This document shows, piece by piece, positions 1 through 64,000 of a stretch of DNA of 64,000 nt (positions are counted from its first letter, which is position 1; the number at the start of each line of letters is the position of its first letter). A program made the translations under genes and the position numbers. The stretch comes from an uncultured Bacteroidales bacterium (GTDB lineage Bacteria > Bacteroidota > Bacteroidia > Bacteroidales > VadinHA17): contig CAVWSZ010000008.1 of NCBI GenBank assembly GCA_963757935.1, positions 119,889-183,888 on the forward strand. Reading direction: 5' to 3'. The notes under the pieces are model-generated. The model did not search any database. It was given only the letters and a program-made list of their open reading frames with translations, and was not told where the DNA came from.

Positions 1-7
1 AAAAGAC

Positions 8-1285
8 ATGGATAATTTTATTGTTTCCGCCCGCAAATACAGGCCTGCAACATTCGATATGGTAGTCGGACAGGAGACCATTACAACAACCCTGAAGAAC
101 GCAATAAAGAACAACCATCTTGCACAGGCCTATCTTTTCTGCGGGCCCCGCGGCGTGGGCAAGACAACCTGTGCCCGCATATTTGCCAAGACTATCAACT
201 GTGCCAGCCTGGGACCTAACTTTGAAGCATGTGACAAATGTGAGTCGTGCCTCTCTTTCAATTCCCAGGTATCGTTTAATATACACGAGCTCGACGGCGC
301 CTCAAACAACGGCGTCGATGATATCCGCAACCTGACCGACCAGGTGAGAATACCACCGCAGATCGGCAGATACAGTGTCTATATAATCGATGAAGTTCAT
401 ATGCTTTCAGCGTCAGCCTTCAACGCTTTCCTGAAGACCCTGGAGGAACCGCCGCCACACGCCATTTTTATACTTGCCACCACTGAGAAACATAAAATCA
501 TTCCGACCATCCTCTCAAGGTGTCAGATTTTTGATTTCAACCGGATCAACGTCGATGATATAGTCAACAGACTTGTCTGGGTTGCCGGAAATGAAGGAGT
601 CAAGGCAGAACATGAAGCACTGCATGTTATCGCAACAAAGGCTGACGGTGCCCTGCGCGACGCACTTTCAATATTCGACCAGATAGTAAGTTTCAGCGGC
701 AGGGAGATTAAATATGCCGACGTCATCGGGAACCTCAATGTTCTCGACTATGAATACTTCTTTAAAATTGTTGACGCCGCCGTTGTTGGAGATATCCCCG
801 CAGTCCTGATCACTTATAATGAGATACTGAGCAAGGGATTTGACGGTTACAATTTCATGGCGGGACTGAACAATCATCTTCGTGACCTCCTCGTAAGCCG
901 TGATGAGGCCACTGTAAAACTTCTCGAAACCTCTCCGTCTGTAAGGCAGCACTACAGGGAGCAGGCAGTGAAATCATCACTTCCGTTCCTTTACAATGCC
1001 CTTGAGATAGGCTCACAGTGCATGCTAAACTTCAAATCGAGCAAGAATCAGCGGCTGCACGTCGAGCTTGCCCTGTTGCGCATGTGCCAGCTTTCAGGGG
1101 AGACAGTTGAGATACAGTCAAAAAAAAAAGCTGAACAGCCTCTCTCAGGTGAATATGAAGAATTAAAGCCATCCCCTCTGCCTTCACAAGGGACCCCTCT
1201 GACACGGAAACCTCAGCCTCAGCCTCAACCTCAGCCTCAGCCTCAACCTCAACCTCAGTTCTCAGCCTTCAAAACCGACTTCTGA
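8..1285 (+). CDS. dnaX: DNA polymerase III subunit gamma/tau, N-terminal ATPase to domain III plus linker. The frame is broken near 1259.
   Basis: Walker A GPRGVGKTT, Zn module CDKCESC, IIDEVHML, SRCQIFDF. Ends in a (PQ)8 linker then a premature TGA. The C-terminal domain continues in the +1 frame. Confidence 0.9.
   Translation: MDNFIVSARKYRPATFDMVVGQETITTTLKNAIKNNHLAQAYLFCGPRGVGKTTCARIFAKTINCASLGPNFEACDKCESCLSFNSQVSFNIHELDGASNNGVDDIRNLTDQVRIPPQIGRYSVYIIDEVHMLSASAFNAFLKTLEEPPPHAIFILATTEKHKIIPTILSRCQIFDFNRINVDDIVNRLVWVAGNEGVKAEHEALHVIATKADGALRDALSIFDQIVSFSGREIKYADVIGNLNVLDYEYFFKIVDAAVVGDIPAVLITYNEILSKGFDGYNFMAGLNNHLRDLLVSRDEATVKLLETSPSVRQHYREQAVKSSLPFLYNALEIGSQCMLNFKSSKNQRLHVELALLRMCQLSGETVEIQSKKKAEQPLSGEYEELKPSPLPSQGTPLTRKPQPQPQPQPQPQPQPQFSAFKTDF
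1211..1258 (+). repeat. Tandem hexamer microsatellite (CCTCAG/CCTCAA) x8 encoding (PQ)8 inside dnaX
   Basis: Read directly: cctcag cctcag cctcaa cctcag cctcag cctcaa cctcaa cctcag. The same CTCARC unit recurs at 37435..37488. Confidence 0.95.
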
Positions 1286-1316
1286 AGACGGGAAAAAGAT
1301 CTCAATAAAAAACCTT

Positions 1317-1754
1317 ATGGCTGAGGCCAGACCCTCAGCCGGAACTGTCAACGAACCTTCGGAAACTGTAGTCAAACCGGTACCCGACAGCGAGTTCACT
1401 CCTGAGGAATTGCTCGAATCATGGAATTCGTTTGCAAATACTGTTAAAGAGGAGAGTCCCCGTATTTCAATAACACTCTTATCGGTTACCCCCGGAATTC
1501 TTCCGGATAAATCAATCGAACTCAAACTTGATAATTCAGCCCTGAAGGAGACTTTTGACCACAATTACAAGTCAAAACTTGAGAACCATCTCAGGGAATC
1601 GCTCCGGAATGCCGGAATAAAAATTACAACCATTGTCGAATCAACCGAAAGAGGCGACATTCTCTATTCGGTGGACCAGAAGTTCAACCATCTTGCCAGT
1701 AAAAATCCGGCACTTAAGGACCTGAAAAAGACCTTCAATCTCGATTTTGAATGA
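1317..1754 (+). CDS. dnaX: DnaX C-terminal domain fragment. The frame is open upstream to about 1200.
   Basis: It follows the dnaX N-fragment in the +1 frame, which reads ...SSQPSKPTSEDGKKISIKNLMAE upstream of the listed ATG. The size and position fit the tau C-terminal region of Bacteroidetes DnaX. Confidence 0.7.
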   Translation: MAEARPSAGTVNEPSETVVKPVPDSEFTPEELLESWNSFANTVKEESPRISITLLSVTPGILPDKSIELKLDNSALKETFDHNYKSKLENHLRESLRNAGIKITTIVESTERGDILYSVDQKFNHLASKNPALKDLKKTFNLDFE

Positions 1755-1772
1755 TAGAATAACAGTTCTCCC

Positions 1773-2060
1773 GTGAAAAACCCCGGAAAAAGTCTTACGG
1801 AGCCTCAGCAAAGCAGTCAGGGAGACGCTGGAAAGAGCCTGCCAAAGGCTCAGAAACGCGATTCCACAGGCCTGGTTACAGGGGGCATCGCCCATGATTT
1901 AAATACTATCCTGACCCTTATCTATGGCTACAGTGAACTGGCACTCGAGGGACTGGACCCGGCCGGTGAGAATTACGCTAACATTAAGAAGATCATTCAG
2001 TCAGCCGACAGGGCAAAGGCTATTACCGCACAGTTGCTTTGCCCCTGGCACGGAGGCTGA
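1773..2060 (+). CDS. Sensor-less histidine kinase, N-terminal fragment with the HisKA H-box. Frameshift near 2040.
   Basis: GTG start. H-box GGIAHDLNTILTLIYGYSELAL lies only about 35 aa from the N-terminus. Continues in the +1 frame. Confidence 0.8.
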   Translation: MKNPGKSLTEPQQSSQGDAGKSLPKAQKRDSTGLVTGGIAHDLNTILTLIYGYSELALEGLDPAGENYANIKKIIQSADRAKAITAQLLCPWHGG

Positions 2061-2562
2061 ACAGGTGCGAATGAAGGTGCCTGTCAGGGATGTCCTCCGG
2101 GAAACCCTGGAGTTCCTGCGTCCGCTGGTGACAGACAGGATCATTTTCAGGGAAAAGATCCTGACCCCCGAGGTGTATGTATCTGCTGACCCCATTCAGC
2201 TTTACAGGGTGTTTATAAACCTGACCCGCAATGCAATTCAGGCTATGGAAGAAAGTGGCGGAACTCTTACAGTGAAACTGGATACCAGAAAGGGCGTTGA
2301 AGTGAGAAACCTTCCGGAAGGCAAACAGGCGGCCGGTGCATATGCACTTATCTGTTTTGAAGATACGGGTCACGGCATGGATGAGACAACTACCGCCAGG
2401 ATGTTTGAACCTTTCTTCACTGCAGGGAACCAAAACAGGGGCACAGGCCTCGGTCTTTCAGTAGTTTACGGCATTATCTCCGCGATTGGCGGAACAATAA
2501 GCGTGACAACGAAAAAGGGCAGGGGAACTGTAATAGAGCTTCTCATCCCATCTCTTTGCTGA
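1924..2562 (+). CDS. Histidine kinase, C-terminal HATPase_c fragment. Homology starts near 2040.
   Basis: N-box NLTRNAIQAM, G1 FEDTGHGMD, G2 GTGLGLSVVYGII. Confidence 0.85.
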   Translation: MATVNWHSRDWTRPVRITLTLRRSFSQPTGQRLLPHSCFAPGTEAEQVRMKVPVRDVLRETLEFLRPLVTDRIIFREKILTPEVYVSADPIQLYRVFINLTRNAIQAMEESGGTLTVKLDTRKGVEVRNLPEGKQAAGAYALICFEDTGHGMDETTTARMFEPFFTAGNQNRGTGLGLSVVYGIISAIGGTISVTTKKGRGTVIELLIPSLC

Positions 2563-2634
2563 TTTCTGACTCAGGTGTTTTGATGAACAGCGAAAAAGAG
2601 TTACCTTCGGGAATTATAAAAGACAAAACAGAGG

Positions 2635-3000
2635 ATGCCCGGAGTAATGATAGTTGAGGATGATCTTTCTCTCAGGGAGTTGCTCAGGGAAGCCCTGGAG
2701 AAGAGAAAGTATACAGTTATCACTGCCTCGGATGGCAGGGAGGCAATGCTTAAGTTCCGACCTTCCGTTATTGATCTTGTGATTACTGATCTTTTGATGC
2801 CTGAAGAAGACGGTCTCAGTGTCATTATGAACATCAGGAAGATCAAGCCGGAAACAAAAATCATCGCAATCAGCGGAGGTGGAAAAGCAGGCCCGGGAAG
2901 CTATCTCAACATAGCTAAAACCCTGGGAGCCGATCAGGTTTTCTCCAAACCCTTTCTTCCCTCAGAACTTGTGCAGAAAGTCAGGGAGATGTTGGGTTAA
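2635..3000 (+). CDS. Single-domain response regulator (CheY-like receiver only)
   Basis: MIVEDD, DLVITDLLMPEEDG (phospho-acceptor Asp), AISGG, FSKPF. 121 aa with no output domain. Confidence 0.85.
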   Translation: MPGVMIVEDDLSLRELLREALEKRKYTVITASDGREAMLKFRPSVIDLVITDLLMPEEDGLSVIMNIRKIKPETKIIAISGGGKAGPGSYLNIAKTLGADQVFSKPFLPSELVQKVREMLG

Positions 3001-3062
3001 ACTTTTAACCGGTGAACTTGTTGCGTATATAAAGAAAGATTAACCATTAAATACAGAATCAT

Positions 3063-3338
3063 ATGCTTACAAAAAACGTTGAAGCAATCTGCAACAGGCA
3101 GATCGAAAGAGAAGGATACTCATCAAACCTGTACCTCGCAATGGCATCATGGGCAGAGAACAAAGGCCTTCCGGGCATTGCAGACTGGCTGTACGCCCAG
3201 GCTGAAGAAGAAAAAATGCACATGCTCAAGTTCATAAAATATGTAAATGAAAGAGGAGGCCATGCAGTTATTCCGGCTTTTGAAAAACCGCCTTTAAAGT
3301 TTAAGGGTGCAGAAGAGATGTTCGCGGAGGTGTCTTAA
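3063..3338 (+). CDS. ftnA: Ferritin, N-terminal fragment. +1 insertion near 3333.
   Basis: QIEREGYSSNLYLAMASW...EEEKMHMLKF ferroxidase-centre helices. Confidence 0.85.
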   Translation: MLTKNVEAICNRQIEREGYSSNLYLAMASWAENKGLPGIADWLYAQAEEEKMHMLKFIKYVNERGGHAVIPAFEKPPLKFKGAEEMFAEVS

Positions 3339-3573
3339 ACACGAGCAGTTTGTCAGTGCCAGCATAAATGAGGTTCTGGCAGCTGCGATGAAGGAAAATG
3401 ATTTTTCAACCGCAAACTGGGTACAGTGGTTTGTCACTGAACAGATTGAGGAAGAATCCAATGTACGCCTTATCCTTGATAAGATCGCTCTTGCCGGAGC
3501 AGCCGGGCTATATTTCCTTGACAGGGATATTATGGGCCTCAGGGCAGCACCTGCAGCACCTGCACAGGCATAG
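3307..3573 (+). CDS. ftnA: Ferritin, C-terminal fragment
   Basis: LKHEQFVSASINEVL...FVTEQIEEE continues the four-helix bundle in the +1 frame. Confidence 0.85.
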   Translation: MQKRCSRRCLKHEQFVSASINEVLAAAMKENDFSTANWVQWFVTEQIEEESNVRLILDKIALAGAAGLYFLDRDIMGLRAAPAAPAQA

Positions 3574-3596
3574 AATTACAGATCATAACCATTCGG

Positions 3597-3636
3597 AAAT
3601 GGCATACCCGCATCACAGGTATGCCATTTTATATTT
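3597..3636 (+). terminator. Rho-independent terminator after ferritin
   Basis: 12-bp perfect stem aaatggcatacc / ggtatgccattt with a 9-nt loop, followed by a T-rich tail. Confidence 0.75.
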
Positions 3637-3710
3637 GTCAGTGAGTCGTTACAGGCGCTGCAAATTAGATACGGTAGCGACTACTGTAAGCGCTGATCCG
3701 GAAAATTCAT

Positions 3711-3718
3711 TAATTTTG
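3711..3718 (+). promoter_or_regulatory. Bacteroidetes-type -7 promoter box (TAATTTTG) for secA
   Basis: Matches the TAnnTTTG consensus, 28 nt upstream of the secA ATG. Confidence 0.4.
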
Positions 3719-3745
3719 CGTGGTATTTTTTAAAATTAGCATTCA

Positions 3746-3970
3746 ATGAGCATTGTCAATAAGGTCCTGGGGCTGTTTCTCGGTAACAAGTATGAACGTG
3801 ACCTGAGCGAGGTGGAACCCTTTGTCGGGAAAATAAGGGAGGAATCAGTAAAACTGGCTTCACTGTCAAATGACCAGCTGAGAGACCTCACGGCAACACT
3901 GAAAAAGGAGATCACCGGAGTCATTCTCCCAGGAGGAGGAGGAGATCCGCGCTCTGAAAACCACAGCTGA
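3746..3970 (+). CDS. secA: Preprotein translocase SecA, fragment 1 of 6 large pieces. +1 insertion near 3929.
   Basis: [20 protein letters not shown] is a typical Bacteroidetes SecA N-terminus. Confidence 0.9.
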
Positions 3971-4067
3971 GAACGAAGAAGATGTCAACGCCAAGGAAGA
4001 AATATATAACCGGATAGACAAGATCGATAAGGAGATCCTCGAAAAGCTCGAAAAGAAACTTGACGAA

Positions 4068-5102
4068 GTGCTGCCCCGTGCCTTCGCAATAGTAAAGGAA
4101 ACCGCACGCCGGTTCAAGGAAAATGACGTTCTTGAGGTTACTGCCAGGCAGTTTGACAGGGACCTTGCAGCTACACGTACTTCAATTACAGTTGAAGGTG
4201 ATAAGGCATACTGGAAAAACCGCTGGATAGCAGGAGGAAATGAAATCCTCTGGGATATGGTTCATTATGATGTACAGCTTATCGGTGGAGTAGCCCTTCA
4301 CAAGGGTAAGATTTCAGAGATGGCCACAGGTGAAGGCAAGACCCTCGTAGCCACTCTGCCTGTGTTCCTGAATGCCCTGGCGGGAAGGGGAGTACATATA
4401 GTTACTGTCAATGATTATCTCTCGAAGCGCGACTCAGAATGGATGGGCCCCCTCTATGAATTCCACGGTCTTTCGGTTGACTGCATCGACAAACACGAGC
4501 CTAACTCAACAGCAAGACGCAAAGCCTATAACTCGGATATAACCTTCGGAACCAATAATGAGTTCGGCTTCGATTATCTCCGTGACAACATGGCACTCAA
4601 TCCTGAAGACCTGGTGCAGAGGAAACACCATTATGCAATTGTTGACGAGGTCGACTCGGTACTTATTGATGACGCCAGAACGCCACTCATAATTTCAGGC
4701 CCGACAGCCAAGAATGATACTTCCCAGTTTGATGAGTATAAACACAAGGTGGAATTGCTTGTCAGTGCTCAGAAAAAGCTTGTTACACAGCTTCTTGCAG
4801 ATGCCAAGCGACTTATCACCGAAGGCAAGAATGAAGAAGGCGGACTGCTGCTCCTGAAAGTCTACAAGGGGCTTCCGAGGAATAATGCCCTCATCAAATT
4901 CCTGAGTGAGGAAGGTGTCAGAACCCTTCTTCAGAAGACCGAGAACTTCTATATGCAGAACAACTCGAAAGAGATGCCCAAGGTTACAGAGCAGCTCTAT
5001 TTCGTGATTGATGAAAAAGCAAATTCGATTGAGCTCACAGAAAAGGGTCTGGACCTTATTTCCACATCTGTTGAGGATGCAAGCTTCTTCGTGCTTCCCT
5101 GA
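4068..5102 (+). CDS. secA: SecA fragment 2 (NBD1 and preprotein cross-linking domain). The frame is open upstream to about 3935.
   Basis: [14 protein letters not shown] Walker A and [20 protein letters not shown]. Confidence 0.93.
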
Positions 5103-5228
5103 TGTCGGCAGCAAGATTGCTGATATTGAAAAGAGTACCGGATGACGAAATGGCAAAGCTGCGTGCAAAGGATGAACTGCTGCAGGATTTCGCCATTAAG
5201 TCGGAAAGGGTGCATACGATGACCCAGC

Positions 5229-5909
5229 TTGCTGAAGGCATACACACTTTTCGAGATTGACATCGAATATGTTGTAATGGACAACAAGGTGAAGATCGTG
5301 GACGAACAGACAGGCCGTATACTGGAAGGCCGCCGCTATTCCGACGGTTTGCACCAGGCAATCGAGGCCAAGGAAAACGTCAAGGTGGAGGCTGCAACGC
5401 AGACCTATGCGACGATAACCCTTCAGAACTATTTCAGGATGTACCACAAGCTTGCCGGGATGACTGGTACAGCAATTACGGAAGCCGGGGAGCTATGGAA
5501 TATTTACAAGCTTGATGTGGTGGTAATACCCACAAACGTGAAGGTTATCAGGAATGACCACGAGGACCTTGTCTACAAGACCAAGCGTGAGAAGTACAAT
5601 GCCGTAATCGATGAGATATTGAATCTGAACAAGCAGGGGAGACCTGTGCTGGTTGGTACTACATCAGTCGAGATATCCGAGCTTCTCAGCCGGATGCTCA
5701 AAATGAAGGGTCTTAAACATAACGTGTTGAATGCCAAGCTTCACCAGCGTGAGGCTGATATAGTTCTTGAGGCCGGAAAGACCGGAACAATTACAATAGC
5801 CACAAACATGGCGGGTAGGGGTACTGACATAAAGCTCACACCTGAAGTCCGTGCCGCAGGCGGACTGGCAATCATTGGCACGGAACGCCATGAATCGACG
5901 GCGCGTTGA
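5229..5909 (+). CDS. secA: SecA fragment 3 (NBD2). Two short intervening frame pieces lie at 5101..5145 and 5141..5259.
   Basis: [34 protein letters not shown]. Confidence 0.93.
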
Positions 5910-6636
5910 CAGGCAGCTGAGAGGACGTGCAGGACGCCAGGGTGACCCAGGCTCGTCACAGTTCTTCGTTTCGCTCGAGGATGACCTCATGCGCCTCTTC
6001 GGTTCGGAACGGATCTCCGGCATTATGGACCGGCTGGGCCTTAAAGACGGCGAGATGATTCAGCACTCGATGATCACCAAATCCATTGAAAGGGCTCAGA
6101 AAAAGGTCGAGGAGAACAACTTCGGCATACGCAAGAGACTCCTTGAATATGACGATGTCATGAACTCACAGAGGGAGGTCATCTACAGCAAGCGCCGGCA
6201 TGCTCTTCTCGGCGAGAGGCTCAGTGTGGACATTGCCAACATGATGTATGATGTTACTGACGATATTGTCAGCAAGACCAAAGACAGCGGTGATTTTGAA
6301 GAGTTTCAGTTTGACCTGATACGCTCACTGTCAATAGACTCACCGTTGCAAAAGCAGGAGTTCAACAAGCAGGAGGCCTCAGAAGTTACGGAAACTGTTT
6401 TCGCCAAGGTGACTGATGCATACCGCCGCAAGGCTGAAACCATTTCTGCAACTGCACTTCCGGTACTGAAGGATGTTTACGAGCGGATGTCAGCTACCTA
6501 TGAAAATGTGGTTGTCCCTATCACTGACGGGGCAAGGACATATAATGTGATCACGAACCTTAAGGCTTCTGTCGAGTCGGAGGGTAAAGAGCTGTCGCGC
6601 GCATTTGAAAAGACAGCGGTGCTTGCTCACTATTGA
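5851..6636 (+). CDS. secA: SecA fragment 4 (helical scaffold domain)
   Basis: [34 protein letters not shown]. Confidence 0.93.
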
Positions 6637-6868
6637 TGATGCCTGGAGAGAACACCTTCGTGAAATGGATGACCTGAAACAGTCTGTTCAGAATGCCACC
6701 TACGAACAGAAAGACCCGCTGCTGATTTATAAATTCGAGTCGTTCGAGCTGTTCAAGACAATGATAAACAAGGTGAACCACGATGTAGTTAGCCTGCTGA
6801 TGAAGGGAACAATTCCCGTGACCTCTCCGGATCAATGTCCGCGAGGCACAGCGAAGGAGACAGGCTGA
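6605..6868 (+). CDS. secA: SecA fragment 5
   Basis: [41 protein letters not shown]. Confidence 0.9.
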
Positions 6869-6869
6869 C

Positions 6870-7079
6870 ATGAGCCGTCTGCGTACCCAGAAGAGCGAGG
6901 TGGATTCGTTTGGCGGAGGCACCGGGGGAGGCACACCTGAAAAAAAACAGCAGCAGACCACTCCGGTAAGGGTTGACAAAAAGGTCGGAAGGAATGATCC
7001 GTGTCCCTGCGGAAGCGGGAAGAAGTATAAACACTGCCACGGACAGGGTCTCGCTGATTCACCCGGCGCCGGGGTCTGA
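6870..7079 (+). CDS. secA: SecA fragment 6 (C-terminal zinc-binding tail)
   Basis: [19 protein letters not shown] is the canonical SecA C-terminal Zn motif. Confidence 0.9.
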
Positions 7080-7085
7080 TAAACC

Positions 7086-7973
7086 TCAGGCACCGCTGCC
7101 GAAAGCTTCCATAGCCTTTATTATGTGCGATTGCACTGACCTGTTGACAGGCACCAGCGGCAGTCTCAGGATATTCTGACAGAGGTTCATGCTGCTCATT
7201 ATGGCTTTGATACCGCCGGGATTTCCGTCAGCAAAAAGAAGCCCTATAATCTCCAGGTACCTGAATTGTATTTCCCTGGCAATTTTAAAGTTATGTTTAA
7301 GAGCCTGGTTTACCATCTCTGACCAGTCAGCCGGATAAGCATTGGCAAGGACGGAAATAACCCCGGCACCGCCGGCAGCAATTACAGGAAGGACATCCAT
7401 ATCATTGCCGCTGATGACAAGAAAATTCTCCGGCTTGTCTCTGAGTATCTTCATTATATTCTCAAAATTGCCGGAGGCCTCTTTGATCCCGATAATATTT
7501 TCACAGTCCCGTGCAAGCTCCAGCACAGTTTCAGGTGCCAGGCCCCCGCAGGTCCGTGAAGGTACGTTGTACAACATGACCGGTACAGGACTCGCGGCGG
7601 CAATCTGTCTGTAATGCTGGTAAAGTCCCCGCTGGCTGGGCCTTGTGTAATAGGGAGACACTGAAAGGATTGCATCAACACCTTCAAAATCAGCCTGCCT
7701 GATGTAACTGACCAGTTCAGAGGTGTTGTTTCCCCCGATACCAACAACGACCGGCACCCTCTTATTCACTGTTTCTGTTACAAATGATGTCAGTGCACAC
7801 TTTTCATCCCTGTTCAGAGTAGAGGATTCACCTGTGGTGCCCATTATAACTATATAATTCACACCTCCGGAAATGAGATGCTCCACAATGCGCCCCATGG
7901 CCGCAAAATCCAGGCTGTGATCGTTCTTAAAAGGCGTCACTACCGCAACACCCGTCCCTTTGAATTTCTTCAT
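7086..7973 (-). CDS. dapA: 4-hydroxy-tetrahydrodipicolinate synthase
   Basis: GTGVAVVTPF, GTTGESSTL, SPYYTRP, IGIKEASGN. 295 aa, intact. Confidence 0.92.
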   Translation of the reverse strand: MKKFKGTGVAVVTPFKNDHSLDFAAMGRIVEHLISGGVNYIVIMGTTGESSTLNRDEKCALTSFVTETVNKRVPVVVGIGGNNTSELVSYIRQADFEGVDAILSVSPYYTRPSQRGLYQHYRQIAAASPVPVMLYNVPSRTCGGLAPETVLELARDCENIIGIKEASGNFENIMKILRDKPENFLVISGNDMDVLPVIAAGGAGVISVLANAYPADWSEMVNQALKHNFKIAREIQFRYLEIIGLLFADGNPGGIKAIMSSMNLCQNILRLPLVPVNRSVQSHIIKAMEAFGSGA

Positions 7974-8010
7974 TTACTCAGTTTTCAATTATTATGAGTT
8001 GCCTTAACAC

Positions 8011-8577
8011 TCAGGCCCTTTTTTCAGGACCGCCGATCATTGTCAGATAATGAAGTACCTGTTCAAGAAAATGAGCCGTTTTAAACGGACTCCCTGCCTG
8101 GATCATCAGGTCATAGGGCTCATTTTCAGGCTCTTTGGAATCATCGGGCCCTGCTTTCATAGGCGACGGTGAAACCGTGGCAATGTATGATAGCGGAAAA
8201 ACGCGTTGGGGATTTATCCCTATGAGCAGGTCGAATTTTTTCTCCGCAAACAACCTGAAGTCTTCAGATTTTGGGATGAAGAACAGGTTCAGGTCCGTCT
8301 GTTTCAGAAATTTCATATATGTCAGACCCGTTAATCTGTCAGGGACGGTTTTACCGGGTATCCAGGCAAGGACCTCCACAGTCTTGCCAAGCTCCGTCAT
8401 CCGGCGTCCCATTGCTGCAATATGCTGCAGATCTTCTTCATTTGAGGCGTCCCACAGAATTCCGATGCTTTTTGTCCTGTCGAAATCGAATCCGGGCTTG
8501 ATCCTACTGACAGATGATGCCCGCCTGCGAAGGATCGCACGCCCTATGTTTTGCCTGATTGTGCCTAACAGTTCCAT
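8011..8577 (-). CDS. Hypothetical protein
   Basis: Intact 188-aa ORF between dapA and ligA on the same strand. No motif I can name. Confidence 0.5.
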   Translation of the reverse strand: MELLGTIRQNIGRAILRRRASSVSRIKPGFDFDRTKSIGILWDASNEEDLQHIAAMGRRMTELGKTVEVLAWIPGKTVPDRLTGLTYMKFLKQTDLNLFFIPKSEDFRLFAEKKFDLLIGINPQRVFPLSYIATVSPSPMKAGPDDSKEPENEPYDLMIQAGSPFKTAHFLEQVLHYLTMIGGPEKRA

Positions 8578-8624
8578 TGTGAATGCAAACCTATGTTTTT
8601 TTTGTTTTCATAAACACTCACTGA

Positions 8625-10638
<2,014 letters not shown>

Positions 10639-10658
10639 TTATTGGTTAAAGTAATATG

Positions 10659-11813
10659 TTACGACCATCTGCCGGGTATTACAGCCCCGCAGCTACATTT
10701 GCCGCCAGTTATTTTATTCGATATCACTCTGAATCCGGTTCTCTCCACCACTTTCTGACCACACTCCGGACATACAGTGTCATCTGTTCCCGAACCTGGG
10801 ACATTACCCACATATACATAACGAAGTCCGGCTTCCCTGGCAATGCCGGCAGCACTGTTCAGAACAGCCAGCGGAGTGGGGGGCAGATGCTCAAGCTTGT
10901 ACAGGGGCTGGAACCTGGTAAAGTGCAGGGGAGTATCGGCAAACCCGTTCGAAAAGAGCCACCTGCACATGAGCCTGATTTCGTCAGCAGTGTCATTGTA
11001 GCCCGGTATGACGAGGTTCGTTATTTCCAGCCATACTCCTTCATCCCTGTATATCTTAAGTGCATCCAGTACCGGCTGCAGTTTTCCGCCGTTAAGCTTC
11101 AGATATGTGGCGTCACTGAATGATTTCAGATCAATGTTGGCTCCGTCGATATAGCGGCACAGCTCTTTCAGCGGAGCAGGATTGATATACCCGTTCGAAA
11201 CCATAATGTTCAGGATCCCTTCTTTCCTCGCGATCTTCGAGGTCTCATAGACATATTCATAGAAGGTCACGGGTTCGGAATAGGTGTATGCAATTGACCG
11301 GCAGTTGTTTGCCTTTGCACTTGCCACAACATCGCCGGGAGGAAGATCAAAATTTTTGGTTTTGTCGGGAGAGGTTTGCGAAATGGTCCAGTTCTGGCAA
11401 TTCAGACAGGCGAAGTTGCATCCTGCCGTTGCGATTGAAAATGCTGACGAACCGGGAAGAAAATGATAGAGAGGTTTCTTCTCGACAGGATCAGAATTGA
11501 CGGCACATGGATTTCCGAATGCCATTGTGTAAAGCTTTGATTTTCTTACGACCCGGTTCCGGCAATCACTGATCTCCCCCTCCTTAAGAGTACATTCATT
11601 CGGGCAGATGCGGCACACCACACCTCTTGCACTTTCTTCCTGGTACATTGCCAGCCTCTCTGTGGAAGACTGACCCTCACCGCTCACAACCGGCGATAAC
11701 ATCTCCGGATCATTTCCAGCCATGGGAATAAACATACCTCCGGCAACCGCAAGTGACCCCCGTTGCGCAAACACCCTGCGTGTTATCTTTCTGTCCCTGA
11801 TTATGAGCGTCAT
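10659..11813 (-). CDS. AmmeMemoRadiSam-system radical SAM enzyme with an N-terminal twin-arginine-like leader
   Basis: CNFACLNCQNW (CxxxCxxC) preceded by CRICPNECTLKEGEISDCRNRV. The N-terminus is ITRRVFAQRGSLAVAGGMF. It is co-oriented with the Memo/AMMECR1 fusion gene. Confidence 0.85.
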   Translation of the reverse strand: MTLIIRDRKITRRVFAQRGSLAVAGGMFIPMAGNDPEMLSPVVSGEGQSSTERLAMYQEESARGVVCRICPNECTLKEGEISDCRNRVVRKSKLYTMAFGNPCAVNSDPVEKKPLYHFLPGSSAFSIATAGCNFACLNCQNWTISQTSPDKTKNFDLPPGDVVASAKANNCRSIAYTYSEPVTFYEYVYETSKIARKEGILNIMVSNGYINPAPLKELCRYIDGANIDLKSFSDATYLKLNGGKLQPVLDALKIYRDEGVWLEITNLVIPGYNDTADEIRLMCRWLFSNGFADTPLHFTRFQPLYKLEHLPPTPLAVLNSAAGIAREAGLRYVYVGNVPGSGTDDTVCPECGQKVVERTGFRVISNKITGGKCSCGAVIPGRWS

Positions 11814-11839
11814 ACGCTTATGAAATGATGAGCATAAAT

Positions 11840-12070
11840 CTAACGTTTAAAGACAACTGATACAAGTGCTACAGCCATTAAAATGAATAATGCAAGTATA
11901 AAAGAAGCGTTCATTATTCCGGCAAGCGGTACAAGCAATGTGGAGACAACCGTGTAGCCAAGAGCAGAACCTGCAAGGTCGGCGGCATATACCCGTCCTG
12001 TAAAATCAACCTGGTTTCCCGAGGTCAGTACCCTGTAAATGTTCCCTGTCAGGAATCCGGCAATCAGCAA
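11840..12070 (-). CDS. Polytopic membrane / spermidine-synthase-like protein, C-terminal TM fragment. The frame is open upstream to about 12185.
   Basis: Hydrophobic TM helices. Upstream in the same frame it reads LVTVPLLLALLFILTGILAT... Confidence 0.55.
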   Translation of the reverse strand: MLIAGFLTGNIYRVLTSGNQVDFTGRVYAADLAGSALGYTVVSTLLVPLAGIMNASFILALFILMAVALVSVVFKR

Positions 12071-13049
12071 TGCGGGGAAAACAATCAGCAGGAGCAGTGC
12101 GGGCCCGGTTTCTGTCAGCCGTGTCGCCAGGATGCCGGTGAGGATAAATAATAATGCCAGAAGCAGTGGAACTGTTACCAGTGTTATGCTTCATGCGCAG
12201 GGGCGAATACGAAGCCCCTGAAGCCAGTCCCCCCATAAGAAGTGAAAGCACAAGGGCTGACAGGATGTACATGTTGCCAATCGCCGCCTGCAGCAGGAAA
12301 ACAGTTATCATCGCGTACCCGGCAAGACCGGCCGATGCCGCAAACATCACGAACCCTTTACGGCGAATGAAAAAAAATGGCACTATTACAAGCATTACAG
12401 TTATAGCCCACGAAGTACTCCCGGCTCCCCTGAGTTCAAGTGACATCGAATTACTGAACCAGGCGGATACAGGTTTCGTAACAGAGTTCTGCCCTGCGGC
12501 AGTATCGGTCTGCGAGATTATCAGATCGCCCCGGGCCTTGATATCCGCATCATCGAGATAATCACCGTTAACATAAATGTTTTCAATTCCCCTCTCTGAC
12601 ACAACAGAAGCTATCCCGGCTGTCAGTGAACTGTCTGAAGCCATAACGTACAGAGATGATCCGGGGATGGCAGTTACGTTGTTGAATACTGCCCTGAGAC
12701 TGTTGTATACAGGCGAAAAACTTCTCCGGTAACTCTCCGGGGAATAGTTATAGTAGGGTGCTGGTGTGCAGGTGAATACTCCTCCTTCTTTCAGATGCTC
12801 CTTTACAGTCCCGAAGTATTCCCGGGTGAAATACCTGTTTACCGCAAGAGTAGTAGCGGGAGGGATAAGCTGAATTACAGCATCGAATGTTGCCCGGGTG
12901 TTTTTCAGGTACTTTACCGGATCACTCTTCACCACTCTGACCTGCATTTCATTGAGAAGAGTGTCATGCGCATTCTCTGCAGCAATAATTCCCGGATCAT
13001 GTTCAATGTAAACAACCTCCTTAATTTTATACTTCGACAGCTGGGGCAA
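12006..13049 (-). CDS. Polytopic membrane / spermidine-synthase-like protein, middle fragment (class-I MTase/SpeE-like fold plus TMs)
   Basis: VVYIEHDP, FDAVIQLIPP, YFTREYF...LKEGGVF resemble the aminopropyltransferase fold, followed by TM segments. Confidence 0.6.
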   Translation of the reverse strand: MPQLSKYKIKEVVYIEHDPGIIAAENAHDTLLNEMQVRVVKSDPVKYLKNTRATFDAVIQLIPPATTLAVNRYFTREYFGTVKEHLKEGGVFTCTPAPYYNYSPESYRRSFSPVYNSLRAVFNNVTAIPGSSLYVMASDSSLTAGIASVVSERGIENIYVNGDYLDDADIKARGDLIISQTDTAAGQNSVTKPVSAWFSNSMSLELRGAGSTSWAITVMLVIVPFFFIRRKGFVMFAASAGLAGYAMITVFLLQAAIGNMYILSALVLSLLMGGLASGASYSPLRMKHNTGNSSTASGIIIYPHRHPGDTADRNRARTAPADCFPRIADCRIPDREHLQGTDLGKPG

Positions 13050-14262
13050 GGTGCTTCTGCAGTCCTCCGGATATGATCATAACTCTCTCATAATCATCTC
13101 TCTGAAGGAGAGTATAGTGGATATTTTCCTCCTCCCTGGCTATGTCTCCTGAAAAGAACAGCGGCCGGTGATCATAGTATATGGCTGTTTCCCCGCTGTA
13201 GGTTCCTGTTGCAATATTTCCGTACGGGGTGTCTGTGCTGGATGTAACCCTGACGCCTCTCAGCAGCATCCCCCGCACAAAAGGATCAGGTTTGAAGATG
13301 AATACGATCAGCATCACCGCAGCCATGCATACAAATGCTCCGATGCGCCAACGGCGTGACGGATAAAAAATTATCACCACCAGAAAAACCGTAAAAGTCA
13401 CCACCAGGAGGTACAACCGGTAGTTTCCGACATACATCAGAAATGCCATTGTTGTGAGTATGCCTGCTGCCACCGACCCGAGAGTCTCGAGTCCGAAGCT
13501 GTTACCGCTCCCGGTGCCTCCGCCAATGCTTCGGATGGAAGAAAGTCGGATGAATATAAAAGATGAAACGAAGGCTGTAGGTGCCACACTTACAGCTATG
13601 ACAGCAAGCGATTTGAAGAGCGAAGGAAGTTCTCCGGGTTTCAGGATGACTGTGTTCATCAGGATAAAAAGCAGGAGTGACATTGCAGGGGCTGCTGCCA
13701 TTATCCACATCATCCTCCTGAGATCGTTGAAGTGTGATTTGCCGCCTGCAACCGCACCGAGAGCTGAAATCACAAGCCAGAACCAGAGGAAAGATCCTGC
13801 GGAGGCCTCGCTGCCACCGCCAAGTATAACAGCCTCACGAAGAAGTGTGAACTGGACAGATGAACTCACAAATCCTGTTATAAGCAGCAGAATCCTGGGG
13901 ACCGAAGATTCGGTTTCAGGTTTGTCTCCTGCGGAATAATCACTTACAGAGGTCTTTTGTGCACCGCTTCCGGAATAGTAGCGCAGATGCCACGTAAGGT
14001 GTATCATGGCAGCACATGCCATCCCGATTCCGAACTCAACATGGAGATGAAGTGCCTCCTTGAGAAAAGGAATGTTCCACCTGTAATTGACCTGCAACGC
14101 CAGGAAGATGCCCAGGATTGCTGTCAGGAAAAATGTGATCAGCAAAATCCAGTTCCAGAACCTCCGGTGAACATGCCTGCTCAGAAGCCCGGACGCTGAA
14201 AGATAAAGGCTGAGGAGATAGAGTACCAGGGCGGTCAGCCCGATAGGTCCGACATGATACAT
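13027..14262 (-). CDS. Polytopic membrane / spermidine-synthase-like protein, N-terminal fragment (about 8-9 TM helices)
   Basis: Repeated hydrophobic helices. The end (TPYGNIATGTY...MIISGG) leads into the SpeE-like domain. Confidence 0.6.
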   Translation of the reverse strand: MYHVGPIGLTALVLYLLSLYLSASGLLSRHVHRRFWNWILLITFFLTAILGIFLALQVNYRWNIPFLKEALHLHVEFGIGMACAAMIHLTWHLRYYSGSGAQKTSVSDYSAGDKPETESSVPRILLLITGFVSSSVQFTLLREAVILGGGSEASAGSFLWFWLVISALGAVAGGKSHFNDLRRMMWIMAAAPAMSLLLFILMNTVILKPGELPSLFKSLAVIAVSVAPTAFVSSFIFIRLSSIRSIGGGTGSGNSFGLETLGSVAAGILTTMAFLMYVGNYRLYLLVVTFTVFLVVIIFYPSRRWRIGAFVCMAAVMLIVFIFKPDPFVRGMLLRGVRVTSSTDTPYGNIATGTYSGETAIYYDHRPLFFSGDIAREEENIHYTLLQRDDYERVMIISGGLQKHLAPAVEV

Positions 14263-14273
14263 GGTTTCGTGCT

Positions 14274-15773
14274 TTATTCGCCGAAGACGAGGGCCTCATA
14301 CACAAAGATCTCGGCATTTTTCCAGCCTTCCCAGCCGATTCCGGCTTTGTCACGCGCACAGTAGCCAAGAAATTCGGCCACGCTCCAGCCTCGTTCTGAA
14401 GCAACCTGTGGCAGCAGCGTCCCTGACATTATACCTTTTTTAATATATATGCCGTGCTTTCCGATTACAATCTCACTGATGTCGCTTATCTTTTTCATCG
14501 GTCCGAGAACTGATATTTCAAGTTTTATCTCCGGATATTCCTTTGCAGAAAGTGCAGGAAACCTCGGGTCTCCGAAGGCTGCCTCATGTGCCATGACTTC
14601 CACAACCCGGTAAAGCGGATCAGGAGATGTGAAACGGCCTATGCAACCCCTGAGGTTACCGTGAACGGTGATTGTGACGAAGGCTCCCATAGGCTCCCTG
14701 AGCGCGGAGGTTAGTTTCATGGCATCGGGAGTTCCCGGTTTTACATCGTTTAATCCTGCTTTTATCGATTCCCTGGCAATACCCAGAAGTGTCTTCTTTT
14801 CCTCAGGTGACAGCACCAGAGATTCTTTGCCTGTTGCCTGAGATCCGACAGATGCTGCTTTCTCTTCGACAATAATGGCGTTGTAACCGACAACCTGCTG
14901 CCTGTCTCCGAAACGGGAGTCACCTGAATTTGTATAGTCAGCATTCCTGTAATGCATACTCCCGTCTCCTTCAGTAATGTACATCAGCACCATTCCTGCA
15001 GTCCACCCGCACATAGCTGTAGCCAGACCTTCAATCCCCGAAGCTTCAGCACTTTTAACAGCCTTTAAAAGGGCATCGGGATCTCCGCTGACAATTGCAT
15101 CGCTGGTCTTCCTGTCAGTCTTCACAGCATCACTGTAAGAAGGATAATGAGAGAAATCGCTGCTGATTACAAAAAGATTCCGGTCGGTGAAATACGGTTT
15201 CAGCGACGAAGCCAGGGAGATGAGTATATTTTTGTCCCTGGTGCCTATCAGGATTGGAATAACAGAGGGAGTCTTTTTAAAATGATACTGGATGAACGGA
15301 AGTTCAACCTCCAGAGAGTGTTCAGGATTATGTGCATCATCACGGGTAAAGAAATACCTGCTGTCGTCAATCAGCTTTTCACCTGTCAGCCTGTTCACCC
15401 GCACTTTCCCGAGAGGTGTCACCATATCCCCGGAGGTAAAAACGGCTGCCCCTTCGAAGGCGAACCTGTGACTGGCTCCGATCAGAAATATGTTGTCATA
15501 CTCTGCGTCAGCCGGTATTGCGGAAAAGGCGGCGGCTGCAGTATGTCCGGAATAAACGTACCCGGCATGAGGTACTATTATTGCCCTAACCGTTGAACCG
15601 GGCACAGGACCGTTACATTTACCGAAAAGCTCCTGAAGGTCACTTCTCAGTTTCTCGCTTCCGGAGGGATAAAAACTGCCGGCAACGGCAGGTTGCCTGT
15701 CTTTCCCGGCCTGTTGTCCGTTGATGCTCATAAGCGGTAGGATTAATGAAATAATGATAACAACCGTTTTCAT
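14274..15773 (-). CDS. Fusion of AmmeMemoRadiSam-system protein B (Memo-like) and protein A (AMMECR1), with an N-terminal signal peptide
   Basis: Memo: VAGSFYP, IIVPHAGYVYSG, SSDFSHY. AMMECR1: GAFVTITVHGNLRGCIG, LLPQVASERGW. Leader: MKTVVIIISLILPLMSING. Confidence 0.85.
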   Translation of the reverse strand: MKTVVIIISLILPLMSINGQQAGKDRQPAVAGSFYPSGSEKLRSDLQELFGKCNGPVPGSTVRAIIVPHAGYVYSGHTAAAAFSAIPADAEYDNIFLIGASHRFAFEGAAVFTSGDMVTPLGKVRVNRLTGEKLIDDSRYFFTRDDAHNPEHSLEVELPFIQYHFKKTPSVIPILIGTRDKNILISLASSLKPYFTDRNLFVISSDFSHYPSYSDAVKTDRKTSDAIVSGDPDALLKAVKSAEASGIEGLATAMCGWTAGMVLMYITEGDGSMHYRNADYTNSGDSRFGDRQQVVGYNAIIVEEKAASVGSQATGKESLVLSPEEKKTLLGIARESIKAGLNDVKPGTPDAMKLTSALREPMGAFVTITVHGNLRGCIGRFTSPDPLYRVVEVMAHEAAFGDPRFPALSAKEYPEIKLEISVLGPMKKISDISEIVIGKHGIYIKKGIMSGTLLPQVASERGWSVAEFLGYCARDKAGIGWEGWKNAEIFVYEALVFGE

Positions 15774-15843
15774 TGAAACAGTCCTTTACAACAAAGTAAA
15801 GTTAAGTCAAAAAAGTGAAAAAGCGGGAGCTGATAAAGGAAGA

Positions 15844-16302
15844 TCAGATGAGAACAATATTCTCCTTGATTGTGTTCCCGTCATCATCTATTCCGTAGAG
15901 TCTGATACCTACGCTGCAGGTAGCAGTGGAAGCAATGTCCAGAATGGGAGAGACAGCCTCCCTGACATCTTCCTCACCCATGGAGTCATATTCTTCAATA
16001 TCGAAATAGAGATGGATGAACAGGATATGTTCAGATCTTTTGATTTTGCAGAGGACTTTCAGAATTTTAGCCATCCATAAGGCCGAGGAAGTATTGAAAT
16101 AGTCAATGTTATATTTGAGATTCGTGTTTTCTGCCGGATTCTTTGCATACTCACTTGCCCACTTATGAATAGGCTCAAAAAAAGATGTTGCATTTTCAGG
16201 CAGAGATTTGCCTGTAAAGCCCAGTACTCCCGATGATGCCACAAGATCTACCTGTGGCGTTTTGGTGGTCGCCTGAATCCTGATATCCTGTAAATTACCC
16301 AT
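15844..16302 (-). CDS. DUF1987 / SiaC-like protein
   Basis: TKTPQVDL...GKSLPENATSFFEPIHKW...YFNTSSALWMAKILKVL matches the SiaC/DUF1987 pattern from memory. Confidence 0.65.
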   Translation of the reverse strand: MGNLQDIRIQATTKTPQVDLVASSGVLGFTGKSLPENATSFFEPIHKWASEYAKNPAENTNLKYNIDYFNTSSALWMAKILKVLCKIKRSEHILFIHLYFDIEEYDSMGEEDVREAVSPILDIASTATCSVGIRLYGIDDDGNTIKENIVLI

Positions 16303-16555
16303 AATATAACAGTTCCTTCCCTGAATGTTTTATGTCACTCTGACGTTGAATAAAGGTAATCCATTATTATATGATCTTATTTAGCCTTCGTCAAAAAAAA
16401 AGGTATTATTATCAATTTTTTTTATCGTTTCGTCCTATCGCACAGTCATTAAATGCATAGTGTGTGGAGAGTGTCTTGAGTGCCTGTTGTGACTAAAGTA
16501 TTTTAGGCACTCCAAACTCCGTTAACTTTAAGTACTTATTAATTGCACTTAATAT

Positions 16556-16563
16556 TATCTTTG
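16556..16563 (+). promoter_or_regulatory. -7 promoter box TATCTTTG for argS
   Basis: TAnnTTTG match 19 nt upstream of the argS ATG. Confidence 0.45.
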
Positions 16564-16581
16564 CAGCCGAAATAAATTGAA

Positions 16582-18369
16582 ATGGAAAACCTGCTCAGAA
16601 AGGGAATCAGGGAGGCTCTGTTAAGCCTCTATAAATCGGATGTTCCGGATGAGTCCATCCAGCTGCAGAAAACCAGAAAGGAGTTTTCTGGCGACATGAC
16701 TCTTGTCGTGTTTCCCCTGCTTAAGATTTCACACAGGTCTCCTGAACAGACTGCAAATGATATCGGTGAGTATCTTCTCGTTAACCTTAAGTCTGTCAGT
16801 AGTTTCAATGTCATAAAAGGCTTTCTGAATATTACAGTCGCCCCCCGGGAATGGGCATCCAGGCTCAAAAGTATCAGGACCGCAAATAACTGGGGCTTCA
16901 CTGAGGCCGCTCCCGATGCCGAAGTGATTGTAATTGAATATTCTTCACCCAATACAAATAAACCTCTTCACCTCGGGCATATACGCAACAATCTCCTCGG
17001 TTTTTCACTTTCAAGGCTGACCGCAGCAGCCGGTAAGAAGGTAATCAGAACTAATATTGTGAATGACAGGGGCATTCATATCTGCAAGTCAATGGTTGCC
17101 TGGAAGCTTTTCGGCAATGGGGAGACCCCGGAGAAAAGCGGAAAAAAGGGAGACCACCTCGTTGGGGAATACTATGTCCTCTTTGACAGGAAATACAAGG
17201 AACAGGTGGCAGTTCTTGAAGCGGCAGGATCGACACCTGAGGAAGCCAGGGAAAATGCCGGGCTGATGCTGGCGGCACGGGAGATGCTTCTCAGATGGGA
17301 GGCCGGCGATGCTGAAACATTAAACCTGTGGAAATTGATGAACTCATGGGTCTATGCCGGTTTTGATGTGACCTACAAAGCCCTGGGAGTTGAGTTTGAC
17401 AGGATATACTACGAATCTGAAACCTATAAAACAGGCCGGCAGCTTGTACTTGAAGCCCTTGATTCAGGCCTGCTCTTCAGAAAAGACGACGGCTCGGTAT
17501 GGGTCGACCTTACCGCTGAAAAACTTGACCAGAAATTGCTCCTGAGGTCTGACGGCACTGCGGTCTATATGACGCAGGATCTCGGCACAGCCGTACTGAG
17601 ATACAATGACTTCGGTTTCAGCCGGCACATTTATGTCGTCGGAAATGAACAGAATTATCACTTCCAGGTGCTTGCTCTCGTTTTGCTTAAAATGGGCTAC
17701 CAGTGGGCGAGGGGACTGCATCATTTCTCCTATGGAATGGTCGAACTCCCGGAGGGTAAAATGAAATCCAGGGAAGGAACCGTGGTCGACGCTGATGATC
17801 TGATAGCTGAGATGACTGACACGGCACGGGCAATGTCGCAGGAACTGGGAAAACTTGGCGGTTTCACCGACTCCGAAAAAGAGGATATCTTCAGGAAGAT
17901 AGGCCTGGGCGCTTTGAAATACTTCATTCTCAAGGTAGATCCAAAAAAGAATATGACCTTTAACCCGGCCGAATCAATTGATTTTAACGGCAATACCGGT
18001 CCCTTCATTCAGTATACCTATACCCGTATAAAATCAGTCCTGAATAAGGGGGCCGAAACGGGAATCACACCGGGTGAACCGTCATTTGATGACGTAACGC
18101 CTGATCAGAAGGAAATAAATATTATTAAGCTGTTGAATGATTTTCCGTCTGTGGTCTCAGAAGCGGCGGAGGAACTGAGTCCTGCACTGGTGGCCAATTA
18201 CTGCTATGACCTGTCACGGGAATTCAACCAGTTTTACCATGACCTGCCGATACTCGGGGAAGAAAACCCGGAAAAACGCAATTTCAGGCTTAACCTGACT
18301 GAAATGACAGGTATTATAATTGAAAAAGGACTGTGGCTTCTTGGAATTGAAGCTCCGGAAAGAATGTAA
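16582..18369 (+). CDS. argS: Arginine--tRNA ligase
   Basis: Class I motifs PLHLGHIRN and KMKSREG. 595 aa, intact. Confidence 0.95.
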   Translation: MENLLRKGIREALLSLYKSDVPDESIQLQKTRKEFSGDMTLVVFPLLKISHRSPEQTANDIGEYLLVNLKSVSSFNVIKGFLNITVAPREWASRLKSIRTANNWGFTEAAPDAEVIVIEYSSPNTNKPLHLGHIRNNLLGFSLSRLTAAAGKKVIRTNIVNDRGIHICKSMVAWKLFGNGETPEKSGKKGDHLVGEYYVLFDRKYKEQVAVLEAAGSTPEEARENAGLMLAAREMLLRWEAGDAETLNLWKLMNSWVYAGFDVTYKALGVEFDRIYYESETYKTGRQLVLEALDSGLLFRKDDGSVWVDLTAEKLDQKLLLRSDGTAVYMTQDLGTAVLRYNDFGFSRHIYVVGNEQNYHFQVLALVLLKMGYQWARGLHHFSYGMVELPEGKMKSREGTVVDADDLIAEMTDTARAMSQELGKLGGFTDSEKEDIFRKIGLGALKYFILKVDPKKNMTFNPAESIDFNGNTGPFIQYTYTRIKSVLNKGAETGITPGEPSFDDVTPDQKEINIIKLLNDFPSVVSEAAEELSPALVANYCYDLSREFNQFYHDLPILGEENPEKRNFRLNLTEMTGIIIEKGLWLLGIEAPERM

Positions 18370-18390
18370 ATTCAGCATAAAGAAACATAT

Positions 18391-19713
18391 ATGTTCGAAA
18401 ACCTAAGCGAAAGACTTGAGCGATCCTTCAAGATACTGAAAGGTGAAGGGGTGATATCAGAGATAAATGTGTCCGAGACTCTTAAAGAGGTTCGCCGGGC
18501 CCTTCTTGATGCAGACGTAAACTTCAAAATTGCAAAACAGTTTACCGATACGGTCAAGCAGAATGCAATGGGGCAGAACGTGCTTAAATCGGTCAATCCC
18601 TCACAGATGATGATCAAGATCGTTCATGACGAGCTTGCCGCGCTGATGGGAGGAGAGAAGACCGATATCAACATTAAGACCAACCCCTCCGTGATACTTG
18701 TTGCAGGGCTTCAGGGAAGCGGCAAGACTACCTTCAGCGGAAAACTTGCAAAATATCTCAAAAGCAAAAGAGGAAAGAACCCGCTGCTTGTTGCCGGTGA
18801 CGTCTACAGGCCTGCTGCAATAGAGCAGCTCAAGGTGCTGGGAACGCAGATAGAAGTGCCTGTTTACACTGAAGACGGAAACCTGAATCCGGTCGAGATA
18901 GCCCGGAATGCAGTGCGCGAAGCAAAAAAGAACGGGAATGACGTCATAATTATAGACACGGCAGGACGCCTCGCGGTGGACGAGGAGATGATGAATGAGA
19001 TCGCTGCGGTAAAAAGCGCTGTCAATCCTCACGAGACGCTGTTCGTGGTTGATTCCATGACAGGACAGGATGCCGTGAACACAGCCTTTGAATTCAATGA
19101 AAGGATTGACTTTGACGGGGTGGTCCTTACAAAACTCGACGGTGACACCCGCGGCGGAGCCGCCCTTTCAATAAGGTCGACTGTCAATAAGCCAATCAAA
19201 TTCATAAGTGCCGGTGAAAAAATGGAGGCTCTTGACCTCTTCTACCCCGACAGGATGGCCGACAGGATACTTGGAATGGGCGATATCGTCACCCTTGTTG
19301 AAAAAGCCCAGGAACAGTATGATGAAGACGAAGCCAGGAAACTGCAGAAGAGAATAGCAAAGGACCAGTTCGACTTTAACGACTTCATCTCGCAGATTCA
19401 GCAGATCAAGAAAATGGGGAACATGAAAGACCTCATGGGTATGATCCCGGGGGTTGGAAAAGCCATAAAGAATCTTGACATTGATGACAATGCATTCAAG
19501 GGGATAGAGGCTATCATCCACAGTATGACCCCGGCCGAAAGGACAAACCCGCTGCTAATGAATGGCAGCCGCAGGAAACGAATTGCTGACGGCAGCGGCA
19601 CAACGGTTGCTGATGTAAACAGGCTTCTGAAACAGTTCGACGAGACAAGAAAAATAATGAAAATGGTTGGCAAGGGCGGAGATCTGTCTAAATTAGTACC
19701 AAGAAAACGATAA
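18391..19713 (+). CDS. ffh: Signal recognition particle protein Ffh
   Basis: [20 protein letters not shown], and a Met-rich M domain ([15 protein letters not shown]). Confidence 0.95.
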
Positions 19714-19714
19714 T

Positions 19715-20581
19715 ATGTATCAGCTGATTGACGGAAAAAAAACCGCAGCGGAGATTAAAACCGAAATCGCTGCCGAGGTTATTTCAATGAAGAAAAGAGG
19801 TGCACGTGCCCCTCACCTTGCTGCAGTCCTGGTAGGGAGTGACGGAGGCAGTGAGACCTATGTTGCAAATAAGGTAAAAGCGTGTGCCGAAGTGGGATTT
19901 GACTCAACGCTGATCCGTATGGATGCTTCCGCAACCGAGGCCCAGCTTCTTGCTAAAGTGAATGAACTAAACAGGAATCCTGACATCGACGGATTCATTG
20001 TACAGCTTCCTCTTCCGGCTCACATAAATGAGAATAAAATTATTGAGGCAGTATCCCCGGAAAAAGATGTTGATGGTTTCCATCCCCTGAACCTTGGCAG
20101 GATGATGGCCGGAATTCCCTCATTCGTCTCCGCCACACCTTACGGCATTATGGAACTTCTAAAGAGGTATAAAATTCCTCTCAGCGGGGCAAACTGCACG
20201 GTTGTGGGCAGAAGCAACATAGTAGGGCGGCCTGTGAGCATCCTGATGTCACAGAAAGGTATTGACGCAACGGTGACTGTTGTTCACAGCCGCACAAAAA
20301 ACATCGCTGACATTCTTAAAAGATCGGATATTATTATTGCAGCCATCGGATCTCCCGGTTTCATTACAGGGGAGATGGTTAAGGACGGCGTTGTTGTAAT
20401 TGATGTGGGGACAACCAGGGTTGATGCACCCGGTACAAAATCAGGCTGGAGGCTTAAGGGCGATGTTGATTTTGATTCCGTGGCACCCAAATGTTCCTAT
20501 ATAACACCCGTTCCGGGCGGAGTGGGACTGTTGACTGTAGTTTCTCTGCTCCAGAATACCCTGAAGGCCTGTAAACGCTGA
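19715..20581 (+). CDS. folD: Bifunctional methylenetetrahydrofolate dehydrogenase/cyclohydrolase
   Basis: [36 protein letters not shown]. Confidence 0.95.
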
Positions 20582-20592
20582 AGAACGAAAGT

Positions 20593-21600
20593 TCATTCAA
20601 AAGTCAATCCTGTAAAATAGAGGTCGTAACCTCCCTTGCCACCCGGTCTGTCTGACGAAAACACCATGAAAGGATTTTCAAACTGCAGATCTGTGCCTGT
20701 AACCGGACGGTATTCGTTGTATGAACTGTTGATCTTCGGTCCCATATTCACCGGTGTGCTCCATTTTCCGCCCCTGAAAACGGAATAATAAAGGTCCTGA
20801 CCGCCCATTCCTCCGGGCATATCAGAAACAAATACGAGATATCTGCCTGAAACAAACGGACATTTTTCATTATGCGGGGTTTTCAGGCTGTCTACCGCCA
20901 TGGGTGACGCCGCCGGACTGAGGAACCACTCATTTACAGTTTTTGCCGCCGGCCTTATAAGCATGTAAATGTCGAAGTTTCCATCCCTGTTGGAACAGAA
21001 ATATGCAGTATCGAAGCCAGGATCCAGTGACAGGTATGCATCATCGGACGAGGAATTGAACAAAGTTGCAGGCACCGGATCAGGAATGGTTGGGAGAGCG
21101 GAAAAAGCCGGGGTGAATCCTGAATAGACAATGTCAAGGCCCCTGCCGGCAACTTCCGTGGCAGTCGCCATGTACTCAAGCCCGTCTTCGGAATTGAAGA
21201 ACCTGTAAGGCCCGAAGTCGTTTGAAGGAGTGTTGAACTTTGCGGTCAGTGCAGTGAGAAAGCCGTCCTGGGAGATACCGCTTTGAAGCAGGAACAAGCC
21301 GGAGGTCTGCCCGAAACTGTAGCCGATCATCCCGTAAACAAGATCAAATGTTCCTCCGGATGTCGCGCGGTTGGATGAAAATACTATCGGACGGGAATCA
21401 GACAGGACTCCGTATTCACCGCTCCAAATATCCGAATTGTAATCGTCATAAGGGGAGTTGAGACCTTCAAGCACAATTGCAGAATCAGGGAAGACACCCA
21501 TCGGGTAATTCAACACAGGCGGATTGTCTTTTTTGCATCCGGCAATTAAAGTTATGGCAATTACAGTCAGGACTGTGCGCAATAAAACTCTTAGATTCAT
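20593..21600 (-). CDS. Lipoprotein with TolB-like (PD40) beta-propeller repeats
   Basis: Lipobox LIAGC. Repeats VFSSNRATSGGTFDLVY, YFCSNRDGNFDIYM, VFVSDMPGGMGGQDLYY, VFSSDRPGGKGGYDLYF. Confidence 0.65.
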   Translation of the reverse strand: MNLRVLLRTVLTVIAITLIAGCKKDNPPVLNYPMGVFPDSAIVLEGLNSPYDDYNSDIWSGEYGVLSDSRPIVFSSNRATSGGTFDLVYGMIGYSFGQTSGLFLLQSGISQDGFLTALTAKFNTPSNDFGPYRFFNSEDGLEYMATATEVAGRGLDIVYSGFTPAFSALPTIPDPVPATLFNSSSDDAYLSLDPGFDTAYFCSNRDGNFDIYMLIRPAAKTVNEWFLSPAASPMAVDSLKTPHNEKCPFVSGRYLVFVSDMPGGMGGQDLYYSVFRGGKWSTPVNMGPKINSSYNEYRPVTGTDLQFENPFMVFSSDRPGGKGGYDLYFTGLTFE

Positions 21601-21656
21601 GTTTTCAACTTTTTGTATTGCCTCATATCAAAGATACTAAATATCAGGGCATAAGC

Positions 21657-21683
21657 AAAAAAACCGGGCAAGAGGCCCGGTTT
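21657..21683 (-). terminator. Terminator-like hairpin on the minus strand, upstream of the lipoprotein gene
   Basis: Stem aaaccgggc / gcccggttt with a 5-nt loop. A U7 tract follows on the minus strand. No annotated minus-strand gene ends here. Confidence 0.4.
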
Positions 21684-21887
21684 CAGAAGGTAGAATTTAG
21701 GTTAATTCTAGGGTAATATTGGGTTTGAGGGTAAATCTGTTTCTGATTCAATTATAAGATGCAAAGATTGCCTCCATGGTTGCGTCAGCTGAAAATTAAT
21801 TTCCAACACCCTGTAAGTCATGTTTATAAAAATTGTTGCCTGTTGATAATTGGATAGCCGGAAGTGTTCAGGTGTGACAATATGTAT

Positions 21888-21895
21888 TACATTTG
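21888..21895 (+). promoter_or_regulatory. -7 promoter box TACATTTG for the TPR-comA-aroE unit
   Basis: TAnnTTTG match 19 nt upstream of the ATG at 21914. Confidence 0.45.
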
Positions 21896-21913
21896 CACAA
21901 TATTTCGTGGGAA

Positions 21914-23326
21914 ATGGAAGAAGAAAGGTACGGATTTGTACATGACAGTGAGGTGGAAGAGGTGATCCTTCGTTTTGAGAAGATGCGGAAGAATAAGGAG
22001 TCATGCTACTTCGATGTAATTGAATTTGAGGCGATAATAGATTATTATCTCGAGGGAAATAACCCGATGAACGCTTATGAGGCAATGTCATTTGCCTGCG
22101 AGCTGCATCCTCATTCAGTTCCTATCCAGGTTCGCAAGGCAAGAGTATTTCTCGAAAAGGGAAGGGCTCTTGAGGCCCTTACAATCGTAAGGCGGATCGA
22201 GAATATCGAACCCGGCAATTATGAGATTTATATAATTAAGGGAACAGCCCTTGCAATGCTGGGTGATATCAGCGGGGCACAGAAGATTTTCGACCTAGCC
22301 CTGCTTTCGGATGAGGATGACCAGGAGACGATACTTTACAGCATCACCTCGGTTCTGCAGAACCTGAACTATTACGAGCAGATGATTCCCTACCTGCACA
22401 GGCTGGCGGACCTTGAACCTGATTTTGCGGCTCATATTTATGACCTCGCCTATGCCTACGAGAAAAGGGGTGATTTTGAAAACAGCATAAAATATTACTG
22501 CCGGTATCTCGATGAAGAGCCAAATTCTGACAGCGCCTGGTACAATCTTGGCATAATATACAATAAAACAGGCGATTACGATAATGCAATCAATGCATAT
22601 GACTACGCTCTTGCGGTAAATCCTGAAAACACTTTCGCCCTGTTTAACAAGGCGAATATCCTCTCCAACCTTGAAAAGTATAACGAGGCCATGGAGGTCT
22701 ACCGCGAGTTTGTAAATGAGGAGCCTGAAAGCCTGGAGGGCCTTACATATCTTGCAGAGTGTTATGACAAGATCGGGAATGAGGAGATGGCAAAGAAGTA
22801 TTATTTTGAAGCCATCGAACTGACTCCCGAATTCCCGGACCCCTGGTTCGGACTTGGGCTGCTGGCTCTTACCCGTGACAAGGCATCGGAGAGCCAGCCT
22901 TATTTCAGGAAGGCCATCGAACTTGACAGCAACAATCCTGATTACTGGTTCTCGCTCGGGAAATCGCATATTATGCTCAGCGATCTTAAACAGGCACTGA
23001 AATGCTTCCGGGAGACACTCAGGCTGGATGCCTACTTCGATGATGCATGGATAGAAACGGGTATGATAATTATGATGACCGGAGCCTTCGGCAAGGCAAT
23101 CCGCCTGCTTGAAGAAATAAGGCTTATTAACGGTGATGTCCCCGGTATCTGGTACCTTCTTGCTTCATGTTACCTCCAGACCGGGAAAAACAGGGAAGCC
23201 ACCGCATGCCTTTCAAGGGCCGCAGAAATTGATCCTGAACTTTTTACCGACTTTTCCATCCTTCTTCCTGAAGAACTGATGAAACCTTCCATGAAGCGGC
23301 TTTTTGCCCGGAAAAAGAAAAAATAG
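21914..23326 (+). CDS. Tetratricopeptide-repeat protein
   Basis: Many TPR units (AWYNLGIIYNKTGDYDNAINAYDYALAVNPEN and others). The ORF-track start at 21893 is a TTG inside the promoter box, so the ATG at 21914 is preferred. Confidence 0.8.
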   Translation: MEEERYGFVHDSEVEEVILRFEKMRKNKESCYFDVIEFEAIIDYYLEGNNPMNAYEAMSFACELHPHSVPIQVRKARVFLEKGRALEALTIVRRIENIEPGNYEIYIIKGTALAMLGDISGAQKIFDLALLSDEDDQETILYSITSVLQNLNYYEQMIPYLHRLADLEPDFAAHIYDLAYAYEKRGDFENSIKYYCRYLDEEPNSDSAWYNLGIIYNKTGDYDNAINAYDYALAVNPENTFALFNKANILSNLEKYNEAMEVYREFVNEEPESLEGLTYLAECYDKIGNEEMAKKYYFEAIELTPEFPDPWFGLGLLALTRDKASESQPYFRKAIELDSNNPDYWFSLGKSHIMLSDLKQALKCFRETLRLDAYFDDAWIETGMIIMMTGAFGKAIRLLEEIRLINGDVPGIWYLLASCYLQTGKNREATACLSRAAEIDPELFTDFSILLPEELMKPSMKRLFARKKKK

Positions 23327-24106
23327 ATGAAAGACCTCAGAAAACTGCTCACCCACATTCCTGACAGGCCGTCGAAACCAAGGAATGAGGGACTCACAAT
23401 GGTTATGGACAAAGGGCTGAGCCTCAGGGAAGCCGAAGACTTCGCCTCCGTGGGAAGTGAATATACCGATTTTGTGAAACTGGGTTTCGGGACCTCACTG
23501 ATCACCCCGGATGTTGAAAAAAAGATACAGGTATACCATAAGGCAGGAATGAAGGTCTACCTCGGGGGAACACTCTTCGAAGCTTTCATCGCTAGAGGAA
23601 TGTTCGATGAATATGTTGATCTGCTTAAATCAACAGGCATAACAATGGCAGAGGTCTCCGACGGCTCCTTTGACTTTGAACACGAACAGAAACTCGATTA
23701 CATCAGAAGGCTTTCACTTGATTTTACGGTTATCTCTGAGGTTGGATCGAAGAAGAAAAATGTTGTCTTTTCTCACAATCAATGGGTGAAGATGATGCGG
23801 GCAGAGCTCGACGCCGGATCCGTCAAGGTAATAGCAGAAGCCCGTGAGACTGGGACAGTCGGTATCTATAATGACGACGGATCTGTCCATACCGGACTGA
23901 TTAACTCCATTTCAAAACACGTCGGCTTTAACAACGTTCTCTGGGAAGCGCCGCAGAAGTCGCAGCAGGCCTGGTTCATCCTGAACTTCGGGGCAAATGT
24001 CAATCTGGGCAATATTGCACCGTACGAGATTATTCCGCTGGAGTCGCTCAGACTGGGGCTGAGAGGCGATACCTTTTTCAGCTTTCTTCCGGCAGAACTG
24101 AAATGA
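23327..24106 (+). CDS. comA: Phosphosulfolactate synthase family protein (ComA-like)
   Basis: RPSKPRNEGLTMVMDKG, YTDFVKLGFGTS, ISEVGSKK, AEARETGTVGIY, LWEAPQKSQQAWFI..VNLGNI, LESLRLGLRGDT. Confidence 0.8.
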   Translation: MKDLRKLLTHIPDRPSKPRNEGLTMVMDKGLSLREAEDFASVGSEYTDFVKLGFGTSLITPDVEKKIQVYHKAGMKVYLGGTLFEAFIARGMFDEYVDLLKSTGITMAEVSDGSFDFEHEQKLDYIRRLSLDFTVISEVGSKKKNVVFSHNQWVKMMRAELDAGSVKVIAEARETGTVGIYNDDGSVHTGLINSISKHVGFNNVLWEAPQKSQQAWFILNFGANVNLGNIAPYEIIPLESLRLGLRGDTFFSFLPAELK

Positions 24107-24855
24107 AACTTTTCGGCATCATAGGATATCCTCTGGGTCATTCATTCTCGGAGCGCTATTTTACTGACAAATTCGCAAGGGAAGAACTTGCAGACCACCG
24201 ATACCGTAAATTTGAACTTCCTTCTCTTGAGATGCTCCCTGAATTGCTTGAACAGGAAAATGACCTCGTCGGGTTTAATGTTACCATACCTTATAAGGTA
24301 CAGATAATCAAATATCTGAATGAGGTAGACGAGGCGGCTGCAGAGATAGGTGCCGTAAACACAGTCAGGGTCTCACGCAGAAACGGTAAACCTTATCTTA
24401 AAGGGTTCAATACTGATGCCCCCGCATTCAGACAGTCACTTCTCGATAACCTGTTGTCACTTCCTGAATCTGCAGTGGTACTTGGAACCGGAGGTGCCTC
24501 AAGAAGCGTGTGCCATGAACTTTTGGAACTTGGTATCAGGGTAATAACAGTATCCAGAAAACCTGCAGCAGGCATATTTACATATCAGGACCTCCCCGGA
24601 GAAGTCTTGGGTTCGGCAGGAGTTGTGGTCAACACCACACCGGTAGGCACATTTCCGGACATCGGAGCCTCACCCCCGATAGACTACAGCTGCCTCAGAG
24701 AAGGACAACTGCTTTTTGACCTGGTTTATAACCCGCCGCAGACAAGTTTCCTGAGGCTGGGAGAGGAGCAGGGATGCCAGACCGTAAATGGGGAAGATAT
24801 GTTTCATCTTCAGGCTGAGATGGCCTGGGAGATATGGAACAGCGAATCTAAATAA
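24103..24855 (+). CDS. aroE: Shikimate dehydrogenase
   Basis: FGIIGYPLGHSFS, FNVTIPYK, GAVNT, LGTGGASRSV. The ATGA start overlaps the comA stop. Confidence 0.87.
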   Translation: MKLFGIIGYPLGHSFSERYFTDKFAREELADHRYRKFELPSLEMLPELLEQENDLVGFNVTIPYKVQIIKYLNEVDEAAAEIGAVNTVRVSRRNGKPYLKGFNTDAPAFRQSLLDNLLSLPESAVVLGTGGASRSVCHELLELGIRVITVSRKPAAGIFTYQDLPGEVLGSAGVVVNTTPVGTFPDIGASPPIDYSCLREGQLLFDLVYNPPQTSFLRLGEEQGCQTVNGEDMFHLQAEMAWEIWNSESK

Positions 24856-25303
24856 AAACAGCCGGTGGATATTTGATATCCGTAAGCGATAATCCGTGTG
24901 CGGGAGCCGACTGTCCTGCAAGTCCGCGGTCACGGCCCTTGATAATTTCCTCAAACTCAATTATTGACAGTTTTCCTCTTCCCACCTGCACCAGCGTACC
25001 GGTGATTGCCCTTACCATATTCCTGAGGAACCTGTCGGCCGTGATCGTGAAGACAAGCCTGCCGGGCATCTCCTCCCACGAGGCTTCGGTAACTTTGCAG
25101 ATATTGGTTTTGTTCCCTCCGTGAAGCCTGCTGAAGCTTGTGAAGTCGCTGTGATCCAGAAGGAGGGATGAAGCCAGGTTGAGCTGTCCGATGTCAGTCT
25201 TCCAGTAGAGCAACCAGGCTGTGTCGGCCAGAAACGGGTCCTTCACGGTTGGCAAAAGTGTACCTGTAAGTCCTGGAGAGTGCATCAAATCGGGCATGCG
25301 CAT
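24848..25303 (-). CDS. truA: tRNA pseudouridine(38-40) synthase TruA, C-terminal fragment
   Basis: HDFTSFSRL...RFLRNMVRAITGTLVQVGRGK. Confidence 0.85.
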   Translation of the reverse strand: MRMPDLMHSPGLTGTLLPTVKDPFLADTAWLLYWKTDIGQLNLASSLLLDHSDFTSFSRLHGGNKTNICKVTEASWEEMPGRLVFTITADRFLRNMVRAITGTLVQVGRGKLSIIEFEEIIKGRDRGLAGQSAPAHGLSLTDIKYPPAVFI

Positions 25304-25472
25304 CGTCCTTCACCCTGGCTATACGGCTTACTGCTATATCTTCGGGCAGAAAACCGTTCAGCCTGTAAAGAAAGGTCATATCTCCCGGCAAGGGTGTCAG
25401 TTGCGGAGTCAAAATGTGCACAGAAGAACTCGGCATGCACACCGGTGTCTGTCCGTCCCGCTCCTGTAACAT
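25194..25472 (-). CDS. truA: TruA, middle fragment
   Basis: LNGFLPEDIAVSRIARVKDDAHARFDALSRTYRY. Bounded by +1 insertions near 25400 and 25260. Confidence 0.8.
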   Translation of the reverse strand: MLQERDGQTPVCMPSSSVHILTPQLTPLPGDMTFLYRLNGFLPEDIAVSRIARVKDDAHARFDALSRTYRYTFANREGPVSGRHSLVALLED

Positions 25473-25611
25473 TTATGTTCTCGCTCAGCAGGGTGCTGAG
25501 TGCCCTGTTGATCACTTCCTGGACAGTAGGTTTACCGGGTTGCAGTTGCCATCCGTGATAGGCAGTGCCCCTGAAGGAGAGAAAAATGAAGTACCTCGAT
25601 ACCTGTGCCAT
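25285..25611 (-). CDS. truA: TruA, N-terminal fragment. Start taken at the MAQVSRYF Met.
   Basis: YFIFLSFRGTAYHGWQ and the catalytic GAGRTDTGVHA. Confidence 0.85.
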   Translation of the reverse strand: MAQVSRYFIFLSFRGTAYHGWQLQPGKPTVQEVINRALSTLLSENINVTGAGRTDTGVHAEFFCAHFDSATDTLAGRYDLSLQAERFSARRYSSKPYSQGEGRCACPI

Positions 25612-25699
25612 ATGCCGTAAAGATAGAAAAAAGAGGCTGCCCGGCATTGATCTGCCGCGGTCTTTTCACTAAATTGCGGCTCAAACAAACTGACTGGCT

Positions 25700-26518
25700 A
25701 TGATGGCGGAGACTATTAAACGGGGATTTGCAAGCGACAATAATTCGGGAGTTCACCCTGATGTTATGGAACAGATAGCCCGGGTGAACCGCGGCCATGT
25801 GGTCGGCTACGGCGGCGACCGGTATACGGAACAGGCTCAGGAAATGCTCAGGGAGCACCTGGGAAGTGAAGCTGAAATATTTTTTGTCTTTACCGGGACT
25901 GCAGCCAACGTTCTCGGGCTTGCAGGCGTGACGCAATCATGGAACTCGGTCATCACAGCAAGTACCGCACATATTGAACAGGATGAGTGCGGTGCACCTG
26001 AAAAATTCACCGGCTGCAAGGTGCTTACAGTCGATACTCCCGACGGCAAACTGAGGACCGGATATCTCACCAGGCACATGCACGGCTTCGATTTTGAACA
26101 TCACAGTCAGCCGAAGGTAATTTCTGTTTCCCAGGTAACTGAAATGGGTACCGTATACACTGTTGAGGAGATAAGGGCCCTGGCAGACTATGCCCACAAC
26201 CACGGTCTGCTTTTGCATATGGACGGTGCCCGCCTTGCCAATGCTGCGGTTTCACTGAACCTCCCGTTCAGGGCATTTACAACCGATGCCGGGGTCGACA
26301 TACTCTCTTTCGGGGGTACCAAGAACGGTATGATGTACGGCGAGGCTGTCTGTTTTCTGCAGCCCGGGACTGGCGGATGGATTCAAATACCTCCGCAAGC
26401 AGGGGATGCAGCTGGCCTCCAAGATGCGCTTCATAGCAGCACAGTATACAGCCTACCTTACCCACGACCTCTGGAAAGAGTGTGCAGGGCATTCGAACAG
26501 CATGGCGCTGGAGCTTGA
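25700..26518 (+). CDS. ltaE: Low-specificity threonine aldolase, N-terminal fragment. +1 insertion near 26367.
   Basis: FASDNNSGVHPDVM, FTGTAANVL, HMDGARLANA, FGGTKNG. Confidence 0.8.
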   Translation: MMAETIKRGFASDNNSGVHPDVMEQIARVNRGHVVGYGGDRYTEQAQEMLREHLGSEAEIFFVFTGTAANVLGLAGVTQSWNSVITASTAHIEQDECGAPEKFTGCKVLTVDTPDGKLRTGYLTRHMHGFDFEHHSQPKVISVSQVTEMGTVYTVEEIRALADYAHNHGLLLHMDGARLANAAVSLNLPFRAFTTDAGVDILSFGGTKNGMMYGEAVCFLQPGTGGWIQIPPQAGDAAGLQDALHSSTVYSLPYPRPLERVCRAFEQHGAGA

Positions 26519-26750
26519 AAAGAGGCTATCCCTGATAGGCGGGCTGAAAATAACCCAGAAGGTCGAATCGAACGGGATCTTCGTTATTATGCCGCGTGAA
26601 GTGGCTGAAACGCTGCGCAGGGAGTATTTCTTCTATCCGTGGAACGAGGAGCTGTCAGAATACAGGCTCATGACAAGCTGGGATACGTCGCTTGACGAAA
26701 TTGAACATTTTTCAAAACGCCTTGATGAACTGATGCATCCCGGGAAGTAG
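26406..26750 (+). CDS. ltaE: Threonine aldolase, C-terminal fragment
   Basis: MQLASKMRFIAAQ...TNGIFV-like tail continues in the +1 frame. Confidence 0.8.
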   Translation: MQLASKMRFIAAQYTAYLTHDLWKECAGHSNSMALELEKRLSLIGGLKITQKVESNGIFVIMPREVAETLRREYFFYPWNEELSEYRLMTSWDTSLDEIEHFSKRLDELMHPGK

Positions 26751-26774
26751 TCCCGGAATATTCGGATTGGTCAG

Positions 26775-27131
26775 CTATTCGTAGGGATCGGCCTCTGTGG
26801 TCTTGCCGAACTCCCAGTAATCTCCGGTCGTGTCTCCTTCCTGTTGTCTCCAGTAAGCCGGTGAAACCACATTCCCGTCGGCCCTGTGCAGGGTCCTTTC
26901 ATAAATCGCGTAAACCGGATTGAAGATGATGTCAGTCACTCCCAGGGTGTATGTTACGGCATTGCTTCCCTCAGCTGGGGCATCCTCCCTGATCTTTACT
27001 TCCAGCCCGTTGAATGTCAGCAGTTCACGAAGAAATGTCATCCGCTCTGCTGAAATCCCGCTTTCGACTAAAGTGCAGCGTACACCGTCAATCTCTGTAA
27101 TCTGATGCTTTGCAATGGTAAGTGATCCCAT
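26775..27131 (-). CDS. Hypothetical protein encoded as the last cistron behind nuoN
   Basis: Intact 118-aa ORF. Its ATG lies 11 nt after the nuoN stop on the same strand. No recognisable motif. Confidence 0.5.
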   Translation of the reverse strand: MGSLTIAKHQITEIDGVRCTLVESGISAERMTFLRELLTFNGLEVKIREDAPAEGSNAVTYTLGVTDIIFNPVYAIYERTLHRADGNVVSPAYWRQQEGDTTGDYWEFGKTTEADPYE

Positions 27132-27142
27132 GTTTTCCCAGT

Positions 27143-28565
27143 TTAAATTCCGTAGCTCATATTCCTTATCATCTCGAAGATACCGCTTGCGAAGCCTGTT
27201 ATTACAATGCCTGCAATACAGATGGCCAGACCCAGTTTAGTCATGTTGTCACTCCTGAAACGGGCAATCGGATCTTCATTCTTGTTGATGAACATGGCTT
27301 TCACGACCAGCAGGTAGTAATAGAGACCTATGATCGTATTCAGGACAGCTATTGTGACCAGAAGGTAATACTCTTTTTCCGCGGCAGCCATAAAGAGGAA
27401 GAATTTACCGAAGAATCCGGCAACAGGAGGTATGCCTGCAAGTGAAAAGAGGGCAATCATCATTACAAGGCTCAGCGCGGGATTGGTTCTGTAAAGGCCG
27501 TTGTACTCATCCATGCTTTCCTTCCCGGTCTGATTTGAAATGGCAGCCACAACACCGAATGCAGCCAGATTGGAGAAGATATAGATCAGCGCATAATAGA
27601 TCACGGTGGTCATCCCCAGTTCATTGCCTCCGATGAACCCCAGGAGGAAGAACCCTGCCTGGGCTATGGATGAGAAGGCAAGAAATCTCTTCATGTTTTT
27701 CTGCCTGATAGCGAAGAGGTTGCCTATTGTCATCGTAAGTACTGCTATAACCCAGATTATGCGTTCCCAGGTATGGATTATTACCGGGAAGACTGTGAAG
27801 AGTACTATCACGAAAATGAATGCTGCAGCACCCTTGCTTATAACTGAGAGGTAAGATGTGATGTTTACCGGAGCGCCTTCATAGACATCAGCCGTCCACA
27901 GATGGAAGGGTACCAGCGACATCTTGAAAGCCATGCCTGCAAAGAAGAAGATAAAGCCCATCACAGTCAGAGGCATTGTGGTAGCCCTTACCGCTATCTC
28001 TGCAAAGTACAGCGATCCTGTAGTCCCGTAAATCATCGAGAGTCCGAAAAGGAGTATGCCTGAAGAGAGCGACGACGAAAGTATAAGCTTAATACCTGCT
28101 TCCGCCGAATTGTTCCTGTACCTTTCAAATGCAGCAAGTGCCGCCAGCGGAATCGTTGCCAGTTCGAGCCCCAGGTAAAACATTATGAAATGACCTGATG
28201 AGATCATGAAGTTCATCCCTATCAGCGTGGAAATGAGAAGCATGAAGTATTCACTGGTCCTGTCAATGTTCTCAGGTTTACCAAGCCATGTATATGACTG
28301 AATCAGGACGATGAGCGTCCCGATGTTTAGAATATTCTTCATCAGAAGGGTAGTCCGGTCTGACCGGAACATGTCACCGAACAGCGATCCCTCAATTCCG
28401 GGAAGGAAGCCCGCCAGCTGTTACAACCGCAAAAAGTATTACGGCTAAACCCCTGAGTTTGCCCTTTTTCTCCTCAGCGGTGAATATCTCACCAATAAGT
28501 ATTATCAGGAAGGCTGCCGTCAGTAGCAGCTCATGACGCATTATTGCAAAGTTCTCCAGACTCAT
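27143..28565 (-). CDS. nuoN: NADH-quinone oxidoreductase subunit N. +1 insertion near 28411; the main ORF is 27143..28372.
   Basis: Polytopic antiporter-like subunit. The N-terminus MSLENFAIMRHELLLTAAF... is recovered in the neighbouring frame. Confidence 0.9.
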
Positions 28566-28605
28566 CTTCGTCTCAGGTTAAATTTTATTCCTGTTATTTT
28601 TCAAA

Positions 28606-30096
28606 TTAAAGCAGTTTGTCTACAATCGGCATCAGGCTGTCCTTGATCATTGTGGCAAGACCCAGCGGTGCCATCCCGATATAAATAATTCCGGCCAGCA
28701 GTGACACAACTGACAGGCTCTCAAACCATTTCGCATCAGTAAGGTTGTCAAAATGATGGTCCTTTATCGGACCAAGAAGAAGTATTGCCACAACCCTCAG
28801 AATATATACAGCCGTGATGACTATTGAAGACACGGCAACAATTGTTGCCACACGGTGGAATAGGTCGGGGTGCTGAAATGCTCCGAAGAAGATCGACATC
28901 TCGGCCACAAAGCCGCTGAAGCCAGGAAGACCCAGTGATGCAAGTCCGGCCATGACATAGATTACTGACAGGAAGGGAATTACCTTCATCAGTCCGCCCA
29001 TCTCATTTATCATCCTTGTATGTGTCCTTCCGTATATCATCCCGATGAGTGCAAAGAAGAGGGCTGTCATCAGTCCGTGCGAGATCATCTGCAGAATGGC
29101 ACCGCCAAGGGCGTGCTGGTTCATCATCAGAACCGCAAATAGGACCAGACCGCAGTGACTCACTGAAGAATAGGCGTTGATGTATTTGAGATCCTTCTGC
29201 ACTATGGCCCCAAAGGCGCCGTATACGACACTTATTGTAGTAAGGATTATAAATATCCAGGCCATCTCATTGGCTGCCTCAGGCATCAGGAACATAGCCA
29301 CCCTGAAGGCACCGTATCCGCCAAGTTTCATCAGCACGCCGGCATGAAGCATTGACACGGCGGTAGGGGCAGAGGCGTGTCCGTCAGGAGACCATGTATG
29401 GAAGGGGAACAGTGCACCCAGTACTCCGAAGCCCACAAATGTAAGCGGGAAGAAAATCCTCTGTGCCGCAATGGGAATAGTGATTTTCGATATCTCGAGT
29501 ATGTTGAATGTGAGCGGTCCACCGTCGGGAGCCGAGTTGAAATATATCCCGATAAGCCCTACCATGAGAAGCGCAGATCCGCCCATAAGCATCAGTGTCA
29601 GCTTCATTGCCGAGTATTCCTTGGGTCCGCTGCCCCATATGCCAATGAGAAGGAACATCGGGATAACAGCAACTTCGTAAAACAGGAACATGGTGAACAG
29701 GTCAAGGGATATGAAGAACCCGAATACCCCTGTGGCAAGCAGTATGAGAGAAATGAAGAACTCCTTCCGCAGATCCTCCATCTCCCATGATGCAAAGATC
29801 CCGGCAAAGACAACAACTGAAGTAAGGGCAATCATGGCCACTGACACACCGTCAACTCCGACAGTATAGTAAATGTGCAGGGTCCTGAACCACTCAAAAC
29901 TGCTTACGAAAAGCATCTCCTCCATGTTGCCTGCCTTTCTTGCTGTCAGGTACATGTAAACAATGACTGCCGAGACTATCAGCTGAACTGACATCCCGAT
30001 AGCTGATACCAGCTTCACCTTACGGGTATCTTTCAGAAAAAGGATCCCCGTAACTGTGAGGAGGGGTATTATTACTAGCCAGCTTAAGATATTCAT
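28606..30096 (-). CDS. nuoM: NADH-quinone oxidoreductase subunit M
   Basis: 496-aa antiporter-like subunit with FPFHTWSPDGHASAPT, in operon order. Confidence 0.92.
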   Translation of the reverse strand: MNILSWLVIIPLLTVTGILFLKDTRKVKLVSAIGMSVQLIVSAVIVYMYLTARKAGNMEEMLFVSSFEWFRTLHIYYTVGVDGVSVAMIALTSVVVFAGIFASWEMEDLRKEFFISLILLATGVFGFFISLDLFTMFLFYEVAVIPMFLLIGIWGSGPKEYSAMKLTLMLMGGSALLMVGLIGIYFNSAPDGGPLTFNILEISKITIPIAAQRIFFPLTFVGFGVLGALFPFHTWSPDGHASAPTAVSMLHAGVLMKLGGYGAFRVAMFLMPEAANEMAWIFIILTTISVVYGAFGAIVQKDLKYINAYSSVSHCGLVLFAVLMMNQHALGGAILQMISHGLMTALFFALIGMIYGRTHTRMINEMGGLMKVIPFLSVIYVMAGLASLGLPGFSGFVAEMSIFFGAFQHPDLFHRVATIVAVSSIVITAVYILRVVAILLLGPIKDHHFDNLTDAKWFESLSVVSLLAGIIYIGMAPLGLATMIKDSLMPIVDKLL

Positions 30097-30123
30097 AATA
30101 TAATATTTATCAATGTCAGAACC

Positions 30124-32043
30124 CTATTTGAGAATATAAATGAAAACCAGTACCAGCCCTATAACGCCGGAAACAAAGACAAAAGCGTACTTCTGCAACT
30201 GTCCCGACTGGAAGCCTCTGATCTTGAATGATACAGTCTGTGTAACCCAGGCGATGCCGTTCATTGTGCCGTCAACTATATGCCTGTCAAACCATGCTAT
30301 TGGCTGTGATATGTGTTTGAAGATAATCTTATGGGTAATAAAGAGATAGAGCTCGTCAATGTAAAATTTATTGTAAGCCCATTTATATCCTAATTTAAAG
30401 GTATCCGCCATCCTTTGAGGCAGCGTAGTCTCCTTTTTGTACATTACCCAGGCGATGGCTATTCCGACAAGCCCGATCAGCACTGAAGGAATTGCTATGC
30501 CCAGTTCAATGTGCGATTCAAATGGCACACCGTCAGATGTAACAAGACTGCTGAAAGGAATAAATCCGCTGAAGACAGAAGCTGCAGCCAGGAAAATAAG
30601 CGGCACGGTCATCGTTGCCGGAGCTTCATGAGGCGTATGGTGATACTGTCTCTCCTTGCCGTGGAAAACCGAAAAATAAAGTCTGAACATGTAGAATGCG
30701 GTCAGCCCCGCAACTGCATACTGAATGGCAAAAAGCAGTTTATCATGATGGAATGCTGCGGTGAGAATCTCATCCTTGCTGAAGAAGCCTGAAAGTGGCG
30801 GTATACCCGCAATTGTAAGACATGCAATCAGGAATGTGATATGTGTTACAGGAAGATATTTTCTCAGGCCGCCCATCTCCGTCATGTAGTTTGTGTGTAC
30901 CGCATGGATCACCGCACCGGCACCGAGGAAAAGCAGAGCCTTGAACATCGCGTGTGTGAATAGGTGGAAGTTTGACGCCATGAAGCCGAGACCGTCATGA
31001 CCGCCATATCCGGATACACCGAGAGCAAACATCATATAACCTATCTGTGACATTGTGGAGTAGGCGAGAACCCTCTTTATGTCATTCTGCGTGGTCGCAA
31101 TTATTGCGGCAAAGAGAGATGATATTGCCCCGACCCAGGCTACGACTTTCAGTGCCTCAGGTGCTGCGAAAAAGTATATCGGAAACATCCTGGCAACCAG
31201 GTAAACACCCGCTACCACCATTGTAGCCGCATGTATAAGGGCCGAAACAGGAGTGGGACCTTCCATTGCATCGGGAAGCCAGATATGCAGCGGGAACATG
31301 GCTGATTTACCTGCACCGCCCATGAATATGAGTATCATCGACCAGGTCAGCACTGACATGCCCAGGAACACTGCCCCGCCGGTGCTTGTTACCGCAGGAC
31401 CGTTCAGGTCAGTAAGTGTTATGAAATCGAATGTCTTCGTGTTGAATGACAGCAGCAGTATCCCCACAAGAAACCCCAGGTCAGCAAAACGGGTAACTAT
31501 AAAGGCTTTCTTTGAGGCTCTTACCGCCGTTTCTTTGGTATAATAGAATCCGATCAGGAGATATGATGAAACACCCACCAGTTCCCAGAAAATGTACATC
31601 TGGAAGATATTGGTTGCCACAACCAGTCCAAGCATTGAAAATGTAAAGAGCGAAAGAAATGCATAAAAGCGCTCAAATCCTTTTTCTCCCTTCATATAAC
31701 CCAGACTGTAGATATGCACCATGAACGAAACGGTGCTCACAACGATCAGCATCATCACCGAAATCGGGTCAAGCAGGAATCCGATGTCGGCATGCAGCTG
31801 GTCTGTCAGGTTAAGCCATACCGAGTTGAAGGCAACAATCTTCTGAAAGACGCCGTCGGTCATTCCGTTGCCGCTGAAATAGCTGAAGGCTGTTATGTAG
31901 GACAGAGCCGTGACAATCCCCAGTGCGGTGGTTCCCACCAGCCCTGACATCTTCGCCTTGAGCTTCATCCCGAAAAGACCCAGCACCACGAAAGTGACGA
32001 AGGGAATTATCAAAATCCAAATAGTATATCCAAAATCTGCCAT
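30124..32043 (-). CDS. nuoL: NADH-quinone oxidoreductase subunit L
   Basis: 639 aa with MFPLHIWLPDAMEGPTPVSALIHAATMV. Confidence 0.93.
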   Translation of the reverse strand: MADFGYTIWILIIPFVTFVVLGLFGMKLKAKMSGLVGTTALGIVTALSYITAFSYFSGNGMTDGVFQKIVAFNSVWLNLTDQLHADIGFLLDPISVMMLIVVSTVSFMVHIYSLGYMKGEKGFERFYAFLSLFTFSMLGLVVATNIFQMYIFWELVGVSSYLLIGFYYTKETAVRASKKAFIVTRFADLGFLVGILLLSFNTKTFDFITLTDLNGPAVTSTGGAVFLGMSVLTWSMILIFMGGAGKSAMFPLHIWLPDAMEGPTPVSALIHAATMVVAGVYLVARMFPIYFFAAPEALKVVAWVGAISSLFAAIIATTQNDIKRVLAYSTMSQIGYMMFALGVSGYGGHDGLGFMASNFHLFTHAMFKALLFLGAGAVIHAVHTNYMTEMGGLRKYLPVTHITFLIACLTIAGIPPLSGFFSKDEILTAAFHHDKLLFAIQYAVAGLTAFYMFRLYFSVFHGKERQYHHTPHEAPATMTVPLIFLAAASVFSGFIPFSSLVTSDGVPFESHIELGIAIPSVLIGLVGIAIAWVMYKKETTLPQRMADTFKLGYKWAYNKFYIDELYLFITHKIIFKHISQPIAWFDRHIVDGTMNGIAWVTQTVSFKIRGFQSGQLQKYAFVFVSGVIGLVLVFIYILK

Positions 32044-32064
32044 TGTTATGCTCTTTTCTGATTA

Positions 32065-32382
32065 TCAGTACTTCATCTCATCCACGGTCTCAACATTGAT
32101 TGTGTTGAATCTTCGGTAGATGTTAATTATGATTGCAATGGCCACGGCAGCCTCGGCAGCCGCAACGGCGATGACGAACAGACTGAAAAAGTGACCGTCA
32201 AGCTTGCCCGGGAAGAGATACCTGTTGAACGCCAGAAAGTTGATATTCACTGAATTGAGTATCAGTTCCAGCGACATGAGTATCGTGATCAGGTTGCGGC
32301 GGGTAAGAAAGCCGTATATGCCTGTAAAGAACATTACTGTGGCCAGGATAATGAAAAACTCCAATGGAATGCCTGAATTCAT
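32065..32382 (-). CDS. nuoK: NADH-quinone oxidoreductase subunit K
   Basis: 105-aa protein with three TM helices and LELILNSVNINF, AAAEAAVAIAI. Confidence 0.9.
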   Translation of the reverse strand: MNSGIPLEFFIILATVMFFTGIYGFLTRRNLITILMSLELILNSVNINFLAFNRYLFPGKLDGHFFSLFVIAVAAAEAAVAIAIIINIYRRFNTINVETVDEMKY

Positions 32383-32394
32383 ATCTCTTCCTGT

Positions 32395-32928
32395 TTAGTT
32401 GTTTTTATTAACGTCTTTGCGCGGACCGCCCTTTTTCGCTATTGCGATTGCTGCTATCATTGCTGCAACCAGCAGAACCGAAATGACCTCAAATGGCAGT
32501 ACGTATCCGTCAGTCCCTGTGTTCAGGAGACTCTTACCGATAAGGTTCATGTTCACCTCGGCCGCAATGGCCTGATCTGCCTCGAATGTGTGCCTGAGTA
32601 CAGTTGTTATGACCACCACTGCCCCGAAGGCCGAAGCCAGGGCGGAGAATATCGATTTCTTCCACTCAACAGCTTCGAACTTATGGCTTATCTGGCTCGT
32701 CAGCAGGATCGAAAAGATTATCAATACCACAATACCGCCTGCATAAAGGGTTATCTGAACCGCTGCAAGGAACTGGTAGTTAAGGAGAAAGTAAAGCCCT
32801 GCCGTTGCTATCAGCACGAAGAGCAGTGAAGTAGCCGCCCTGAGGATCTTGCGGCTGGTCACGGTGAAGACCGAAAATACGACTATCACCAATGCAAAGA
32901 TTACGAACATTATCTGGCTGCCTTCCAT
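32395..32928 (-). CDS. nuoJ: NADH-quinone oxidoreductase subunit J
   Basis: 177-aa membrane subunit with LAAVQITLYAGGIVVLIIF, in operon order. Confidence 0.88.
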   Translation of the reverse strand: MEGSQIMFVIFALVIVVFSVFTVTSRKILRAATSLLFVLIATAGLYFLLNYQFLAAVQITLYAGGIVVLIIFSILLTSQISHKFEAVEWKKSIFSALASAFGAVVVITTVLRHTFEADQAIAAEVNMNLIGKSLLNTGTDGYVLPFEVISVLLVAAMIAAIAIAKKGGPRKDVNKNN

Positions 32929-33408
32929 TACTCGACTCCTTTCATAAGTTTTGATCCCGGCTGGTTAAGCACTTTGGTGAGCTTCGTCCTGTCAAAGACT
33001 GCATGCTCAAACTCCTGTCCGAAGGCCAGAGCCTGCGACGGACAGGTCTTGACACACAGTCCGCAGAAAGTGCACATCCCGAGATGATATATATGCTTGT
33101 CTATAATTCTCTGCTTTTTGCCCTCCTCATTTACTATGGAGGCCGAGATGATCTCAATTGAACCGTTGGGGCAGTTGATCTCGCAGATGCCGCAACCGGT
33201 GCATTTATGTTCATTCTTTTCATTGTGAGGCATTATAACCTCACCCTTGAATTTGTCGAACATTTTCAGCTCCGCACGGTTATTCGGATACTGCTGGGTC
33301 AGGGTGGTTCCCGGCTTGAAGAAGTACTTGCCGGTGACTGTCATCCCGGTAAGAAGCGACTTTACGCCGTTGAAGATGCCCTTTGAAATATTCTGTTACA
33401 CTATTCAT
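32928..33408 (-). CDS. nuoI: NADH-quinone oxidoreductase subunit I. +1 insertion near 33380; the main ORF is 32928..33344.
   Basis: Two 4Fe-4S motifs, CTGCGICEINCP and CTFCGLCVKTCP. The N-terminus MNSVTEYFKG/IFNGVKSLLTG lies in the adjacent frame. Confidence 0.9.
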
Positions 33409-33429
33409 AACTTTCTTATATTCATGCTA

Positions 33430-34518
33430 TTACCAATGCCATCCTTTTAATACGAGGAAGGCCATCAGCAGCAGGTTGAAAATATTTATCGGGAGGAGGT
33501 ATTTCCACTCCAGGGTCAGAAGCTGGTCGATCCTCAATCTGGGAAAAGTCCATTTCAGCCACATCATTATGAAGACCACACCGAAGGTTTTTGCCAGATA
33601 CCAGAGGAACGGCGGAATGAAATCCATCACAGCGTTGAATCCGTCGAGCCCGGTAATGTGGAAAGGCATCCAGCCGCCCAGGAAAATGGTTGCAGCAATC
33701 GATGCGATGATGAACATGTTTATGTATTCGGCCAGGAAGAAGAATGCGAACCTGATCCCCGAATATTCGGTGTGATATCCTGCCGTCAGCTCTGATTCGG
33801 CTTCCGCCAGGTCAAAAGGCCCTCTGTTGGTCTCAGCGGTGCCTGCGATAATATATATTACAAACGCTATCACTGCCGGGATGTGTCCCTTGAATATGAA
33901 CCAGCCCCATCTCTGTGCTTCGACCATCTCAGAGAGCTGCATCGTGCCGGCAAGCACTACCATTGTCACCAGCGCCAGCCCTACAGACAGCTCATAGCTT
34001 ACAATCTGGGCGCCGCTTCTCATGGCTCCGATGAGCGAGTACTTGTTGTTGCTTGCCCATCCGGCCAGCAGCACACCTATGACTCCCATTGACGAGATGG
34101 CCATCAGGTAGAAGATACCGATGTCAAGGTCGATGGCCTGAAGGCCCTTGGAGAAAGGAATTGCCCCTATGGCCATGAATGAGGCTATAATAACAATATA
34201 AGGTGCCAGGTTAAAGAGTATCCTGTCTGCATTCTTTATCGGCACAAGCTCGACAAACAGCAGCTTGACAAGGTCGGCAATGGTCTGAAAGATACCGCCG
34301 GGGCCAACCCTGTTGGGTCCGAGACGGTTCTGCATAAGGGCACATACCTTTCTTTCAAGGTAGACCAGGAAAAGCCCTACCACCGCATAAAACGTCAGGA
34401 TTGCGACACCGATGATGATCCACTCAACTGCTGTTGCCCATCCGGGCGACATTGAAGCACGGAGACTGCTGTCAATCCATGCTGTAAATGAGGAGAAATC
34501 GTATATACTAAACTCCAT
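33430..34518 (-). CDS. nuoH: NADH-quinone oxidoreductase subunit H
   Basis: [43 protein letters not shown]. Confidence 0.93.
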
Positions 34519-34535
34519 ATCAGGATTCTGTTTTG

Positions 34536-35657
34536 TTATCTGTCAATATCGGGAATGATGAGGTCGAGTGAACCGCTGATGGCTACCAGGTCAGCAATCT
34601 TGGAACCTTTTGACATTATGTTCAGCGGAGCCAGGTTCACAAAGTTGGGTGAACGGAATTTGACCCTGTAGGGATACTTGTTGCCGTCACTGACAATATA
34701 TACTCCCAGTTCTCCTCTTGCCGTCTCGACACTCTGGAAATATTCTCCCTCGGGCAGCTTGATTACCGGCTTCATCTTCTCGGTCCACGGTCCCTCGGGT
34801 ATATTATCAATAAGCTGGTCTATGATGTTCATTGACTCCAGCATCTCATCCATCCTCACCTTGTACCTGTGGAATGTATCTCCTTCGTTATACAGGATCT
34901 CATTGAAGGTAACTTTGTCATAAGCGCTGTAGGGATTGTGTTTGCGGATATCGCAGGAGAAGCCTGATGCACGTCCCACCGGACCTGTCATACCCCAGTC
35001 AATTGCATCTTCACGTGTGACTTTTCCTATCCCCTTCGTGCGCTCCTGGAATATGACGTTGCCGGTCAGCAGATCATCATATTCATGTATTGTCTTGCGG
35101 AAATACTTGATAAACTCCTTCGTTCTCTTCTGGAAGTTGGGATGGATGTCATTCATCAGCCCGCCGGGAGCATTGTAGCTTACGATCATCCTTCCGCCGC
35201 AGGTTTCTTCGAAGATGTCAAGGACCTTTTCGCGGTCACGCAGTCCGTAAAAGAAACAGGTGAGTCCGCCGAGGTCCATCCCGAAGGTGGCCCAGAATAG
35301 CTGGTGCGACTGAATCCTGGTAAGCTCACTCAGGATTGTACGTATGTATTTTACCCTGTCTGACACTTCTATGCCAAGAGCCTTTTCAACAGTCAGGCAT
35401 ACTGCTTCATTGTTGATGTGGGCTGACAGGTAGTCCATCCTGTCTGTGAGATGAATGATCTGGGGGTAGGTCATGCTTTCACACATTTTCTCAATCCCCC
35501 GGTGGATATAACCGATGTGCGGCTGCACATTCTGAACTATCTCGCCTTTAAGTGAAACAACCAGCCGAAGCACTCCGTGAGTCGACGGATGCTGCGGGCC
35601 CATGTTGATCACATACTCTTCGTTCTCCGGAACGACGCCTTTTACTGCTTCTTCCAT
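34536..35657 (-). CDS. nuoD: NADH-quinone oxidoreductase subunit D
   Basis: [25 protein letters not shown], and the C-terminal DLIIPDIDR. Confidence 0.93.
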
Positions 35658-35660
35658 ATG

Positions 35661-36116
35661 CTACTTGCCTAGAATATTTATGTCGTCCTTATAATCTTTT
35701 CTCAGCGGGAAGCCCCATGTGCTGTCAAGGAACAGCCGGCGCAGGTCGGGATGACCCCTGAATTTTATTCCGAGAAGGTCATATACCTCTCTCTCGTGAA
35801 ACTCTGCCGACTTATAAACAGGGCAGAGGGAGTCGATCTCAGGGTTTTCCCTGTCTGAGACTCTTGTCTTCACGACAAGCATATGATTGAATTCTGTAGA
35901 TCTGAGGTGATATACTGTCCCGAGGTCAGTACCCCAATCCATGCCGGTAAGTGATACCAGCAGGTCGAGAGATGTTTCCCTGTTGAATTTCAGGGCAGAG
36001 ACAACCTTTACAAGGTTTTCAGGCAAAACGGTTATCTCCACGAATTGCAGACCCTCGGTGACAACCGAGTCCTGGGCAAGCGAGGCCGCTGCAGCAGCCA
36101 GTTGTTTCTTTTCCAT
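35661..36116 (-). CDS. nuoC: NADH-quinone oxidoreductase subunit C
   Basis: YKSAEFHEREVYDLLGIKFRGHPDLRR. Confidence 0.9.
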   Translation of the reverse strand: MEKKQLAAAAASLAQDSVVTEGLQFVEITVLPENLVKVVSALKFNRETSLDLLVSLTGMDWGTDLGTVYHLRSTEFNHMLVVKTRVSDRENPEIDSLCPVYKSAEFHEREVYDLLGIKFRGHPDLRRLFLDSTWGFPLRKDYKDDINILGK

Positions 36117-36122
36117 GTTTTG

Positions 36123-36683
36123 TTACAGGGTGTTATGTGACTCACTGCGTTTTTTCCTCGACTTCATTGTCTCCGTCTCGATTTTCCTTTGCAGCTGTAT
36201 CATACCGTACAGAAGGGCTTCAGGACGGGGAGGGCAGCCAGGTACAAATACGTCCACCGGAATTATATGGTCAACCCCTTTTACAACATTATATGAGTTC
36301 AGATAGAAAGGCCCGCCTGAGACTGCGCAGGCACCCATGGCAACTACATATTTGGGCTCAGACATCTGGTCATAAAGCATTTTTAGCACAGGTGCCATCT
36401 TGTTTGTGATGGTGCCGGCAACAACAATGACGTCAGCCTGGCGCGGTGAGGCCCTGTATACTTCCATGCCGAAACGGGCAAAATCGTGACGGGGCGCACC
36501 TGCTGCCATCATCTCGATACCACAGCAGCTTGTTGCAAATGTCAGCGGCCATAGTGAATTCTTACGACCCCAGTTGATGACGCCGTCAATCGATGCCAGG
36601 AATACATTTGCTCCTGATTCCTGCAGTTTTGCCAGGGTTTCATTGTCCCTGAACTCCTCTTTCTTTATACCTTTTATTCCCAT
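36123..36683 (-). CDS. nuoB: NADH-quinone oxidoreductase subunit B. Start taken at [10 protein letters not shown]; the ORF-track upstream extension overlaps nuoA.
   Basis: [36 protein letters not shown]. Confidence 0.92.
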
Positions 36684-37024
36684 GTCAGAGCGTGTTTTTT
36701 CCATGCGTAAGCAAGCCCGAGACCCAGGATAAATATGAATACCACAATTTCGATGAAGGCTACCATGCCTACCTCGCGCATCACTGCCGCCCACGGAAAG
36801 AGAAAGACTATCTCCGCATCAAAGACAAGGAACAGGATGGCAAAGAGATAATACCCTACATTGAACTGTAACCAGGTAGTCCCTTTGGTGGGAATACCGC
36901 ATTCATAAGGGTCAAACTTCTGCGGTGAAAAGGATCGCGGAGCCACATAACCGGAGAAAATCAGCACTACTCCGACAAAAATGGCCCCTACTAAAAATAA
37001 AAGAACAAGGGCTTGGTTACTCAT
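36674..37024 (-). CDS. nuoA: NADH-quinone oxidoreductase subunit A
   Basis: 116-aa protein with three TM helices and [22 protein letters not shown]. Confidence 0.9.
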
Positions 37025-37062
37025 AATTTATGGATTTATATATATATGATTCAGAACCGCCG

Positions 37063-37099
37063 CAAAGATATCTTTCCCAAATTTTTGCTGACAAAGATA
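37063..37099 (-). promoter_or_regulatory. Two tandem -7 boxes (TATCTTTG on the minus strand) upstream of nuoA
   Basis: caaagata occurs at 37063..37070 and 37092..37099 on the plus strand, which is TAnnTTTG on the nuo strand. They lie 39 and 68 nt upstream of the nuoA ATG. Confidence 0.45.
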
Positions 37100-37218
37100 T
37101 GATAATTATCATTTTTGTGTGAATCAAAAAACAAAGGTCAGATTAATAAGATGTTCAATGCTACTAAATTAACAAAAGCCGGTTCTGGCAAATATGCTCA
37201 ACAACACAAAACTGTCAA

Positions 37219-38481
37219 TTATTTGCTGTTCAGGCTTTCCGGGAGCAGCAGCATGGAGTCGCCGTAGCTCAGAAACCGGTAACCGGATGCAAGGGCATGA
37301 CTGTAAATGTCCTTCCAGGCATCTCCCGTCAGGGCCGCAACCAGGAGGAGCAGAGTGCTTCGGGGCTGATGAAAGTTAGTTATAAGCCCTTTTACAATCC
37401 TGAACCGGTACCCCGGAACAATAATTATGTCCGTCTTAACCTCAACCTTAACCTCAACCTCAACCTCAACCTCAGCCTTAACCTCAACCCTCCGATGCAT
37501 CCACTCCAGCAGATGGTCAAGGGCGCTTTCAGCACTGATCAGGCTATCGTGCTCATATGGCTCCCACTGCGATACGGATGGGATTTCTTCATCCGCGATC
37601 CTTCCGGCTGCAATGGCCGCCCCGAGCCAGTAAATGCTCTCAAGTGTCCTCACTGTAGTGGTGCCCACAGCTACAATATTGCCTTGACGAAGTTCATGAA
37701 TTGTCTTGGCTGATATATAAAAATGCTCGGTATGCATCCTGTGATCCGAGATATTTTCTGACTTCACGGGCCTGAAGGTGCCGGCACTGACGTGGAGTGT
37801 GACTTCGGCATGCTTAATGCCGGCACGGTCGAGGTCCTCCATTACAGCAGGTGTAAAATGAAGTCCTGCTGTCGGGGCTGCCACTGAACCGTCAATGCTT
37901 GCATAGGTTGTCTGATAACGGTTCCTGTCACTCTCCTCATCCTCCCTTCCGAGATAGGGGGGTATCGGAACATGTCCCAGGGAGTCAAGGATCTCACCGA
38001 ATGTAATCCGGGGATCATCCCATGCGAATCTGATCCTGAAAGCATCACCGGAGGCTGAAATCCTTTCAGCATACAGCTTATGGTCTGCCCCCGCCAGCTG
38101 AAACACTGCTGTCAGCCTGCCGTTCTTCCATCTTTTCAGGTTTCCAACAAGGCAAATCCATTCCACTCCTGACGGGGAGGCGAGGCTTTGAGAAATTTCG
38201 CGGGGCTCATGTGGCTCAAGACAGAATATCTCAATCGCGGCACCACTCTCTTTTTTAAACAGGAGTCTTGCCCGTATGACCCTTGTGTTATTGAAAACCA
38301 GCATACTGCCTGGGGCAATGAGGCTGGGAAGGTCCCTGAAAGTCATGTCGGTAATGCCTGATCCGTTCCAGACCAGCAACCGTGATGAGTCCCTCTCCTT
38401 CAAGGGATAACGCGCGATCCGTTCATCCGGAAGGTCATACGTGAAGTCTTCAATTCTGATATTTTGTGGAACTTTTGTCAT
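37219..38481 (-). CDS. queA: S-adenosylmethionine:tRNA ribosyltransferase-isomerase, carrying an in-frame (EV/KV)n repeat insertion
   Basis: FTYDLPDERIARYPL, IPPYL, YQTTYA, APTAGLHFT, GTTTVRTLES, ITNFHQPRSTLLLLV. Start taken at MTKVPQN. Confidence 0.9.
   Translation of the reverse strand: MTKVPQNIRIEDFTYDLPDERIARYPLKERDSSRLLVWNGSGITDMTFRDLPSLIAPGSMLVFNNTRVIRARLLFKKESGAAIEIFCLEPHEPREISQSLASPSGVEWICLVGNLKRWKNGRLTAVFQLAGADHKLYAERISASGDAFRIRFAWDDPRITFGEILDSLGHVPIPPYLGREDEESDRNRYQTTYASIDGSVAAPTAGLHFTPAVMEDLDRAGIKHAEVTLHVSAGTFRPVKSENISDHRMHTEHFYISAKTIHELRQGNIVAVGTTTVRTLESIYWLGAAIAAGRIADEEIPSVSQWEPYEHDSLISAESALDHLLEWMHRRVEVKAEVEVEVEVKVEVKTDIIIVPGYRFRIVKGLITNFHQPRSTLLLLVAALTGDAWKDIYSHALASGYRFLSYGDSMLLLPESLNSK
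37435..37488 (+). repeat. Tandem hexamer microsatellite (CTCAAC/CTTAAC/CTCAGC) x9 inside queA
   Basis: cttaac ctcaac cttaac ctcaac ctcaac ctcaac ctcagc cttaac ctcaac. It reads VEVKAEVEVEVEVKVEVK on the queA strand. Confidence 0.95.
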
Positions 38482-38554
38482 TAGCTTTCCGGTGCGCCAA
38501 AAATAGCTAATTTTAACACAAATTCTCACGGCCCGTTAGTTGGAAACGCTTAAT

Positions 38555-38854
38555 ATGACTGCAAGCTCAGGAAACAAAATAAGGGAAATCGACCTGCATC
38601 TGAAGGAAGGGTATAACATGCCGGATGCGGTTGAGAGGCAGCTTGCCAGGTTCAGGGCTGAACTTGACAGCGCGGTCAGAAGCGGGTTAAGGGAAATTAT
38701 CTTCATCCACGGCATTGGCAACGGAAAACTAAAGCAGGAGTTGAGGAAAATCATTGAAACACATTATAAAACATGCAGTTATCAGGATGCGTCCTTTAGC
38801 AAATATGGCTTTGGAGGGGCGACTCTTGTGACATTGAAGAAAAACAAAATCTGA
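38555..38854 (+). CDS. Smr (MutS2 C-terminal-like) domain protein
   Basis: EIDLHLK...LREIIFIHGIGNGKLKQELRKII. The ORF-track start at 38540 is a TTG, so the ATG at 38555 is preferred. Confidence 0.7.
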   Translation: MTASSGNKIREIDLHLKEGYNMPDAVERQLARFRAELDSAVRSGLREIIFIHGIGNGKLKQELRKIIETHYKTCSYQDASFSKYGFGGATLVTLKKNKI

Positions 38855-40219
38855 TGGGATACCTTAGTTTTGACCCCTGGCTTCAGGTGTCCGGTGGAAC
38901 TTTTACCGAGACCTCCCCGGAAGAGATGAAGCAGGTTCTGAATGAAGCGGACATAGCCTGGCAGACCTGGCGCAGGGTACCTTTAAACAAAAGACTCGGA
39001 AATCTCCTGACTCTTGGCGCTTATCTCACTTCAAACCGTGATGAACTGGCCTCTGTTATGGCTTCGGAAATGGGTAAACCGGTGAGACAGGGTCTTGCTG
39101 AGATCGATAAATGCGTCTTGCTTTGCGGTTATTATGCCGAACATGCAGAGCAGATGCTTGCACCTCAGAAAATTGCCTCCTCCGCAAGAGAAAGCTTCAT
39201 TTACTACGAACCTCAGGGAGTGATCCTGGGTGTTATGCCCTGGAATTTTCCTTTCTGGCAGGTTTTCAGGTTTATCGTTCCAACCTTGGCAGGAGGCAAC
39301 GGTGCCCTGCTCAAACATGCTTCCAATGTGCCGCGGTGTGCTCTTGCCATTGAAAAGGCAGTAGTTGCATCCGGATTCCCCCCGGGTCTCTTCAGATCCC
39401 TGTTTCCGAGCCACAAACAGGTTGATGAACTTATTGCATCACCCCTTATCAGGGGCGTTTCCCTTACAGGCAGCAGTGAAGCCGGGGCTGAGATCGCCTC
39501 GGTGGCAGGCAGGAATCTTAAAAAGGTGGTAATGGAACTTGGGGGAAGTGATCCTTTTATTGTCTTCCCTGATGCTGATATCGAAAGGGCCGTTGATGCT
39601 GCAGTATTCTCACGCTTTCAGAACTGCGGACAGAGCTGCATCGCAGCAAAGAGATTCATTGTACACGAAGATATCTATGGCTTGTTCAAGGGCCTTTTCC
39701 TGTCGAAAGTTGCTGCACTCAGGGTGGGTGATCCCCTGGATATTACCACTGATGTCGGACCGATGGCAAGCGTAAATGCGGCTGATGACCTTGAAAGACA
39801 GATTAATGACACAATTGCCCTGGGAGCGGTGTTGCTCTGTGGCGGACGTGACCGTTCTGCCGGTCCGGCGGTGTTTAATCCTGCCGTGGTTGAAAATATA
39901 CTCATTACAGCTCCTCTGGCGTGCGAGGAGGTCTTCGGACCTGTTGCAGCCCTGTTTTCCTTCAGGACTTATGAGGAAGCCGTCAAGATGGCAAACAGGA
40001 CACCTTTCGGGTTGGGTGCGACAGTCTGGACTGCGGATGAAAGTACTGCAATGAGGGTGGCCCGTGAAATTGATGCAGGCACGGTGGCTGTCAACGGATT
40101 TGTGAAGTCAGAGCCGGGACTTGCCATTCGGCGGTGTAAAGGAATCAGGATTCGGCCGTGAGCTGGCAGCCCAGGGTTTGCATGAATTCCTCAATATCAA
40201 AACAGTAAGTATTTTTTAA
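38854..40219 (+). CDS. NAD(P)-dependent aldehyde / succinate-semialdehyde dehydrogenase. +1 insertion near 40123; the main ORF ends at 40161.
   Basis: [11 protein letters not shown] and [14 protein letters not shown] (catalytic Cys). The true tail [28 protein letters not shown] lies in the +1 frame. Confidence 0.82.
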
Positions 40220-40232
40220 TTTCGTACCTTCG

Positions 40233-40608
40233 CAGCCTGCAGGCCGTTCCATCGCTCCCCGCCGCAGGGCGGAGGGAGGAAAGTCCGGGCAACAGAGAGC
40301 ACCATCCTTCCTAACGGGAAGATATCCGAAAGGGTATAGCAGTGTAACAGAAAATAACAGTCCCGCATTGCGGGGAATTGGTGAAAAGGTGAGGTAAAGG
40401 CTCACCGGTTCCGGCGGTGACGCCGGGAGCCGTACACCTGATGGGTTGAAAGACCGTGTATACCGGCGTCTGAGGGCTGCTCGCCCGAGCCGGGGGGTAG
40501 GTCGTTCGATCCCGCAAGCAATTGCGGGGCAAGATAAATGATGGAACAGGTGCAAAACCCTCTTGCAGGGTGACGCACCCCGACAGAATCCGGCTTACAG
40601 GCCTGCTG
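40233..40608 (+). ncRNA. rnpB: RNase P RNA, bacterial type A
   Basis: GGAGGGAGGAAAGTCCGGGC, GGTGAAAAGGTGAGGTAAAGGCTCACCGG, and ACAGAATCCGGCTTA near the 3' end. P1 pairing is gcaggcc / ggcctgc. Confidence 0.92.
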
Positions 40609-40617
40609 TTAAAATAA

Positions 40618-40648
40618 AAATGCCGCCCCTCCGGACGGCATTTTTATT
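40618..40648. terminator. Bidirectional intrinsic terminator between rnpB and the convergent LolA-like gene
   Basis: atgccg-N10-cggcat hairpin flanked by an A-run (aaaataaaaa) and a T-run (ttttt). Confidence 0.7.
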
Positions 40649-40682
40649 GTTAAGCCTTCGTTTCGGGAAGCAATCTGAATGG

Positions 40683-41039
40683 TTATTTCAGGGTGAAAAT
40701 AGAATCATCCATTTCCCTGTCTATCTCCACCTTGTCAAAGGTCATTCCCCCTGCTTCCATGCCGTTTACAAAAGAGGTGGTGACCTTCGGGAATTTGATG
40801 CCGTTGACATCCATATATTCCTTTGTATATGTTTCAACCTCATAATCCTGTCCCATCTGGTTTACAGTAGCGACTGCCTTGACAATCATGCTGCTTGCCT
40901 TGTCAATGAAAATATATGACGGTTTTCCCTCTTCAGCTGTTGCCTCGATCTTGAAGGCAGGCTGTCCGTTCACATCTTCTTCCCCAAGGAGTTTCAGTTT
41001 CCCGGCACGGAACTGATCAAGCAACTGATTGTGGAACAT
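40683..41039 (-). CDS. Exported LolA-like / outer-membrane lipoprotein-sorting family protein, C-terminal fragment
   Basis: Continuation of the 41017..41388 fragment after a +1 insertion near 41030. The family assignment is from general resemblance only. Confidence 0.45.
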   Translation of the reverse strand: MFHNQLLDQFRAGKLKLLGEEDVNGQPAFKIEATAEEGKPSYIFIDKASSMIVKAVATVNQMGQDYEVETYTKEYMDVNGIKFPKVTTSFVNGMEAGGMTFDKVEIDREMDDSIFTLK

Positions 41040-41388
41040 GTTGTAGCGCTGTACGTCGCCCAGCTGCTCCTGCTGGCAATTCCACAGGGTCTGATGCTCC
41101 GGTCATTGGGTTGACCATGTATCCCTTAACTCCGTCATATGCAAGTATAATGTCCATGCCGTTGAATGTGGTGACCACCTTTACCTTGTCAGGCTGCTTC
41201 ATCTGCATTACCATCGGCATTTCCATTCCCATCTGGGAAGCCCTGCCTTCCATGTAGATTGTTTTTGCCTTTTCAAGTTTCTCCGCTCCAAGGGCTGAAT
41301 AGTTCTTGTTAATGATCTCATCAAGTGTCTGGGCACCGCAGACAGATGCCATCAGAATAGCTGTTCCAAGCACGAGTAATTTTTTCAT
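41017..41388 (-). CDS. Exported LolA-like family protein, N-terminal fragment with a signal peptide
   Basis: MKKLLVLGTAILMASVCGAQT leader, followed by a Met-rich beta-rich region. Confidence 0.45.
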   Translation of the reverse strand: MKKLLVLGTAILMASVCGAQTLDEIINKNYSALGAEKLEKAKTIYMEGRASQMGMEMPMVMQMKQPDKVKVVTTFNGMDIILAYDGVKGYMVNPMTGASDPVELPAGAAGRRTALQHVPQSVA

Positions 41389-41409
41389 AATAGACAGTAT
41401 TAGTGTGTT

Positions 41410-42237
41410 TTAGAATGAATTAATTGTAGTTCTTATTAATGTAAGCTTTTTCAGCAGGTCTTCAAGATATTCCAGCCTGAGCATATTTGCCCCGTCTGAA
41501 AGGGCGGTAGGCGGATCAGGGTGTGTCTCAATGAATATGCCGTCAGCTCCGGCTGCAATGGCACATTTCCCGATTGTCTCTATCATCGAAGGCAATCCTC
41601 CGGTGACTCCCTCACTCTGATTCGGTTGCTGAAGCGAGTGTGTTATATCCATTATGACCGGTACCCCGATCTCCTTCATCGCAGGGATATTGCGCATGTC
41701 CACAACCAGGTCGTTATACCCGAAAAAGTTACCCCTGTCAGTAAGCATGATCCTGTTATTTCCTGATTCAATGATCTTTTCAACTGCAAACCTCATCGAA
41801 GCACCTGAAAGAAACTGTCCTTTTTTTACGTTTATCACCCTGCCTGTCCTGGCAGCTGCAACAAGGAGGTCTGTCTGCCGGCATAAAAATGCAGGGATCT
41901 GAAGCACATCAGCATATTGGGCCGCGAGCGGAGCCTCCATAGCCGAATGGATATCGGTCACAACAGGTACAGAGAAGGCATCCCGGACCTTACCCAGGAC
42001 TTTTAAGGCCTTTTCATCACCTATCCCTGAAAAACTGTCGAGGCGTGACCTGTTGGCCTTTCGGTATGAAGCTTTGAATATCAGCGGTATACGATATTTT
42101 TCAGCCAGCCTGATGACATGTTCAGCAACCTGCATCGTGATCTTTTCAGTTTCAACCACACAGGGGCCCGCAAGAAGAAAAAAATTCCCGCCGTCTGCAA
42201 ACCTGAGAAACGGAATATTAAGATCACTTACTTTCAT
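41410..42237 (-). CDS. kdsA: 3-deoxy-8-phosphooctulonate synthase
   Basis: FFLLAGPCVVE, IFKASYRKANRS, VTDIH, DITHSLQQP. Confidence 0.92.
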   Translation of the reverse strand: MKVSDLNIPFLRFADGGNFFLLAGPCVVETEKITMQVAEHVIRLAEKYRIPLIFKASYRKANRSRLDSFSGIGDEKALKVLGKVRDAFSVPVVTDIHSAMEAPLAAQYADVLQIPAFLCRQTDLLVAAARTGRVINVKKGQFLSGASMRFAVEKIIESGNNRIMLTDRGNFFGYNDLVVDMRNIPAMKEIGVPVIMDITHSLQQPNQSEGVTGGLPSMIETIGKCAIAAGADGIFIETHPDPPTALSDGANMLRLEYLEDLLKKLTLIRTTINSF

Positions 42238-42256
42238 GCTATAAATTTAGGTAATA

Positions 42257-43564
42257 TTATTGCTTTTTAACATCCCGGTATCTATAAATTTTCTGCCATC
42301 TTGCCGAAAGTTGCCTTCTTATTTCATCCTCACGGGGATTGGGTCCGGGCTCATAAAATATTTTTCCGGTGATCTCCTCCGGAAGGAAATTATCAGCAAC
42401 GAAATTGCCCTCAAACTCGTGAGCATATTTATAACCCTTGTGGTACCCCAGGTCTTTCATGAGTCGGGTGGGTGCATTGCGAAGGTGAAGAGGCACAGGC
42501 AGGTCACCGTGTTCATGCACTGCAGCAATGGCGTTCTCGATAGCCATGTAAGAGGCATTGCTTTTGGGAGAGGTGGCCAGGTAAACAGCAGTTTCTGAAA
42601 GTATTATCCTCGATTCCGGCCATCCGACGAGGTTTACCGCATTGAAACAGGCCTGTGCAAGCAGCAATGCATTGGGATTGGCCATGCCGATATCCTCAGC
42701 GGCGAGTATGACCATTCTCCGGGCGATGAACTTTACATCCTCACCGCCTTCGGTCATCCTGGCAAGCCAGTATACAGCAGCGTTCGGATCCGAACCCCTG
42801 AGCGACTTGATGAATGCTGAAATAATGTCATAATGCTGCTCCCCGTTCTTGTCATACATCGCAAGATTCTGCTGCACATGTCCCAGAACCATTTCATCGG
42901 TAATGACTATCTCTCCCTCACCTTTCTCTGCCTCAAGTGATACTGTCAGTTCAAGTGCATTGTAAAGTTTGCGGGCATCACCGCCGCTGATCCTCAACAA
43001 CGCCTCGTATTCCTTAACCGTTACATTGTATTGGGAAAGGTAATAATCAGTCTTAAGCGACCTGTCAATCAGCCCTCTAAGCTCATCATCACTGAGCGGT
43101 TTAAGGATGTAAACCTGGCAACGCGACAGGAGGGGAGAGATCACCTCAAATGACGGATTCTCGGTTGTGGCACCTATCAGAGTAATGATTCCCTGCTCTA
43201 CGGCTCCCAGCAGTGAGTCCTGCTGCGACTTGTTGAAGCGGTGTATCTCGTCGATGAAGAGAATGGGATTCGGTTTACCGAAGAATTGCTGGCTCTTTGC
43301 CTTTTCAATAGTCTCCCTGACCTCCTTCACACCGCTGTTGACAGCGCTCAGCTGATAGAACGACCTGTCAAGCTTGGCCGCAACTATTCGCGCCAGAGTT
43401 GTCTTTCCCACACCCGGAGGGCCCCAGAGTATGAATGAGGGCACATTCCCCGATTCTATGACCTTCCTCAGTACGCCGTCAGTGCCCACAAGATGATCCT
43501 GCCCTGCAAAATCATCGAGGGATTTTGGTCTTAAACGGTCTGCAAGGGGCTGATTTGAAAACAT
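42257..43564 (-). CDS. rarA: Replication-associated recombination protein A (AAA+ ATPase)
   Basis: LADRLRPKSLDDF, GPPGVGKTTLARI, FIDEIHRFNKSQQD, YDIISAFIKSLRGSDPNAA. Start taken at MFSNQPLA. Confidence 0.9.
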   Translation of the reverse strand: MFSNQPLADRLRPKSLDDFAGQDHLVGTDGVLRKVIESGNVPSFILWGPPGVGKTTLARIVAAKLDRSFYQLSAVNSGVKEVRETIEKAKSQQFFGKPNPILFIDEIHRFNKSQQDSLLGAVEQGIITLIGATTENPSFEVISPLLSRCQVYILKPLSDDELRGLIDRSLKTDYYLSQYNVTVKEYEALLRISGGDARKLYNALELTVSLEAEKGEGEIVITDEMVLGHVQQNLAMYDKNGEQHYDIISAFIKSLRGSDPNAAVYWLARMTEGGEDVKFIARRMVILAAEDIGMANPNALLLAQACFNAVNLVGWPESRIILSETAVYLATSPKSNASYMAIENAIAAVHEHGDLPVPLHLRNAPTRLMKDLGYHKGYKYAHEFEGNFVADNFLPEEITGKIFYEPGPNPREDEIRRQLSARWQKIYRYRDVKKQ

Positions 43565-43945
43565 ATGCGGATACTTGTATAAGCGGTGCAAATTATTACA
43601 TTTTAAGCAATGTTGGTTACTGCAGGTATACATTATTTGTCAATGCCATTCCACAATCATCATTTTTACCGTTTTTGGGGCAAAGACCCGATACGCCGCA
43701 TAACCAGCCCGGATGATTGCAGCAATTAGTGATTCAGGCAACGGAATTGGATTGGCGCTCGGAGATGGTGCTGCGAAAGGCAGTTGATGAACCTGTCTGG
43801 GAGTGCCTTAAATATCTTTTCGGTCAAAATATTACCTTTGAATGAAATAAATTAATACTTTTAGCAATTAAAATCCGGTTTGTGGGAAATCTTTCCGGAA
43901 AGAGACTAAATTAGTATTTGAATATTTTCAAATTCTGGGAACACT

Positions 43946-45100
43946 ATGAAAAAACCTCTGCTGATAACCATAATCATACTGGTGGTTATTCTGGCCTTAC
44001 CTGCTGTGAACTTCATCAGATGGGCCTTCCAGGAAAAGAAACCGATGAATATTGTCATACTCGACAAAACAGTCCCGACTCTTGAAAGGACAGCGCACCA
44101 CTCCCTTGTATATGTCCTGACGAACAACCGTTTCGTGAAAAAGGAGAAAGGCGGGAGCTACGCAGCAAAGAAGGATTATTACGGGTTCTTTCCCCTCAGA
44201 CCTGTCAGGGAAAAACAGTTCAGAAAAAGAGATTTCAGGCTCACCGAACTGATAGATCTTGCTGATAGCAATGATGCATTATACTATGCAGATACATATG
44301 GTGTCTTCTTTAATGACTGGTACCAGGGAATAAAAAAAGCAAGGAGATCGAGGAAGCTCTACGGAGGACTGAATAACAACGATTACCTGCTGTTGTCAGA
44401 GATGAAACTGCGTGACAAACTTGTTGTCCTTGAATACAATACATTCGACTACCCAACCGCCGCACTTGAGCGGTATAAGACGGAGGAACTTCTTGGGATC
44501 ACCTCGACCGGTTGGATGGGCAAGCATTACAGCAGCCTTGATACAGTGGGGGCTACAGGTGTCCCCGGCTGGATGCCGGCCCTTTACAGAAAACAGTACA
44601 TGGAGCCATGGAGTTTTACCAAACCGGGTGTAGTTCTACTTAAGGATAACAGCATTATAGTTCTCGAAGAAGGGAAACACCTTACCGCTTCTTTCCCTGA
44701 AATAATTACTTCCGAACCCTATGCTGAGCGCTTTAATCTACCGCAAACAGTGAGCTTCGAAAACGAATTTGACATTATCAGCGCCGGGTCCAATAACGTG
44801 GTTTCAACATTCAACCTCAGTACTACTGCCGCCGGCGACAGCCTTTTGACACTGTTCGGCCTGCAGGCCTCTTTTCCTGCCGTTGTCCAGGAACCGGCTA
44901 CTCAGCATACTTATTATTTCTCAGGCGACTTTACAACAAATTCAATTCCGTTCTGGACAGCGAAACTCAAAAGCCCAATGATTCCTAAAGGCATGCTGTA
45001 TTCTGATAAACAGGAAGATGGAAGGAGATTTTTCTGGCTGTACTATCAGCCTTTGGTGACCGGCATATTCACCGAATACAGTCAGACTTTAAAGAAATAA
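43946..45100 (+). CDS. Hypothetical membrane-anchored protein
   Basis: Intact 384-aa ORF with an N-terminal TM helix (LLITIIILVVILALPAV). No motif I can name. Confidence 0.55.
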   Translation: MKKPLLITIIILVVILALPAVNFIRWAFQEKKPMNIVILDKTVPTLERTAHHSLVYVLTNNRFVKKEKGGSYAAKKDYYGFFPLRPVREKQFRKRDFRLTELIDLADSNDALYYADTYGVFFNDWYQGIKKARRSRKLYGGLNNNDYLLLSEMKLRDKLVVLEYNTFDYPTAALERYKTEELLGITSTGWMGKHYSSLDTVGATGVPGWMPALYRKQYMEPWSFTKPGVVLLKDNSIIVLEEGKHLTASFPEIITSEPYAERFNLPQTVSFENEFDIISAGSNNVVSTFNLSTTAAGDSLLTLFGLQASFPAVVQEPATQHTYYFSGDFTTNSIPFWTAKLKSPMIPKGMLYSDKQEDGRRFFWLYYQPLVTGIFTEYSQTLKK

Positions 45101-45116
45101 TCTGAAATCAGGAACA

Positions 45117-45141
45117 AAACAGGCTCAGGCCTGTTTTTTTT
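45117..45141 (+). terminator. Rho-independent terminator
   Basis: acaggc-tcag-gcctgt hairpin followed by T8. Confidence 0.7.
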
Positions 45142-45912
45142 GTGATGAAGGCAACAATAATACAGTCAGATCTAAGGTGGGAGGATAAAGATGCCAACTT
45201 TGAGCATCTTTCATCATTGCTTGCAAAGGTACCCTCAGGTACAGACCTTGTTGCATTTCCGGAAATGTTTACAACTGCTTTCTCGATGAATCCGGTATCT
45301 CTGGCTGAAACAATGGACGGTCACTCCGTAAACTGGATGAAATCAATATCCTCTGCCGGAAATTACGCTGTGTGCGGCTCACTTATAATTGAGGAAAACG
45401 GGAAATACTACAACCGACTCGTCTTTGTCACTCCTTCTGGTAAAACAGTTAAATACGATAAGCGGCACCTCCATTCAATTAGCGGTGAGCATGCTGTTTA
45501 TACGGCAGGTAATGAGCAAGTTACCTGTAACTATAAAGAGTTGAACTTTAACCTGCAGGTCTGCTATGACCTGCGTTTCCCCGTATGGTCGCGGAACAGG
45601 GGTGGAAGTGATGTTATAATCTATTCAGCTAACTGGCCGACTGCCAGAAGTTATGCCTGGAAGTCACTGCTTGTTGCCCGGGCAATTGAAAACCAGTGTT
45701 ATGTCCTGGGTGTAAACAGGACCGGAACCAGTCCTGACGGGACATGCTATTCGGGCGATTCGGTCATAATTGGTCCCAGGGGTGAAATTCTGGCTTCACT
45801 TGATCCTGATACTGAAGGAGTTATTACGGCTGAACTCTCAAAACAGTCGTTGGAACAATACCGTGCCGACATGCCTGTCTGGCGCGATGCTGATTCATTT
45901 GAGTTGATTTAG
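45142..45912 (+). CDS. Carbon-nitrogen hydrolase (nitrilase superfamily, omega-amidase/YafV-like)
   Basis: LVAFPEMFTTAF (catalytic Glu), KRHLH (Lys), VCYDLRFP (Cys). Confidence 0.8.
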   Translation: MMKATIIQSDLRWEDKDANFEHLSSLLAKVPSGTDLVAFPEMFTTAFSMNPVSLAETMDGHSVNWMKSISSAGNYAVCGSLIIEENGKYYNRLVFVTPSGKTVKYDKRHLHSISGEHAVYTAGNEQVTCNYKELNFNLQVCYDLRFPVWSRNRGGSDVIIYSANWPTARSYAWKSLLVARAIENQCYVLGVNRTGTSPDGTCYSGDSVIIGPRGEILASLDPDTEGVITAELSKQSLEQYRADMPVWRDADSFELI

Positions 45913-45926
45913 GTATTTAGTAGGAG

Positions 45927-45954
45927 GCAATAGGCAATAGGCAATAGGCAGTAG
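45927..45954 (+). repeat. Tandem heptamer GCAATAG x3 plus GCAGTAG
   Basis: Read directly in the convergent intergenic region: gcaatag gcaatag gcaatag gcagtag. Confidence 0.9.
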
Positions 45955-45985
45955 TGGAAATCACCGATTAATGAGGATTAACACT

Positions 45986-46070
45986 CAGACTTCCAGACAT
46001 TAAACCTCAGACTTTCAGACTCTCAGACTTTCAGGCTCTCAGACATTAGACCTTCAGACTTTCAGACTTT
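45986..46070 (+). repeat. Tandem octamer about x10 (CAGACTTT and variants) running into the last codons of the FAD/Fe-S oxidoreductase gene
   Basis: cagacttc cagacatt ... cagacttt cagactct cagacttt caggctct cagacatt agacctt cagacttt cagacttt. Confidence 0.9.
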
Positions 46071-47732
46071 GAGCGCAGCGAAGAGCACTTCCGCCGGATG
46101 CTGTGCTTTTCTCCCTGTTCCGTCCTTTATGTGGTGCCTGCAGCTTGTCCCCGGCGCCGCAATGATGGTAGTTGTGGCTGCTGACCTGACATCAGGAAAG
46201 AGAACCAGCTCACCTATCTTCTGTGAAAGGTCGAAATGCTCTTTTTCATAACCGAAAGCACCTGCCATGCCGCAACATCCTGAAGGGATCTCCCTGACGG
46301 TGTAATTTGCCGGAATTGCAAGTGCCGCAAGAGCCGCTGAAGATGAGGCTATTGCCTTCTGCTGGCAATGAACATGCACCAGCACTTCCGAAGCCTTATC
46401 AGTGAATGAGCTCCGGCTTATCCTGCCTGCAACGAATTCCCTTGACAGGAACTCTTCAAGAAGAAATACATTTTCAGCAAGCTTCAGTGCAGCTCGTTTA
46501 TGACCCGCCCCGGCCAGGTCGGGATACTCGTCCCTGAATCCGAGGATTGCTGAAGGCTCAAGACCAACAAGAGGTACTTCCTGAGAGACAAGGGGAGAGA
46601 ATGTCTCTATGTTTTCGATTATCATCTTCCTGGCACTTTTCAGGAATCCTTTGGAGATATATGTCCTTGCACTTGAAGAATGTTTGACGGTCAATATCTT
46701 ATATCCCAGGGTGGTAAGCAGCTTTACGGCTGCAATTCCGACAGCAGTGTCATTGTGATTCGTGAACTCATCAACAAAAAGGTACAGGGAACCTATGGGA
46801 GCTGAAGGATTATGTTTTTCGAGGTTTCTGCGAAGCCACCTTCTGAATGTCAATGGTGCCAGCACAGGAATACTGCGCCCGTCGGCAAATCCGGCAATTC
46901 TCTTGATTGCCCGCGATGTGAACCTGTTGAGTGCGAAAAAGTTAAACAGCTCCGGCAGGTATGAGAAAAGGGAGTTGATCCGGGGCAGGTTGGCTATCAG
47001 ACTTGTCCTGAGTGAAGGAGAATGCTGTTCATTGTAGTGCTGAAGGAACTCGGATTTAAGCTTGGCCATATCAACTCCTGACGGACACTCACTCTTGCAT
47101 CCTTTGCACGCCAGGCACAAATCCAGGATTTCATTTATCTCACTGCTGTCCCATGGATTTTCCCCTTCTGCACTCAGCATTTCACGTACTATGTTTGACC
47201 GTGCACGGGTGGTTAGACGTTCATCACCCGTGGCCATATATGACGGACACATTGTGCCGCCGATTACACTGCTTTTACGACAGTCTCCTGAGCCATTGCA
47301 TTTCTCGGCAGCCCTTACAATACCACCGTCCGCGGAAAAGTCATACCATGTTAAGAGTTCACGCGTACCTTTTCCCGGGACATACCTCAGTGAGGTATCC
47401 ATAGGAGGGGTGTTGACGATTTTTCCGGGATTCAGGATATTCAGTGGATCAAAACTCTCCTTCAGTCTCTTGTTTAGCAGGTAGTTATGTTCTCCGATTA
47501 TAATTGGAATGAATTCACCTCTCAGCCGACCGTCGCCATGTTCCCCGCTCATCGACCCCCTGTATCGCTTAACAATGCGGGCTGTTTCTTCCCCGATGAC
47601 CCGGAGAAGCTTTGCATCTTCCTTCTCCTTAAGGTTGATTAACGGCCTGATATGCAGCTCTCCTGATCCAATATGTGCGTGGTACACCGAGTCCTTCCCG
47701 TAAGAGTCCAGCATTTTCTCTACCTCGGCCAC
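46062..47732 (-). CDS. FAD-linked oxidase / Fe-S oxidoreductase (GlcD-GlcF-type fusion), C-terminal fragment
   Basis: Two 4Fe-4S motifs (CNGSGDCRK...CPSY and CLACKGCKSECPSG) and Cys-rich CCG-type regions (PSGCCGMAG). Confidence 0.8.
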   Translation of the reverse strand: MAEVEKMLDSYGKDSVYHAHIGSGELHIRPLINLKEKEDAKLLRVIGEETARIVKRYRGSMSGEHGDGRLRGEFIPIIIGEHNYLLNKRLKESFDPLNILNPGKIVNTPPMDTSLRYVPGKGTRELLTWYDFSADGGIVRAAEKCNGSGDCRKSSVIGGTMCPSYMATGDERLTTRARSNIVREMLSAEGENPWDSSEINEILDLCLACKGCKSECPSGVDMAKLKSEFLQHYNEQHSPSLRTSLIANLPRINSLFSYLPELFNFFALNRFTSRAIKRIAGFADGRSIPVLAPLTFRRWLRRNLEKHNPSAPIGSLYLFVDEFTNHNDTAVGIAAVKLLTTLGYKILTVKHSSSARTYISKGFLKSARKMIIENIETFSPLVSQEVPLVGLEPSAILGFRDEYPDLAGAGHKRAALKLAENVFLLEEFLSREFVAGRISRSSFTDKASEVLVHVHCQQKAIASSSAALAALAIPANYTVREIPSGCCGMAGAFGYEKEHFDLSQKIGELVLFPDVRSAATTTIIAAPGTSCRHHIKDGTGRKAQHPAEVLFAALKV

Positions 47733-47745
47733 AAAATCGCCGAGC

Positions 47746-49002
47746 TTACTCGACAGCCACCGCGCAGTCTTCTATCAGCGAAATGGGCTTGGCGTCACCG
47801 GGCATGTTTGACAGTATTCCAAGGCCGGCCTTTCGCAGATCCCATACCTTTTTAATGTCAGCCCCCCACACGACTGGGTACGAATAACCAAGCTCCGCTG
47901 ACCGCAATTCATCCTCCATTGCCGCGGCGGCAGATCTTATTTCTTCCGAGGTGGCGGCGCACAACTCAGCTATCAGCAGGGCGCCGGGATGACCTTCGAT
48001 GAAAAACCGGTTACTCCTCTGGGAGGCACTCTCCTCTGCCAGTGAGAGTATTTTGTCGTCTATCAGCTCCACTGCCCAGGGCTTGTATTTCAAGGCTATC
48101 AGGTTCGCACTGAAAGCTTCGTTTCTGTGACGAAGGTGAACACAGACGAGTGCTTTTACCGGGGGCGGCAGGGGCACCAGTGACAGCTTAGCCTCCGTAA
48201 CAATCGCCAGGGTGCCCTCGGATCCGGCAATAAGTCTTGCAATGTTAAGCGGGCGGCCGCTGCCCGGGGTGAATGGTTCGCCATACAAAAGATCATCGAG
48301 TGAGTATGCCGTATTGCGCCTTGGGATAGTCCGTTCCGGGTAGTCGTTCATGATGGATTCCCTGTTTCCCGGTTCATTCATCATGTCGCGTATCTCGCGG
48401 TAAATATGGCCCTCAGGGCCTTCAAGAGTGCATTTGGATTCGAATTCATTGTTTGAAACACTTCCGAAAACAACTTCGGATCCGTCAGCCAGCAGAACTT
48501 TAACCTCTGAAATATGGTCTCTCACTGACCCGTAAATCACCGAATGGAGCCCGCAGGCGTTGTTCCCGATCATCCCGCCGATATTGCAGCGGTTTGCGGT
48601 TGATGTCTCAGGACCAAAAAACAGCCCTTCCTTACGGATCACTTCATTGAGTTCGTCCAGTACCACTCCCGGTTCAACCCTTACCCATTTTTCGTCCCTG
48701 TTTATCCCGAGAATGCGGGTGAAATGTTTTGACAGATCGGCAATAATTCCTGAACCCACTACCTGACCGGCAAGAGAAGTACCGGCCGCCCGCGGAATTA
48801 TACCCACCCTATGCTTTCCTGCAAATGCAAGCAGCTGTTTAAGGTCACTGACGTTGCGCGGATAAAAGACTGCAAGGGGCTGCTCACGGTAGATCGATGC
48901 GTCAGTGGAATACATCAGCGTTGTAAGTCTGTCAGTCAGTAACTCACCTTCAGTATTGTCCGACAGCTCCCTCAGTGCAGCCGCCATGATCCTATCTGTC
49001 AT
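47746..49002 (-). CDS. FAD-linked oxidase / Fe-S oxidoreductase, N-terminal FAD-binding fragment. +1 insertion near 47748.
   Basis: IIPRAAGTSLAGQVVG and GPETSTANRCNIGGMIGNNACG, a GlcD/D-lactate-dehydrogenase-like FAD_binding_4 domain. Confidence 0.8.
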   Translation of the reverse strand: MTDRIMAAALRELSDNTEGELLTDRLTTLMYSTDASIYREQPLAVFYPRNVSDLKQLLAFAGKHRVGIIPRAAGTSLAGQVVGSGIIADLSKHFTRILGINRDEKWVRVEPGVVLDELNEVIRKEGLFFGPETSTANRCNIGGMIGNNACGLHSVIYGSVRDHISEVKVLLADGSEVVFGSVSNNEFESKCTLEGPEGHIYREIRDMMNEPGNRESIMNDYPERTIPRRNTAYSLDDLLYGEPFTPGSGRPLNIARLIAGSEGTLAIVTEAKLSLVPLPPPVKALVCVHLRHRNEAFSANLIALKYKPWAVELIDDKILSLAEESASQRSNRFFIEGHPGALLIAELCAATSEEIRSAAAAMEDELRSAELGYSYPVVWGADIKKVWDLRKAGLGILSNMPGDAKPISLIEDCAVAVE

Positions 49003-49191
49003 CAGGTCTTCGAATATCCTCCAAAAATAGAGATTTGAATGAAGCCGGCCCTAAATCTTTTTATACTTTCAGTAAAAAACTTTATAAAATATTAAAAATC
49101 TGATTTTAATCATGCGGCAGCCAATTGCAGATTATACTTTTTTAGTACTTTTAACCCGGAATATAAACTTAAACTAATTTACTGATATACA

Positions 49192-50199
49192 ATGGAATTG
49201 CTTGAACAAATCAAGGAGAATGCAAGAAAGCATAACAAAAGGATTGTTCTGCCTGAGGGAACGGAGGAGAGAACGCTCAAGGCTGCTGATGTTGCCGTGG
49301 AAGAAAATCTGGCACAGATTACTCTTATCGGAAACCCGGCCGAAATAAACTCTCTTGCATCCGGGTTCGGGCTTAAGAATATCGCAAGGGCTAAGATCAT
49401 TGATCCTCTCAGTCATCCAATGAAGGAGAAGTATATCGACCTGATGGTCGAGCTTCGCAAAGCAAAGGGGCTGACACGTGAGGAAGCATCAAAACTGATT
49501 GAAGATCCTCTTTACCTGGGGGTTCTGATGATAAAAAACGGTGATGCCGACGGTGAAGTTGCCGGAGCCAGGAATACGACCGGCGATGTTCTGAGACCGG
49601 CTTTCCAGTATGTCAAGACTGCACCCGGTATTTCAGTGGTTTCCGGAGCTTTCATCATGATACTGAAAGACAAGGAGTTCGGAGCTGACGGCATCATATT
49701 ATTTGCTGACGGTGCTGTTCATCCCGATCCTACAGACAAGGAGCTGGCTGAAATAGCCGTAGCTACTGCCCGCACAATGAAGGACATAGTAGGTGTGGAG
49801 CCGAAAGTTGCTCTTCTGAGTTTCTCGACGATGGGAAGTGCAAAGCATCCTTTGGTGGATAAGGTTATAAGTGCCACTAAAATGGCAAAGGAGATGGCTC
49901 CTGAATTCATGTTCGAGGGCGAACTGCAGGCCGATGCAGCTCTTATTGAGGCCATTGGTCAGAAAAAGGCTCCGGGAAGCAAAATTGCAGGCAAAGCCAA
50001 TGTTCTGGTTTTCCCTAACCTTGAGTGCGGAAACATCGCCTATAAACTTGTGGAACGCCTTGCTCATGCTCAGGCAATAGGTCCTGTCCTGCAGGGTATG
50101 GCAGCACCAATAAACGACCTGTCCCGCGGTTGCTCGGTAAGCGACATTATTAACGTCATTGCAATAACAGCAAACCAGGCAGCTGGGATGAAAAAATAA
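49192..50199 (+). CDS. pta: Phosphate acetyltransferase
   Basis: RIVLPEGTEERTLKAA, DGEVAGA, LSFSTMGSAKH, FPNLECGNIAYKL. Confidence 0.9.
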   Translation: MELLEQIKENARKHNKRIVLPEGTEERTLKAADVAVEENLAQITLIGNPAEINSLASGFGLKNIARAKIIDPLSHPMKEKYIDLMVELRKAKGLTREEASKLIEDPLYLGVLMIKNGDADGEVAGARNTTGDVLRPAFQYVKTAPGISVVSGAFIMILKDKEFGADGIILFADGAVHPDPTDKELAEIAVATARTMKDIVGVEPKVALLSFSTMGSAKHPLVDKVISATKMAKEMAPEFMFEGELQADAALIEAIGQKKAPGSKIAGKANVLVFPNLECGNIAYKLVERLAHAQAIGPVLQGMAAPINDLSRGCSVSDIINVIAITANQAAGMKK

Positions 50200-50209
50200 C
50201 TTATACACC

Positions 50210-51421
50210 ATGATGATTCTTGTACTTAACTGCGGCAGTTCTTCAATAAAATATCAGCTGTTCAATATGGATGACCGCGCAGAGGTTCTTGCAAAAGGAC
50301 TTATTGAGCGCATCGGAATAAATGACGGTATCCTGACACATAAACCTGCAGGTAAGGATCCATATAAGATCGTAATGGATATTCCGGACCATACAGTCGG
50401 TATTAACCTGGTAATGGAAGCCCTTGTCAGCCCGAAGCACGGGGTGATAAAAAATATTAATGAGATAAAGGCTGTTGGGCACCGGGTAGCTCACGGTGGT
50501 GAGAACTTCAAGGAGTCGGTACTGATAGACAATGACGTCAAAAGGGATATCGAAAAGTGCGGAGAACTTGCTCCGCTGCACAATCCGGCTCACCTGAAAG
50601 GGATACTGTCATGCGAGAGACTACTGCCGGGTATTCCGCAGGTTGCTGTCTTCGACACCTCATTCCATCAGACAATGCCTGACTATGCATACATGTATGC
50701 AATTCCGTACGAATATTATGAAAAGTACCGCATCAGAAAATACGGTTTTCACGGAACAAGCCACAGGTTCGTGGCAGTCAAGGCCTGCAACATTCTGAAC
50801 AGGCAGTTCGAAAAACAAAAGATAATTACATGTCACCTGGGAAACGGTGCCTCAATCACAGCCATTCACAACGGGATTTCGGTTGACACCTCAATGGGTT
50901 TCACCCCGGTTGACGGACTCATTATGGGCACAAGGACCGGTGAGATTGATCCCGGAGTACTCCTTTACCTTGCTGAAAAGGAGGGACTTAGCATAACCGG
51001 TGTAAATAATATGATAAACAAGAAGAGCGGTGTGGCGGGAATCTCACAGCTCTCTTCTGATATGCGCGATCTTGAGCTTGCTTCGATAGAAGGTAATACA
51101 AAAGCCCTGCTTGCGTTGAACATGTATGCATACAAGGTGAAGAAGTTCATTGGCGCATATGTTGCTGCAATGAACGGTCTTGACCTCCTGATCTTTACCG
51201 GCGGTGTGGGAGAAAACGATTTCAACATGCGGAAACTGATCTGCACAGGAATGGAATACCTGGGAATTGAGTTCGATCCGGAAGCCAACCACGGAATGAA
51301 AGGCAAGGATCTGCTGATTTCGAAACCCTCTTCCAGGGTAACTGTCATGTCAGTCAGCACCGATGAAGAATTTGTAATTGCCTCAGATACAAAGACTATA
51401 GTTGAAAAATTTACAAATTAA
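50210..51421 (+). CDS. ackA: Acetate kinase
   Basis: ILVLNCGSSSIKYQLF, VGHRVAHGG, FDTSFHQTMP, GFHGTSH, HLGNGASI, GTRTGEIDP. Confidence 0.95.
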   Translation: MMILVLNCGSSSIKYQLFNMDDRAEVLAKGLIERIGINDGILTHKPAGKDPYKIVMDIPDHTVGINLVMEALVSPKHGVIKNINEIKAVGHRVAHGGENFKESVLIDNDVKRDIEKCGELAPLHNPAHLKGILSCERLLPGIPQVAVFDTSFHQTMPDYAYMYAIPYEYYEKYRIRKYGFHGTSHRFVAVKACNILNRQFEKQKIITCHLGNGASITAIHNGISVDTSMGFTPVDGLIMGTRTGEIDPGVLLYLAEKEGLSITGVNNMINKKSGVAGISQLSSDMRDLELASIEGNTKALLALNMYAYKVKKFIGAYVAAMNGLDLLIFTGGVGENDFNMRKLICTGMEYLGIEFDPEANHGMKGKDLLISKPSSRVTVMSVSTDEEFVIASDTKTIVEKFTN

Positions 51422-51433
51422 TAACGGAATACA

Positions 51434-51946
51434 ATGGTTCTTAAACACTTATCCGAGCTCAAAGATATCCTTGTTGACAAGCCCACCAGGAGACTCGTTC
51501 TTGCTGCCGCGCAGGACCAGACTTCGTTGACTTCGGTCATCTCCGCTGCCAGGGATGGCTATATAGAGCCTATCCTTGTAGGTGATAAGGAGGCAATTCA
51601 GAATATTGCCTCGGAAAACAACCTTGATATTTCCGGCGTGAGGATGATTCATGAACCGGATACCGAGGTGGCTGTTGAAATAGCCGTTAAAATGGTCAGG
51701 AGCAACCAGGCAGACATTCTCATGAAGGGAAAGGTGGGAACATCGACACTTCTGAAGGCTGTTCTGAACAAGGAGTGGGGTCTCCGGACAGGTACGCTGC
51801 TTTCGCATATTGCAATATTTGAGGTTGAGGCATACCACAAGCTGATAGCTGTAACCGATGTTGCAATGAACATTGCACCAAACCTCCAGGATAAGATCGC
51901 TATCGTAAATAACTCCGTTGCCTGCCTGAACAGGCTTGGGTGTTGA
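51434..51946 (+). CDS. ptb: Phosphate butyryltransferase (PTA_PTB family), N-terminal fragment. +1 insertion near 51939.
   Basis: RLVLAAAQDQTSL, ADILMKGKVGTSTLLKAVL. Confidence 0.8.
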   Translation: MVLKHLSELKDILVDKPTRRLVLAAAQDQTSLTSVISAARDGYIEPILVGDKEAIQNIASENNLDISGVRMIHEPDTEVAVEIAVKMVRSNQADILMKGKVGTSTLLKAVLNKEWGLRTGTLLSHIAIFEVEAYHKLIAVTDVAMNIAPNLQDKIAIVNNSVACLNRLGC

Positions 51947-52343
51947 ACTTCCCAAAGTTGCCGTTCTCGGAGCCGTTGAAATGGTAAGTGAAAACATGCA
52001 GGCTACACTTGACGCAGCTCTTCTTTCAAAGATGAACCAGCGTGACCAGATAAAGCATTGTATCATAGACGGTCCGCTGGCATTCGATAATGCAATAAGC
52101 CTTGACAGCGCAAACCACAAGGGTATCAGGAGTGATGTCGCCGGCGACACTGACCTGCTGCTGATGCCTGACATTGAGGTAGGAAACGTACTGTACAAGT
52201 CGCTTGTCTTCTTCGCACATGCAAAGGTGGCTGCAGTGATCCTGGGTGCCATTGTGCCTATCGTTCTGACATCCAGAAGCGACTCGGACCAGGCTAAATA
52301 TGACAGCATTCTGCTGGCCGCCGCAGTCACAAAAAACGAATAG
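51936..52343 (+). CDS. ptb: Phosphate butyryltransferase, C-terminal fragment
   Basis: PKVAVLGAVE, IIDGPLAFDNAIS, MPDIEVGNVLYKSL, LTSRSDS. Confidence 0.8.
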   Translation: MGVELPKVAVLGAVEMVSENMQATLDAALLSKMNQRDQIKHCIIDGPLAFDNAISLDSANHKGIRSDVAGDTDLLLMPDIEVGNVLYKSLVFFAHAKVAAVILGAIVPIVLTSRSDSDQAKYDSILLAAAVTKNE

Positions 52344-52344
52344 A

Positions 52345-53259
52345 ATGATCACCAGCCTCAGGCAGATGGCTGACGCTGTGCGAACGGCCGGAAGAAAATA
52401 CCGGATTGCCGTTGCATGGGGACAGGATCAGAATACAGTTGGCTCACTTCACAGGGCTGTAAATGAGGGTTTTGTCGAAGCTGTCCTGATAGGCAGTGTC
52501 AGCGAAATAGTAAAGGTCTGCCGGGAAACCGGATGTGACCCTTCACTTTTTACTGTTATCGGATCGGATGATGAAAAAAGTGCCGCCGCGACGGCTGTCA
52601 GAATGACGGCAGAGGGTGAGGCTGATATTGTCATGAAAGGCCTGGTGGGTACCGATAAGTTCCTCAGGGCAGTGATGGACAAGGAAAATGGTCTGCTGGC
52701 CCCTGGCGCTGTGATGAGCTATGTATGCGCCGTTGAGATTCCCGCTTATCAGAAATTGCTCTTTGTAACTGATACTGCCGTTATACCTTTTCCCGACCTT
52801 AAGCAGAAGGTAGCAATGGCTGAATATGCGTTGACGATGGCACGACGCTTCGGGATTTCAATGCCGAAAGTGGCCCTTATAGGAGCTTCGGAGAAGGTAA
52901 GTGATCATTTCCCGAACACCCTCGATTATTCGGAGATGTGCAGGATGGCCGGGGATGGCAGGATTTCACCGTGTATTATGGACGGTCCACTCGACCTGTT
53001 TCTGGCCTGCGACCCTGAAAGCGTGAAGATAAAGGGGATACCCACACCGGTTGACGGGGATGCCGACATACTGCTGTTTCCTTCACTGGAAGCCTGCAAT
53101 CCGTTCTACAAAAGCCTGATGCTCTTTGGAAAGGGAGAACTTGCCGGAATGATTTGCGGAACCACGAAACCGGTCGTCCTTATGTCCAGAAGCGAAAGCG
53201 AACTCTCGAAATACTATTGCGTGGCACTTGCATGTCTTATGGCATCAGAAAATAACTGA
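52345..53259 (+). CDS. Second, divergent phosphate butyryl/acyltransferase paralog
   Basis: RIAVAWGQDQNTV, ADIVMKGLVGTDKFLRAVM, IMDGPLDLFLA, MSRSES. Start taken at MITSLRQ. Confidence 0.75.
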   Translation: MITSLRQMADAVRTAGRKYRIAVAWGQDQNTVGSLHRAVNEGFVEAVLIGSVSEIVKVCRETGCDPSLFTVIGSDDEKSAAATAVRMTAEGEADIVMKGLVGTDKFLRAVMDKENGLLAPGAVMSYVCAVEIPAYQKLLFVTDTAVIPFPDLKQKVAMAEYALTMARRFGISMPKVALIGASEKVSDHFPNTLDYSEMCRMAGDGRISPCIMDGPLDLFLACDPESVKIKGIPTPVDGDADILLFPSLEACNPFYKSLMLFGKGELAGMICGTTKPVVLMSRSESELSKYYCVALACLMASENN

Positions 53260-53263
53260 CAAA

Positions 53264-54343
53264 ATGGATGATAAACTGATACTTGCAGTAAATCCGGGCT
53301 CGACATCTACGAAATTTGCCCTGTTCAGGGGGGAAAAGCTGGTTTTCGAAAAGACACTGAGACACAGCACTCAGGAACTTGAGATTTTTAAGCGGATTAT
53401 TGATCAGAAGTCATTTCGCCATGACCTTATCATGAAGGCACTTGCCGATGAAAATACAGATATTTCCGGAATAGTAGCCGTAGTAGGCAGGGGAGGACTC
53501 GTTAATCCCATAGAATCAGGTATTTATGAGGTAAATGACCTTATGAAGCAGCATCTTTCAGATGCCCCTAACGGAGAACATGCCAGCAACCTGGGAGCAC
53601 TGATAGCTGATGAGATTGCAAAGGATCTTCCCGGAGCCAGGGCTTATATTGTTGACCCTGTGGTGGTTGATGAGATGGAGCCTGTCGCCAGGCTTTCGGG
53701 GCATCCGCTCATAGAACGCAGATCCATTTTTCACGCATTGAACCAGAAGGCTGTCGCAAGGATTTACTCTGCCTCGGTAAACAGGCAGTATGAGGATTTG
53801 AATCTTGTAATTGCTCATATGGGCGGAGGGATAAGTGTCGGAGCTCACTGTAAGGGAAGGGTCATCGATGTAAACAATGCACTTAACGGTGACGGGCCTT
53901 ATTCCCCTGAGCGTTCAGGCGGTCTTCCTGCAGGACAGCTTGCCGAGTTGTGCTTCTCAGGGAAATATGATATTCAGGAGGTAAAAGCCATGATAACCGG
54001 AAAAGGAGGCATGGTTGCATATCTGGGTACCAACAGCTTCATGGAGATTTGCGCTAGGGCGGCCGGCGGTGACACTATGGCTGAGGCTGTAATGAAAGGG
54101 TCGGCTTACCAGGTGGCGAAGGAAATAGGGGCGATGGTTGCAGTGCTGAGGGGCGATGTAGATGCAATAATTCTCACAGGAGGCATGGCACATCAGAAAG
54201 TCCACGTTGAAATGATAACCTCGATGGTTAAGAAATTTGCACCGGTATCAGTATATCCCGGTGAGGATGAGCTTAAGGCACTGGCTTTTAACGGCTTATT
54301 GGCTGTCTCAGGGCTCATCACAGTGAAGGAGTATCTGGGTTAG
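53264..54343 (+). CDS. buk: Butyrate kinase
   Basis: ILAVNPGSTSTKFALF, HASNLGA, AHMGGGISV, SPERSGGLP, ILTGGMA. Confidence 0.9.
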   Translation: MDDKLILAVNPGSTSTKFALFRGEKLVFEKTLRHSTQELEIFKRIIDQKSFRHDLIMKALADENTDISGIVAVVGRGGLVNPIESGIYEVNDLMKQHLSDAPNGEHASNLGALIADEIAKDLPGARAYIVDPVVVDEMEPVARLSGHPLIERRSIFHALNQKAVARIYSASVNRQYEDLNLVIAHMGGGISVGAHCKGRVIDVNNALNGDGPYSPERSGGLPAGQLAELCFSGKYDIQEVKAMITGKGGMVAYLGTNSFMEICARAAGGDTMAEAVMKGSAYQVAKEIGAMVAVLRGDVDAIILTGGMAHQKVHVEMITSMVKKFAPVSVYPGEDELKALAFNGLLAVSGLITVKEYLG

Positions 54344-54363
54344 GCAGTAGAGGGCCGAGGTTT

Positions 54364-54386
54364 AAAAATAGCCAGGGGCTATTTTA
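54364..54386. terminator. Hairpin terminator candidate between the convergent buk and SDR genes
   Basis: 8-bp stem aaatagcc / ggctattt with a 3-nt loop, and A/T tracts on both sides. Confidence 0.45.
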
Positions 54387-54414
54387 GCGAGGAGACAGCA
54401 GCGGGACGCCAAAT

Positions 54415-54540
54415 AAGTAGGCAGCAGGCAGTAGTGACCGGTCGTTAATAACCATGCTCCATGCTCCTGCTCCATGCCCTCCCTGCTCGACTATCTGCTC
54501 GCTAAATGATCTCCTCATGCCTGCCCCTGCTCCCACTGCT
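54415..54540 (+). repeat. Low-complexity heptamer repeats (GCAGCAG/GCAGTAG, then CCATGCT/CCTGCTC variants)
   Basis: gtaggcagcaggcagtagtgaccggtcgttaat... shares its GGCAGTAGTG...TTAAT core with 45948..45972. Followed by ccatgct ccatgct cctgct ccatgcc. Confidence 0.8.
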
Positions 54541-54541
54541 T

Positions 54542-55238
54542 CTACGGCACTGAAACAGCAACAGGCAGGATTTTTCCATTAAAGAATTTATTTCCCTTTT
54601 CTGCAAAATCTGCGATGAAGGCCGCCATATCAGGTGCAGACACAGGCGCCTTGTATCCCGGAAATGCAGCGTTGAACATCTGAGTATCAACTGCTCCCGG
54701 GCAGAGACAGTTGAATGATATGCCGGTTCCTGAAAATTCGGCAGCAAGACATTCAGTAAGCACTGCCAGCGCTCCCTTTGAAGCACTGTAAAACGACAGA
54801 CCCGGATATTTCATGCTTCCCTGAAATCCGCCCATACTGCTGATATTGACCACATGAGACCCATTTACGAGCATCGGAAGGAGAGCGTTTATCACTGCTG
54901 CCGGTCCTGTAAAATTTGTACCTACAATTGTGGAAATTTCTTCACGGCTGTGTTCACTGAAAGGCTTGTTTACCAGGTATCCTGCATTATTGATAAGGAT
55001 ATCAACAGTCTTAAATTCGTTCTCAATGCGATTTTTAAGCTCTGTAAAGGACGATTGTGTGCCGGTGATATCATGTAGCCATCCCGGTAATATTCCCGTG
55101 CACTGCGCCTGCAAAAAGGGTTTTCAGCGCTGCTTCATTGCGGGCCAGTGCAAAAATCCTGTTACCGGAAGTTTCTGAAAATTTCAGTGCCACTTCCCTG
55201 CCTATGCCTGATGAGGCTCCGGTGATTACTATATTCAT
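54542..55238 (-). CDS. Short-chain dehydrogenase/reductase. +1 insertion near 55090; the main ORF is 54542..55114.
   Basis: The N-terminus MNIVITGASSGIGRE lies in the adjacent frame. NNAG, and SSMGG...YSASK catalytic Ser/Tyr/Lys. Confidence 0.82.
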
Positions 55239-55348
55239 TTCAATATCAGTATTTTAGAAAATTTTGTTGAGAAAAATTTCGGATCAGTTTATGTAAATGT
55301 ACTAATTTTGATTTTATTTGTAGCCCCGCAAAAGTTCTGAGGGACGCA

Positions 55349-55904
55349 ATGAAAAGGGTTATAACGGTTATAATTATTGCATGGATTGGCATTACGGCAT
55401 TTGGCCAGGATACCTCAAGAGAGCGTCCTCCACTTTCAGAACGTCTCTTTTTTGGAGGTTCCTTCGGTTTGCAGTTCGGCACAATCACCAATATTGAGGC
55501 ATCCCCGGTTATAGGCCTGTGGGTCTTGCCCCGCGTTGCCATTGCAGCCGGACCCTCATACCAGTACTATAAGGACCCCGTTGATGCCACATCCATTTAC
55601 GGCGGAAAGGCCTATCTTCAGATTACCCTTATTCAGGATCTTAATAATATAATTCCTATCGGGATCAATATCGGGCATCTTCGTACAGTCGGAATACCAG
55701 GGACTGAGTCTCGAGAGATCATTCTGGTCAATAATACCCGAGGGGAATAACAGGATATATATGGGGACATTCCTTGCCGGTGCCGGAATCTCCCAACCTA
55801 TAGGAAGGAGGTCAAGCATGAACTTTACAGTCCTGTGGGCGTTGACCGATACAGAGTACCAGGTTTATGATTCACCTGAGATTCGGGTAAGCTTCAACTT
55901 TTAA
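55349..55904 (+). CDS. Hypothetical exported protein, possibly a small outer-membrane beta-barrel. Frameshift near 55700; the main ORF ends at 55750.
   Basis: Signal peptide MKRVITVIIIAWIGITAFGQ. The +1 frame continues to ...YDSPEIRVSFNF* with a terminal Phe. Confidence 0.4.
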
Positions 55905-55944
55905 ATCATATAACATATTATAATATACTAATAAATAATTATTT

Positions 55945-56481
55945 ATGAAACTTGAAATTAATAAATTTGTATCCCTGGCATATACTTTACAGGAAGGTGG
56001 AAAGGACGGCAAGGTGATTGAAACCGTGGAGGAGAATTCCCCTCTGACATTTGTGTTTGGTGCCGGGAGACTTCTTCCGGCATTTGAGGCAAACATTGCA
56101 GGACTCGAGGAGGGTGGCGACTTTAATTTCATGCTCACAGCCGTTGAAGCATACGGTGAAAAGCGCGAAGAGATGGTTGTCAGTCTTCCGAGGAATATTT
56201 TTGAAGATGAAGGAGTGCTGAACTCCGAGATATGCTTCATAGGCAACAATGTACCTATGATGGATGCACAGGGACACAGGATGAACGGTATTGTAACTGA
56301 AATTGGAGACTCATTTGTGAAGATGGATTTCAATCATCCGCTTGCAGGCACAGATCTTCATTTTTCAGGTAAAGTAGTTGAAGTAAGAGAGGCTACAGCT
56401 GAAGAACTGATGGGACCGGACTCCGGTGGATGTTCCTCATGCGGAAGCAAGAGCAGCGGCTGCGGCGGATCCTGCGGTTGA
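55945..56481 (+). CDS. slyD: FKBP-type peptidyl-prolyl isomerase, SlyD-like, with a Cys-rich C-terminal tail
   Basis: VSLAYTL...PLTFVFGAGRLLPAFE...DFNHPLAGTDLHFSGKVVEVREAT. Tail: GGCSSCGSKSSGCGGSCG. Confidence 0.85.
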   Translation: MKLEINKFVSLAYTLQEGGKDGKVIETVEENSPLTFVFGAGRLLPAFEANIAGLEEGGDFNFMLTAVEAYGEKREEMVVSLPRNIFEDEGVLNSEICFIGNNVPMMDAQGHRMNGIVTEIGDSFVKMDFNHPLAGTDLHFSGKVVEVREATAEELMGPDSGGCSSCGSKSSGCGGSCG

Positions 56482-56518
56482 TTCTAAGCCATATTTCTTT
56501 TCCGGGAATGATTCCCTG

Positions 56519-56551
56519 AAAAATCCGGGCCGGCAGGTCCGGATTTTTTTA
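56519..56551. terminator. Bidirectional terminator between the convergent slyD and symporter genes
   Basis: aaaaatccgg-N10-ccggattttttt. Confidence 0.7.
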
Positions 56552-57784
56552 TACTTTCAGGGTCTCACCCTCAGATTTTGCAATTATTACAGCACAGCAT
56601 GTGTCACCGTAAACATTAATTGTTGTGCGGAACATGTCAAGGATCCTGTCGACAGCCAGGATCAGACCAATACCCTCAAGGGGAAGACCTACAGCCTTGA
56701 GTACTACAGTCATCATTACCAGTCCCGCCATGGGAATTCCTGCTGAACCTATCGCCGCAAGCAATGCAGTGAATATGACAATAATCTGCTGTCCGAATGT
56801 AAGATCGATGCCGTAAGCCTGTGCGATGAACATAACCGCCACACACTCGTACAGTGCGGTGCCGTTCATGTTTATTGTTGCGCCCAGGGGAAGGGTAAAA
56901 CTGGCAATCTTGTTCGATACACCGTCTTCAACCTGTACTGCCTCCATTGTAAGGGGAAGTGTTGCATTTGATGATGAAGTCGAAAAAGCAGTAAGAAGGG
57001 GAGTCGACATGTTTCTCATATGCTTGATCGGATTTGCCCTGCCAAGAAATTTCACGAATAGAGGAAGCGTGATAAGCCCGTGCACCATCAGTCCAAGAAG
57101 AACAGTAATGAAGTACAAACCCAGACGACTGATTATTTCACTTACCTGGTTTCCCATAAGTATCTGCTGTGCAATGACTTTGGCAGAAATGCTGAAAATG
57201 CCGAGCGGAGTGAATTTGATGACGAACATCGTGATCTTCATGATCACATCCAGCACTGCATTAAGCACATCCATCATCAGCAGGCGCGGCTTGTCATCCA
57301 CCTTCGTGATGAAATAACCGAAGATCACGGCAAAGAAGATTATTGAAAGCATATGTCCCTGAACCATCGAATCAAAAATGTTCGAAGGAACTATCTTAAT
57401 AAGGGTCTGTCCGAAACTTTCCGTGACAGCTGATATATTCTCCACAGGTACTTTGAATCCCAGGTCAGCACCCACGCCCGGTTTGATAAGCATTACAAAG
57501 AAAAAGCCTGTCACAATTGCCACCAGCGTGGAGAAAACATAGTAACCCATCGTCTTGGCACCAAGCCTGCCAAGATTGTCTGCAGTGCCCACACTTGCCA
57601 CCCCGGTAGAGATTGAGCAGAGGATCAGCGGGATGATGATCATGTTCAGACCCCGGAGAAAGACATCCCCGATCCAGTTGGTATATACAGTCCATTCAGG
57701 AAAGAGATACCCGAAGAAACCGCCCAGGACCAGGGCGATAAGAATCTGGTAAGGCAGGGCCAGGGTGAATTTTTTACCGGTCAT
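56549..57784 (-). CDS. Dicarboxylate/amino acid:cation symporter (DAACS/GltP family)
   Basis: 411-aa polytopic protein with TAFSTSSSNATLP, INMNGTALYE, GIPMAGLV, DRILDMFRTTINVYGD. Confidence 0.87.
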   Translation of the reverse strand: MTGKKFTLALPYQILIALVLGGFFGYLFPEWTVYTNWIGDVFLRGLNMIIIPLILCSISTGVASVGTADNLGRLGAKTMGYYVFSTLVAIVTGFFFVMLIKPGVGADLGFKVPVENISAVTESFGQTLIKIVPSNIFDSMVQGHMLSIIFFAVIFGYFITKVDDKPRLLMMDVLNAVLDVIMKITMFVIKFTPLGIFSISAKVIAQQILMGNQVSEIISRLGLYFITVLLGLMVHGLITLPLFVKFLGRANPIKHMRNMSTPLLTAFSTSSSNATLPLTMEAVQVEDGVSNKIASFTLPLGATINMNGTALYECVAVMFIAQAYGIDLTFGQQIIVIFTALLAAIGSAGIPMAGLVMMTVVLKAVGLPLEGIGLILAVDRILDMFRTTINVYGDTCCAVIIAKSEGETLKV

Positions 57785-58044
57785 AGGAACTCTTGTTATG
57801 CGTTAACTCAATATTTCGGAAACAGAATGCAATTTAACTGAATTATGAATCAGTACTGCGGGAAGATAATCAAAAGTAAGAAGCCCGAAAGATGTTTTAC
57901 ATTATGTGACGACAATCGGATATTCATAGCAAACGGGGAAGGAGAGGGAGAAAATTCAATTCTCAGGAGTTTCAGGAACAAACCCCGTGTAACAGGTAAA
58001 ATGAACTACCCTAAATTACAGTAAACAACAACTTTCAGCCCGAT

Positions 58045-58125
58045 TTACAATTGTAACCAACAAACAACAGTCTAAAACTGACTTATCTTAATACAAATGT
58101 AATTACTCAGAATATACACTTGTAA
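58045..58125. promoter_or_regulatory. Distal cluster of three TTACA-N2-TGTAA palindromes
   Basis: TTACAATTGTAA at 58045, aTACAAATGTAA at 58091 and aTACACTTGTAA at 58114. The last two are 23 bp apart. Confidence 0.5.
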
Positions 58126-58167
58126 ATAATACTTGATTTTGAATTTTAATATATTTAACTTACTATT

Positions 58168-58284
58168 TATCAGTGATATATATAAAACATTTCATGTTAT
58201 TACTGATATATGAGGTATTAGATAAGGTACCATGACATTAGATTTCATTATATTAATCATATAAATAACTATATATCAGTGATA
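58168..58284. promoter_or_regulatory. Two copies of the palindrome TATCAGTGATA, 106 bp apart
   Basis: Exact 11-mers at 58168..58178 and 58274..58284, inside the AT-rich island. Confidence 0.4.
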
Positions 58285-58396
58285 AAATACATCTAAAGTA
58301 AAGTAATACAATAGCTATTATGTGCCTTTTTATGGCGATATAAAAGGTATATACGTGATTTCTTTGCCGTATTATACTGCTATTCTGGCTTTATAA

Positions 58397-58455
58397 TTAC
58401 AAGTGTAAATAGCATTAAATTACATATGTAAATTATAATCTGATTACATTTGTAA
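58397..58455. promoter_or_regulatory. Proximal tripartite operator array of three TTACA-N2-TGTAA sites at 23/24-bp spacing, overlapping the -7 box of the XRE gene
   Basis: TTACAAGTGTAA at 58397, TTACATATGTAA at 58420 and TTACATTTGTAA at 58444. TACATTTG (58445..58452) matches TAnnTTTG, 18 nt before the ATG. Confidence 0.55.
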
Positions 58456-58469
58456 AAAGCATAATTGTC

Positions 58470-58913
58470 ATGAAAGAGAGAATTCTTGTGTTTTTGCAGA
58501 ATGAGAACAAGAGTTACGCCCAGTTTGCTGAGGAAATAGGAGTTCAGCCTTCGGGTATTTCTCATATTCTGTCCGGAAGGAATAACCCCAGTCTTGATTT
58601 TATTGTTAAAATGCTTCTGAAATACCCTTCACTGTCTGCTGACTGGCTTTTGTTCGGACGGGGCGCTATGCATAAATATGTTTCGCAGCCTACATTGTTC
58701 GACACAGAGCCGCAATTTGAGCCCGGTAAAGCTGTTTTGCCCCTTGAGGGGATAAATGTCACACCTGTCAGTCCGGATCTCCCTGAAGGGGTGGAAAATG
58801 CCCCTGATGCGAAGGAAATGGAATTGAAGGAGGTCAGCAACGGACATAAGAGACTTACCAGGGTAATGTTCTTTTATTCTGACAAATCTTTCAGTGAATA
58901 CCGGCCGGAATGA
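58470..58913 (+). CDS. XRE-family helix-turn-helix transcriptional regulator
   Basis: YAQFAEEIGVQPSGISHILSGRNNPSLDFIVKML...DWLLFGRG. Confidence 0.75.
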   Translation: MKERILVFLQNENKSYAQFAEEIGVQPSGISHILSGRNNPSLDFIVKMLLKYPSLSADWLLFGRGAMHKYVSQPTLFDTEPQFEPGKAVLPLEGINVTPVSPDLPEGVENAPDAKEMELKEVSNGHKRLTRVMFFYSDKSFSEYRPE

Positions 58914-58959
58914 TAAAATTCACTCATTTTAGCTAATTTTGCTGCCAAAGGAGAGCCTG

Positions 58960-59734
58960 ATGAAGAAGCGGATAGAAGACCTCACTGTAATAGAGAACAG
59001 GAAGCTTAACGAACAGTTTTTTGTCCTCACCGTCTCTTCCACCGTACCTCTTCCCGTCATTCTTCCAGGCCAGTTCGTTCAGGCACTGGTTAAAGACAGC
59101 CCTTCCACCTTCCTTCGCCGGCCGCTTTCAGTGCACGACGTTGATGAAACTTAAAAACAGCATCTCAATACTTGTTCAGATTGCTGGCAGCGGAACGGAG
59201 AGCCTCAGCAGGATGAAACCAGGAGATAGTCTTAACCTTGTTTACCCTCTTGGCAATTCATTTACCCTACCCTCACCTGGCGAGAAGGTTCTGCTTACCG
59301 GTGGTGGTTGCGGAATGGCGCCTTTGCTTTACCTGGGCCGAAAAATCAAAGAGTCAGGAATTGATCCGGTATTCGCCCTTGGCTTCCGCAACAGGGATAG
59401 GGTACTGGAGCATGAGGAATTCAAAAAGCTCGGAGAGGTACATCTCTCAACGGAGGACGGATCTTCCGGGCACCGGGGATTTGTGACAGATCTGCCTGTA
59501 TTCACTGATAATCACTGGGATAAAGTCTATTCCTGCGGCCCCGAACCGATGATGAAAGCCGTAGCTGCAAAGTGTTCAGCAAGAAATATTTTCTGTGAAG
59601 TATCTCTGGAGAACCTGATGGCATGCGGAATTGGGGTTTGCCTCTGCTGTGTTGTAGAGACTACCTCCGGCAATGTATGTTCCTGCACTGATGGTCCTGT
59701 ATTTAATACTCGTGTTTTAAAATGGCAGATCTGA
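58960..59734 (+). CDS. pyrK: Dihydroorotate dehydrogenase (B-type) electron-transfer subunit. +1 insertion near 59151; the main ORF is 59021..59734.
   Basis: PGQFV...LRRPLSVHD (FAD binding), [12 protein letters not shown], and the 2Fe-2S motif CGIGVCLCC...C. Confidence 0.85.
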
Positions 59735-60633
59735 ATGTAAAAATAGGGTCAATGATTATGAAGAACCCGGTGATGACTGCTTCCGGGACCTTCGGGTATG
59801 GACCTGAATTAGAGGATTTTATTGATATTTCCAAACTTGGCGGGATAATTGTCAAGGGTACAACTCTTGAACACAGGGAGGGCAATGCTTACCCGAGAAT
59901 GGCAGAGACTCCCTCGGGAATGCTTAACGCTGTTGGTCTTCAGAATAAGGGAATCGACTATTTTGAAAAGCACATTTATCCGCGTATAGCAGGATACAGA
60001 ACAAATGTAATTGTCAATGTAAACGGCAGTACAATAGATGATTATGTAAAATTATCTGAAAGGATCAATCTCCTGGAATCCATCCCTGCAATAGAACTGA
60101 ATATCTCCTGTCCTAACGTTAAAATGGGAGGCATGGTTTTCGGCACTAATCCCGCATCAGCAAGAGAAGTGATTGCAGAAGTCCGGAAGGTTTATTCCAA
60201 AACATTGATTGTCAAGCTGTCACCCAACGTGACGGATATTACTGAATTTGCCCGCATTTCTGAAGGTGAAGGAGCTGACTCAGTCTCGCTTATCAATACC
60301 CTCCTTGGTATGGCTGTCGACATTAAGACAATGAAACCGAAGCTCTCCACTGTTACAGGAGGACTGTCCGGACCTGCAGTCAAGCCGGTGGCTCTCCGCA
60401 TGGTGTGGCAGGTTGCCAGGGCGGTGAAGATTCCGGTGATAGGCATAGGAGGCATAATGAACACTGACGATGCCCTCGAATTCATAATGGCCGGCGCTAC
60501 TGCAGTACAGGTCGGCACAGCCTCCTTTATTGAACCGCGCACTGCTGAAATGATCGTGACCGGGATTACCAATTTTCTGACCCGGAAAAATTTCAGCAGT
60601 ATTTCTGAAATAACCGGTATTCTTAACCGATAG
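59722..60633 (+). CDS. pyrD: Dihydroorotate dehydrogenase B catalytic subunit
   Basis: [48 protein letters not shown]. Confidence 0.92.
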
Positions 60634-60737
60634 TACTGTTCACACTTCCCGGAAAACCATTTTTTTTAAGTAAACGATCAGTTAAGTTTTACAGCTTGAT
60701 TTTTAAGATATTTGTTGGAAACCCGACTATTTTCCTT

Positions 60738-60745
60738 TAAATTTG
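60738..60745 (+). promoter_or_regulatory. -7 promoter box TAAATTTG for the Lrp/AsnC gene
   Basis: TAnnTTTG match about 40-50 nt upstream of the two candidate ATGs. Confidence 0.4.
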
Positions 60746-60795
60746 TAAAATTATAGCCGTAAAAGAAGACGATAACTAAAAAAATGAGAGACAAA

Positions 60796-61266
60796 ATGGC
60801 AGAAAACTTATTGATTGACAGTCTGGACAGGAAAATCTTGGACATAATAACCAAGAACGCGAGGATACCTTACCTTGAGGTGGCAAGGGACTGCAATGTT
60901 TCAGGAGCAGCGATACATCAGAGAGTTCAGAGATTAATACGGGTAGGTGTAATTAAGGGATCAGAGTTTAAGGTTGATCCGGTGATGGTCGGTTTCAAGA
61001 CATGTGCTTACATCGGGCTTTTTCTTGACAACCCCGGTAAGTACAAAGAGGTGATCAAAAAACTGAAGGATATCCCTGAAGTAATTGAATGTCATTATAC
61101 TACGGGTAATTATTCACTGTTTATAAAGGTCTATTCCCGGGATAATGAGCACCTGCGTGAGGTTCTTACCGAAAAGATTCAGACGATAACCGGTGTGGCC
61201 CGCACGGAGACACTGATTTCACTTGAAGAATCAATCAGCAGACAGATTCCGGTGCTTTCAAAATAA
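60796..61266 (+). CDS. Lrp/AsnC-family transcriptional regulator
   Basis: LDRKILDIITKNARIPYLEVARDCNVSGAAIHQRVQRL plus a RAM-like C-terminal domain. An alternative ATG lies at 60784. Confidence 0.9.
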   Translation: MAENLLIDSLDRKILDIITKNARIPYLEVARDCNVSGAAIHQRVQRLIRVGVIKGSEFKVDPVMVGFKTCAYIGLFLDNPGKYKEVIKKLKDIPEVIECHYTTGNYSLFIKVYSRDNEHLREVLTEKIQTITGVARTETLISLEESISRQIPVLSK

Positions 61267-61278
61267 AACAAAAACTAT

Positions 61279-61842
61279 ATGCGCAGCAATAGATTATTTT
61301 CTTTTGGTGCAGCCCTGTCCATGTTCCTGATCGCCTTAACAGCAGGATGCAGTCTTTTATCTACTAAGAATGATGACTGTGACGCAACAAAAATGATAAC
61401 TCCCCAGGAGCCATTACTTTACCTGCGCGTCCTGCTTAACCCGGAGACAATGAACACCTCTTTTGGTGATTATAGTCTGAAAAATGCAACAAGGCTGGAG
61501 ATTATCGGATCAATAGAAAAGGTTTATTGCAGCGGCAAGCTAAGCGGCAGGTTTACTTACAACCCTGCTTTTTTTCCCGTTGAACTTACGCCCGCCGAAT
61601 TATCAGCAGGACTATTCCTTCCGCAACCTTACCAGTATAAGTTTGATAATGATAACGATAAGCTTATCGTTATCCTCACTCTCAAAGCCTGGTTCAGTGA
61701 CGGCAAGATCTTTGAGCCCGACACTTTTTCAGAAGATTTTTTCTACAAAGACCTCAAATATGAGGTAAACATGAGCAGAAATTATTTTATGCTGGATTAT
61801 TCAAAAGAATCCTTTAGCTGGAAACAGGTGACTTCAAAATAG
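61279..61842 (+). CDS. Hypothetical lipoprotein
   Basis: Lipobox LTAGC after a hydrophobic leader. 187 aa with no named motif. Confidence 0.55.
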   Translation: MRSNRLFSFGAALSMFLIALTAGCSLLSTKNDDCDATKMITPQEPLLYLRVLLNPETMNTSFGDYSLKNATRLEIIGSIEKVYCSGKLSGRFTYNPAFFPVELTPAELSAGLFLPQPYQYKFDNDNDKLIVILTLKAWFSDGKIFEPDTFSEDFFYKDLKYEVNMSRNYFMLDYSKESFSWKQVTSK

Positions 61843-61913
61843 AAAAGAGTAACCTTATTTTGTTGAAAAGGAAGAGACTTATCGTTTCTTCTTTTTTTGA
61901 TACCTGCCCTCAG

Positions 61914-61968
61914 GCGGGTGCGATTTTTACAAATAGAAAAGGCAGCCATTGCGGCTGCCTTGTGATCC
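61914..61968 (-). repeat. Copy A of the tRNA-Lys downstream unit (terminator hairpin plus TGATCC)
   Basis: acaaatagaaaaggcagccattgcggctgccttgtgatcc is identical to copies B and C over about 40 nt. Confidence 0.85.
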
Positions 61969-62006
61969 GAAGCGACCGTTAAGACCCGGCATGGTATGCC
62001 GGGATA

Positions 62007-62094
62007 GGGACTGTGCCGTGGGGGGAGATGGCATTTATGCAAATAGAAAAGGCAGCCATTGCGGCTGCCTTGTGATCCAGCTGGGGCTCGAACC
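62007..62094 (-). repeat. Copy B: downstream unit plus a duplicated 22-nt tRNA-Lys 3' end
   Basis: ...ggagatgg.atttatgcaaatagaaaaggcagccattgcggctgccttg + tgatccagctggggctcgaacc (62073..62094), then diverges. Confidence 0.85.
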
Positions 62095-62135
62095 GGGCGA
62101 GCGTAAAGAAATGCCCTGTGGGCAATTTTAGCGAG

Positions 62136-62203
62136 GGGACTGGGTTGTGCGGAGATGGGTTCGATTTATGCAAATAGAAAAGGCAGCCATTGCGGCTGCC
62201 TTG
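62136..62203 (-). repeat. Copy C: authentic tRNA-Lys downstream flank, including the intrinsic terminator at 62172..62202
   Basis: ggcagcc-attgc-ggctgcc hairpin followed, on the minus strand, by ttttctattt. Confidence 0.8.
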
Positions 62204-62276
62204 TGATCCAGCTGGGGCTCGAACCCAGGACCCCATCCTTAAAAGGGATGTGCTCTACCAGCTGAGCTACTGAATC
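62204..62276 (-). tRNA. tRNA-Lys (anticodon UUU)
   Basis: The reverse complement GATTCAGTAGCTCAGCTGGTAGAGCACATCCCTTTTAAGGATGGGGTCCTGGGTTCGAGCCCCAGCTGGATCA folds as a cloverleaf. The anticodon loop is CTTTTAA. Confidence 0.9.
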
Positions 62277-62425
62277 ATCCCTGATTTTTGCGAGTGCAAA
62301 TGTATGGTAAAAATATTTCTGAACAAAGAAAAAACTGACTTTTACAGAACAATGTTACAATTTTTTTTCCATCGCGACTACCGCCATTAATTGTAGCTAT
62401 ATTTATCGGTCCAGATCAGAACTGT

Positions 62426-63244
62426 ATGAATAATATTTTTAAAGACAAGGTCGTCATTGTCACCGGAGCATCAACCGGTATCGGGAACGCCATTGCAAGG
62501 GAGTTTGCACGGAACGGAAGCAGGGTAATGCTTGCAGCAAGGTCAGCCGAAAAGCTCCACAGCCTGGAATCTGAACTCAGGGAAATAGGTCTTGAAGCCT
62601 CATACTGCGTTACGGATGTTACCCGTGAGGAAGACTGCCGCCTCCTCGTTGAAACCACCGTGGCGAAATATGGCACTGTCCATATCCTCATAAATAATGC
62701 CGGAATATCAATGCGGGCACTGTTCAGCGATGTTGACCTGACTGTCCTTAAGAGACTGATGGATGTCAATTTCTGGGGTACCGTCTACTGTACCAAATAT
62801 GCTCTCCCTTATCTTTTGGAGAACAAAGGTTCTGTTGTGGGTGTTTCTTCGGTGGCAGGGTTTCACGGACTTCCGGGCCGCACAGGGTATTCAGCCTCAA
62901 AGTTTGCAATGCACGGATTCCTGGAGACAATACGCATTGAGAACCTGAAGGAGAAGCTACACGTAATGATAATTGCACCCGGATTCACTACCTCTGAAGT
63001 CAGGAAACATGCACTCACTGCCAACGGCACTGAACAGGGAACCTCACCCAGAGAGGAGGGCAGCATGATGACTCCCGAGCACGTGGCCCGATGGGTGCTG
63101 AAGGGAATTAGAAAGAAGAAGAGAAACAAGATACTCACATGGGAGGGACGGTTCACAGCTCTTTTGCAGAGAATAATACCGGATGTTGTAGATTATGCCT
63201 ATTACCTTGAGATGAAGAAAGAGCCGGAATCACCATTGAAGTAA
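62426..63244 (+). CDS. Short-chain dehydrogenase/reductase
   Basis: VTGASTGIGNAIA, NNAG, SSVAG...YSASKFA. Confidence 0.85.
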   Translation: MNNIFKDKVVIVTGASTGIGNAIAREFARNGSRVMLAARSAEKLHSLESELREIGLEASYCVTDVTREEDCRLLVETTVAKYGTVHILINNAGISMRALFSDVDLTVLKRLMDVNFWGTVYCTKYALPYLLENKGSVVGVSSVAGFHGLPGRTGYSASKFAMHGFLETIRIENLKEKLHVMIIAPGFTTSEVRKHALTANGTEQGTSPREEGSMMTPEHVARWVLKGIRKKKRNKILTWEGRFTALLQRIIPDVVDYAYYLEMKKEPESPLK

Positions 63245-63273
63245 CCGGCTGATTAATAATGAAGTAACCGCTG

Positions 63274-64000
63274 ATGCCAGATATTTCGGTACAGATACGC
63301 AACAAGCAAAGGCTTATAATAAAGTGCCTTCCCGCACCTGTGACCGATGCAGAAAAACAAGCTGTCGCTGAGGCCGTGGAGATCGCAGCTTCCACTTATT
63401 CACCGCAGGAAAAGCATTTTGACGAGCCGCTTGTAATGTATTATTGCGAACTGGCGCGTGTTGCCGCCTGCGAAATGGGCCTCGGTTCATCAGCCGTCAT
63501 CTGTGCTTTGCTCTCCGGTATCAGGGAAGGCACTGAAGGATGGAAGAAAGTTGAAACACTGAAAGACCCGGCGGTCAGGAATGTAATCAAGGGACTCTCG
63601 AGGGTTTCAGCCCTTCATGGGCGCGATTTCACCGGACAGGCAGAGAACTTCCGAAAGCTTCTCCTTACCCTTGCCGATGACGGCAGGGTAATTCTGATCA
63701 CCCTTGCAGAACGTCTGCTAATGATGCGCAACCTCGATAAACTACCTGAAAAAGAGAGATTACCGGTAGCATCTGAAGCCTACTTCCTTTATGCTCCGCT
63801 GGCCCATCGCCTCGGTTACTATAACGTGAAATCGGAGATGGAAGACCTTGCAATGAAACTGATGGAGCCTTCTGAATACGGCGAGATCGAAACATTGCTT
63901 CGCAGCACCACAAACTCAAGGAATAAACTTATCAGGGAATTTTCACTGCCACTTACTCAGAGGCTTGATTCACTGAAGATTAAGTATGAGATAAAGAGCC
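63274..64000 (+). CDS. RelA/SpoT-family (p)ppGpp synthetase, 5' partial that runs off the window, with a degenerate hydrolase (HD) motif
   Basis: The frame is open from the ATG at 63274 to the window end. DGRVILITLAERLLMMRNL, YAPLAHRLGYYNVKSEMEDLAM. The canonical HD/LLHD residues are replaced (YYCE..., LLSGIREGT). It is absent from the ORF track because it has no stop. Confidence 0.75.
   Translation, partial: MPDISVQIRNKQRLIIKCLPAPVTDAEKQAVAEAVEIAASTYSPQEKHFDEPLVMYYCELARVAACEMGLGSSAVICALLSGIREGTEGWKKVETLKDPAVRNVIKGLSRVSALHGRDFTGQAENFRKLLLTLADDGRVILITLAERLLMMRNLDKLPEKERLPVASEAYFLYAPLAHRLGYYNVKSEMEDLAMKLMEPSEYGEIETLLRSTTNSRNKLIREFSLPLTQRLDSLKIKYEIKS

Follow-up and report, generated by a model that had tools for sequence, protein, structure and literature searches.

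A conserved run of ten adenines in dnaX of Bacteroidota, a probable slippage site for a gamma-like clamp-loader subunit

The dnaX gene of the window and its run of adenines

We have analysed a stretch of 64 kb (64,000 nucleotides, hereafter the window) from an uncultured Bacteroidales bacterium, which opens with the dnaX gene on the plus strand. As assembled, the N-terminal part of the gene is an open reading frame of 425 amino acids (8..1285, plus strand, in our ORF list) with Pfam matches to DNA_pol3_delta2, DNAX_ATPase_lid and DNA_pol3_gamma3, i.e., the AAA+ domains I-III, followed by a linker. Domain III (PF12169) corresponds to residues 243-364 of DnaX according to Pfam, and a run of ten adenines begins in codon 371, eight codons past the end of the domain. 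The dnaX frame at 1118..1135 reads TCA AAA AAA AAA GCT GAA. The codon TCA (1118..1120, plus strand) encodes Ser371 and its third base is the first A of the run, which occupies 1120..1129 (plus strand) and encodes Lys372-374 as AAA AAA AAA. This A10 is the longest homopolymer of the whole window and a candidate slippage site. A first-pass annotation of the window had proposed it as a possible tau/gamma switch lying just past domain III, and both the reading of the frame and the Pfam matches bear out this position.

Both shifted frames close shortly after the run. With an extra A, or after a -1 shift, the gene reads AAA AGC TGA, so that the TGA of the -1 frame (1132..1134, plus strand) is reached via one codon, AGC (AGC TGA, 1129..1134), and the predicted product has 375 amino acids and ends in SKKKS. 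With one A fewer it reads KLNSLSQVNMKN and meets TAA at 1164..1166 (plus strand, +1 frame) after 11 sense codons past the run; the predicted product has 385 amino acids and the tail ...KKKLNSLSQVNMKN. We therefore recovered the two stops that had been described at first sight, one codon and 11 codons on, and the computed sizes, both of them predictions, agree with the 375-386 amino acids that had been anticipated for a gamma-like product. Taken on its own, a lone A10 in 64 kb is unremarkable, as 27 out of 100 dinucleotide shuffles of the window (47.6% G+C) contained one, and its significance comes only from the comparison across species.

The gene is interrupted downstream of the run. The zero frame stops early, at TGA 1283..1285, and the C-terminal, tau-specific part is found at 1203..1754 (plus strand) in the +1 frame, which is open there (ORF from ATG 1317, stop at 1752..1754). 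This part matches by tblastn residues 456-581 of P0001, the protein of the closest relative, and corresponds to PF28557 (DUF8439) as annotated in intact relatives. Pairwise alignments of the window with two related loci, L081 and L001, revealed a single extra base at 1258..1259 (plus strand) that shifts the tau frame by +1. The insertion is located at the 3' end of a CCTCAG hexanucleotide repeat that encodes a Pro-Gln linker (1211..1268, plus strand, 9.5 copies by Tandem Repeats Finder) and that differs in copy number among relatives, with a 6-nt indel between the window and L001. By tblastn, the N-terminal part of the window gene is in frame 2 and its C-terminal part in frame 3, whereas 78 of 80 relatives (the sample described in the next section) have both parts in a single frame. 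P0001 itself is 98% identical and 581 amino acids long, and ca. 120 protein clusters with identities down to 77% are nearly all single ORFs of 570-620 amino acids.

Similar defects are found in other genes of the window. P0001 is encoded on L081, an independent JGI metagenome contig with 97% nucleotide identity, and over 2.7 kb the window and this contig have two length differences, both of them 1-nt insertions in the window (at ca. 1258 and ca. 2046), the second one in the neighbouring histidine kinase gene. Pfam places the HisKA and HATPase_c domains of this kinase in separate pieces, ferritin is also split (profile positions 5-87 and 87-141), and secA is broken into at least four pieces. 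Further presumed extra bases of the window are at ca. 3334 and ca. 3919. Both secA and tau are essential, and for this reason we read the breaks in the window genes as assembly errors. The window assembly is error-prone, with single-base indels, and the break in dnaX at ca. 1258 probably reflects such an error rather than biology. We also considered this break as a second programmed (+1) site and rejected it, since the nearest relatives do not have the extra base; similar breaks of a single base in three nearby genes (histidine kinase, ferritin, secA) also speak against it. A slip at the A-run cannot rescue the break either, as neither shifted frame stays open as far as 1203.

The length of the run, on the other hand, is not an assembly error, because the codons on either side of it agree, in frame, with those of intact relatives and because the A10 is identical in L081. 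The concern, raised from the beginning, that the run length might be a homopolymer error of this assembly can thus be set aside, the same A10 being found in other assemblies too. The expectation of a full-length DnaX in the zero frame was right only in part: this frame does pass through the run, but it is broken at ca. 1258 in the window as assembled.

Conservation of the run and of the out-of-frame stops

We took one genome per GTDB species and collected 80 dnaX loci of Bacteroidota, with protein identities of 48-93%, that include Bacteroidales in the broad sense, isolates of Sphingobacteriales (Parapedobacter, Desertivirga), Marinifilum, Paludibacter and others. The loci were anchored by tblastn searches with two parts of the protein, domains I-III and the C-terminus, and the longest A run of the linker between them was recorded. 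Among the 81 sequences (80 loci plus the window) this run was A10 in 62, A9 in six, A11 in five and A14 in one, and seven had a linker without a run of nine or more. In other words, at least nine adenines are found downstream of domain III in 74 of 81 sequences, always in the linker. Many isolate genomes and short-read assemblies have the A10, and the cultured carriers of the site in the sample include Parapedobacter luteus DSM 22899 (A10), Desertivirga xinjiangensis and Paradesertivirga mongoliensis.

The run is not read in the same way everywhere. Its phase is NNA AAA AAA AAA (phase 2) in 35 loci and NAA AAA AAA AAN (phase 1) in 27, and the residues that it encodes differ (SKKK, PKKK, LKKK, EKKN, EKKK, etc.). 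In phase 2 the first A is provided by eight codons for seven amino acids (TCA, CCA, TTA, GTA, GCA, CTA, ACA, and ATA). As a control for codon conservation we used an ungapped alignment of the 362 N-terminal codons from 70 species, in which none of the 130 invariant amino-acid columns of domains I-III keeps one codon, and the invariant Lys columns are only 44-73% AAA. Long runs are also rare elsewhere in these loci, with only four A/T runs of length 10 outside the linker in 465 kb. The flanks of the run are highly variable and the alignment shows an island of conservation, A10-[G/T][C/T]TGA. Because of the phases, the synonymous-saturation control, the background and the flanks, we conclude from the comparison of these sequences that the constraint on the run acts on nucleotides and not on the protein.

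The stops in the shifted frames are conserved together with the run. With control positions of the same genes as the null, the -1 frame meets a stop no more than one codon past the run in 72% of the loci vs. 17%. Over 71 distinct downstream contexts, the median distance to this stop was one codon vs. eight in the null (Mann-Whitney p ~1e-20, a value that is approximate owing to shared ancestry), and 66 of the 71 stops were TGA. The +1 frame closes at a median of four codons vs. 13 (p ~1e-10), and both shifted frames are closed within 12 codons in 93% of the contexts vs. 32% of the control positions. The pattern NNT GAN after the run is kept while the residues vary (the first is Ala, Val or Ser and the second Glu or Asp), the -1 TGA being preserved through GCT, GTT or TCT followed by GAA, GAG, GAT or GAC in the zero frame; other lineages have AAT GAC, CCT GAT or G CCT GA at this place. 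Conservation of both the run and the out-of-frame stops in related genomes had been suggested as the check to make, and over 80 species the answer is strongly positive. The opposite outcome, a run that is absent or synonymously variable in close relatives, is not what we observed.

One could still argue that there is no recoding at all, and that the run is the product of a conserved Lys-Lys-Lys patch in the linker together with a preference for AAA, the stops being due to chance or to damage limitation. All of the 18 closest proteins have KKK, AAA outnumbers AAG as the codon for Lys (59%), and a single A10 in the window is, as mentioned above, not unusual. However, the residues change from one lineage to another (SKKK, EKKN, EKKK, LKKK) and the ten adenines stay, the first of them supplied by eight different codons, and no other conserved residue has a single codon across species. 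Moreover, the -1 TGA outlasts changes of the zero-frame residues that overlap it, and one synonymous AAG would be enough to remove a harmful run, yet the run is kept in ca. 90% of the species. We consider this explanation very unlikely.

Another possibility would be a switch at the DNA level, in which slipped-strand mispairing toggles tau heritably, or else a homopolymer error in the assembly of the window. The run length does vary among species, from A9 to A14, in two MAGs from long reads, L031 and L052, the run is A9 and the frame of dnaX is interrupted, at the run in L031 and elsewhere in the linker in L052, and several genes of the window carry frame-breaking indels. Against this, tau is essential and the off state would be lethal, and the N- and C-terminal parts are in one frame in 78 of the 80 species. 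Besides, the A10 of the window keeps the frame and is the same in L081, in many short-read assemblies and in isolate genomes, and the frame break of the window is at ca. 1258, away from the run. Both versions of this idea appear extremely unlikely to us.

Transcriptional slippage, ribosomal frameshifting and RNA signals

Our preferred interpretation, to which we would assign a probability of roughly 0.7, is that selection maintains the A10 as a slippage site and that slippage, mainly during transcription, yields a gamma-like protein. The RNA-DNA hybrid of RNA polymerase has 9-10 bp. On a T10 template the polymerase would slip when the whole hybrid consists of rA:dT, and the result would be a mixture of mRNAs with A9, A10, A11 and so on. 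Those with A10 (or plus/minus 3n) would be translated into full-length tau, of ca. 580 amino acids in intact relatives. One extra A would lead to the TGA one codon on and to the 375 amino acid protein ending in SKKKS, and one A fewer to the TAA past 11 codons and to the protein of 385. Both short products would keep domains I-III, that is, the clamp-loader core, and lose the C-terminal tau-specific domain, which would make them gamma-like. Part of the 375 amino acid product may also come from ribosomes that slip by -1 on A_AAA_AAA. The A10 thus very probably allows one gene to make two clamp-loader subunits in the manner of Thermus, the production of gamma being what we infer from the sequences. 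The run is not obligatory, as ca. 7 of the 80 species do without it.

Several considerations favour transcription as the main level at which the slip would occur. Ten adenines are kept where seven are needed for a tandem -1 shift, both alternative frames are closed, and the length of the run is near that of the polymerase hybrid. There is also the precedent of Thermus, which by analogy points in the same direction, and runs of nine A or T are known to give mRNAs with extra bases (PMC5009743, PMC1088944).

On the other hand, any A10 contains an in-phase A_AAA_AAA, and to judge from the sequence a ribosomal -1 shift or sliding would give the same main product. The process could therefore be mainly translational, with ribosomes shifting -1 on A_AAA_AAA or sliding on the poly-A and ending at the TGA, and with transcriptional slippage playing a minor role. 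In-phase heptamers, A_AAA_AAA or A_AAA_AAG, are available in both codon phases, and the strongest co-conserved feature is precisely the TGA of the -1 frame, placed as in E. coli. The window contains a tRNA-Lys(UUU) gene, and ribosome sliding on poly(A) is a known phenomenon. Nevertheless, seven adenines would suffice for such a shift, yet ten are kept, the first of them at the wobble position of varied codons, and the early closure of the +1 frame would be superfluous. In E. coli, moreover, A_AAA_AAA is far less prone to shifting than A_AAA_AAG (PMC5009743).

The signals around the run also bear on this alternative. Purine-rich tracts of the type GARGAR are enriched 3-8 nt upstream of the run, and a Shine-Dalgarno-like tetramer is present upstream in 55% of the loci vs. 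19% in the null, mostly at -8..-4, which could be taken as a stimulator of ribosomal frameshifting. This enrichment may reflect Glu-Glu codons; in the window there is a GGGGAG at 1097..1102, 17 nt before the run. In addition, the ribosomes of Bacteroidia do not recognize Shine-Dalgarno sequences, the anti-Shine-Dalgarno being sequestered, according to a report on this class (PMC10798248). The E. coli type of stimulator set would therefore be absent or unusable here.

As for RNA structure, the 45 nt before and the 60 nt after the run were folded in 74 loci and showed no conserved structure (mean z of -0.15 upstream and -0.42 downstream). RNAalifold predicted 0 pairs in 25 sequences of close relatives. 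The 60 nt downstream of the run in the window fold at -5.2 kcal/mol (z = +0.8), and a downstream hairpin was seen in a few loci (L008, L009, and L029) but is not common to the others. A search of 900..1500 with E up to 10 detected no Rfam family, only snoRNA and lncRNA noise. Since no RNA structure is conserved, the run alone seems to be the signal, as would be expected of transcriptional slippage. With neither a downstream stem-loop nor any other conserved structure or Rfam match in these searches, we regard a mainly translational origin of the short product as rather unlikely.

Relation to known dnaX systems and implications

Short forms of DnaX are made in different ways in different bacteria. 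The gamma subunit of E. coli comes from a -1 ribosomal frameshift and that of Thermus from transcriptional slippage on a run of A9, where each of the two non-zero frames has a stop and tau and gamma are made at a ratio of 1:1 (Larsen et al., 2000, as summarized in PMC5009743 and PMC1088944). The resemblance of the Bacteroidota site to that of Thermus thermophilus, already pointed out in the first-pass annotation, turned out to be apt. In both there is a run of at least nine adenines (9-10) on the sense strand past the clamp-loader core, tau is a single ORF in the zero frame (here in intact relatives, 78 of 80, including L081), and stops are nearby in both non-zero frames, in the window as in the relatives. 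In both, too, no RNA stimulator is conserved and the truncated product, predicted in our case, is devoid of the tau C-terminal region. The differences are that the run is A10 here and A9 there, in a different phylum, that the linker and the C-terminal domain (PF28557/DUF8439) look non-homologous, and that slippage in Bacteroidota is predicted from the comparison of sequences.

The parallel with E. coli that had also been drawn holds for the outcome and much less for the signals. The gene is the same, the position is also just past domain III, and one extra codon precedes UGA. However, the E. coli site is A_AAA_AAG, while the window has A_AAA_AAA followed by GCT; A_AAA_AAG does occur in some phase-1 relatives, the next base varying among G, T and C. 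Furthermore, the downstream stem-loop of E. coli is not conserved in Bacteroidota, and a Shine-Dalgarno stimulator such as E. coli has about 10 nt upstream of its shift site is probably of no use there. In Caulobacter crescentus, gamma arises from partial proteolysis of DnaX by ClpXP (bioRxiv 10.1101/2022.11.10.516041). There, too, two DnaX forms derive from one gene, although the mechanism is post-translational and involves no nucleotide signal, and by analogy this case supports the idea that a short DnaX form is of general use.

The closest precedent is the survey of Antonov et al. (2013), who described 17 two-ORF dnaX genes from 12 genera, nine of them with ten adenines (PMC3711429). The carriers of ten adenines were Chlorobium luteolum, C. 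tepidum, Flavobacterium johnsoniae, F. psychrophilum, Coraliomargarita akajimensis, Cytophaga hutchinsonii, Capnocytophaga ochracea, Prosthecochloris and Pelodictyon (PMC3711429). These authors aligned the A10 runs to the Thermus site and proposed transcriptional realignment, with tau requiring the slip (PMC3711429, Suppl. Fig. S3). Their set and ours share the gene, the phylum or superphylum, the A10 run followed by a GTTGA, GCTTGA or CCTGA type of sequence, and the same presumed mechanism, i.e., programmed transcriptional realignment. What differs is the layout, as the zero frame gives the short product in their genes and tau is in frame here, in 77 of 80 species. In the window, and likewise in 79 of the 80 relatives, the zero frame stays open across the run, and the reversed layout was found only in L031, the long-read MAG with A9 in which one extra A restores tau. 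Either the homopolymer was miscounted in this MAG or its layout has really flipped.

The first-pass annotation had suggested that such a site was undescribed in Bacteroidota. This does not hold for A10 runs in dnaX as such, which were reported in 2013 for Flavobacterium, Cytophaga and Capnocytophaga, but it may hold for the in-frame form, for which we found no paper. Our literature search for an in-frame A10 form of dnaX in Bacteroidota retrieved only Antonov et al. (2013) and a 2016 review, and the papers on frameshifting in F. johnsoniae concern prfB, not dnaX. The in-frame form is beyond the reach of the Antonov survey because that survey could detect a gene only if its DNA itself carried a frameshift, and truncating cases like dnaX were explicitly left out of the screen of Baranov et al. 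(2005). The in-frame sites are therefore a large and well-conserved set within a known kind, the kind itself not being new.

These data also have a practical side. The dnaX run can serve as a convenient internal check on how accurately homopolymers are called in assemblies of Bacteroidota, and A9 or A11 calls for this gene in long-read MAGs should be held suspect rather than taken as pseudogenes. Long-read MAGs visibly miscount this run.

For 30 years it has been asked why cells have gamma besides tau, and with each independent route to gamma it becomes more plausible that the short form is important. Most of the sampled members of Bacteroidota, a phylum to which major lineages from the gut and the environment belong, keep a poly-A site in the style of Thermus in the in-frame configuration. 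A bolder interpretation, which we put forward as speculation and consider unlikely, is that of a slippage site locked at A10, about the length of the polymerase hybrid, across most of the phylum, in which the tau:gamma ratio is tied to ATP/GTP pools or growth state and changes of run length flip the default subunit. The frequency of slippage depends on nucleotide supply, and through this dependence the tau:gamma ratio in the replisome could follow the ATP/GTP pools or the growth state. If this were true, few programmed sites of transcriptional slippage in cellular genes would be as widely conserved as this run, and changes of a single base in its length would, in the course of evolution, flip the default subunit, linking the in-frame Bacteroidales to the reversed layout of Flavobacterium and Chlorobi.

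Single-base breaks at the start of the window

In the first ~7 kb of the window, the stretch covered by this comparison with the nearest relatives, four consecutive genes were found to be split by single-base indels; secA, which is essential, and dnaX, in its tau part, are among them. The break in dnaX lies at 1258..1259, that of the histidine kinase gene (1773..2562) at about 2041..2046 and that of the ferritin gene (3063..3573) at about 3334, while secA (3746..6636+) is interrupted at about 3919, at about 4091 and at further positions. All four genes are broken outside long homopolymers. We believe that these indels are most likely the sign of an error-prone assembly, perhaps one built from long reads.

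Two homopolymers were also found elsewhere in the window, an A9 run (16393..16401) and a T8 run (16416..16423) separated by 15 nt, that occupy the gap between the divergent ORFs 15844..16302 (minus strand) and 16582..18369 (plus strand); this is probably an AT-rich promoter region. The sole tRNA found in the window is a tRNA-Lys(UUU) gene on the minus strand (62203..62276).

The A run and its upstream flank among relatives

In the 24 nt preceding the run (1096..1119 in the window), the 74 loci with at least nine As at the homologous place of dnaX have a purine-rich GARGAR tract at -8..-3, and tetramers resembling a Shine-Dalgarno sequence (GGAG, GAGG, AGGA) were present in 55% of them vs. 19% at control positions. 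This tract could simply be a pair of Glu codons, or it could act as a slippage stimulator or through an anti-SD interaction.

The length of the run was variable in some relatives. Two MAGs of the Microflora Danica type (MFD isolates) carry A9 in place of A10 (L031:3613-3621 and L052:3613-3621), and in both the reading frame of dnaX differs between its N- and C-terminal parts. Adding one A to the run of L031 would bring tau back into frame, and the A9 there may be a miscounted homopolymer or a true case of the reversed layout, with gamma in frame; in L052 the frame is broken elsewhere in the linker. One Rikenellaceae MAG has A14 (L035:3065-3078; KKKK plus two bases), with tau in frame and stops within one to three codons in both shifted frames.

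A run of at least nine As was absent from the dnaX linker in seven of the 80 species compared (L043, L051, L063, L066, L070, L072, and L077), one of them a Lentimicrobiaceae MAG. At L043, a -1 frame TGA comes immediately after an A7 (AAC AAA AAA ATG A), a heptamer arrangement like that of E. coli dnaX.

The Pro-Gln linker and the tau-specific domain

The Pro-Gln linker of dnaX is encoded by 9.5 copies of a hexanucleotide repeat, CCTCAG/CCTCAA (1211..1268), whose copy number varies among close relatives (a 6-nt indel vs. the related locus L001). Along similar lines, PQ/SQ/EP repeats are unequal in length among the DnaX proteins of close relatives (P0001-P0006). The tau-specific C-terminal domain (1203..1751, plus strand), found also in Bacteroidota relatives, had no match in the local Pfam copy, and in precomputed tables the sole annotation for these Bacteroidota proteins is DUF8439 (PF28557). 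This domain is expected to be the part of tau that binds the polymerase and the helicase.

Follow-up and report, generated by a model that had tools for sequence, protein, structure and literature searches.

Gene neighborhood and operator array

The stretch of DNA that was analyzed, 64 kb in length (hereafter, the window), contains a 685-bp non-coding gap, flanked on its left by a divergently transcribed gene for an SDF/GltP-type transporter (56549-57784, minus strand) and on its right by a small helix-turn-helix (HTH) gene, which is followed by pyrK, pyrD and a gene of the AsnC/Lrp family. The gap holds six copies of a 12-bp palindrome in a 3+3 layout, i.e., a proximal cluster (P1 to P3) close to the HTH gene and a distal cluster (D1 to D3) that is completed by two sites with one mismatch each, D2 and D3. 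The start-to-start spacing is 23 and 24 bp in the proximal cluster and 46 and 23 bp in the distal cluster, and the whole array spans 410 bp. The main features of the region are the following:

57910..57963, minus strand: E1, two conserved boxes (57963-57950 and 57925-57910) exactly 38 nt apart, ~93 nt to the left of D1
58045..58056, no strand: D1, distal operator, TTACAATTGTAA, exact
58091..58102, no strand: D2, distal operator, ATACAAATGTAA, one mismatch
58114..58125, no strand: D3, distal operator, ATACACTTGTAA, one mismatch
58126..58396, no strand: AT-rich spacer between the clusters, ~20-27% GC, its length fixed per clade
58397..58408, no strand: P1, proximal operator, TTACAAGTGTAA, exact
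58420..58431, no strand: P2, proximal operator, TTACATATGTAA, exact
58444..58455, no strand: P3, proximal operator, TTACATTTGTAA, exact
58445..58452, plus strand: predicted -7 box of the HTH gene, TACATTTG, inside P3 and fitting TAnnTTTG
58470..58913, plus strand: gene for a 147-aa XRE-family (HTH_3) protein, from its open reading frame and Pfam match
58934..58941, plus strand: the -7 box of pyrK itself, TAATTTTG, 20 nt after the HTH stop codon

The exact motif, TTACANNTGTAA, occurs four times in the window, at 58045, 58397, 58420 and 58444. Based on dinucleotide shuffles, 0.03 exact copies are expected in 64 kb, and four or more were reached in none of the 100 shuffles. When one mismatch is tolerated, the sites at 58091 and 58114 are added within the region, together with three more elsewhere in the window. 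The stretch from 58000 to 58450 has the lowest GC content of the window (20-27% vs ~47% overall), and a first-order Markov model of this local AT-rich background (58000-58469) yields 0.006 expected exact sites and 0.13 sites with up to one mismatch. The four and six sites observed were matched in none of 5000 simulations of this local model. Because the local expectation lies so far below these numbers, the enrichment is not a product of AT-richness. The first-pass annotation of this DNA had named a motif no commoner than the AT content predicts as the outcome that would count against its reading, and both expectations, for the 64 kb and for the local model, show the opposite; the coordinates, mismatches and spacings that it gave for the sites were all reproduced by our motif scan of the window.

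Conservation of the array across Bacteroidales

We fetched the locus from 80 species-level genomes, 78 of which had usable upstream regions, and counted as a site any match with up to one mismatch. In ~80 Bacteroidales species, the sites are found at the same positions upstream of the same small HTH gene. Across the 78 loci, P3, P2 and P1 lie at about -27, -51 and -74 from the HTH ATG, and the distal sites lie 320-400 bp upstream of P3. P1 is occupied in all 78 loci, P3 in 77 and P2 in 69 (in 68 of them 24 bp from P3), while the distal position classes D1, D2 and D3 are occupied in 77, 66 and 36 loci, respectively, D3 being the weakest class. Conservation in relatives, which had been proposed as a check on the array, is therefore evident for five of the six sites, each kept in 66-78 of the 78 genomes.

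The 480 bp upstream of the HTH gene contain 443 sites with up to one mismatch in the 78 loci; the other ~570 kb of the loci contain no exact site, and of their 61 one-mismatch sites, 47 belong to the asnC promoter. Apart from this asnC near-match, no further target sites were found in the 64-kb window or in 610 kb of loci. In the 78-locus alignment, the operator columns are 90-99% conserved and their flanks 30-50%. The view that the sites behave as genuine operators is thus supported by comparative evidence.

The synteny of the locus is kept in 80 species, in the order FKBP, SDF transporter, ~650 bp of non-coding DNA, HTH gene, pyrK, pyrD, asnC and SDR. Since this housekeeping synteny is fixed, the HTH gene is regarded as a vertically inherited core gene and not as a prophage gene. 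When metagenomes were scanned for two adjacent sites, 120 arrays were obtained, with a strong HTH gene of the family on 34 contigs; ~14 arrays accompany diverged HTH relatives with 27-34% identity, which keep a C-terminal IVIFYxDGTFxEY hairpin and, in most cases, a [Q/E]xxLF linker motif. Among the relatives of 27-34% identity, the two-cluster design is also present in the cultured genera Odoribacter and Culturomica (C. massiliensis, LT594621.1), with a spacer of 350-400 bp and 16-24% GC.

The HTH protein and the putative binder of the sites

The 147-aa protein matches Pfam HTH_3 over residues 11-60 with 34.4 bits, against a cutoff of 23. The AlphaFold model places a five-helix XRE domain at residues 1-62 (helices 2-12, 16-23, 27-34, 42-51 and 57-62; pLDDT 73-91), followed by a disordered linker at residues 82-124 and a C-terminal beta-hairpin at residues 133-144, the latter with a pLDDT of only ~60. 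In Foldseek, the structures matched included 434 Cro (TM-score to target 0.81), P22 c2 (0.77) and the N-terminal domain of SinR (0.74), as well as HigA and DdrO; AlphaFold and Foldseek thus agree on a five-helix fold like that of lambda repressor. Pfam and NCBIfam match HTH families only, and neither an S24 domain nor a CI-type C-terminal or ligand-binding domain was found in the protein.

Residues 1-77 are almost invariant in the family, including the stretch ISHILSGRNNPS and the QPTLF motif, which is invariant at residues 73-77. Residues ~80-125 are variable, after which a C-terminal stretch, KRLxRVLFFYSDKTFTEYRPS, is conserved again. No change is seen within the family in the segment ISHILSGRN and its neighbors, which distant relatives have in similar form, and this parallels the invariant motif. 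The family is large, with 2747 matches at E<=1e-3 among 90% clusters; at 50% identity and E<=1e-30, it has 267 clusters. The source annotation calls its members solely "helix-turn-helix transcriptional regulator", a search of PDB sequences with the family profile gave no match, and we found no description of this HTH family or motif in the literature on Bacteroidota.

The operator word and the ISHILSGRN stretch stay constant while gene neighbors, orientation and spacer length change. Because the linkage between gene and sites persists through changes of neighbors, orientation and phylogenetic distance, the adjacent XRE protein is favored as the binder. Judging by the conserved linkage of gene and sites, it would bind the palindromic operator as a dimer. 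The C-terminal hairpin may mediate contacts within a dimer or between dimers, and the flexible linker would let it bridge neighboring sites and the distal cluster. Only 7 bp separate the centers of the two half-sites, a short distance for a classical HTH dimer and a counter-point to the explanation that we favor.

A different binder has to be considered, since the core of the motif is identical to a known operator. The cop box, TACANNTGTA, is the operator core of the BlaI/MecI/CopY winged-helix repressors, whose sites usually precede the operon of the regulator itself in at least two copies (PMC7253601). The palindromic core is the same here, TTACAnnTGTAA containing TACANNTGTA, and the sites might accordingly be bound in trans by a repressor of that family instead of the adjacent XRE protein. 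In the metagenomes, the 12-mer arrays that lack an XRE gene do include BlaI-BlaR1 operons (Penicillinase_R + Peptidase_M56). Nevertheless, tblastn and synteny analyses revealed no Penicillinase_R/BlaI homologue in the window or in the 80 loci, so that no such gene adjoins the sites, and the arrays follow the XRE gene through all the changes described above. The XRE domain, like the motif, is nearly invariant, and genuine BlaI-BlaR1 arrays look different. The present locus, in contrast to the BlaI/MecI/CopY systems, encodes an HTH_3 regulator, with no Penicillinase_R winged helix, BlaR1/M56 sensor or copper ATPase, and its six sites form two clusters. We therefore regard binding in trans by such a repressor as quite unlikely, and the likeness to the cop box appears to be a convergence on the same DNA word. 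It follows that sites of the TACANNTGTA type are not assignable to BlaI/CopY proteins from the motif alone. The adjacent 147-aa protein thus stands as the putative binder of the sites.

Overlap of P3 with the predicted HTH promoter

The Bacteroidetes -7 promoter consensus is TAnnTTTG. The predicted -7 box of the HTH gene, which lies inside P3, is separated from the HTH ATG (58470) by 17 nt, and P2 is found where a -33 element of the same predicted promoter would be. In all of the 77 loci in which P3 is occupied, its spacer is TT, which yields TACATTTG, so that the promoter-proximal site always reads TTACATTTGTAA. The remaining five sites have freely varying spacers in which "nA" is preferred. 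On the opposite strand, P3 matches the asymmetric consensus aaTTACAnATGTAAaT; P3 is thus an inverted copy that doubles as a -7 box. Across the loci, plus-strand TAnnTTTG forms exactly three peaks, at P3, directly after the end of the HTH gene (pyrK) and in front of asnC, the P3 peak reaching a count of 81 in the -50 bin (80 loci). The idea that the repeats serve as multiple -7 boxes was rejected, only P3 always fitting TAnnTTTG.

An overlap of the third site with the predicted -7 box had been reported from the window alone, together with the proposal of autorepression. The overlap holds in the window and in every locus in which P3 is occupied, a pattern consistent with autorepression: protein bound to P2 or P3 must compete with RNA polymerase, and for this reason we infer that the HTH gene is probably repressed by its own product.

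The downstream pyrK-pyrD genes

The first-pass annotation correctly placed the HTH stop codon 46 nt before the ATG of pyrK (58960) and suggested that the array might also control pyrK-pyrD. This suggestion was not supported. In 72 of 77 loci, a TAnnTTTG box lies no more than ~80 nt past the HTH stop codon, a number that rises to 75 of 77 over the full 330 nt examined; in 37 loci, the distance is exactly 20 nt. This indicates a conserved -7 box belonging to pyrK and speaks against operon-type control of pyrKD, and the site scan of the loci found no operator between the HTH stop codon and pyrK. In Odoribacteraceae-type loci, including those of Odoribacter and Culturomica massiliensis, the HTH gene is convergent with pyrD-pyrK. 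For the clade of the window, no terminator is predicted after the HTH gene; read-through from the P3 promoter toward pyrK is therefore possible there, and transcription from P3 may extend into pyrK-pyrD in this clade.

The distal cluster

The distances from the distal sites to P3 are 399, 353 and 330 bp in the clade of the window and 389, 343 and 320 bp in its sister clade, all three sites being shifted by exactly 10 bp; in a third clade, they are 422, 397, 362 and 328 bp. The 10-bp shift between the first two clades is compatible with the keeping of helical phase, for which it is only suggestive. The D1-P3 distance corresponds to 37.0, 38.0 and 37.8 helical turns across the clades, values that represent few independent events. 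In Odoribacteraceae, the distances between the distal and proximal sites amount to non-integral numbers of turns, and a strict helical phasing of the two clusters is no more than suggested. No phased A-tracts were found in the spacer, and an intrinsic curvature of this DNA was rejected on that ground. Since the two-cluster geometry is conserved, looping between the clusters is plausible; it has no specific support, because the distances are not integral in all clades and phased A-tracts are absent.

Alternatively, the array could consist of two operator sets for two outward-facing promoters, as in OL/PL and OR/PR of lambda, with looping being secondary. P3 would then serve the HTH gene, and the distal sites would serve a leftward transcript, either the mRNA of the gltP-type transporter with a long leader or an RNA across E1. 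For the proximal half, this arrangement is compatible with the autorepression that we favor. On the minus strand, D2 of the window, and D1 or a further distal site, D0, in many loci, read TACATTTG, a perfect -7 box pointing left. The distal cluster contains at least one minus-strand TAnnTTTG in 52 of 77 loci vs 22 of 77 for the plus strand, the DNA from the distal cluster to the gltP start has no further conserved -7 box on the minus strand, and the conserved blocks E1 and E2 are located downstream of the distal leftward box at a fixed distance. Nevertheless, the leftward box occurs in only about two-thirds of the loci, and its frequency is the same with or without a minus-strand gene at the left (32 of 48 vs 20 of 29). 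The AA spacer preference is also seen at P1 and P2, where it fits the general asymmetric consensus TTACAnATGTAA, and E1 shows no RNA structure or covariation. Taken as a whole, the two-promoter arrangement is a tentative alternative to which we give a modest chance; a divergent leftward promoter within the distal cluster would be possible but is not required.

The AT-rich spacer and E1

The spacer between the clusters contains four conserved blocks:

58162-58180: spacer block of the ACTATTTATCAGT..TTA type
58238-58242: spacer block, TTAGA
58268-58280: spacer block, ACT....ATCAGT
58292-58308: spacer block, TCTAAA[G/C]T.AAGTA.TA

In the 78-locus alignment, these blocks are position-specific and absent elsewhere in the loci, and the sequence ACTATwTATCAGT occurs twice in the spacer, ~105 bp apart. 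The E1 boxes persist even where the transporter gene has been replaced, and E1 may be part of the same control region. Both the spacer blocks and E1 have the look of DNA to which proteins bind, perhaps proteins that bend the nucleoid DNA or a second regulator, such as the product of the neighboring, very conserved asnC (AsnC/Lrp) gene. As counter-points to the autorepression module, the spacer blocks and E1 lie outside the model, and D3 is retained in just under half of the loci.

The region does not correspond to a known RNA. The Rfam scan of 57000-59500 (both strands, E<=1) gave 0 matches and RNAalifold predicted 0 pairs for the spacer and 0 for E1, on which basis a structured non-coding RNA was rejected; an RNA hairpin in E1 was likewise discarded, there being no covariation and the proposed pairs being broken by uncompensated changes. 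An invertible promoter between the clusters was also rejected, since the inner blocks point the same way in 78 of 78 genomes.

A chromosome-level element was considered in place of a promoter control region, either an origin or terminus of replication or a unique site for anchoring, in which iteron-like binding sites for a dedicated protein would flank an AT-rich segment. The array does coincide with the lowest-GC stretch of the window, with sites at a 23-bp repeat to its left and right, the ~650-bp architecture is rigid with E1 included, and the QxxLF pattern of the protein (QPTLF throughout the family, [Q/E]xxLF in distant relatives) is like that of clamp-binding peptides. However, GC skew shows no sign change at 58 kb, being positive from 48 to 64 kb, and the 78 upstream regions contain no exact DnaA box (TTATCCACA), the one-mismatch matches being scattered and not conserved. 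In the complete Culturomica genome, the locus is located at 0.88 of 4.12 Mb, a position that suggests neither an origin nor a terminus, provided that dnaA is the start of the numbering. The -7 box embedded in P3 points instead to transcription control. An identity as oriC or terminus was rejected on the skew and the DnaA boxes, and we consider a chromosome-level element in general very improbable.

In a related but wider reading, E1, both clusters and the spacer (~650 bp) would together form a nucleoprotein switch that is present in single copy and keeps a rigid spacing across Bacteroidales, and its binder would do more than repress itself. The complex would tie the expression of the neighboring metabolic genes (gltP-type transporter, pyrKD and asnC/Lrp) to replication-fork passage or to a different partner protein, or it would act as a bistable epigenetic switch. 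Such a coupling is conceivable because QPTLF resembles a beta-clamp-binding peptide; even so, we regard this reading as speculative and unlikely.

Proposed regulatory model

Based on the sequence comparisons, we consider it reasonably probable that the array is the cis-regulatory autorepression module of a chromosomal, vertically inherited regulator of the XRE/Cro type conserved across Bacteroidales. According to this autorepression model, dimers of the 147-aa protein would bind the 12-bp palindromes, and P1-P3 would cover the gene's own promoter, with the -7 box in P3, P2 at -33 and P1 just upstream; transcription would begin ~6-8 nt past the -7 box. Filling of the proximal sites would turn transcription off, resulting in homeostatic autorepression. 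Neighboring dimers, 23-24 bp apart, would probably bind cooperatively, and the cooperative contact would likely be the short C-terminal beta-hairpin on its ~50-residue flexible linker. The distal cluster, 283-400 bp upstream, would most likely form a loop with the proximal sites over the TA-rich spacer and so raise occupancy; in about two-thirds of the species, a leftward promoter may be covered by it as well.

Very few pairs of transcription factor and operator have been defined in Bacteroidota, where promoters differ from the E. coli model. The present locus supplies a testable pair, consisting of a small uncharacterized regulator family, an operator defined to 12 bp and a design in which operator and -7 box coincide, and its multi-site layout brings a lambda-like geometry to housekeeping surroundings. 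Since the cultured gut genera Odoribacter, Butyricimonas and Culturomica possess the regulator, it is directly testable; regulator and operator could also serve as a compact repressor part for Bacteroidales genetics.

Relation to phage and chromosomal regulators

The array had been described as phage-operator-like. As a description of geometry this is apt, the tripartite operators and the two-cluster arrangement being conserved; as a statement of origin it is not supported, given the fixed housekeeping synteny in 80 species and a protein free of S24 or CI-type domains. "Phage" is an analogy only, neither the context nor the domain make-up of the region being phage-derived.

The operators of lambda OR are spaced 23/24 bp apart, OL and OR lie 2.4 kb from each other, the operators measure 17 bp, and cro is transcribed from PR. 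As in lambda, three palindromes with 23/24-bp spacing lie over the promoter of an HTH gene of the Cro/CI fold, with a second cluster of three at a distance, and the predicted target of repression is the promoter that drives the HTH gene itself, just as PR drives cro. In contrast to lambda, the clusters here are 283-400 bp apart (2.4 kb in lambda), and the operators are 12 bp long (17 bp in lambda). A disordered linker and a short hairpin take the place of the C-terminal S24 peptidase/oligomerization domain of lambda CI, with its RecA-stimulated cleavage, and ~80 or more species have the gene in their vertically inherited core, in housekeeping synteny instead of a patchily distributed prophage setting with integrase, cro and lytic genes nearby. 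A further parallel is coliphage 186, in which CI occupies three promoter operators and the FL/FR sites lie ~300 bp from pR, the large C-terminal domain of CI forming a wheel. The two systems share a three-operator promoter cluster with auxiliary sites a few hundred bp away, both of which are engaged by the same oligomer in 186; the latter is a phage system with a CI wheel.

Among chromosomal regulators, SinR/HigA-type proteins likewise combine a five-helix XRE domain, a small size, a C-terminal multimerization element (a putative one in the present protein) and sites in their own promoter. Unlike them, the present regulator has no adjoining SinI, toxin or R-M partner gene, carries a beta-hairpin of ~12 residues after a disordered linker in place of helical hooks, and has a much more elaborate operator array. 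The features of a type II antitoxin (HigA-like) or R-M controller are missing, the neighbors being the SDF transporter, pyrK, pyrD and asnC with no toxin or R-M gene among them, and the NCBIfam HigA and RstR matches fall far under their cutoffs. The non-canonical LexA of Bacteroidetes combines a CI-like HTH with an S24 peptidase and binds GGA-N5-TCC or CTAA-N5-TTAG (PMC8565304). It provides an example, in the same phylum, of a multi-helical HTH resembling those of phage repressors that came to serve as a chromosomal repressor under its own control; an identity with it was rejected, as the present protein has no S24 domain, its motif is another one and no SOS genes lie nearby.

Similar arrays were found on 15 viral contigs, none of which carries the family HTH gene, and a phage link through these arrays was rejected. 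A homologue in a true Bacteroides Mu-like phage shares 40% identity over the HTH domain only and is not accompanied by the sites. The entry MT836585, labelled "Bacteriophage sp.", is another chromosomal-type locus with the same two-cluster design.

Operator word in viral contigs and BlaI-BlaR1 operons

The putative operator of the XRE-family HTH protein, the 12-bp palindrome TTACA-N2-TGTAA, recurs in other settings. Fifteen IMG/VR viral contigs (L081-L095) carry arrays of two to six TTACANNTGTAA sites at a spacing of 22-25 bp (for example, L087, L088, L089 and L094), and no homologue of the HTH family was found near the arrays in these 15 contigs. In four further loci, L104 (positions 3341-3451), L178, L200 and L211, the same 12-mer is present three times, with the conserved layout x, x+25 and x+99, upstream of operons encoding BlaI (Penicillinase_R) and BlaR1 (M56 plus transpeptidase). 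These arrays confirm that the word is also used by an unrelated repressor family, BlaI.

A near-match lies at the promoter of asnC:
60737-60748, invariant 12-mer TTAAATTTGTAA

Among the 80 Bacteroidales loci with the HTH gene, 47 one-mismatch sites are grouped just upstream of asnC, with the same 12-mer as in the window. This sequence differs from the operator at one position and includes the -7 box TAAATTTG. Because TTACA is never present in it, the asnC 12-mer is probably just a strong promoter; weak cross-binding is conceivable.

Conserved elements around the operator array

Two elements were localized to the left of the distal operator cluster:
57910-57963, minus strand, E1, a pair of conserved boxes with the sequences AGAATTGAATwTTT and GAATwTTnAATTCTGG
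57862-57876, minus strand, E2, CTTTTGATTATCTTC

The E1 boxes, which are single-copy within the window, have a constant separation of 38 nt and lie approximately 93 nt from the first distal operator site, D1. They form an apparent inverted repeat; since sequence variation breaks its pairs, E1 is probably protein-binding DNA. E1 is also retained in loci without the minus-strand gltP-type transporter gene. The conservation of E2 is limited to the 34 loci with such a gene on the minus strand, and E2 is probably a promoter or leader element of this gene. In loci L074 and L058, where the transporter gene is replaced, short tandem repeats of GAGGGACT and AGAGACTA units immediately follow E1 on its left side.

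The spacer between the distal and proximal clusters contains a direct repeat:
58162-58180 and 58268-58280, ACTATwTATCAGTGATA, copies approximately 105 bp apart

In many loci, the repeat reads TATCAAnnnnTTA. This form fits WATCAAnnnnTTR, the IHF consensus of E. coli, and the repeat is a possible bending site.

HTH protein and pyrK

The linker of the HTH protein and the pyrK promoter each carry a conserved motif:
58686-58700, invariant QPTLF, residues 73-77 of the HTH protein, where the disordered linker begins
58934-58941, pyrK's own -7 box TAATTTTG, 20 nt past the HTH stop codon

In most relatives of 27-34% identity, QPTLF has a counterpart of the form [Q/E]xxLF. The motif resembles the beta-clamp-binding pentapeptide QxxLF, but a role as a degron or as a docking site for a partner is just as conceivable.

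A pyrK -7 box follows the HTH stop codon within 330 nt in 75 of 77 loci, and within approximately 80 nt in 72. In the window, a 1-nt insertion relative to locus L001, at approximately 59145-59155, divides pyrK between two frames (58939-59154 and 59021-59734); this may be an assembly error. L003, a related long-read assembly, also contains indels, and its HTH product is truncated.
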